Part shown: one piece after another, positions 1 to 33,063 of the stretch
Numbering within the stretch: position 1 is the first letter of the stretch
How the letters are laid out: every line of letters starts with the position of its first letter
NCBI GenBank assembly: GCA_008369845.1
Contig: MRSU01011640.1
Location: 1-33,063 of the forward strand
Direction of reading: 5' to 3'
DNA: 33,063 nt
Source of the DNA: Trichomonas gallinae
Lineage: Eukaryota
Translations under genes and position numbers: made by a program
Notes under the pieces: model-generated
The model's input: only the letters and a program-made list of their open reading frames with translations
Database searches by the model: none
What the model was told of the DNA's origin: nothing

Positions 1-77
1 AATAGGTTCAAGAACATCATGATTTTTAGCATGAAAAAAATTGTGATGTTTACATTTTACAATACGGTGCACCCTTA

Positions 78-188
78 ATTATTCAGGGATCAACAAATCT
101 AAAAAAATAATATTAAGGGGTTATCTTGATTATTCAGGGACCAACAATTTTAAAATAAATTAAGGGGTAGTCTTCGTTAGCCAGGGTC
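78..188. repeat. Degenerate tandem repeat of ~50 bp (two copies plus a partial third)
   Basis: ATTATTCAGGGA(T/C)CAACAA...TTAAGGGGT..TCTT at 78-127 and 129-174; partial copy TTAGCCAGGGTC ending at 188. Confidence 0.7.
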
Positions 189-245
189 TAGTGACACTTT
201 TGCATATGTTTAGAATTATTTCACGTCACATGTCAAGTCCGTTAT

Positions 246-1364
246 ATGCGGAAAGTTGCGCTTATTTATCCTAGAGGCACTTGCCGGTCACCAGCCTTTT
301 ATTTCCGAGGTGGTGATGGACTGAATGAGCCGGAAATTATACGTTCGCAATACAAACAAGCAATGGAAGAGTACAATAAGGCCAAAAAATTACACAGCGA
401 AGCAAAGAGAGAACATGATCAAACACAAGCAGAGCTCGAGGATTTAGATGAGTGCATACTCAAAATGGCAGCAAATATGGGTGCAAATTCATCTGAAACA
501 GCAAAACATTCCGAATTACGCGCGAAAATACAGCAATTAAAGATGGACATTGAAGATGTTGAGAAAGAAATTCAAGAAATCAGTCAGCAAATTCTTCCTT
601 TCGAGTACACAGGACTTATTAATGAACACGCGCAGTACACACCAACATTGAAAGAGCTTAGAGATGATACTGATAGTGGTGAAGATGAGTCCTTGAGAAT
701 GAAGAAAGAAATCGGCAATATCCTCATTTCAGAAAAATTTTCTGAATCAGTTGAGTCTTTAATTGAAAAACAAGTTGCTGTAGACGTTAAATCTCAGATA
801 AGAAGGGCACTTAGCGAAAGCCAGAATCGTATCAACCAACAGAAATCATCTGATACAGGAATTATTTGTCAAATCGACGATGACGACATGATGTATAAAT
901 TAGAGCACTTCAGAGATATTGCCTTAGACAACCTCGAATGCAGGATGCAAAGAGATTTGGCAGAAACGCATCACAACATCTTCATTAGTATGGAAATCGA
1001 CAGATTAAAGGAAATGAACGAGTTTCTCGATCTAATGAAGATGCATGACGACTGCATAGACACAGATGAAGTCTATGAGCACTGCATGCACGAAGATGAA
1101 GAAGAAGAGGAGGAAGAGGAAGAAAAACACGAAGAAGTCCAAGAAAAGTCCCTGGAAGTGCAAAACAACAACGCAGATCAATCAGATGAGTCAGAGAGCT
1201 ACACATATTCGTACTCTGAGTCCAAAGACACTGAGCATCAGCAGCAGCCGAATTCGCCAACTGCTGCTTCTGTTCAAAGCACGGAATCGAAGCCAAACGA
1301 CGGCCAGGAGTACTCTGGCTATTACTCGGACTACACAGAAGAAGAGGATCACAAAGAGAAGTAA
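246..1364 (+). CDS. Hypothetical coiled-coil protein with an acidic, low-complexity C-terminus
   Basis: 372-aa ORF; heptad-like E/K/Q/L-rich N-terminal two-thirds, poly-Glu tract and S/Y/E-rich tail; higher GC than flanks. Confidence 0.8.
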   Translation: MRKVALIYPRGTCRSPAFYFRGGDGLNEPEIIRSQYKQAMEEYNKAKKLHSEAKREHDQTQAELEDLDECILKMAANMGANSSETAKHSELRAKIQQLKMDIEDVEKEIQEISQQILPFEYTGLINEHAQYTPTLKELRDDTDSGEDESLRMKKEIGNILISEKFSESVESLIEKQVAVDVKSQIRRALSESQNRINQQKSSDTGIICQIDDDDMMYKLEHFRDIALDNLECRMQRDLAETHHNIFISMEIDRLKEMNEFLDLMKMHDDCIDTDEVYEHCMHEDEEEEEEEEEKHEEVQEKSLEVQNNNADQSDESESYTYSYSESKDTEHQQQPNSPTAASVQSTESKPNDGQEYSGYYSDYTEEEDHKEK

Positions 1365-1408
1365 TTTTACCGCAACAAATGTTTTATTGTATATTATTTG
1401 TAACTGTT

Positions 1409-1651
1409 TTAAATATTTTTATACCATTATCTATAATTTATCTAAGATATCTATAAGTTGCATTTAAATCACATTGATATGCTGCACTATTCGATCATAT
1501 TTATGTTCGACTGTACATAAGTTGCTAAAAAATTGATATATGCAAAACATTCAAAATAAAGATAATTTCAAATTTAATCAAATTACATGTCTTAAATATT
1601 GTTATACCATTTATCTATAATTTATCAGAGATATCTATAAATTGCATAAAT
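1409..1651. repeat. Dispersed ~60-bp direct repeat (1409-1469 and 1592-1651)
   Basis: TTAAATATT(T/G)TTATACCATT(T)ATCTATAATTTATC..AGATATCTATAA(G/A)TTGCAT occurs twice with few differences. Confidence 0.8.
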
Positions 1652-2427
1652 ATTATCATCTACAAGACAATCTTATTCTTAAGATATTTCAATATTTTCA
1701 AAAATTTCATGTTTGTTTTATCTCTGTTGCATCATTGAATTTGTGTTGAGTATGTACATGAAATTTATTGTGTATAAGAGAAAAATATAATAAATTATTA
1801 TTTTCTGAAAAAAAAAAACTATTTGGATCTTCCATTGAGAATGAAATAATTTGCTTTCCATACTATTTTACGCTAAACTTTTGCGTGTGATAGTAAAATT
1901 GCGATGAATATTTTTGAAAAATAAAATATAATATTATTGATGTACATTCAAATAGCATCATAATGAACAAAACAATTTAAATATCATCAGCATTTAGAAT
2001 TTATCATATGATAATGTTTTCACGAGCTAAAGTAGGGTCCGGTATTTATAATGAGGGGAATATTTCTTACAGGACTAATTATTTAGCTAATCCCTTAGGG
2101 AATGGTTTCATGAGTGTTATTAGCTTCTGTATATATCATATCAAAAGCTGCAATATCGAATCTCAATAATTTTTGAACTGATGAGATGACACTTATGGAC
2201 ATTGTCCGATGATTTTTGGGGAAAGTGTTTTGTTATCATATATGGGATCTAAATATTAAAGTATTTAGATGTTAAATAGCCGATGTCACTTTTACTATCA
2301 ATATATTGAAAAGTTTACTGGACCCTGAATAATTTTATAACACGCATAAACAAAATATAATATTTTTCAATAGTTTTTACGAAATTCAGGGGTTGGCAAA
2401 GATTTTGTAAAATCATCAATTTAGAAA

Positions 2428-3081
2428 ATGGGCTGCGAGCCTCAGCCTGAATATCTGAAAGTTCTTAGGGACGAGGATCTGGCGGAGTTCGTTGAATTGA
2501 AGAATATGTTCACATCTGAAGACTATAATTTCTTCGATCAAAATCCGTTTTTTGAATTTCTTCAGATAATCAAGGAGTTCTCCATTCGAAATAACGATGA
2601 TGATGCTCGGCGATGTGCGGTGTGCGGATTGTGCTGGTTGAAATCTTCACTAGGCGTTAATTATAATCATATCAACTATCTAACGGGACAGCCGAAGCTG
2701 ACCATCAATAGAGAGCTCACAAATCTCAATTATACTCCAACACAGTTCTCCGATGAAATTATTATCAGAATTCCTTTTTTGCAAGGTAATTTACGAGAAC
2801 TAAGACTTTGGACATTTCGAAAGACACCTGATTCATCGCCAAGTGTCATACAGCCGCATCAGCGACAGAAAATTTCTCAATCTCCGAAGCCACATCTTAA
2901 AAGGTCAATGATTTTCGAAAAGACATGGAGTTATGAAGACTTCGACCTATCCAAAATCGATGCTGCGGCAGACCCTACAAATTCATGCGATGATTTTTAT
3001 GCGGATGCTTTCGTTATTCCATTAGGAGAATGGAAGATGGATTCTCCTTCTTCCATTACTCCTAATTTGGATCAGTTTTAA
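2428..3081 (+). CDS. Initiator-binding domain (IBD, IBP39-like) putative transcription factor
   Basis: Motifs L..ED..E...L, IKEF..RN.DDD.RRC.VCG.CWL, N...I..LTG..K..IN..L..L.Y and IPFL.GN..ELR.WT.R are characteristic of the trichomonad-expanded IBD family; low-complexity C-terminus. Confidence 0.8.
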   Translation: MGCEPQPEYLKVLRDEDLAEFVELKNMFTSEDYNFFDQNPFFEFLQIIKEFSIRNNDDDARRCAVCGLCWLKSSLGVNYNHINYLTGQPKLTINRELTNLNYTPTQFSDEIIIRIPFLQGNLRELRLWTFRKTPDSSPSVIQPHQRQKISQSPKPHLKRSMIFEKTWSYEDFDLSKIDAAADPTNSCDDFYADAFVIPLGEWKMDSPSSITPNLDQF

Positions 3082-3533
3082 CTAGATTTGCCTTCTTTTT
3101 TGTTTATATTCTTAATATTTCTAGCAAATATTAAATATTGTTTTACTTATATATTGAACTTACAAATTATTTGACAATTTGTATAACTAATGATATTTGA
3201 CTAAGTAGTTTTAATCAATGACGCATATTATTGAATGTGAATATTTCAATTAAGAAAAAACTTTGATTTCGAACTAAAACAAAGTTGATAATTGTTTGAT
3301 GCTACATACACTATTACAAATCGCATTATAAATCTGTGTAAATATTGCAAATCAAAATGTATCCAAATCCAGAGCTAGAATATGTAATATTCACTGAAAA
3401 ATCGCCTTATGGAAGCATGCTGATGAGATCATTTATAGATTTGCATTTGAAAATGAAGAAAATATAAAAAGATAAAAAAAAAGGGTGAGCGGCTTTCAAA
3501 CAGCGGCTCGTTTATTATTTTCAATTCAAAATT

Positions 3534-4166
3534 ATGAGTGAGATACATAGTGGTAATCTCAAGAAGTATTTCTTTGATTCCAGCCCAACCAGTTGGATCT
3601 GCGAAATAGATAATGATTACCTGCTATCACAAGTCTCATACTATGGACTAAGCCAGTATGTTTCGTATTATTCACATTGCAGTTCTGCAATTAAAGGCAA
3701 AAAAGTAGATTTAAGCGAATGTGATGATGCCAAAAAGAAGAAATTCATTAACAACTGCATCAAACTCTATGGTTTACTGCACGGAAGATTTATTTTGACG
3801 GAAGAAGGCTGTCTCAAGATGGAAGAGAAATACAAGATAGGCCTGTTTGGAACATGCCCACGCTATAACTGCAAACGCCAAAATCTTCTACCAATTGGCT
3901 TAACGAATGTTCCAGAAACTGACACAGTCAAGCTCTATTGTCCGAGATGCCATGACATATATGAGTCCGGATCCAACTACGATGCTGCATATTTTGGCCC
4001 CGATTTTCCAATTATGTTTATGAAAATGAATAATATTCCTCTTCATAGTACCTATATCCCATTCAATATCAACAAATTTGCGACTAAGAAATCGAATGTT
4101 CCAGAGGTTGAGCGCAGATTAGTTAGATGGATTGAAAAGCATAACGATAAAGAAGATGAGGATTAA
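3534..4166 (+). CDS. CKB: Casein kinase II regulatory (beta) subunit family protein
   Basis: CEID.DY, LYGLLHGRFILT..G, FGTCPR..C..Q.LLPIGL, VKLYCPRCHDIY (two zinc-binding CPxxxC/CPxC motifs) and DAAYFGPDFP. Confidence 0.93.
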   Translation: MSEIHSGNLKKYFFDSSPTSWICEIDNDYLLSQVSYYGLSQYVSYYSHCSSAIKGKKVDLSECDDAKKKKFINNCIKLYGLLHGRFILTEEGCLKMEEKYKIGLFGTCPRYNCKRQNLLPIGLTNVPETDTVKLYCPRCHDIYESGSNYDAAYFGPDFPIMFMKMNNIPLHSTYIPFNINKFATKKSNVPEVERRLVRWIEKHNDKEDED

Positions 4167-4730
4167 TTATAATTGTTACTATATGAATACTATCGCCCAG
4201 GCATAACAGTCAAGCATAGATTTAGGCATCAAATTGTTTCGCTATATTAATTACAGATTTACATCATCGAAATAGGTACAGAAATGCTTGGAAAAGGGCA
4301 TAATATATACGAGTTCTTATTACTGTTTGTTTGAAAACAATAAATTTTTAATCTGTCAATAATTTTAATATTATGTTTAAAATTACAATCATAACGAATA
4401 CAATAATAAAGAAAGAAGAAGAATTACTCCAATCTAACTAATGTAATGTTCATTTACTGCCATAGACAAGTTTTCCATAGACTTGATATATATTTCTAAA
4501 TTTCATTCAGAAAAGGTTGTGTTTTAAGAATCTTTGAAGCATATCTTGTGATTTATTTAGTCTTTTTATCGCATACAGTACATGACATATATTGCAAAGA
4601 TTTGTATTTTAAGCTGTAATGCATCTACTCTATAATGGGTGGTAGAGTACAGTCTAATTTGAACATATTGGCTTATTAGTCAAGCTTTGAAATCAATTAT
4701 TTAGGCAAAATGAAATTTATATGAGAAATT

Positions 4731-4957
4731 TGTCATGTAAGGTAAAATATTTGTCAAAAATATGGTTTACAGGTCAAATTCATTAAGAAGTCTCAGTCCG
4801 CCTTGGATAGAAAATTTGATCTTAAATATGTCATGTAAAGTAAAATATTTGACGCATCATTTACATGTCAAATTATTCGCTTTTCAAAATATAATAATGT
4901 CATGTAAAGTATGATATTTGTCAAATAATTAATTTACGTGTCATATATAGTCACTTT
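4731..4957. repeat. Three degenerate tandem units TGTCATGTAA.GTA..ATATTTG.C.....TTTAC..GTCA upstream of the 5067 gene
   Basis: TGTCATGTAA at 4731, 4829 and 4898, each followed by a TTTACA(G/T)GTCA or TTTACGTGTCA motif at 4766, 4860 and 4933; GTCACTTT at 4950. Confidence 0.7.
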
Positions 4958-5066
4958 TTAAAATGTAAGAGAAAAAATTAAATAATAGAATCAGGTTAAT
5001 TATACTGTAATTCTTATATTTTTTGATCAAACTTTTTAAAAATTTGCAAAAAAATTTATTTTTTTG

Positions 5067-7520
5067 ATGAAAAAAGGTTCAATGATTCCCAGGAAAGCTC
5101 GCGCGCCATCTTTACCGTCTAAAGAAGGCAGTGCGGCTGACAACACGAGGAAGAAACCTGTGAAATCGACCTTTGTTCCAAAAAGAAGATCATTAACACC
5201 GACAAACATCAAACAAATTCCATCACAGACAGATGATGCGAGCAGGGCTGTTAAATTATGCACAGATTTCGTAGAAACAATAAAAAAGAATAATTCATTA
5301 AAACGTACACAAGTTTTAGTCATTGATAGATACGCAAAGGACTTCTACCTTCTCGCTAGACGTGCAGTGAGAATGGGTGGCTTCGAAAACCAAAGGAAAA
5401 GCGATGCGCCGAAAAATTTCTGGGAATGTTGGAATAATATCATTCAAACACACACTAAACAACTTAAGGGCATAGAATCCTCGCTGATAGACAAAATTAA
5501 AGACTCATACAACAATACAAGTAAAATTGCTTCAGAAATTAACGAAAACTCTGATTTCATCTCAGATGATTTGAAGAATCAAATGAATACGTTAAATAGA
5601 GTGCTTGATTTAGTTCAATATTTCATTAATGGCGATAAATCCAGTGATTTACAAGTATCTATTAAATTATTAACAGATGTTCATAGAAACGCAGCTCATT
5701 ATCAGCAACTCAGGAAAACTAACGAACCTATTAAGAAATTACAGCAAAGTCTGATAGATTATAATAAATTTTTCACAAATCAGAATACATTCCTAAAACA
5801 ACACGATGTAACGCTCACAGAACTCCAAAAAATGATTTACAAACCGGAAATTATCGCAATTAAACAAGCAACACCGATTAAATCATCAGTAAATTCGACA
5901 CCAATAGCATCAGACGCACTTGATCATGACCATGAGGAAGAATACCAAAAGCAATCAACAAATTTGCTCGACCAAGATAAATCTGAAGAAAATTCAGATG
6001 AAGAATATCCAAAACTCAAGAAAGAAAACGAGAGAAAGAAGGCAGATCTCAGACAAATTCAAGAAGAAAAGCGTGCATTACAAAGAGAGCTCATAATTGC
6101 AAAAGATGCAAACGCAAAATCAGCTCTTGCTCATAATTCAACTGTTAGAGCGATGAAAACGCAGAAAGCGAAGGTAGAAAAGGCCAAAGATGGGATAGAC
6201 GCACTCAGACAAGAAGTTAATCAATTACAAAAAAGAAGAGATGTTCTTAAAGCATCAGTCGACAAATTGGTTGAGCAGAGCTCATCTATTAAAGTTCAAG
6301 ACGATGATAATATACAAGACGAAAATAGAAGACTCACAGAGCAGCTAACTAAAGCACGTGCGGAAAAATCAGCACTAGAAGAAGAATGGCTTCGCCTCAA
6401 AGCAATCAATACTGTTCTTAGACAAAATTTGAGTCCCCAACAAGCAAAGCCTTACGCGGAAAACGAACCGCTCAGGGATGAGTTCATCAAGCTGTCGAGG
6501 GAGCATCTTGTTCTCGTTGAGCAGAGCTTGAGGCAGAACTACTCGAATGAGCGCGCGAGAAGTTTAGGAGAAATGGAAACTGACAAAGGACAGAGGATAA
6601 CATATGGAGAAGCTCTTGAAGCGAATAAAGAACTTTACGATGAAATCAAGAAACTAAAAGAAACGCGCGATGACATGCATGATGAGCTTGAGAAGGCAAT
6701 TCTCAAGAGATACATAATGCAAGCTGAGCAGGTCCATAAAACTAAGCAAAAAACAGCGGCTACATCGAGTGAAGAGAAGAAACTACTGGCACAGCTCAAA
6801 AAAGTGAAAGAAGATTTCGCAAGACAGAAGTCGTTATATTTAAAGGACATACAGAAGAAGCAACTGGCGACTATTGCGAACAAATACGCGCAAACAACAA
6901 ACGAAATCGCTGAGCTGAGAACTATCGCTTTCCAGATTATAACAGACAAGCGCGCGAAGCTCAAAAGCTTGCGTGATATGTACGACAAACTGCAGCCTTT
7001 GTATGAAGAAGCAAGGCTCGGCGATGAAGACGAATTGGAGTTCGATGGTGAGACAATGACACTGGATGAAGCCAAAGACAGAATGGATAAGATTATAGAA
7101 GAATACAAGGACGGAATGATTGAAGCTCAAAAAGTCGCAACTAAAGAAGCATCTGATGAGCTCAGAGTCATTTCGCAGGCAGCGAATGAATTCGATGAAA
7201 ACGCGAAGAACATGGCCGCATGGACAGATGAAGTGTACGCAACACTGCTACAGACTCAGGCGCGGATTCAAGTGCTGAACATTCAGTCTGACATTCTGCA
7301 GAAAAAACTCAACGACAGCAATGTTGATGTCGACAAAGCTCTTAACACGGAGCTAAATAGAACGCTCGAGAACAGCAAGAAAACGTCTGATGTCTTGGAG
7401 CGTGTCAAAGAGGCAATGCGTGGATTGCTTAGCGATCTCGGAATTCAATATGATAAAGATATGACTCCAGAGAAAATGATGGAAGCAGCAGATTCTGTTT
7501 TAGCTAATGAATCTAGGTAA
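5067..7520 (+). CDS. Large hypothetical coiled-coil protein (cytoskeletal/structural-like)
   Basis: 817 aa from ATG 5067 (the track start is TTG); basic P/K/R-rich N-terminus followed by extended heptad repeats. Confidence 0.85.
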   Translation: MKKGSMIPRKARAPSLPSKEGSAADNTRKKPVKSTFVPKRRSLTPTNIKQIPSQTDDASRAVKLCTDFVETIKKNNSLKRTQVLVIDRYAKDFYLLARRAVRMGGFENQRKSDAPKNFWECWNNIIQTHTKQLKGIESSLIDKIKDSYNNTSKIASEINENSDFISDDLKNQMNTLNRVLDLVQYFINGDKSSDLQVSIKLLTDVHRNAAHYQQLRKTNEPIKKLQQSLIDYNKFFTNQNTFLKQHDVTLTELQKMIYKPEIIAIKQATPIKSSVNSTPIASDALDHDHEEEYQKQSTNLLDQDKSEENSDEEYPKLKKENERKKADLRQIQEEKRALQRELIIAKDANAKSALAHNSTVRAMKTQKAKVEKAKDGIDALRQEVNQLQKRRDVLKASVDKLVEQSSSIKVQDDDNIQDENRRLTEQLTKARAEKSALEEEWLRLKAINTVLRQNLSPQQAKPYAENEPLRDEFIKLSREHLVLVEQSLRQNYSNERARSLGEMETDKGQRITYGEALEANKELYDEIKKLKETRDDMHDELEKAILKRYIMQAEQVHKTKQKTAATSSEEKKLLAQLKKVKEDFARQKSLYLKDIQKKQLATIANKYAQTTNEIAELRTIAFQIITDKRAKLKSLRDMYDKLQPLYEEARLGDEDELEFDGETMTLDEAKDRMDKIIEEYKDGMIEAQKVATKEASDELRVISQAANEFDENAKNMAAWTDEVYATLLQTQARIQVLNIQSDILQKKLNDSNVDVDKALNTELNRTLENSKKTSDVLERVKEAMRGLLSDLGIQYDKDMTPEKMMEAADSVLANESR

Positions 7521-8173
7521 TATAGCAATTGTGTGTCAATAAAACTGTAATTTATATTATATATTCTTTCGTCTAAGTTAAAATGATTCTTTTGATTTAT
7601 ATAGCTTGAAGATAAAGTTCTCGGGTTCGATTCCCCTCTACAAATTTCCTTTTAGAAATCATTTAACTTTACATGTCAGATAGATTTTTACATGTCATGT
7701 TGTAAATCATTTTTCGTATAACTTCCTGTAAAAGATATATTAGATTGTCTGGGTAACATAGATTAAATATCAAATGAAATAATTGCTTTATGACAAATGG
7801 AAATGGCAAATGAATTTGGAAATCGTCTCTTAGAGCGATTTGCTACACATGATAGCACATATCATCAAAGCTTCTTAAGAATACTCAAATATTTCATGCT
7901 GAAACCTCAAGATAAACTAAAATATCTCCAAAATAAGGCTATTAAAGACAAGATTGTTACAACTTCATAGAAATCAGATGAACTCGAAGCTAACTTGCTA
8001 TTGATGCTTCGTTCTCTCAAGAAACAGAATCATTCCGACTCAGTAGTACAGAAAAGTACATTATTTGGCATAACTGAAGGTCTCGGATACTTCCTATAGC
8101 ATCTGAGATCCTTAGCTGCGACGAATAGTGCATAAACTCTTCATTATTCAATAAACAATAAACTAATTAATAC

Positions 8174-8245
8174 ATTCTAGCGAGGGAGAATTCGAATACA
8201 GCCGGCTAATCAGCAAGTTATAGTCGAATTTTCATTCGCTAGAAT
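8174..8245. mobile_element. 72-bp foldback/MITE-like element with 22-bp imperfect inverted repeats and a flanking direct repeat
   Basis: ATTCTAGCGAGGGAGAATTCGA (8174-8195) pairs with TCGAATTTTCATTCGCTAGAAT (8224-8245); TAATAC at 8168-8173 and 8246-8251. Confidence 0.45.
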
Positions 8246-9037
8246 TAATACTCTACTTAGAAATTTTGGAAATTAATTGCAAAGGCAAAATTTGATTAAT
8301 GGTTAATGCCATAGGCTATATTCCCTTAAAATATGTATATTATGGATACTGTTTGACTATATCATGATTATTAGATATAAGGAAATTATGTCTAGCAAAT
8401 TATGAAGCAGTAATGATGAATTAAATTTCACTACAGTGAGAATAGTGAAAATCAAATGAGGAAACTATGAAGTTGCTGATGAATCACTTATCAAAATTTC
8501 AAGATGTCTAAATCTTCTACTTGTTGAATGAATAAGAAGCGGTACTCAGTGGAAGACTGCCAACGTTAAATGCTCTAAGTTCAATTAAAGTTAGAGAGAA
8601 GTTTCTCAACCCTTGAGTCTTTCAAGCTAATGAAGATTTGAGTCAGTTTCCTTCCTTTGAGCTTTGTTGAGTTTTGAGTTTGTTGTATTTTTGGTTGCGA
8701 TAGAAGATCGCGGTCGCTGTCGACCGTGGTCAAGAATTTTTATTTTGCGCGTCTTTTTGCTCTGTGAGTTAGTTTGTTTTTGCTTTCTTTTTTTCCGCGC
8801 TGTTTTTTTTTTCTTTCAAAGATGAGTTATTCTTTTCAAGGAATAATCACATCTTTTCTTTTTGTTTGTGAAGGAGCAACTTCACAGAAACTGGCTATAG
8901 ACCAGAGTGTTAATTTATTCAAGTTAAAAAGATCATGTGCCGCAACCTTTATGCTGCGACGGATCTTTTTAATTTTGACATAAAACTAAGTTAACTGAAC
9001 CCTGAATAAAAAAATAACAAAACAATATATAAAAAAA

Positions 9038-10513
9038 TTATAATTCTGCAAGAACGCGAGCCGAATCTGATTCCTCTTCGGCTTGTGTCTTGGTCTCGGA
9101 TGAATCAACCTTCTCGGAGCTGTCAACCTTTGATTGTGTAGATGGATCTTCCTGAGAGGAGTGATCTAAGGTGAGCTTGTCTGCTTCGATAGATTCCTTG
9201 ACGTGGAGCTGCTTGTACCTGATAATGTAATAGAACATAGAAATGAGCTGGAAAGCGGCACCGGCAAAGACATATGTGTATGAAAGAATTCTGAAGAATT
9301 GGAGCCAGTTCAACTTTGGACCAAATTCCTTAAGGAACATGACACCAGCTGAGGAAAGGTAGCCGATGGAGTCAGCGAAGTAAATGAGGAAGCCACTGTT
9401 AGCCTTGACTCTGAAAGCAGCAATCATTCTGTCGAAGATCATGGAGTTGTATGGAACGTAGCCAATGTAGATAGCAACACCTGAAACGATCATCAAAACG
9501 ATGCCGTTGATGTGGCCCTTATCGAAGAGGAATAAAGCAACACCGTAGATGAGGAGGCCGAAGGCAATGATCAAGTGGTAGTAGATGAAACCTTTCATGT
9601 TGTCCTTGACAAGCATGAGGAGACCGACTGGGATACAGATGATGATGGCAACGATAAGCTCGGTCCAGGCAAAGATGGATGGCTCTGAGAATCCCATAGC
9701 GCCGAAGATTTCTGGTGTGAAGTTATCTCTGAAGTCTCTGAATGATGTGCAGAGCATAGAGAAGAGAACCATGACAAAGATACCTGGGGCGAACATCTTC
9801 AAGAATGCAATTCTTTCGGCGTTGTTCATGACAACTCTCTCTGTTCTGGCGGCAATATCCTCTGCTGTTGGTGGTGGGATTAACTCAATGAGGAATGTGA
9901 ACAATAGCATGAATGGGAAGAAAATAGCACCAACTAAAGATGGCATCCAGAAGATGTCGATGCCCTTGTTATTGAAGTAAGCACCTGTTGTCTTAACGAT
10001 ACCAGAGGAAACGATGAAGGAAACGCACATGCCTGCACCTAAGATCTCAGATGTCTTACGGCCTTCAAAGTATGAGAAAACAATGCCCCAGAAGAGACCA
10101 AGTGGTAAACCGTTGATAAAGATGAAGAGGCCGTTCCATGGTCTAGGAACGAGACCAAAGAATACCAAGGAGAGCCAAGCAACGAGTGTGAGGGAAATGA
10201 TCATGAAGGCACGCTTTGTCTTGTCCAATGTAGAAATGATGACAATACCAGAGAACTTGGAGATGATGTAACCAATGAGCTGAAGGAGAATGATACCAAT
10301 TTTGTAATCAATGCCAAAGATCTTGTATCCTTCATATGTGGATACTTTGAATGTCTTTCTGTAGGCGTACATGCAGAAATAGATCGCGAAGCCTGAGATG
10401 AAGGCGATGATATTGACAGCAAGTGGGCTTCTGCCGATAAAAGCTTGAGCTTTCTTCTTGAAGCCACATTCATCTGAGATGCTTGTCCATGCTGGGAGGT
10501 GTAGTCCGCACAT
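9038..10513 (-). CDS. DUF5690-like / MFS-type multi-pass membrane transporter
   Basis: ATG at 10513 after Inr-like TCATT; ~12 hydrophobic segments; YFCMYAYRK.F, DYK.....Q.IGY..SKF.GI, NGLPLG..WG.VFSY.EGR, RDFRDNF..EI and GFLIY.ADS.GYL match my recollection of bacterial DUF5690 proteins; strongly C-ending codon usage. Confidence 0.8.
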   Translation of the reverse strand: MCGLHLPAWTSISDECGFKKKAQAFIGRSPLAVNIIAFISGFAIYFCMYAYRKTFKVSTYEGYKIFGIDYKIGIILLQLIGYIISKFSGIVIISTLDKTKRAFMIISLTLVAWLSLVFFGLVPRPWNGLFIFINGLPLGLFWGIVFSYFEGRKTSEILGAGMCVSFIVSSGIVKTTGAYFNNKGIDIFWMPSLVGAIFFPFMLLFTFLIELIPPPTAEDIAARTERVVMNNAERIAFLKMFAPGIFVMVLFSMLCTSFRDFRDNFTPEIFGAMGFSEPSIFAWTELIVAIIICIPVGLLMLVKDNMKGFIYYHLIIAFGLLIYGVALFLFDKGHINGIVLMIVSGVAIYIGYVPYNSMIFDRMIAAFRVKANSGFLIYFADSIGYLSSAGVMFLKEFGPKLNWLQFFRILSYTYVFAGAAFQLISMFYYIIRYKQLHVKESIEADKLTLDHSSQEDPSTQSKVDSSEKVDSSETKTQAEEESDSARVLAEL

Positions 10514-11891
10514 TAGAGAATGATGCAAAAATGATTATTTCTGACAATGTCCACAAACCCATTTTTTTAATAGAAAAAGAGGGCCAATTTTCTTCTGAAA
10601 TTTTCAATGAGACACACAATACTGGCTCACTTACCAAAACACTTGTTATTTTGTTTACATCCCTGAAAGGAGTAATATTTAGTCAATACAATTTCAATAC
10701 AAAAAAATTTTAAGAAAATTTTGTGATGCTGAATCCGCTTTTTCTGAAATTTTTTTAAAAATTATTAACATTTGATAATCATTCATTGAGATGAACAAAG
10801 TCATGTGAATGCATCTAATAATCTCTCAGAAATATAATCTAAGCTGCCTCTCAAAATCGTAAATATTCAAAGTATTATTTTCCATATGCTGTCTAATGAT
10901 ATTTTTATAATTTATTTATTAGAACCGAACCTTTTATATCAATTGTTGTTTATTTGTTGTATGAATAACTGCATGAAATGCATCTAAATTTAGGAAGTTA
11001 GCCCAATGGCCCACAAAAGTTGTCAGAAAATTTAAGAATTAAAACTATCACAAAACATTCCTGGATATGTAAATAGAGTAATTTGTACAATAACTGAACT
11101 CACATTGAATCAAGAAATTCGTTTATAAACATGAGCACTAGCGTAGGTAGCATATAATTCTGTCTCCTTGGCCATAAATATGATAAAATATTATTAAGAT
11201 TTTGTGTCAACAATTGATAATCAATAATCCATTGTGCAATTCTTCTTCTAAGGGCCAGATAAAGTGGTCCCCATGTGTTTTTTGCCCTAATGCTGAATTT
11301 ACCTGTTTCTTCACAGGATTGATATATTGATTTGCTAATTTAAGTCATGTATAGTGTTCACTTATCATAAGTAATTGTTTTGCACATGTAAAACATAATT
11401 TCGCCTGATGATCTCTTTTCAGGAAAAAGATTACAAAATTTTGTTCTTTTATAGGCCATATGCATGATAAAATAGTTCGGAATAAATGATTTCTCCCCTC
11501 TAAACCTTCGCTTATCGATTTTTTGAGAATCGGCAATCTAACAAATCACTTGTTTCATTGTTTTCATTGAATAGGTACCTACCAGTAGATAATTTATAAT
11601 GTTAATCTGGGGATAATACTCTTATTTATTGAAAAACATTTTGCAACAATTTCTTCTCGTAATATTTGAACATAATTATCCTAAATATAGAATATATATA
11701 CAAACTGTTCATATATATGTGCGATCCAGCCCTGTAAAATGTTGTTTTCAAAAGTTCATCAAAAAAACTGCCGATATAACTTGTAAATCTTTTATAATAT
11801 GAATGTACTCAACTATCGATAAAATATTTTGCATGTGAAAGCCGAAAATAACAAACAATATTTTATTCTTATTAATCTCATAAGGTATAAC

Positions 11892-12941
11892 TTATGAAAC
11901 ATCAGCGAGAAATGGGTGTTTAAGGATCTCCTCAGCAGTTATTCTCTCTTCTGGATTGTATTTAAACATTTTTTTAAGGAGATCCCACATCAACTCGTAA
12001 TCTTTGGAACCCTCAACAATCAAATCATCTAATTTAGTTATCCTAGGACCCCAGTGCACAGTTGTCGCTGGGTTACGCCTGTTTATCTTGCACCATTTTG
12101 ATTCATCCATTAATCTATCGCCTTCGAAGAATTTGTCCTTGAATGGGGCATTTTTTAGCATCTTCTGTGGAAATGGGCCTACGATCCTGGCCATTACGCG
12201 TAAGAGCTGATGTTCATGCTCGCAAAAAAACAAAGGCAAGCTGAGAGCAAATTCAGCGATGGTGCAGGCAAGTGACCAAATATCAGCAGCTGTTGTAACT
12301 GGGTAACCAAGAATAATTTCTGGAGCACGATAATATCTTGACGTGAAGTATCCTGAAGCATTAGTATCCTGAAAAATGCAGCCGCCGAAGTCGATTAGTT
12401 TGGATATTGTCGTATTTCGGACGTGCGAAATGTTTTCTGGCTTGATATCAGCGTGAACAAGGCCAAGTTTATGGAGAGAGCAGCAAGCTTTTGCCACATC
12501 TCGAAATATTGGCCTGATCATGTTCAAACCCATAGCAGCAAAATTCCTTTTCTTGAGGAGCTGATAAAAATCTGGACCTAATTCTTCATAAAGGATAACT
12601 ATATGTCCCTCGTATTCGAAACACCCGTCCATTCTTACCATATTCCATCTTTCCTCTTCTGTTAGCTCCGATTTCAGCTTCAACATTATATTTACTTCAT
12701 ATGTGCCTGGTTCTTTACCAATATTAGACCTAAAGACTTTGCAAGCGTATATTTGCTTATATTTATCATCAATCACACAGTATACATCACCAAATGTTCC
12801 AGATCCATATTTTTCTAAAACAGTATAATTAAATCCTTTGTCATCAGAGAGAACATCGCCCTTACAAACAATTAATCGGCCATCATTAGTGTCTGCACCG
12901 CCAGAGGCGGTGCTATAGCTCGTGTCTGTTAATACATACAT
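11892..12941 (-). CDS. CMGC protein kinase, DYRK/Yak1-like
   Basis: GSGTFG, YACK, HADIKPEN, LIDFG, YFTSRYYRAPE and DIWSL; N-terminal VLT...G.D...G.LIV..GD.L box typical of Yak1/DYRK; first ATG at 12941. Confidence 0.92.
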   Translation of the reverse strand: MYVLTDTSYSTASGGADTNDGRLIVCKGDVLSDDKGFNYTVLEKYGSGTFGDVYCVIDDKYKQIYACKVFRSNIGKEPGTYEVNIMLKLKSELTEEERWNMVRMDGCFEYEGHIVILYEELGPDFYQLLKKRNFAAMGLNMIRPIFRDVAKACCSLHKLGLVHADIKPENISHVRNTTISKLIDFGGCIFQDTNASGYFTSRYYRAPEIILGYPVTTAADIWSLACTIAEFALSLPLFFCEHEHQLLRVMARIVGPFPQKMLKNAPFKDKFFEGDRLMDESKWCKINRRNPATTVHWGPRITKLDDLIVEGSKDYELMWDLLKKMFKYNPEERITAEEILKHPFLADVS

Positions 12942-14506
12942 GAGCACAAAAAATATAGCGATTCAAAATTAATGTAAAAATTCCGCCATTATATTGTAAT
13001 CAAAATTGAAAGAGATTGGTAAGAAAAATCGACTAAAACTGTCTGTAGCATAGGTGGTGACAGGCCACTCCTGCTATATACGGCTGCAATGGATGATTTT
13101 CTTGGCTCTCTCCTGAAATATATTTCGAAAATAAATTATAAAAAATATTTTGGTTTGTATAAGTATCATATTATTTCTACATTGTAGAATGTTTGTTTAT
13201 TACGCTTTCGAATGCTGTAGTCTCCAAAAAATATTTTTTAGAATATTCGAAGAGATTTTGTATTTGAATAACATCTTCTATATGCAACTCTCATGAAATA
13301 TCCTTTTTTTAAGCGTTGAAATCGTTAAACTTTTGCTCATATAAGAATTTCAGTAATAAATTTCACTGTAGTTCTTTGTTGTGTGTGTTAATGCAGGCTA
13401 CTGGTGTTGTAGATCACAAAAATGGACGATTTCGTTGTCTAGCAGGTGAAAATTCTAATCATACCATAATCATATAATAATAAACGGAAATAAGAAAAGA
13501 TATTTTTATAATATTATATTTTTTATGATTTTTGATTTTTAATAATCATTAGCTTTAAGATAGGGGAGATTTAAAGCGACCAAAATAGTTCATTTTAGAC
13601 ATAGACATATAAAACATGATGAAAAATGGAAAACATTTATTGCGCATAATTATTTTGAATAAAGCTGAATGATTGATGCGATAATGATCATTTACGCGAG
13701 ATTTTACTACAATTGAAGCAGATGATTATAGTCATGGCTTTCAGCATCAACTAAATCTACACGAATTCGATGATATTTTGATAAAGAAGTACTTAAGATT
13801 GATCACAATTCATTTTTTTCGCTATTGCTATAATATGATATGAATCAATCTGGATTGTTATGTCAACTATACTAATGGTTAAAGATATTACCTCAGAAAT
13901 TCACCATTTTCCAATTTGTTTGAACTTGTTCTTGTTTCGCTAAAATGGTTATCTTTTACGGCAAATATTGCAGTAATTAAACCATTTGTGAAGTTTTTCA
14001 ACAAATTTTATCTATCTTGTATTATTGCTAAAATTATCTTCGAGAGATACGGCCACTCTTCGTTATTGACCCTCATCATTGCATATATACGTCTTATAAT
14101 ACGATTTAGAGGCTTTAAAAGTCTTTGAGAGTTTAATTTGCAAAATAATGCCAATCTATATTCGAAGGATCTATATCCTTGCCGATATAATCACTATATA
14201 TAGTCAAACAAATGCATATGCCAGAAAATAACTGAATTGATCCCGACTGAGAGTAAAAATAATTTTAAAAATGTAATTATAGATTTAGACTTCAGTTATT
14301 ATGATATTATGAGTGTCAGTCTTTTGCTTTTTGCATATACAAAGGATAGTTCACGTATGAATATATCAAATTAAGTTAAGCATAAAATTGGAGTCGGTGT
14401 TTTTATAATAATGAACGGACGTATATTCGAAATTTCTTTTAAATTGAGAATTTTATGAAAATAGGTTTATTTGTCACTTTTCGTAGCGCTTTTTCTACAT
14501 TTATTT

Positions 14507-15103
14507 TTGTCACGGAAGAAAGTTAAGAAGCCTGATAAGAAGGATTTTTTACAAATATTTGGGAACTTTAGTACCAAACCCTTCGATTGGGACCACTTAA
14601 ACCAAAATTCGCGACATGATATAATACAAATGTGCATTAAACTTAGAATACCTGTTAATATGGAGACAATGAGCAAACTAGATCTTATAAATGCTCTCAG
14701 ACAATACCCGAAAATGATTACTACGTCCAATTCTGTTTCCCCTTTCATGAATTCAGATCGGCTACACAAATATGAGTACCCACTGCTGCCAACATCCAGC
14801 AAAAACACACTCAATAATAATAAAAAGAAAACTGCAGCTGAGGAAAAAACCACAGAAGTTGAAGATTCAAATCCGACAAAATCAGATGAATCGTCAGACA
14901 AGAATGATGAGGAGCCAATTACCAAAAAACAAAGAATTACATCAAAAATTGCGTCAATATTTAGGCAATTTCTTCATTATTCCGGAGTTGTGTTGACATT
15001 TACGAAAAATCTAATCATACAGGAATGGGTGGCGATCTTATTTTACATATATATAATAGTAGTATTTGCTATATTAGTTTATTTTGTTATTGCTCCAGAA
15101 TAA
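14507..15103 (+). CDS. Hypothetical protein with a HeH/LEM-like helical motif and a C-terminal transmembrane helix (start uncertain)
   Basis: Open frame 14471-15103; FDWDHL...SRHDIIQMCIKLRIPV....SKLDLINAL resembles HeH/LEM/SAP motifs; hydrophobic WVAILFYIYIIVVFAILVYFVI tail; first in-frame ATG only at 14630. Confidence 0.6.
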   Translation: MSRKKVKKPDKKDFLQIFGNFSTKPFDWDHLNQNSRHDIIQMCIKLRIPVNMETMSKLDLINALRQYPKMITTSNSVSPFMNSDRLHKYEYPLLPTSSKNTLNNNKKKTAAEEKTTEVEDSNPTKSDESSDKNDEEPITKKQRITSKIASIFRQFLHYSGVVLTFTKNLIIQEWVAILFYIYIIVVFAILVYFVIAPE

Positions 15104-15646
15104 TTATTCAAGAATTATTTTGGCTATTTTCCATTGCATGTTATGTTATTTATATAAATGTTTGTTTATATTACGCATATATCATAATCAATTTCTAAGT
15201 AGTTCAAACAATTATTTTTCTTCAAATCCGTTTTATTAATACAGACAAATCTACACTTAATGGTGTAATATATTCATAGAATGGAACAACTTGACATTTC
15301 AGTTTTCCTGATTTACGTTTAACTTTTACAAAATATTTTCAAAATTAAAGAAAAAGAATGAAATATATAATGAAATAATATATAATTGAGTTCTTTTGAG
15401 CTTAGTGGCAAGTTTGCCATTGATTTTATTATGATTTCAAAGAAGGACTCAGCAAATTCTGCATTTTAAAAATAGTTCATATATATTTTGCGCGAAATTA
15501 TATTTTTCTACTAGGAAATGCTTTGTAATACCTATAGTGCTTCACATGATGATGACAAGCAAGTCGTAAAAAATATTTGACATTTTATTTTTTACACGTC
15601 AGATTTATATCTACACGTCAAAAATAAAAAAATGCCCGACGATAAA

Positions 15647-15665
15647 AACGGTTACTCGGCCATTA
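15647..15665 (+). promoter_or_regulatory. M3-like (Myb-type) core promoter element followed by a weak Inr-like CCATT, upstream of the intron
   Basis: AACGGTTA at 15647-15654 fits the T. vaginalis M3 consensus RRCSGTTD as I recall it; CCATT at 15660-15664; a duplicated TACACGTCA lies upstream at 15593 and 15612. Confidence 0.4.
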
Positions 15666-15682
15666 TTATACAAGTAGAAGCA

Positions 15683-15814
15683 GTATGTATACGCATATTT
15701 TTTCTTGATTAACCCGCAATGACGATAAAAATCCGTGTTGCTGCACACTGATGATAATGACGCCTGAGCGAAAGTAATCAAGAAAAAAAAATTAATTTTC
15801 AAACTAACACACAG
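15683..15814 (+). other. Spliceosomal intron (132 nt), trichomonad conserved type
   Basis: 5' splice site GTATGT at 15683-15688; exact 12-nt fused branch point/3' splice site ACTAACACACAG at 15803-15814, the T. vaginalis intron consensus. Confidence 0.88.
15715..15770 (+). ncRNA. Intron-encoded box C/D snoRNA, U18/snR18-like guide
   Basis: Terminal stem CGC (15715-17)/GCG (15768-70); box C ATGACGA 15719-25; guide TCCGTGTT 15732-39; D'-like CTGC 15741-44; C' CTGATGA 15748-54; box D CTGA 15764-67; enclosed by a 14-bp external stem. Confidence 0.75.
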
Positions 15815-16316
15815 AGTTTTCTTCTTATCTAATAATTTGCCAAATACAAGGCACTAACCTCATCCCAAGTGCTATAGCCACTCTTCTCATTAAAATGTAA
15901 CTATTCAATTTTATTTTTTTGATAATTTTACATGATATCAGTTGTACCATAGCTTCATTGTCATATAGTTCGATTCCACAAAGGGAAAAAGATCGAAAAC
16001 CTACATTTTTCAGTTAATTTGAAAATTGAATATTATTTGTTTTCATAGACTACTTGTGTGTAGATTAATGTAACATGCACTTATAAAATCTCATTTAGAA
16101 ATCTCATTTTGCTTATGACAATAAAATAGCTTCTGTGACTGGTTTTTATCATATGATGAATCATCGATGTGAAGGAAAATCTAAGCCATCATTCATATAT
16201 TAACAGTATATCAGGAATTCCATCAATATGGCTTAATATTCAATCTTAAAATGCATGAACTAATATGACTGCACCATAATCTTTCAAAAATTTCATTTTT
16301 CATGGTGCAATCATTT

Positions 16317-16785
16317 CTAAGCAGTATTGATGAAAATACCCTTTGCATTGACATCTATTCCACGAACTGAAAGATGAAGTTTAATTGTTACAAGGTGACA
16401 TTTTTTTAAAGCACAAATCAATGGGGTATTGTAGTATGTGCTTTTTTCGTTTATATCAATTCCATGAACTGTGAAAAGGGATTTGACAAGATATTCAAGA
16501 TATTTTGTAGCATGATTCAAAGCAGTTCTGGTGTTGTTCGACAACTGTGAGAACGAGTTTGACAACTCCGCGATGACTTTCTTCGAAAGCACAAATCCAA
16601 ACCGTAAAGTTCCATTCGTTTCTTGTGATAAAATCTCTTCTTGGAATAATGTAAAGAATATTTTGACAACTTAATGATGACCTCTTTTTGAAGCATAAAA
16701 CAAAGCTGTATATCTTGTAGAATATTTTGCGTTGATATCTATTTCAGGAATTGTGAGAAGTAGTATAACAGATATATGATCCACG
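16317..16785 (-). pseudogene. Ankyrin-repeat protein pseudogene
   Basis: Reads LLLTIPEIDINAKYSTRYTALFYASKRGHH*VVKIF...FTVWICAFEESHRGVVKLVL, then after a frameshift TALNHA...VKSLFTVHGIDINEK..YNTPLICA...HL..IKL.LSVRGIDVNAK; in-frame stop at 16671-16673; no start codon. Confidence 0.85.
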
Positions 16786-16822
16786 CATGACAATTGTGCA
16801 GTATTGTCAGAGAAAGGTTTAC

Positions 16823-18301
16823 ATGTCAAATCTTAAATACCCCCTGATTAATTTAGTCAGACCCACAGATTTCGTTTTGTACGCAACAAGGGTAAAAGTT
16901 TCTGATGCAGGAATCGTTGATATCAAATATAGCGCACTCGGTGATCTTATATTGATCGCCTCGGGTGATTGCTCGATATTTATATATAAAATTGAGGAAA
17001 ATAAATTCATATATCAAACAAATCTTCCATCTAAAATAAATTCAGCGATATTTGTGTCTGGACTAGATTCAAAGATTGTAGTTGCTTGCCAAAATGGAGT
17101 CGTTTACACTATCGATGTTCTCAAAAATACTACAGAACCAGCATTTTCACATCCTAATAATAGTTCAGCGACATATATCACTGGTTCACCTCATTTCCTT
17201 TATATTGTTGGTTTTCAAGACGGCTCAATCGGAATAAGAAGTAATTTAAAAACAAAAACACATTTTTTACGCTCATATAGTTACGCAATCACATCCATAG
17301 CTATAGAAGAAGAAGAGACGCATTTTGCTGCATCATCAGTTGATGGCATAGTTCGATATTACAACTTATTGCAACCAAATGTTACTAATTCCAAATATCA
17401 ATGCGTAAATTCGTCATTTGTTTGTGTCCAGCCAATCGCACACATTGCTTTTATGCCAACATCGTCTCAGTTGCTTGTTGCAAGTTTGGATGAATTTATT
17501 CGAGTTTTCAAAATGCCATTTTTCGATGGTGCTGTGATTTCGCAGATGTTTCAAACCGGTTCTATGCTATCGCATTTTGATTATGTGAAACATTTGCCGA
17601 TAACATCAAAAGGTCCACAATTCATATTCATCCAAGGACAACAAGGCAGTATTTACCTTCTAGATATCATATTTGGCGATATTCTCAGCAAATTCGATAT
17701 TTTTGACCATTCAGGAGTTGCAATCTGCTGTAATCCGAAATGTTTACAAATTGCTGCTGGTGGTGGACCTGGTGATGGCACACTAGCAATAATTACGCTA
17801 CCAGACGAAGCTCTTGCGAAGAGAATGGAAAATGCAAAAACATTAGTCCTAAGAGTTTATAATTCTGCTTCCACCATCGGCAAACAGTTACAAGTTCAAC
17901 AATATACCCAAAGAGCCAATGAATTAGTCTATCCACTATATAATGCACAAACAGAAGTTGAACAACCTGCTGCAAATCCTAACATACCATATCCATATGC
18001 TACAGAAGAGGCTCACATCAGACAGAAAATTTCTCATTCGATTGAGCAAATTAATCAAAATTTTCCAGAAAAACAGCCTAATGATCAAAGTAAAAACGAG
18101 ACACATAATACTGAAACTCCATCAATTCCAGTAACTGCAGAAAAGACTTCATCTATTCCAGATAAAAAACAAAGTAAAGAAAAGGACAAAGGTCAAGCTC
18201 CTAAAGCTGAAGATGAGGAGCATATCCCCGAACCAAAAATTATCGGTGTTATTAAGCCCAAAAAGAGAGGTAGACCACCAAAGCCAAAGAATAATAATTA
18301 A
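16823..18301 (+). CDS. WD40 beta-propeller protein (WDR5/Swd3-like pattern) with a C-terminal AT-hook
   Basis: IKYS..G..I.IASGDCSIFIY, AASSVDGIVRYY, LVASLDEFIRVF, IAAGGGPGDGTL; disordered tail ending KKRGRPPKPK. The start may be 16787 or 16823. Confidence 0.8.
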   Translation: MSNLKYPLINLVRPTDFVLYATRVKVSDAGIVDIKYSALGDLILIASGDCSIFIYKIEENKFIYQTNLPSKINSAIFVSGLDSKIVVACQNGVVYTIDVLKNTTEPAFSHPNNSSATYITGSPHFLYIVGFQDGSIGIRSNLKTKTHFLRSYSYAITSIAIEEEETHFAASSVDGIVRYYNLLQPNVTNSKYQCVNSSFVCVQPIAHIAFMPTSSQLLVASLDEFIRVFKMPFFDGAVISQMFQTGSMLSHFDYVKHLPITSKGPQFIFIQGQQGSIYLLDIIFGDILSKFDIFDHSGVAICCNPKCLQIAAGGGPGDGTLAIITLPDEALAKRMENAKTLVLRVYNSASTIGKQLQVQQYTQRANELVYPLYNAQTEVEQPAANPNIPYPYATEEAHIRQKISHSIEQINQNFPEKQPNDQSKNETHNTETPSIPVTAEKTSSIPDKKQSKEKDKGQAPKAEDEEHIPEPKIIGVIKPKKRGRPPKPKNNN

Positions 18302-18398
18302 TGTTTATATAAATATATCGCGTTTTGTTAGTTCTCCATTGTTATGTTATAAATATTAGATTAGATTCATATGATAATCAGGTTTTTCATTTCTTTAA

Positions 18399-18716
18399 AA
18401 TCTACCCTATTTTAAATTACCAGATCCTGCTTTATATCATAGACTCAATTTTAGATTATTAGATCCTGCTATATTTTTCATCACCAAAACAAGTTCAGCA
18501 AGCATATACGCTAGTGACAATGGTAATAGGTGCAATCAATCAACTCTATGTATTGTTTGTCAAAAATTCAATCCAACATCGACTTGCGAAATATACCATC
18601 ATCAGATGTGCTCAAACTGTCGTTTCCAATGTAAACAATGCAACAAAACAGTTTGTCGATTTTGTTTACATGACCATGATGAAGACATGCTTATTTGCTA
18701 CAAATATCTTCCATAA
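18399..18716 (+). pseudogene. Start-less Cys-rich zinc-finger frame (Siva-like), probable pseudogene
   Basis: The open frame encodes CIVCQKFNPTSTCEIYHHQMCSNCRFQCKQCNKTVCRFCLHDHDEDMLICYKYLP*; CxxC spacing resembles Siva; two expected Cys are Tyr; no upstream in-frame ATG. Confidence 0.6.
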
Positions 18717-18883
18717 ACACTCATATACACCTCAATTTACATATATGTGATGTACATCACATGCTAACAAACAAGATTTTTTTGCGATTTTGATATACAA
18801 CTTTACATGTCAAATATATTGTCACTTTTATTGCAAAATCAATCGATATTGAAAAGTTTACAAAATAAAATTGCTCAGACTCA

Positions 18884-19273
18884 ATGATTTTAGGCTTGTG
18901 CTTATTCTTTGTGTCAGTCGCCATTCTTATTCATGTATACATTTGGATACTTGAGTCATTCCTATGGGATACGCCACGCGGAATGAAAACATTCAAGATG
19001 GATTCTCAAAAAGCCAAAATAACAAAGGAGATGGCAGTTAATCAGGGTTTGTATAACCTCATGCTTGCCATAGTTGCATTTACTGGAGTCGTATTGTTAT
19101 CGTTGAATAATATTGTTGCTGGTGCAAGTTTGATTTTTGCCGGCGCTGGATCCATGGCTACTGCTGGAGTATTCTTATTTGTAACATCAAATGATAAGAA
19201 GAAACCTGCTATGATCCAATTAACACCTCCATTACTTGGAGTTGTCTTCCTTCTTGTTTTTTTGCTGATGTAA
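18884..19273 (+). CDS. DUF1304 family small membrane protein
   Basis: IHVYIWILESFLW..PR..KTF, TKEMAVNQGLYNL.LA and four hydrophobic helices match the bacterial DUF1304 signature. Confidence 0.85.
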   Translation: MILGLCLFFVSVAILIHVYIWILESFLWDTPRGMKTFKMDSQKAKITKEMAVNQGLYNLMLAIVAFTGVVLLSLNNIVAGASLIFAGAGSMATAGVFLFVTSNDKKKPAMIQLTPPLLGVVFLLVFLLM

Positions 19274-20488
19274 ATCATCATTGCCATTTATCTGACTTTA
19301 TTACGTATACATTGCTAACTAGAATAGCAAATTTCACATTGAAAATATTATAACACAGAATATGAAGGTATAATATAGCTTAAAATATTAATATGCAACA
19401 TAATATTCAATAGACATAATTAGTAAATTCAAATCAATAAAATTTTCAATGAGGAAAAAATATCAATCGATTAGCAAAAATTTAAAAGAATAGAACTATT
19501 TTGTAGTTGTTAAAGGCTCATAAAAACTTTACCTAATGACATTAAAGCTAATTTTGGAAAATATAGATTTTAGCCAACAAAAAACAACCAATTTACTGAT
19601 TACAGGCATAGAGTATTACAGATTTCAAGTCGAATGGAGAAATTGTTCCAAAATTTACGGTCGATATTTTAATAAGAAATTAAACATATTGGTTGTTACC
19701 TATTTGCACTTTACATAAAGCATTACTCTGGCACAATAAGTGACAACAAGCATGACAGGGGTTTGGATCTCGGCGTTGTTCGAGAAATTTGATATGTGAT
19801 CGCAAAATAACGGGTAAAATTCACGATAAAAATGTTTATTCGACTCTCATGTAATAGTCTTAGTGTATTATTTCTCATAAAAACCTTACTTTTATCATTT
19901 TTATATTCAATGAGAGATCGTTTTTCTCAGTGATGGAAGTGTCAGAAAAATGGATCATCGGAAACCGGCTTAAAACACTCTATTGATAGATATTATCGTG
20001 ATTTAAAATATAATGAGGGGCGGAAATTGTAAAAATGGAGAAAAATTAAAACTGGTTTTAACCAAATATTTCATGCGGAAATACTCCAGGAGTTGCGAAA
20101 ATCAACTCAGTAGCTTCGTCTCATTTATCAATTATTTAGGGGTAACAACTTTTTAAGAGGGGAATAACCAAAATTCATTTTAACTCCTATTATATTGCTT
20201 TGTGACCTACAGCAACAATGAAAAATTCGTTAGAAAGCGAAAGAAGAAAATGAAAATAATCACTTTTGAATTGAAAAATACGTTATTATTGTTTGTTGTT
20301 GGCGATCGTAATGAAAGTGCTACAAATTCCCAAACAGATATGTTTTATTAAAATCACTTTTGTGTCTAGTAAAATCCGTTAATCCGCCTGAAAAAAACTT
20401 TCGAACGATATGCTTCCAACATGTTGAAAAACATTTTTTAAAGTATAAAACCAAAAGTGAGATAAAAAAGAGATAATTGAGAGAAAAA

Positions 20489-20506
20489 TCCGTTAATTTT
20501 CATTTT
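20489..20506 (+). promoter_or_regulatory. M3-like CCGTTA plus Inr TCATTTT core promoter
   Basis: TCCGTTAATTTTCATTTT lies immediately upstream of ATG 20514; a second AATCCGTTAAT is near 20373. Confidence 0.55.
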
Positions 20507-20513
20507 TAGCAAA

Positions 20514-21017
20514 ATGACTGCTGAAGAAAGGATCGCAGCTATCGAGGAACGCTGGAACAAGTTAGATGAAGGCAGAGATGGCAAGATGAAGAAGGACGAG
20601 TTCAAGGTTCTCTACGATGATCTCGAGGGCCGCGAGACAACACAGGAAGAGGCCGACATCATGTTCAGAGGTATCGATATCGATGGCTCCGGCGTTATCA
20701 CAAAGGAGGAGTTCATGAACATGGTTAAGGGCGTCGTTAACGGCGATAAGGTCTACACAACAAAGCTTCTCTTCAGAGCTTTCGATAAGGACCACTCCAG
20801 AGCCCTCGATGTCAACGAGGTTATCGCTATCCACAAGTTCAAGGGCAAGGAGATCTCAAAGGAGGAAGTCGAGAAGTTCATGCTCGAGGAGACAGGCAGC
20901 AAGAAGGGCAAGATGATCTTCAGCCACTTCTACAAGTTGCTTACAGGCGACTTCATTCCAAAGGATACAGACCCATATGATGGATTACTTAAGTCCAAGT
21001 GTTGCTTATTGATCTAA
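20514..21017 (+). CDS. EF-hand calcium-binding protein with a C-terminal CaaX motif
   Basis: EF loops DEGRDGKMKKDE, DIDGSGVITKEE and DKDHSRALDVNE; ends KSKCCLLI; highly biased C/G-ending codons; stop overlaps TAAA. Confidence 0.92.
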   Translation: MTAEERIAAIEERWNKLDEGRDGKMKKDEFKVLYDDLEGRETTQEEADIMFRGIDIDGSGVITKEEFMNMVKGVVNGDKVYTTKLLFRAFDKDHSRALDVNEVIAIHKFKGKEISKEEVEKFMLEETGSKKGKMIFSHFYKLLTGDFIPKDTDPYDGLLKSKCCLLI

Positions 21018-22139
21018 ACATTTAATATGCCCTTATTTGATATAATTCTGTATAATTTTTATTTCGACTTCTGACTGTAGGCTAGTATAATCTTATTTTT
21101 ATCACATCTTAACTTATTATCAGGTTTCCCTTAACATTAGAATGTAAATACGCCTGTGTTATTAGATTCTACAATCTGGGCCAATTTCGCGCAAACGATA
21201 AGAATTTTAACCTTCAAATTTATTACGAAATCCACTCGTAGTTAAACATTATATTGTTTAGGCAACATATAATCGAATAACACAATGCATAAAATCAGAT
21301 TTTTATCACAGAAATGATTTCATTGATTATACATTGTCATTATCATTATGTGATGAAAATGTTATCAATATAAAAAGAGCTCAGAATAAACTTAAATATA
21401 CTAAAGTTTGACGCTGATAAATCACATAAGTCTCAGACAGAGATTACACAATTGAATTGTGATGTAAAAAAGTCTACTAGTGAGCTTAAAGAGACCGAAA
21501 AGACTCATGAGGCGAAGAATATCAAAATATAAGAAGAAATATAATAAGGAAGGAATTTTCAAAGAATAAATACGAAATCAATCGGATTTACTGACTTTTC
21601 AGCACATTGATGAGCTTGCTGAGTAGATGTTGCATGATGTTATTAATTCCATATTTAAGGACAAAGGATTGGTTAAGTTATGTTTCCAATTCAAAGAGTA
21701 TGACCAAAGGAGCTAGTTTCAATCTAGAAAAAATGGAAAATAATCAGTCATCACTAGACAGATCAATTGAAGTCAAGAAATTAAAGAAATCAATCACTCT
21801 AGACAAAATATCGCATTAATATGAATGCGAGCAAGTTCAGAAATTAGTCAAAAATACTTTTTTTAGGTGAAAGATAGATATTGAAGTAAACCAGGACAAA
21901 ATATAGTAAATCATCAAATAGAATAAGCAAAGTTTTAGATTTTTATAAATTAAAAGGCTTAAACTATAATTTTTATTTTGATATTAAATTTTTGAAGACC
22001 AAATGCTATGATATTTAATATGCTTATTCTTCAAGTGATGAAGTTTTATAATTCACAAGAAATAATTAATATTGTTGGCTGGAAAATGAGAAAAACGAAA
22101 ATAGATTTTAAGTGCCACTTTTTATCATATTTTTTAAAA

Positions 22140-22709
22140 ATGCGAAGTCTTCACATTAAAATCGTTGGCATGAAAAATCATCCATGCAGACGTTCACCGA
22201 TGCCGTTCATTTATGCAGGGGTCAAACTTTCAGGCATAGGAAGCTTTCAATTCACATCAAAATCAAATGCTTTGCCTCCATTCTGGGATAAAAACTTCGA
22301 TTTCGTCTTCCAGGATAACCAGGTAAATACTATCGACTTTATTGTTGCAGAATCCCGTTTAATGATGGTTCATGAAGAATTAGGAAGCATTTCAATCCCA
22401 TTGAAGTGGATTCCTTATGATGTTGTCGTAGCTGAATGGTTACCAGTAACGTCAACTAGAAAAATGATCGATCCAATATATATGCTTGTTCTCTTTCACT
22501 ATTGCGATCCTACTGTTCCTGCATTCTCACAAGAGAGAGTATCTTTTGCAGCAACCCCACCATGGACGCAAATTCCAGTCACAGATGAAGATTTAGAAAT
22601 AGTTTGGCAGCCAGGTGAAGCATTCGTTCCTCCTGTTGCATCTACACTTAATGAAGAACAAATACATCAGCAAGCCATCCAGCGTGCAATGTATGCAACA
22701 TTCCAATAA
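22140..22709 (+). CDS. C2 domain-containing protein
   Basis: ATG 22140 after Inr TCATATTTT; LHIKIV, P.WDKNFDF, IDFIV.E..LM..HEELGSISIPL.W and VV.EWLP are C2 strand patterns. Confidence 0.8.
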   Translation: MRSLHIKIVGMKNHPCRRSPMPFIYAGVKLSGIGSFQFTSKSNALPPFWDKNFDFVFQDNQVNTIDFIVAESRLMMVHEELGSISIPLKWIPYDVVVAEWLPVTSTRKMIDPIYMLVLFHYCDPTVPAFSQERVSFAATPPWTQIPVTDEDLEIVWQPGEAFVPPVASTLNEEQIHQQAIQRAMYATFQ

Positions 22710-22930
22710 TTGGATATTGAAATAAGCAGAATCAACTTGACTTCACCAATTACATATGCATTATTTACTGTATCCAGCATAGTACATTTCGAAATTTCAC
22801 GATAATTTGTGTTTTTATTTTTCATATAAAGTTTTGGTATTTCTTATCTATAGAAATCGTGTTTACAAAAGAAAAAATATAATTTAACAAGGTGAAACGA
22901 GATATTTAGTCTAATATTTTAGAATGGCTC

Positions 22931-23164
22931 TTAAAAACCACCACGAAGTCTAAGGACTAAGTGGAGTGTAGAATCCTTCTGAATAGAGTAGTCTTGAAGT
23001 GTGTTACCATCTTCAAGCTGCTTACCAGCGAAGATGAGACGCTGTTGATCCGGAGGAATACCTTCCTTGTCCTGAATCTTAGCCTTGACATCTTCAATGC
23101 GATCTGTTGGCTCGACTTCGAGTGTGATGTGCTTGCCTGTGAGCGTCTTCACGAAGATTTGCAT
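22931..23164 (-). CDS. UBI: Ubiquitin (single monomer with a one-residue Phe extension)
   Basis: [18 protein letters not shown]...[14 protein letters not shown] at 23164 preceded by Inr TCATTTCATTTT. Confidence 0.98.
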
Positions 23165-23327
23165 CAATAAAAATGAAATGAACTGAGAGAAAATTTCGAT
23201 TAAAATTTTCCCGAAATTTTTGAGGAAAATTTTTCTTGGAATCAGTGTTCTTGGTAATTTTACAAATGTTAGCTTTTTGAATTTTTGTCACTTTTAGAGG
23301 GAACTTCCTTTATGTCATATTTTTAAA

Positions 23328-24791
23328 ATGGATTACAAAAATCAAGGTGAAAAGACCGAAGTTGATTTGACTGAAAAGACTGGTGTGTGGGGGATGCACG
23401 GATTTGCTGAAGAATATGAGCTGCTTTCTAAGATGATTAAAGACTTTCTTGATCTTCCAATCGACGATTTTGAAAATATCAGCGAAGTATCTGAAGCAAT
23501 GATTAATACGATGTTAGAAATACCTAAGCCTGCATTAAAAAATATTGAATCAGAAAAATCTCAAAATTTGATTCACAAAAGTGCGTTTTTGATACAAATA
23601 TACATCGAAAAAGGATTATATGCAATATTGACAACAATATTACGACTAATAAATACATATATAACAAAGAATGACGAAATTGCTGAACTTTTTCTTACAA
23701 AATATGAAGAAGAGGATGATTATTGGTTGCAATCACTAATGACAGTTGTTGAAAATCAAACTGAAACAGAAGAAATCCCATATGTTCAAAGATTTGCTTT
23801 AACTTTATCAATTTTAAGCAATGCTTCCGACAATCAAATATTTATTACATCTATGCCAATTGAATTTGTATTTACAGTGTTTGATATACTTTATAGCTTT
23901 CCTTTGGAGTTTTTATCATCAGATAATATTTTAATTTTGAATATTAACAAATTTCTATATAATAAGTTCAAAATACAGTCGATATTTAACATAGAGATAC
24001 CTGAGAAGATACTTAGTTTATTCGAAAAACTTGCAGGACAGAATTTCTTTGAAGTTGATCAAATTGTTTTTAGTTTCTTGAATATTATATATGAAGTTTT
24101 AGATGATCATCCAAATATAATACATTTATATGATAGATACAATGTTTATGATATTTTACCTGCAATTCCATCAAATGATGATTTTGATATTTTTAAGTTC
24201 GATATTTTATCAACATCACTATTGAGATATGATGAAAACTCAAAAGATACGTCAACATTGATATTACAAAGGAACATTTCACAACAAATTCCATTCAAAT
24301 TTGCATATGACAGAGTCACTGAGTCTCATGATCCAGAATTGCTATATTCAGGTCTTACTTTGATAATTAATAAAATTAGAGTAGACCAAACGCTTGAAAA
24401 TATTGATATTCAAGCCTTGTGCAAATTAGTTTGCGATGTTTTAGAAGAAACTGATCTAGATACAAAAAATCTTGCTGGTGACTTATTGTTTGAGATGGTC
24501 AAACACACGCAATTAGAAAATTATTTAATATATGTTGAAACTGGTGCAATTGGCTCAATAGTTGACAATCTTTCACAAATGTCCAAAGAGTTTTGCAAAC
24601 AATGCGCAGAGTTTTTGCTAAAAATTAGACCAAAAATGGAAGAAATAAATTCATCTACTCCGGAAATGGCTAAATCAATAGCAGAAAATGTTGATGAAAT
24701 AGTAGACAACATTGATACAAACCAATGGTCAGAACTTGATGAATTAGCAGGTATATTAACAAAAACATATGAGTTTCCAGAAGAATCATGA
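23328..24791 (+). CDS. Hypothetical acidic alpha-helical (ARM/HEAT-like) protein
   Basis: 487-aa ORF, Inr TCATATTTT upstream, L/I/E/D-rich amphipathic helices. The fold call is an inference. Confidence 0.75.
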   Translation: MDYKNQGEKTEVDLTEKTGVWGMHGFAEEYELLSKMIKDFLDLPIDDFENISEVSEAMINTMLEIPKPALKNIESEKSQNLIHKSAFLIQIYIEKGLYAILTTILRLINTYITKNDEIAELFLTKYEEEDDYWLQSLMTVVENQTETEEIPYVQRFALTLSILSNASDNQIFITSMPIEFVFTVFDILYSFPLEFLSSDNILILNINKFLYNKFKIQSIFNIEIPEKILSLFEKLAGQNFFEVDQIVFSFLNIIYEVLDDHPNIIHLYDRYNVYDILPAIPSNDDFDIFKFDILSTSLLRYDENSKDTSTLILQRNISQQIPFKFAYDRVTESHDPELLYSGLTLIINKIRVDQTLENIDIQALCKLVCDVLEETDLDTKNLAGDLLFEMVKHTQLENYLIYVETGAIGSIVDNLSQMSKEFCKQCAEFLLKIRPKMEEINSSTPEMAKSIAENVDEIVDNIDTNQWSELDELAGILTKTYEFPEES

Positions 24792-24962
24792 ACCACTACA
24801 AATATAAATATATAGGCCACAGTTTTTGCGAATATTTTTTTGTTTCGATAATTTTATAATTTTTTTGTTGATTTTGTAAAATTTCGATTTTTTGTTTAGA
24901 ATTCGTATTTTTTATATGTATTTCAACGATTGGAGAATGTAAATTTATTCTTTGTAATAATT

Positions 24963-25565
24963 TTACTCTGTGAATGTCTCGAGGAACTTGACAGCAGCAG
25001 CACCGAGTTGCTTGTTAGCCTTCTCGATGGCAGCGGCCTTCTTCTGGAGCTGAGCCTTCTTGGCTTCGAAGTACTTAGCGGATTCAGCCTTACGCTTCTC
25101 TTCGAGATCAGCAACGACCTTGCCATACTTCCAGCCCATTGTTGTGGAGAGTTTGCCAAGCTTTGTTGTTGGGCGATCTGTGTGGATGGAAACGCAGCGG
25201 AGAGCATGTGGAACAACGACGCGCTTGAAGTTGACGTACTTAGCTGGGACACCCTCAAAGCACTTGAGGTTGCCGAAAGCCTCAGCACCACGGTGTGTCT
25301 TGTATGGGAGCATTCCGCGGACAGCACGGGCGAAGATCTCGTGTGGAGCACGCTGGTGGAATGGACCGTCACGTGGGTTGGAGTTTGTTGTCTTGTTAAG
25401 GAAGCGCTCGTACTCGTGGACGACGAACTTATGCTGGCCATTTAACTCGATCTCCTCGCAGCGGACAACGACGACCTTACGGCCCTTGAGAAGCTGCTTG
25501 GCGACGGCAGCGGCAAGGCGGCCCTGGACGTGGCCCTTGGCATCAATAACAACTGGGGCAGACAT
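24963..25565 (-). CDS. RPL13A: 60S ribosomal protein L13a (uL13)
   Basis: VVIDAKGH..GRLAA.VAKQLL.G.KVVVVRCE, NP.DGPFH.RAP..IF.RAVRGMLP.KT.RG; true start ATG 25565; highly biased codons. Confidence 0.97.
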   Translation of the reverse strand: MSAPVVIDAKGHVQGRLAAAVAKQLLKGRKVVVVRCEEIELNGQHKFVVHEYERFLNKTTNSNPRDGPFHQRAPHEIFARAVRGMLPYKTHRGAEAFGNLKCFEGVPAKYVNFKRVVVPHALRCVSIHTDRPTTKLGKLSTTMGWKYGKVVADLEEKRKAESAKYFEAKKAQLQKKAAAIEKANKQLGAAAVKFLETFTE

Positions 25566-25568
25566 TCT

Positions 25569-25592
25569 AAAGGAAAGGCCAAACGTCACTTT
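25569..25592 (-). promoter_or_regulatory. M2 (AAAGTGAC) plus tandem M5 (CCTTT) core promoter of RPL13A
   Basis: The minus strand reads AAAAGTGACGTTTGGCCTTTCCTTTAGAATG. M5 CCTTT is described as an Inr alternative in T. vaginalis, notably for ribosomal protein genes. Confidence 0.7.
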
Positions 25593-26273
25593 TGCTGGAC
25601 CAGATTTTAGAATTTTCTTCGTTTTTCCTTATTTTTTCATGTTATTCATTATCTTTGTGACCATGTAATCAATAATTTATAATTAGAAGAATTAAAATTG
25701 AAAATCTTCATGAAAAGAATCGATATTTTTGAATTTTAATTTTCTTTTTGGAATTTAATTTATGTATAGAGATTAAATAATGAATCAAAAATCAAAAAGT
25801 ATCAATATTTACATGTCAAAATTTAAAATTTACATCGCAATTTTGCCATGTAAATTTAGCTCATAATAATGATTCTATTTATCAAGATATCTGATGTACA
25901 TATGAATAAATTAGATCACATTCCTGTTCATTATTAAAAAAGCCAACATTTTCAACTTGAGGAATTAATCTATTTTTTTACACAGTGTTGTATACTAGAT
26001 GATACGTGATATACATATCCAGACAGTCATATAGTTTTGCTAATAAGTTTTCAAGGGACAAGATATATACAAGATATGTCTTCAGGCACTTAAGGATTTT
26101 GATATGAAGGAATGAATGTTTGTCATAAATGACAACATCCATTACAACAAATACACAGCAGCAAACAACAACAGACAGCGATAGTACAATTGCACAGAAA
26201 CTCATGCGCGAAAAAGATTGAGGATAAATGTCATATAAATATAATATTTAGAACAAACAAATAAATGAAAAAA

Positions 26274-28304
26274 TCATTTCATAATTAGAGATCTTTGTGA
26301 TTTCAGGGGCATAATAGATGGTAAACCAACCCTGAATACTTTGCCTTGTGGCATCTTGTGAGGAATCAATTCTTTCTTGACGCATGCAAATAATGTTTCC
26401 ATGCTCTTGTCAATATAAATAGCTCTGCAGTCTGTAGTGTGGTGCATCTCCCACACAACTGTCTTCTTCACGTAGTCGTAGATGTAGATTGATCCGCCGG
26501 CGTCGCAGCTTGCGACTTTGTTTTCGTCGAAAACAGGAAAAACTTGTCTGATCGCGCTGCTGTGCATATTATTCAACACGTACAGCTGCACGTTGTTCTC
26601 TATGTCCCAGATTCTCACTGACAAGTCCTCGCTGCCACTGAACAAGAAGAATCCGTCGAATTCAAGCGATGTGATCGAATCGGTGTGACCGAGCAACTGC
26701 GTCTCCACGAACGTACCGCCATCGTTTTCCCGCCACACTTTGATTATGTTGTCGTTTCCACCTGTCGCCAGTGTCAGCTGTCCACACATCCACGTTGCGC
26801 TGCTCGTCAGAATTTCTTTGTTGTGGCCCTTCCACATCTTCACCATTGAAACTGCGGCGTACGACAGACTTTCGAATATCGCGTCGATCTGCCAGAGCGA
26901 GATATACCCGTCGTAGTCGCACGAGAACATCACTGTCTTCATCTCGTTGCTGACGACTGACATGGACGAGATAGAGTTCTTGTGCCTCGACGGCAATTCG
27001 ACGGTTTTTTTGTCAGTTAAATTAAGATAGATTATCTGGCCGCTGTCGTGTCCTGTTATCGCGTAGACAAGGTCGCCGACAAGCCTTTCCCTTAGGCCTA
27101 TGTAGCCTGAAAGGATTGCCAGGTGAGACGGGATTTTGAACTCGCTTCTCATCGAAAAATCGTTCTTGTCCCACATCCTTATAACTTTGTCGACGCCAAT
27201 TGTGGAGATTACGTCGTTAGCCTGATCCCTTGTCGTCTTGACGTAGAAGACTGGCTTGCTGTGAACTTGGTACGATTTCTCGACTGTGCCTCTGTTTATC
27301 CTGAATAATGTAACTGAATCTCTGACCAAGTAAAGAAAAGTGTCTTTAGTGACAGGAGTAATCTGCAAACCGCCAAGACCAAGCTTTTCCGTATATAGAA
27401 GATTGATCCTTTCTTCTGCGTTGTAAATAAAAAGAGATCCACTTGTATCTAGTAAAACTAAAGTTCCCTGCTTAGTACAGAAGCATGATGTGTAGTTTAC
27501 CTGGTTAGGATTGATAATCTTTGAGTGTATGCAGTAGTTCTTTGGATTGAAAACGCGAATAATATGATTGTAAGAAAACGCAAGAATATTTTCGGTTCTT
27601 GGATTGTAAACTACATCGCAAATACCATGGTCAGCGAGATGCTTTGGTCTGTTTATCTGCGTGAATGTCGGATGGTCAGATAATTGAACTTCGTATTGCG
27701 CAATCGAGCCATTCTCGAATCCAGAGTAAATATAGCCACTGTTATCGACTCTTGAGTTCGAATATATGCACATGCAGAAGAAATTAGTCTTTGATTCGAT
27801 GAAATGAACTTTTTTGAATAAAGAAACTGATTTCATTGTGCCTCTGAGTGTCTGTTGTACTAAAACAGTAATTCCTCGCATCTCAACAACGAAAATATGC
27901 TTCTGAAAGGCTTCTATATGCAATGGTGTCTGTTCAAAAACTTGAATCGTTTGTACTAATGGATGCTCAGGAATTGTCTTTGATCCTAGATTCCAAACGA
28001 GTACTTTTCTGTCAGCACCTGCAGAAAACAGTAATTGAAGTGTCTGAGACCAATATAAATAAGAAATAACTCCATCATGCTCAGTTACTTCATATGATGG
28101 CAAAAGTACTGGATTATCGAGTTTCTCTGGTATAGTCCATCTGTATATTGTGCCGCTTTTTGCGCCAGCGAAAACATATGATGGGGGAACATAAACGCAT
28201 TTAACTAACGCACTTGATTTTTGTGTGAACTTCTCCTTGGGGAGTGTAAGAGACAATGTCTTCGATAATGAAACACTACACTCACCTTGAGGATCAGCAG
28301 ACAT
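26274..28304 (-). CDS. WD40-repeat protein (probably two propellers)
   Basis: HDGVISYL...LFSAGADRKVLVWN, HKNSISSM...SCDYDGYISLWQ, ATGGNDNIIKVWR, GHTDSITSL...FSGSEDLSVRIWD. Confidence 0.92.
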   Translation of the reverse strand: MSADPQGECSVSLSKTLSLTLPKEKFTQKSSALVKCVYVPPSYVFAGAKSGTIYRWTIPEKLDNPVLLPSYEVTEHDGVISYLYWSQTLQLLFSAGADRKVLVWNLGSKTIPEHPLVQTIQVFEQTPLHIEAFQKHIFVVEMRGITVLVQQTLRGTMKSVSLFKKVHFIESKTNFFCMCIYSNSRVDNSGYIYSGFENGSIAQYEVQLSDHPTFTQINRPKHLADHGICDVVYNPRTENILAFSYNHIIRVFNPKNYCIHSKIINPNQVNYTSCFCTKQGTLVLLDTSGSLFIYNAEERINLLYTEKLGLGGLQITPVTKDTFLYLVRDSVTLFRINRGTVEKSYQVHSKPVFYVKTTRDQANDVISTIGVDKVIRMWDKNDFSMRSEFKIPSHLAILSGYIGLRERLVGDLVYAITGHDSGQIIYLNLTDKKTVELPSRHKNSISSMSVVSNEMKTVMFSCDYDGYISLWQIDAIFESLSYAAVSMVKMWKGHNKEILTSSATWMCGQLTLATGGNDNIIKVWRENDGGTFVETQLLGHTDSITSLEFDGFFLFSGSEDLSVRIWDIENNVQLYVLNNMHSSAIRQVFPVFDENKVASCDAGGSIYIYDYVKKTVVWEMHHTTDCRAIYIDKSMETLFACVKKELIPHKMPQGKVFRVGLPSIMPLKSQRSLIMK

Positions 28305-28499
28305 AATTTTTTATTAAAAAAACGTCCATTTTTTTTTCAAAAGTTTACATTGACAATATTTGTGCAAAAACGACACTTTACAATTATTGTTGACACTTTA
28401 CATGCACAAAATGCTGGGTATCACCCATTGACGTGTAAGACATCAAAACAGAACGAATAAAATTCGCAAATTGAATCTCATTCTGAGAAAAATCATTGT

Positions 28500-28553
28500 G
28501 TCAGCTCCCATTCTCAACGAGTGCTATTTCACTGTTTGAGAATGAGAGCTGAC
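28500..28553. repeat. Palindrome/hairpin with 18-bp arms
   Basis: GTCAGCTCCCATTCTCAA (28500-28517) versus TTGAGAATGAGAGCTGAC (28536-28553), 17/18 complementary; inner AGTG/CACT. Confidence 0.75.
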
Positions 28554-29064
28554 CTATATCGTATTCTTTAAAGTGTTAAATTTCGATGCAACCCCTGATT
28601 AAAATTCTGGCATTTGTAAATTTACAATCTCATTTATACATTGTCACTTTTCAAATATCTGACAATCTGACTATGTAAAATTTCCCTATTTGACAGGCAA
28701 AACAAGAGCAATCATAATCCAAATGCTATTTTAACAACTATTTTAAAAAATGCTCTCAAAAAAAAAAAAAAAAAAACTAAAAATAAAAATAAAAAAATTG
28801 GATTGATAAAATAATCGTTGAACGTCAAACGATAAAAATTAATATTTTATATAAAATTGGATTGGCTGTCAATAACATAGTCCATTTGTAAACTTAAAAA
28901 TTCAAAATTTCTGAGTACGCAATTGATTTTGCGTATGTCAAATGCGTATAGTCAATTATTTTGCGTACCTGGCTCATCGTTACCCGGTTCACTACACCAG
29001 AGATATATGCATGAAATAAAGTCGAAGTTTTATAACCTTATTTAATTTGAGTTCATTTTTCATA

Positions 29065-32000
29065 ATGATTCTGGCAACTCTTTTGCTGTTAAAGTTGCTC
29101 GATGAGAGGATAATAGAAGTTGATAACATGACCTTCTCCGTCGGTCCATCATCGAATGGAGCAACATTTATTTACTCTACAGAAAAAAATGTTATTATTC
29201 CAAAAGAAATAACATATGAAGATAATAGATACACAGTAAATGCAATAAAAATGAACCAAACAACTGAAATAGAGAGCATTTTTATTCATTATCTAATAGA
29301 TTCCATCAAAAATTTATATTATAACAAAATGCTTAATAATATTACTCTTGAAAATGGAATAAGCAAAATTGGGCAAGGTTGGTTTCAAAATATGGAATCT
29401 CCTTTTAACATTTCCATTCCAAATTCTGTGGCATCGATTGAAAATCACGCATTTGCTAATTCCTCCGTTTCATATGTAGATTTTGGCACTGGATTAACTT
29501 ATATCTATGAATATGCATTCGACTCTTCCAAATTAGTACAAATATTGCCAAGAACAAATTCAAATATCAAATTAATATCAGATTTTGCATTCAATAACTG
29601 CATACAGTTGCAAGATATAAAAAGCATACTATCAAACGTTCAAACCATTAATTCTTACGCATTCAATGGCACGATTTTATTAAATCAAAAAATAACATTG
29701 CCAGATACATTCCTTAATATAAGTGAAGGTACATTTGCATATTCCGGTATAAATGACATATATCTCGGCGAAAATTTAACATATATTGGTAAATATGCAT
29801 TTTATTCCTGTAATTCATTGAAAAATACAATAAAATATCCTCAAACATTATCAGAAATTGATGATTATGCGTTCTCCAATACTCCAATATCATCAATAAT
29901 GCCAAAAACCGAAAATAATATTACAAAATTTGGAATTGGCGTTTTCATGAACTGTTCAATGCTAACTGATGTTTTGGGAATGTTAACAGTAGCTCCAGCA
30001 ATCACAGACTACATGTTTGCAAACACCAATAACATCGAGCAAAACATTGAGCTACCACCAAGTATTAGGTCTATTGGTCAGCACAGTTTTGAAAATTGTC
30101 AAAGCATCAAAACACTCGGTTACACGTCTTATTTGCATCATATTGGTGACTACGCATTTGCTGGTTCATCAATTGAAGAAGTTACAAACATTTACTACAA
30201 TGATCTCGCAACAATTGGAAAATGCGCATTCATGAATTCTAAGTTGAAAACATTTGGTGAAATTTTGAACAATATGAAAGTAATCAATGAGTTCACTTTT
30301 GCAAATTGTTCTTTATTAGCGACATCAATGAATGTTGGTGCAAATACTGTTGAAATACAAGAATCTGCCTTTATGAACTCAGCAATTACATCAGCAAACT
30401 GCCGCAATGCTGTGACAAAAATTGGAAAATGTGCTTTTCAGAACTGTTTGAGATTATCGTCGATTTCTGGTAGTGGTTCTATCGTAGAAATCACTGAAGA
30501 CTGTTGCTTGAATTGCATAAACCTGAAATCATTCGAATTCTCAGACAAAACAAAGAAAATTTTTGATAGAGCATTTAAAAACACATCACTTTCTTCTATT
30601 GTTATTCCAAGCCTGGAATATCTCAGCACAAATGCATTCAGAGAAATGAGAGATTGTAAATTAGTGGATATTGGAGTTCCAAGCTATGAGTTCAAATATC
30701 TTGGAGATTTTACAAATGTCACGAAACTTGTTTTGAGAGTTGATGATGTAAAATTTTCTCTAAATGCATTTTTAAGGTCTAATATTCAAAGTTTGGAAAT
30801 TACTGCATCAAATAATGTGGAAATCGGAAACGGCGCTTTTAGAGATTCAAAGCTTGAAACCCTTAAAATTAATTTTGATGCGAAAGTAACAATTGGCCCT
30901 TATGCTTTTTCACACTCATTACTCAAAGATGTATCGTGTCAAATTACAAAAGCCGAAGATGGTGCTTTTGGATATACATATTTGAAAACAATTCCATTAA
31001 TTACAGATGCGATGGGAAAATTTTGTTTCATTAATACAACAATAGAAACAGCAATAATCGAGTGTGAATCTATTGGTGAATGTGCGTTCAAAGGATGCAC
31101 AAAACTCAAAAATATCAAATTTGGTAAAAAAGTTAAAAGTTTGAGTGAAGATCTATTTATGAATGCGGAAAAGATTGCAAAAGTTGAATTTGAGGAAGGT
31201 TGCCAAATAACAGAAATACCAAATTTCATGTTCTATAACTGCACAAAATTAACAGAAATAAGCGATTTACCCGAAAATTTAGAAAATATTGGCATTCGAA
31301 GTTTTGCTTATACAAACATTCCTTGTCCTGATTTCTCGAAATTGAAGCGTTTGAAGAAGATTAGTGACTCAGCATTCGACAAAGCTATAAGCAAAGGATC
31401 CCTTAAACTTCCATCAAGCTTAGAAAAATTATGTAATGGTGCTTTCTCAGATACAAAAATTAGCGGAGAAATAATTTTCCCTGAATCACTAAAATACATT
31501 GGCTCAAATTGCTTCGCTACATGCTATGGAATAACAAAAATCGATTTCTCAAAGTGTAGCAATTTAGAAACTATTGATTCATATGCATTTTTTAAGTGCA
31601 CTAAAATCGAAAATGAGCTGATTTTGCCTAAGAACATCAAAATGATCGGCGATTTTGCTTTTTACAATTGTCCGAATATGAGTGGAATCCTTTTGCCTGT
31701 TTCTTTGACGGAAATTGGAGGAAGTGCCTTTGAATATTGTTTGGAGTTTAGTGGAATATTGACAATACCTGAATCAGTGAAAACTATTGGAAAAAGAGCA
31801 TTCTATGGAATTGCAAAAATAACGCAAATACACTTCGAGTCAAAAGACGTCAACGTTGGCGATGAAGCATTTGCTGGTATGCATTTCATCTGCATGGCGA
31901 ACTTGCCTGCCAATTGCTCAAAGTTAGGCTTAAATGAGTCAAGATGTTACGAGAGCGACAACTTCGGAATATGGGGTACAAAACTCTCCGAAAATTGTAA

Positions 32001-32151
32001 CAAACTCCAGGAAGTTAAAAAGATTGTAATAATTTCTGTCCCCGTTGCTGCTTCGCTAATAGTTATTTTGATTATTGTAATTTTGTTGATTTGTTTCTGT
32101 AGGAAGCGCAATAAGCAGCAGATAGATATGACAGAAAAATTACTTCAATAA
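29065..32151 (+). CDS. BspA-like (TpLRR/LRR_5) leucine-rich repeat surface protein, type I membrane
   Basis: ATG 29065 after Inr TCATTTT; hydrophobic N-terminus; many IP.S...IG..AF..C..L repeats; TM segment IVIISVPVAASLIVILIIVILLICFC, then an RKR stop-transfer and a short tail. Confidence 0.93.
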   Translation: MILATLLLLKLLDERIIEVDNMTFSVGPSSNGATFIYSTEKNVIIPKEITYEDNRYTVNAIKMNQTTEIESIFIHYLIDSIKNLYYNKMLNNITLENGISKIGQGWFQNMESPFNISIPNSVASIENHAFANSSVSYVDFGTGLTYIYEYAFDSSKLVQILPRTNSNIKLISDFAFNNCIQLQDIKSILSNVQTINSYAFNGTILLNQKITLPDTFLNISEGTFAYSGINDIYLGENLTYIGKYAFYSCNSLKNTIKYPQTLSEIDDYAFSNTPISSIMPKTENNITKFGIGVFMNCSMLTDVLGMLTVAPAITDYMFANTNNIEQNIELPPSIRSIGQHSFENCQSIKTLGYTSYLHHIGDYAFAGSSIEEVTNIYYNDLATIGKCAFMNSKLKTFGEILNNMKVINEFTFANCSLLATSMNVGANTVEIQESAFMNSAITSANCRNAVTKIGKCAFQNCLRLSSISGSGSIVEITEDCCLNCINLKSFEFSDKTKKIFDRAFKNTSLSSIVIPSLEYLSTNAFREMRDCKLVDIGVPSYEFKYLGDFTNVTKLVLRVDDVKFSLNAFLRSNIQSLEITASNNVEIGNGAFRDSKLETLKINFDAKVTIGPYAFSHSLLKDVSCQITKAEDGAFGYTYLKTIPLITDAMGKFCFINTTIETAIIECESIGECAFKGCTKLKNIKFGKKVKSLSEDLFMNAEKIAKVEFEEGCQITEIPNFMFYNCTKLTEISDLPENLENIGIRSFAYTNIPCPDFSKLKRLKKISDSAFDKAISKGSLKLPSSLEKLCNGAFSDTKISGEIIFPESLKYIGSNCFATCYGITKIDFSKCSNLETIDSYAFFKCTKIENELILPKNIKMIGDFAFYNCPNMSGILLPVSLTEIGGSAFEYCLEFSGILTIPESVKTIGKRAFYGIAKITQIHFESKDVNVGDEAFAGMHFICMANLPANCSKLGLNESRCYESDNFGIWGTKLSENCNKLQEVKKIVIISVPVAASLIVILIIVILLICFCRKRNKQQIDMTEKLLQ

Positions 32152-32228
32152 AATTTCAATTCAAATAATTTACATGTCAGAAATATTCTAAAATCTGCCA
32201 TGTTTTTTTTTACATATCAAAAATAATA

Positions 32229-32702
32229 ATGACTGAAAGTAGCCAGCATGCGAGAATCAGTCAGTACATTAACGACATAATTGCTGCGTGCAGACAAGAT
32301 CCCGCGAGAATAGAAGTCGCAATTGCAAATTTTAAGTCTTTATTGACAGCAATGAAGTTGTATGATCAAGCACCTCGATATTTTAACGCAATATTTTCAG
32401 ACAATGAGACAATTCCAGGTCTAACAAACCAGCAGCAGATGCCTCCACAGGCAGATACTGGAAATGATTTGCAAAACCGACCAACAGTTGCAGCTGATTT
32501 AGAAAAAATATACGGAAAGAAACTAAAAATCACAGAATTACAGCAGCTTGGAAACATTTTATCTCAAAATCTTAATATTAAACTAGATCGAGATACAAAA
32601 CGAAGCAAAGTTGCACTATTAAGCTGGTTTGCCAAAAACTGGAATGTGATTTATCCAAAAATATACGAACTTGGCTTGCAAAGGATGATTTTTCGAAAAT
32701 AA
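32229..32702 (+). CDS. Hypothetical protein with a trichomonad-type C-terminal helical domain (L..L..IL.....I.LDR..KR.K..L..WF..NW)
   Basis: 157-aa ORF. The C-terminal pattern resembles a lineage-expanded, possibly DNA-binding family; function unverified. Confidence 0.7.
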   Translation: MTESSQHARISQYINDIIAACRQDPARIEVAIANFKSLLTAMKLYDQAPRYFNAIFSDNETIPGLTNQQQMPPQADTGNDLQNRPTVAADLEKIYGKKLKITELQQLGNILSQNLNIKLDRDTKRSKVALLSWFAKNWNVIYPKIYELGLQRMIFRK

Positions 32703-32986
32703 TTTATTTTATACAGATTTAGTGCTGAAAGGCTTTTCAGCCTTTATGTATTTGTATATTGCATAATAATTTCAGTAATAATACTTGTTAATATTCCAAT
32801 AATTAGTTGCGTTTTCATGAAAGAATTTTAATATCAGCTTATTATGGTCATTATAGAATTTTGCATGTTAAAAAACGCTATTAGCCTCAAAAATATTGCT
32901 ATGATTTTCATTATCTTTGTGATAATAAAAAATTTTATTAAAAATTTTGTTATTGTTGGGAAATAAAGGATAAACTATATAGATGT

Positions 32987-33063
32987 TTAGAAGCACTTGC
33001 GGTGGACGATGGATGGGCCAGCCTCGTCGTATTCCTCCTTTGTGATGACCATCTGTGGGAATG
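32987..33063 (-). CDS. ACT: Actin, 3' end (partial; runs off the window)
   Basis: The reverse complement translates to FPQMVITKEEYDEAGPSIVHRKCF*; stop overlaps TAAA. Not in the ORF track. Confidence 0.97.
   Translation of the reverse strand, partial: FPQMVITKEEYDEAGPSIVHRKCF

Follow-up and report, generated by a model that had tools for sequence, protein, structure and literature searches.

Host genes that combine low-coding exons with intronic C/D guides are known from animals (UHG/SNHG and GAS5) and from Neurospora crassa, and the hosts described in these organisms are multi-intron or polycistronic (PMC2780460). The preliminary description of the locus studied here had treated dedicated snoRNA hosts as mainly animal, a view that the UHG-like hosts of Neurospora correct (PMC2780460). 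The C/D snoRNA U18 (snR18/SNORD18, Rfam RF00093) is intron-encoded in yeast (PMC3553958, PMC8053091), where it guides Am649 and Cm650 (PMC3553958).

T. vaginalis has ~60 active introns in coding genes (PMC12316389), and its known snoRNAs are short C/D guides for rRNA (PMC2817412, PMC3228867). Simoes-Barbosa 2008 (PMC2588526) mentioned T. vaginalis 'intronic snoRNAs' as unpublished data, so the idea of intronic snoRNAs in this organism is not wholly new. The word 'intron' is absent from the available text of Chen 2009 (PMC2817412), Chen 2011 (PMC3228867) called intronic snoRNAs 'highly unlikely', and the available text of PMC12316389 contains only a general remark that 5' UTR introns can hold snoRNAs. 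The term 'snoRNA' appears 0 times in the body text of PMC13548475 and PMC6679479 and in the supplements of PMC12316389. In a full-text literature search of partial coverage, snoRNA-hosting orphan introns of trichomonads appeared to be undescribed, and an earlier report is possible.

Here, we analyzed a window of 33,063 nt from Trichomonas gallinae (the whole of the DNA stretch studied). It contains a candidate snoRNA-bearing intron whose predicted host, like UHG-type hosts, combines low-coding exons with a putative intronic C/D guide, whose release would likewise depend on splicing. Unlike UHG-type hosts, the trichomonad hosts considered here each appear to have one intron of 93-137 nt, little longer than the single guide RNA of ~50 nt inside it, and a first exon of ~20 nt, and they sit in genomes with only ~60-80 other introns.

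Setting of the locus

The snoRNA-intron feature (15632..15832) is intergenic, as no ORF of more than 80 codons (counted stop to stop) overlaps it in the window. This agrees with the earlier statement that the region holds no real gene, the nearest genes lying at 15103 and 16787. The neighboring features are as follows.

Ending at 15103, + strand: upstream neighbor gene, a 157-codon ORF (ORF list)
Starting at 16787, + strand: downstream neighbor, a WD40 gene (ORF list)
16317-16832, - strand: ankyrin-repeat remnant, interrupted at 16671-73 by an in-frame stop

The two same-strand neighbors lie ~580 and ~970 nt from the host, with the minus-strand ankyrin remnant in between. Many short contigs of run X1 fall on this remnant, as for a multi-copy family. 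In an expression check, the contigs of one run fell on neighboring genes and repeats and none on the locus, and two further runs placed no contigs, a result that is uninformative either way.

The window also encodes uL13 (24963-25565, minus strand), which matched PDB 5xy3_O across all 200 residues (E 1.5e-119); the best clearly different PDB entry gave E 3.9e-53. PDB 5XY3 is the T. vaginalis ribosome. Judged by this uL13 match, the window is trichomonad DNA.

A type A intron motif with exact ends

The intron motif comprises the following features.

15683..15814, + strand: type A spliceosomal intron motif, 132 nt (consensus in PMC12316389)
15683..15689, + strand: 5' splice site GTATGTA, exact type A match
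15803..15814, + strand: branch point, its A at 15807, fused with the 3' splice site as ACTAACACACAG; exact type A match
15699..15711, + strand: 5' arm of a 13-bp outer stem, pairing with 15775-15787
15775..15787, + strand: 3' arm of the outer stem, pairing with 15699-15711

Measured against the consensus of Callejas-Hernandez et al. 2025 (PMC12316389), the motif has the GYAYGY-type 5' end and the RCTAACACAYAG 3' end of type A introns. No other branch-point/3' splice-site match in the window is an exact copy of the 12-mer ACTAACACACAG. By chance, ~0.005 copies of the 12-mer would be expected in the window; the corresponding figures are ~0.065 for a 5' site no more than 200 nt away and ~3e-4 for the pair. 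The perfect trichomonad intron first noticed at 15683-15814 was thus borne out at both ends.

The outer stem reduces the single-stranded span between the splice sites to 43 nt (fold z -2.7), and both sizes fall within the type A ranges (132 nt against 50-196 nt; 43 nt against 25-44 nt). Motifs, length and stem-shortened span are therefore shared with ordinary trichomonad type A introns. The candidate type A intron has exact ends in the window, and splicing of the locus is predicted from them. Since long trichomonad introns normally fold into such stems (Hudson 2019, PMC6679479), the outer stem alone is uninformative about a snoRNA.

Two isolated sequences elsewhere in the window resemble parts of this design. 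A sequence that differs from the type A 3' motif at one base, ACTAACTCACAG, occurs at 8762-8773 (- strand), with no GTAYGT within 200 nt upstream of it, and a C-box-like run, ATGATGATGA, occurs at 15546-15555, with no CTGA in the 190 nt downstream.

A box C/D layout inside the intron

The interior of the intron contains the following elements, whose positions were assigned in the present analysis from an alignment to SNORD18; the preliminary description had given none.

15715..15770, + strand: predicted box C/D snoRNA, with a 3-bp terminal stem (15715-17 / 15768-70)
15719..15725, + strand: box C, ATGACGA, one change from consensus
15741..15744, + strand: box D' variant CTGC, placed by alignment with D' of SNORD18; also present in row 6 of the S3 Table (T. 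vaginalis)
15748..15754, + strand: box C', CTGATGA (SNORD18 alignment)
15764..15767, + strand: box D, CTGA (SNORD18 alignment)

The layout has box C near the 5' end, box D near the 3' end, a terminal stem, and internal D' and C' boxes. From C to D it spans 49 nt, and it is closed by the 3-bp inner and the 13-bp outer stems. The C/D RNAs of Chen 2009 lack C' boxes and terminal stems, whereas the window has both (PMC2817412). A first assignment of the boxes, with D' at 15748, was rejected: the guide that it implied matched the rRNA contig introduced below over no more than 10 nt, and the CTGA at that position belongs to C'.

An Rfam scan of the whole window returned nothing at the locus. When a 111-nt stretch was submitted, SNORD18 (RF00093) was the top family by bits, at 17.9 bits and E 0.26, and C/D families accounted for nine of the 12 listed weak matches. 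The score lies under the gathering threshold for SNORD18 membership (17.9 vs 41 bits). In the SNORD18 alignment, the guide, D', C' and D are all in register. The window RNA resembles SNORD18 in the place of its D' guide, its rRNA target and its fifth-base position, and differs from it in a C-to-D distance of 49 nt (against a 71-position model), in its CTGC D' box and in its host, which is predicted to be non-coding and is a protein gene for U18. On this alignment, the predicted snoRNA is U18-like, a probable orthologue judged by its target, and outside Rfam SNORD18 membership.

The predicted guide and its rRNA target

The target was read on L003, a parabasalid-type rDNA contig from another parabasalid than T. 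gallinae. L003 was found with a trichomonad primer from PMC11210186, whose three matches included one rDNA; the other two, L001 and L002, are chance primer matches without rRNA and were rejected as rDNA. Positions 1-3840 of L003 comprise the SSU end, 5.8S and the whole LSU, and the contig lies in a bacterial MAG, evidently as contamination. Two guide segments were considered.

15730..15739, + strand: D' guide AATCCGTGTT, 10/10 Watson-Crick pairs to L003 LSU 1394-1403, the U18 site
15755..15763, + strand: possible D guide, 8 Watson-Crick pairs and 1 G-U to L003 2415-2423; weak

The D' guide provides an antisense element of at least 10 nt before a D/D' box (10/10 on the relative's rRNA, L003), and it faces the LSU helix 25.1 site, as in SNORD18. 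Opposite the fifth base before D' stands the A of L003 1397, which is also the position chosen by the SNORD18 consensus. From this we infer that A1397 of L003 corresponds base for base to yeast A649. Relative to SNORD18, guide and target each differ at two positions: the CC of the Rfam LSU consensus is UU in L003, and the GG of the SNORD18 consensus is AA in the guide. In this alignment, guide and target share two compensating changes. The snoRNA is therefore predicted, as the likely function, to guide 2'-O-methylation at the LSU U18 site. Other guide matches on L003 (9-10 nt, with 1-3 G-U pairs) were weaker and were set aside. The window guide is absent from both published lists (T. vaginalis and T. 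stableri) and from the supplements of PMC12316389, PMC13548475, PMC6260720 and PMC6679479.

Conceivably, the locus is a type A intron, ordinary or decayed, that folds into the usual hairpin and in which boxes and rRNA match arose by chance. Such stems are usual in long introns, the Rfam score is below its cut-off, and the guide match alone is weak: a match of at least 10 nt was found anywhere in 310/1000 shuffles, and a box-anchored one in 63/1000 (p ~0.06), so that p for the guide alone ranges over ~0.06-0.3. The joint layout argues otherwise. Boxes, stem and a guide of at least 9 nt occurred together in 5/3000 shuffles of the intron core and in 1/584 real 113-nt tiles of the window, with criteria set after the locus had been seen, and the guide hits a conserved site of methylation, where two changes compensate each other. 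Together with the comparison of intron classes given below and the lack of a host gene, this makes an origin by chance highly implausible, and we hold that the intron interior is very probably a C/D snoRNA of U18 type.

Orphan introns of the same kind in T. vaginalis and T. stableri

The locus matches a group that PMC12316389 terms 'inactive', namely intron motifs without splicing evidence (S3 Table). Twenty T. vaginalis rows are of type A; rows 27 and 31 were dropped (nonstandard ends, gene overlap), which left 18. These orphan rows represent 15 distinct sequences of 100-135 nt, none of them flagged as near a gene. Read by eye, all 18 contained C-like, D'-like and D-like boxes and a short stem. 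Weaker boxes were seen in row 7 (the weakest D), rows 1 and 6 (CAGA), and rows 2, 3 and 14 (divergent C). By contrast, a C box followed by a D box was found in 0/22 coding-gene type A introns, also by eye (Hudson Additional file 6). The window differs from those 22 in the same manner, having no coding host and carrying C/D boxes and an rRNA guide inside. This difference (18/18 vs 0/22) also speaks against the chance reading of the window.

The orphans were also compared with L003. Perfect antisense matches of 10-12 nt in the C-to-D' interval were found, by eye, in 11 of 14 distinct T. vaginalis sequences. As the chance per intron is ~0.2-0.3, this number is not explained by chance. Rows 3 and 18 showed a 10-nt pairing with one G-U, and row 14 had no match on L003. 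Row 11 was left out of the 14; it has no L003 match, and its target probably lies in the part of the SSU that this contig lacks. Guide matches were confirmed by search for T. vaginalis rows 4, 8/13 and 15 and for T. stableri row 4 (0-1/200 shuffles each), these four having been picked after L003 had been read.

In T. stableri, 13 of the 17 type A rows are orthologous to T. vaginalis rows, with boxes and guides kept. Seven of the 17 overlap annotated genes and eight are close to one; this makes the 'no host gene' reading weaker in this species. Because each list lacks loci found in the other, both appear incomplete.

Three further observations concern these lists. T. vaginalis rows 1-18 and T. 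stableri rows 4-20 resemble box C/D snoRNA genes, with ~18 distinct guides between them. The guide of T. vaginalis row 6 matches L003 117-128 at 12/12 positions (by eye), in the SSU helix 34 region, and its variant D' and C' boxes are the same as those of the window. This SSU region holds a conserved acetyl-C that is snR4-guided in yeast. The active Lsm3 and Prp18 UTR introns, at 100-102 nt, have the same length as snoRNA-bearing introns (PMC12316389 S2 Table).

Intergenic C/D introns in metagenomes

A metagenome scan for a 5' site, a D box and a 3' site gave four matches. Since the pattern demanded a D box, the scan yields no unbiased C/D fraction. Three of the four (L005, L006 and L007) are intergenic introns of 93-104 nt with full C/D layouts. 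The fourth, L004, lacks a C box and was put down to chance. L007 matched SNORD31 at 35.1 bits (E 7.9e-5, cut-off 40), and among the six matches of its neighbor gene the sole named relative was Tritrichomonas musculus (49%). The guides of L005 and L006 are those of T. vaginalis rows 16 and 18; intron motif and shared guides were the sole basis for placing these two loci in the parabasalids. The L006 guide was not significant on L003 (611/1000 shuffles).

At these other loci, guides are conserved among T. vaginalis, T. stableri, L005 and L006, in a comparison that covered the guides. No orthologue of the window locus was found, and viral contigs gave 0 matches to the primer or the intron pattern.

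The predicted host gene

The predicted host has the following parts.

15647..15654, + strand: upstream element AACGGTTA, M3-like, with a GGTTA core common to L005
15658..15669, + strand: 12-mer GGCCATTATTAT, common to the non-orthologous snoRNA-intron locus L005; contains CCATT
15660-64, + strand: Inr-type CCATT, predicted transcription start 15662
15662..15682, + strand: predicted exon 1, 21 nt, without ATG, placed by the Inr position
15815..15907, + strand: predicted exon 2, with TAAA at 15891-94 and then a T-rich tract; estimated 3' end
15632..15832, + strand: spliced micro-ORF of 22 codons, ATG at 15632, stop at 15830-32

The Inr consensus is HCAHW (PMC7370421), and UAAA is found 10-30 nt before the transcript end (PMC13548475). 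The window and L005, which carry different guides, both have GGTTA, a gap of 3-4 nt and then GGCCATTATTAT. This shared pattern, picked after both loci had been seen, occurred in 0/100 shuffles. The Inr-type CCATT stands at -23 from the 5' splice site in the window and at -25 in L005, and L006 has TCATT at -25. Inr-like 5-mers are frequent (537/734 45-nt tiles of the window), and for this reason we count only the long shared motif as promoter evidence. The candidate promoter and ends of the host's own are read from two sequence features, the motif common to L005 and the TAAA signal. Two copies of ACACGTCA lie at 15594-15601 and 15613-15620, 40-70 nt upstream of the predicted start, and the pair is a possible upstream element.

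The element AACGGTTA was found at 15647-54, where it had been reported, and is putatively M3-like. The preliminary description had considered that this element might set a start near 15662. A start at 15662 with a 21-nt first exon is indeed predicted, with better support from the Inr-type CCATT than from the M3-like element.

If transcription begins at 15662, the ATG at 15632 falls outside the transcript and exon 1 measures 21 nt. The 22-codon spliced micro-ORF exists as first described, and it is the longest that the exons offer; they contain no credible ORF. With its ATG upstream of the predicted start, it is probably untranslated. The sole ATG of exon 2 directly precedes a stop. The TAAA and the T-rich tract suggest a spliced RNA of ~115 nt, with no ORF past Met-stop from the predicted start.

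A coding host, in which the micro-ORF is translated or the intron belongs to the long UTR of a neighboring gene, draws on several facts. An ATG lies 51 nt before the intron in the window and 47 nt before it in L005, and in both the shared motif reads Ala-Ile-Ile-Ile. UTR introns are common in T. vaginalis (PMC12316389), L005 has close same-strand genes (58 nt upstream and 92 nt downstream), and several T. stableri rows overlap annotated genes. However, the shared motif is identical even at synonymous positions, and the frame of GGTTA differs between the loci, as would be the case for a DNA element. In the window, the same-strand neighbors are distant, L006 has a divergent gene upstream, and L007 has a convergent gene 29 nt downstream. 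Neighbors aside, neither L006 nor L007 has an ORF of more than 20 codons starting in the 30 nt ahead of the intron or in the 150 nt that follow it. We therefore regard a coding or UTR host as decidedly unlikely.

Proposed route of snoRNA release

We are fairly confident that the locus is a single-intron, non-coding mini-host whose C/D snoRNA would be released by full splicing. The core of the preliminary description, an intron outside coding sequence that carries a C/D snoRNA in a non-coding or micro-ORF host, is thereby upheld by sequence and comparative support (18/18 vs 0/22). Pol II would start at the Inr near 15662 and produce a 21-nt first exon. The spliceosome would then excise the 132-nt intron, with the outer stem setting the splice sites 43 nt apart, and the lariat would be debranched and trimmed to a protein-protected C/D core of ~55 nt. 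A fibrillarin RNP would methylate the A facing the fifth base before D', at the SNORD18/U18 position (yeast Am649). The spliced exons, ~115 nt in total, would be a short-lived by-product.

The snoRNA may instead be real without full splicing being its route, if the motifs served first-step cleavage only, if the guide stayed in a stable lariat, or if it were cut from an unspliced precursor that retains relic intron ends. Short reads gave no assembled spliced product for the 18 T. vaginalis loci, which are labeled 'No RNAseq evidence' (14/18) or 'Not assembled, low coverage' (4/18). Of 49 motif-supported loci in a 2026 long-read study, 25 were shortlisted and 17 validated, and by eye none of the orphan coordinates is among the 17 validated new introns. 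In addition, the distance from the D box to the branch A is 18-39 nt in four loci. Such a distance is below the vertebrate optimum.

Against this, the 7-nt 5' site and the 12-nt 3' site (terminal AG included) are exact across different guides and distant parabasalids. Exact splice motifs amid drifting spacer DNA argue against relics, which would decay. A 21-nt first exon and a ~115-nt product would also be difficult to keep in standard libraries or to map. Together with rapid decay, these small sizes could explain why such introns are termed inactive in poly(A) and long-read surveys. We consider a route other than full splicing improbable.

Implications of the proposed mini-host design

Many C/D guides are probably produced genome-wide from the same design as the window locus, with one guide per mini-gene. 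We lean towards the broader view that parabasalids, from Trichomonas to distant relatives, keep genome-wide one-intron, one-guide mini-genes that serve rRNA methylation guides only. If this is true, about one-third of the long introns of T. vaginalis (18 orphan vs 39 active type A) exist for guides, and ribosome maturation in a very intron-poor eukaryote depends on the spliceosome. Splicing-based snoRNA production would then be an ancient trait that has survived near-total intron loss. Such loci may also be why spliceosome and debranching enzyme are retained, as the preliminary description proposed, although the ~60 active coding-gene introns of T. vaginalis need splicing as well. The question bears on spliceosome retention in intron-poor lineages and, as Metamonada are distant from animals and fungi, on the age of intron-encoded snoRNAs and of non-coding hosts. 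The ~18 distinct guides and their predicted rRNA methylation sites are now listed for a human parasite and its bird relatives, and the uniform, simple architecture makes dependence on splicing directly testable by transfection.

Other features of the window

A C/D-like layout at 22372-22435 (+ strand) was rejected as a snoRNA; it lies inside the ORF 22008-22709 without an intron motif and is probably due to chance. Directly before the uL13 ATG, at 25573-25580 (- strand), lies GGCCTTT (m5 element). It differs at one base from the GGCCATT of the snoRNA host, and both may belong to related types of promoter.

Follow-up and report, generated by a model that had tools for sequence, protein, structure and literature searches.

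The U18 family of box C/D snoRNAs (U18, snR18 and SNORD18; RF00093 in clan CL00047) carries a D′ guide with the core UCCGUGUU, directed at an A within the LSU rRNA sequence GAAACACGGA. This target corresponds to Am649 in yeast and to Am1313 in human, by the old numbering (PMC8307265, PMC3511168). The yeast RNA is described as guiding both Am649 and Cm650 (PMC8307265), the human and Arabidopsis counterparts as guiding the equivalent A (PMC3511168), and counterparts for the same site are described in Entamoeba, Plasmodium and Trypanosoma (PMC3542256). Members of the family have 4 nt between the D′ and C′ boxes and are intronic in yeast, within EFB1, and in Neurospora, where the counterpart again uses a D′ guide (PMC9351541, PMC2780460). 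In Entamoeba histolytica the counterpart Me-Eh-LSU-A785 is about 62 nt long, with a D′ guide to the same site and a 4-nt D′–C′ spacer; it is intergenic and its C and D′ boxes are canonical (PMC3542256).

Introns are almost absent from trichomonad genes, with about 48 confirmed per genome in T. vaginalis (PMC13548475). Its type A introns combine GTATGT, ACTAACACACAG and a stem that leaves 24–47 single-stranded nt (PMC13548475, PMC6260720, PMC6679479), and in trichomonads one fused motif serves as both branch point and acceptor (Hudson et al., 2019). A recent survey describes 33 type A-like candidates in T. vaginalis, 11 of them validated by poly(A) long reads, and places several newly found introns in 5′ UTRs (PMC13548475). 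The known type A introns lie in protein genes and contain AT-rich hairpins. Neurospora and animals have non-coding genes that host intronic C/D RNAs; those of the UHG/gas5 type and of Neurospora clusters I–V are spliced, have only short ORFs and carry C/D snoRNAs in their introns (PMC2780460). For T. vaginalis itself, Chen et al. (2009) described short C/D RNAs whose guides lie close to the 5′ end (PMC2817412), and one of their eight may be the U18 counterpart.

The stretch of DNA analysed here (the window, 33,063 nt) is parabasalid, since its uL13 protein has 5xy3_O as best match at E 8e-119, followed by the next non-duplicated entry at E 5e-53. We take 5xy3 to be the T. vaginalis 60S ribosome. 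The ORFs of the window are close-packed and unspliced, and a search for tRNA genes in the window found none. Elsewhere in it, a 1043-codon frame (29020–32151, − strand) presumably, as judged by eye, encodes a BspA-type leucine-rich-repeat membrane protein, and an ankyrin-repeat gene at about 16100–16770 (− strand) is broken by stops and frame changes. Short contigs with loose ends from run X1 map to this ankyrin region, as expected of a multi-copy family. Another run X1 contig of 410 nt matches the upstream gene at 14520–14929 with 6 differences, a similarity indicating that a close relative is present in that run.

We found the following predicted features, all on the forward strand.

15632–15682 (+): predicted exon 1 region, with a spliced ORF of 22 codons starting at ATG 15632; no Pfam match.
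15683–15814 (+): predicted trichomonad type A spliceosomal intron of 132 nt; GTATGT, 114 nt and ACTAACACACAG, equal to the consensus in Table 2 of PMC13548475.
15683–15688 (+): 5′ splice site GTATGT, exact.
15698–15711 (+): 5′ arm of the 14-bp intron stem, the perfect complement of 15775–15788 and part of the minimum-energy fold.
15715–15770 (+): predicted box C/D snoRNA, 56 nt, closed by CGC/GCG and in kink-turn register, as judged from its boxes, the SNORD18 alignment and shuffles.
15715–15717 and 15768–15770 (+): terminal stem, CGC and GCG.
15719–15725 (+): C box ATGACGA, one change from RUGAUGA.
15730–15739 (+): D′ guide AATCCGTGTT, followed by G at 15740; T15736 is the D′+5 position; complementary to parabasalid LSU AACACGGAUU in 15 of 18 rDNA loci.
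15741–15744 (+): D′ box CTGC, one change from CUGA, aligned to the SNORD18 D′ box in the Rfam alignment.
15749–15754 (+): C′ box TGATGA, perfect, 4 nt (ACAC) after D′ as aligned to SNORD18.
15764–15767 (+): D box CTGA; the distance to the predicted branch A is 39 nt and to the 3′ splice site 47 nt.
15775–15788 (+): 3′ arm of the 14-bp intron stem; with this stem formed, the splice sites are separated by 41 single-stranded nt when the fold is computed with the splice signals held open.
15803–15814 (+): 3′ splice site fused with the branch point, ACTAACACACAG; A15807 is the predicted branch A; the only exact copy in the window.
15815–15906 (+): predicted exon 2, up to a poly(A)-like signal in which TAAA (15891–15894) is followed by C/AATT and a run rich in T; the two strands of the window hold 8 composites of this kind, this one included.

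The element thus resembles U18/SNORD18 in guide core, target A, D′–C′ spacing and intronic position. It differs in being 56 nt long, as against 71 model positions, in a guide 5′ end that fits parabasalid rRNA, in its C box UGACGA and D′ box CUGC, in a model score below gathering, and in a host apparently without protein. With the Entamoeba RNA it shares its small size, the D′ guide to the same site and the 4-nt spacer; with the RNAs of Chen et al., its shortness and the guide near the 5′ end. Compared with known T. vaginalis type A introns, the present one has the predicted snoRNA as its stem loop. Compared with the UHG/gas5-type and Neurospora hosts, the transcript predicted here, for which splicing is likewise a prediction, has a single 132-nt intron and exons a few tens of bases long, and the lineage has about 48 confirmed introns per genome.

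The first-pass annotation of this DNA had proposed a compact U18 orthologue of about 55 nt. Its boxes are where it had placed them, AUGACGA towards the 5′ end of the element and CUGA towards its 3′ end. The 3′ arm of the CGC/GCG stem directly follows the D box, leaving a 3-nt bulge, A-A-U, in agreement with the established kink-turn geometry of C/D terminal stems. Of the internal boxes, C′ is perfect and D′ deviates at its fourth base, where the canonical A belongs to the sheared G–A pair. GC content is 48% in the element versus 24% in the rest of the intron.

The covariance model check that had been suggested for the orthology claim came out below threshold. SNORD18 (RF00093) aligned to 15714–15771 over its full length, model positions 1–71, with 17.9 bits and an E-value of 1.9 in an 801-base search, against a gathering score of 41 bits. 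At gathering level no Rfam family was found anywhere in the window, an E-value scan of the whole window did not list the element, and in the 801-base E-value scan other C/D models also aligned on the SNORD18 match site. The SNORD18 score by itself is thus weak support. Because it lies below gathering, we file the element as working like U18 and regard orthology as likely.

The D′ guide provides a more specific comparison. We fetched 18 rDNA loci of relatives with part of a published trichomonad primer; its site is some 400 nt upstream of the target, and locus choice therefore did not select for the target itself. AATCCGTGTT pairs over 10 of 10 positions with AACACGGAUU in 15 of these loci, which all read GTCTTGA-AACACGGATT-AGGGAG and fall into four groups that are 79–86% alike in the initial 1.2 kb of LSU; two of these loci are repeats from a single contig. 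Among the 10 loci that reach the SSU end, a second trichomonad primer is exact in 9 and has one change in the tenth. The remaining three loci are 51–63% alike to the 15 and read AACACGGACC (two) or AACACGGGGC (one). The predicted LSU reading at this site was therefore found as the first-pass annotation had given it, in these 15 loci.

The eukaryotic LSU consensus of Rfam reads GAAACACGGACCAAGG at this site and the SNORD18 consensus guide reads GGUCCGUGUUU. The rRNA has GGACC in the Rfam consensus versus GGAUU in the 15 loci, and the guide has GGUCC in SNORD18 versus AAUCC in the window. The change from GG to AA in the guide is therefore matched by a change from CC to UU in the rRNA and all 10 pairs are kept, so that guide and target have changed together in a two-base compensatory change. 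Across the whole SSU, 5.8S and LSU of locus L014, the duplex at the target is the best one for this guide, at −14.5 kcal/mol, with the next at −12.8 kcal/mol. That next-best site is the SSU stretch CAACACGGG, near gene position 1000, with which the guide pairs over 9 nt including one G–U; the same pairing is present in L004, L010, L011 and L016–L018. This SSU stretch is a possible minor second target.

In box C/D RNPs, the nucleotide opposite the fifth position upstream of the D or D′ box is the one methylated. T15736, five from D′, faces the A of AAC-A-CGGAUU, a position fixed by the Rfam LSU alignment. The D′+5 rule is thus predicted to select the A equivalent to yeast Am649 (25S A649) for methylation. 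Both the U18-type guide and the target A had been named beforehand; the pairing of at least 10 nt to LSU GAAACACGGA in relatives' rRNA, in the D′+5 register, agrees with them. The same annotation had raised a second guide before the D box, for which we found no support: the spacer between C′ and D is 9 nt and has no consistent 9–10 nt target. In the 12 loci scanned, at most 7 Watson–Crick pairs end at D, at sites that differ between loci. LSU helix 69–71 and the Am807 region were considered as targets and neither fits, and this spacer probably guides nothing.

The element had been called intronic with no splice sites given. We scored type A introns as a GTAYGT 5′ site and a fused ACTAACACAYAG 3′ motif 41–178 nt apart, and 15683–15814 carries exact signals, perfect at 18 of 18 bases. 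Their 114-nt separation slightly exceeds the 42–104 nt of the 11 newest validated introns. The GTATGT/ACTAACACACAG pair is unique on either strand of the window, and the 12-mer ACTAACACACAG occurs once exactly and once with one mismatch, where 0.07 occurrences would be expected at up to one mismatch. The motif CCGTGTT is present in none of the 30 introns of the Hudson table (22 type A and 8 type B). Given the boxes, the guide and these splice signals, we consider it highly probable that a U18-type C/D snoRNA lies inside a trichomonad type A intron.

Within 270 nt upstream of the one-mismatch copy of the 3′ motif, ACTAACTCACAG at 8773–8762 (− strand), inspection by eye showed no GTAYGT. This copy follows a row of four consecutive hairpins (8740–8990, − strand) downstream of a transporter-like gene; the row has a z-score of −4.70, and 0 of 200 shuffles were as stable. 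No Rfam match was found over this region, which is possibly an unknown RNA or the end of a mobile element.

The perfect 14-bp stem noted earlier is present at 15698–15711/15775–15788, as the only perfect 14-bp inverted repeat in the window with a loop of up to 150 nt, and it closes a 63-nt loop containing the snoRNA. The intron fold has a z-score of −2.7. Of 100,000 dinucleotide-shuffled versions of the intron body, 1,688 contained a perfect 14-bp inverted repeat; the repeat seen here is weaker evidence than it looks because half of it is poly-T/poly-A. Stems in long T. vaginalis introns bring the splice sites to within 25–44 nt (Hudson et al., 2019), and 22 type A introns of the Hudson table have 24–47 single-stranded nt, with a median of 38.5. 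The 41 nt left here falls within the roughly 25–45 nt looked for in an intron-shortening stem. It also falls within the T. vaginalis range, so the stem is better explained first as an ordinary shortening stem of long trichomonad introns.

The stem had been read as an external processing stem of the yeast type, which is therefore not its first explanation. The external stem of yeast U18 reportedly has a role in processing, according to work attributed to Villa et al. in 2000, and by analogy the present stem perhaps has a second role of this kind. In an unconstrained fold, the 5′ splice site also pairs with 15693–15698 in a 6-bp hairpin (15683–15698, +) that competes with the first pair of the 14-bp stem and may be due to chance.

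The same stem is central to a reading in which the snoRNA is real and made without splicing: an RNase III-like or other nuclease would excise it at the 14-bp stem from a transcript of its own, and the splice signals would be relics or serve a side route. Precedents come from Giardia, whose snoRNAs are described as intergenic with a 3′ processing motif, from the intergenic Entamoeba U18 (PMC3542256), and from the splicing-independent paths that exist in yeast (PMC9351541). Contigs of three sequencing runs showed no joints, and since none of them extends over 15000–16300 they speak neither for nor against splicing. Relic splice signals would be expected to decay, and the motifs here, perfect at all 18 bases, therefore count against relics, as does a stem that leaves the typical 41-nt spacing. 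We regard this route as quite improbable.

We next consider whether the element could be a dead or chance copy, that is, an ordinary structured intron with a snoRNA-like loop or a decayed second copy of a U18 gene that is retained elsewhere. The sub-threshold Rfam score and the one-base deviations in both the C and the D′ box are consistent with such a copy. When the intron body was dinucleotide-shuffled 100,000 times and scored by criteria set after the element had been seen, a relaxed C box with a D box and a 3-bp stem arose 937 times, and the same combination with a 10-nt Watson–Crick rRNA guide at D or D′ arose 16 times. Scanned in the same way, both strands of the window gave two matches, the element and a low-complexity one at 1735–1628 (− strand). 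The rarity among shuffles, the higher GC content relative to the flanking intron, and a guide that meets the conserved U18 site in D′+5 register while following a lineage-specific rRNA change all argue against a dead or chance copy, which we consider very improbable.

The absence of homologues from the metagenome and viral contigs could also be counted in favor of a dead copy. A search for the snoRNA-plus-intron pattern found no match among viral contigs and none among metagenome contigs; parabasalid sequence other than rDNA is scarce in these collections, and the blank searches therefore say little. Looser patterns matched one prokaryote-genome locus and 14 viral-contig loci, without D box or intron context, and we set these aside as chance matches in coding DNA. 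Scans for rDNA with the trichomonad primer found 0 in viral contigs and 0 in genome contigs.

Turning to the host, the longest ORF across the predicted junction 15682/15815 is the one of 22 codons from ATG 15632. In T. vaginalis, UAAA lies 10–30 nt before transcript ends; presumably the cleavage motif is to be read at C/AATT near 15906. The exon 1 region contains AACGGTT (15647–15653), which we take to resemble the M3 motif, one of the promoter motifs reportedly described by Smith et al. in 2011, and which would put the start near 15660, after ATG 15632. The stretch from 15547 to the 5′ splice site contains no initiator TCAY(T/A). Two copies of ACACGTCA, separated by 19 nt (15594–15620), lie immediately before the predicted host gene, and a third is on the other strand (28429–28436) near a 24-bp hairpin at 28500–28553; this sequence is possibly a promoter element. 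Two hairpins upstream of the host (15387–15525, +) were considered as an H/ACA RNA and rejected, with a z-score of −0.91 and no ANANNA hinge (H box).

With the snoRNA and intron both real, the host could still be protein-coding, through the 22-residue micropeptide, through a 44-residue product if the acceptor lay 2 nt downstream (giving a 44-codon ORF), or as the remains of a decayed gene. The frame from ATG 15632 is indeed open to the 5′ splice site, with the intron in phase 0, and each of the 30 T. vaginalis introns tabulated by Hudson et al. lies in a protein gene. Neither exon frame matches Pfam at E-values up to 10, however, and the best Atlas score for the exon frames, 0.82, is at chance level. 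The shifted acceptor is disfavored by the trichomonad fusion of branch point and acceptor.

The 5′-UTR introns newly found in T. vaginalis (PMC13548475) offer a further precedent for a coding host. Here, the next ORF on the + strand starts about 970 nt on, past the poly(A)-like site and with the broken ankyrin gene on the opposite strand in between, which makes a 5′-UTR intron unlikely; moreover, T. vaginalis 5′ UTRs are described as typically 5–20 nt. A protein-coding host of any of these kinds is, in our judgment, unlikely. The 22-codon ORF and the poly(A)-like end near 15906 therefore point to a host that is likely non-coding, the likeliest reading of the predicted transcript by about two to one or better.

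Taken together, we favor, with a probability of roughly 0.7, a reading in which splicing of a short and likely non-coding host transcript would release the predicted U18-type snoRNA, which would then guide 2′-O-methylation of the A649 equivalent. RNA polymerase II would produce a transcript of about 250–350 nt ending near 15906. In it, the 14-bp stem would loop out the snoRNA and hold the splice sites 41 single-stranded nt apart, the spacing kept by long trichomonad introns. Following splicing and debranching, exonucleases would digest the intron as far as the C/D kink-turn, which the core proteins protect, a route described for yeast and mammals, where splicing and debranching are likewise followed by trimming to the C/D core (PMC9351541). 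In the resulting snoRNP, the D′ guide would pair with the pre-rRNA and fibrillarin would methylate the nucleotide opposite D′+5.

One paper considers intronic snoRNAs highly unlikely in Trichomonas, and unpublished data on 'intronic snoRNAs' in T. vaginalis are mentioned by Simoes-Barbosa et al. (2008). The words snoRNA, nucleolar and non-coding do not occur in the 2026 intron paper, nor does snoRNA in Hudson et al. (2019). In a search of openly accessible literature, no title or abstract opening among the matches listed described a parabasalid intronic snoRNA. The RNA family and intron-borne snoRNAs are already known, unlike the arrangement predicted here in a nearly intron-free lineage.

We tentatively propose, at somewhat less than even odds, that parabasalids may keep a hidden class of introns that carry only a snoRNA within tiny non-coding hosts and have escaped intron catalogues compiled from protein genes. 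The intron stem would then double as a processing stem, and supplying ancient rRNA guides, U18 among them, would be one reason why these nearly intron-free cells have retained the spliceosome. The locus also offers a clean example of guide–rRNA coevolution and bears on the mobility of ancient snoRNAs (PMC3511168). It provides a concrete sequence that makes a class of non-coding snoRNA introns in trichomonads testable, and it bears on why intron-poor eukaryotes retain splicing.
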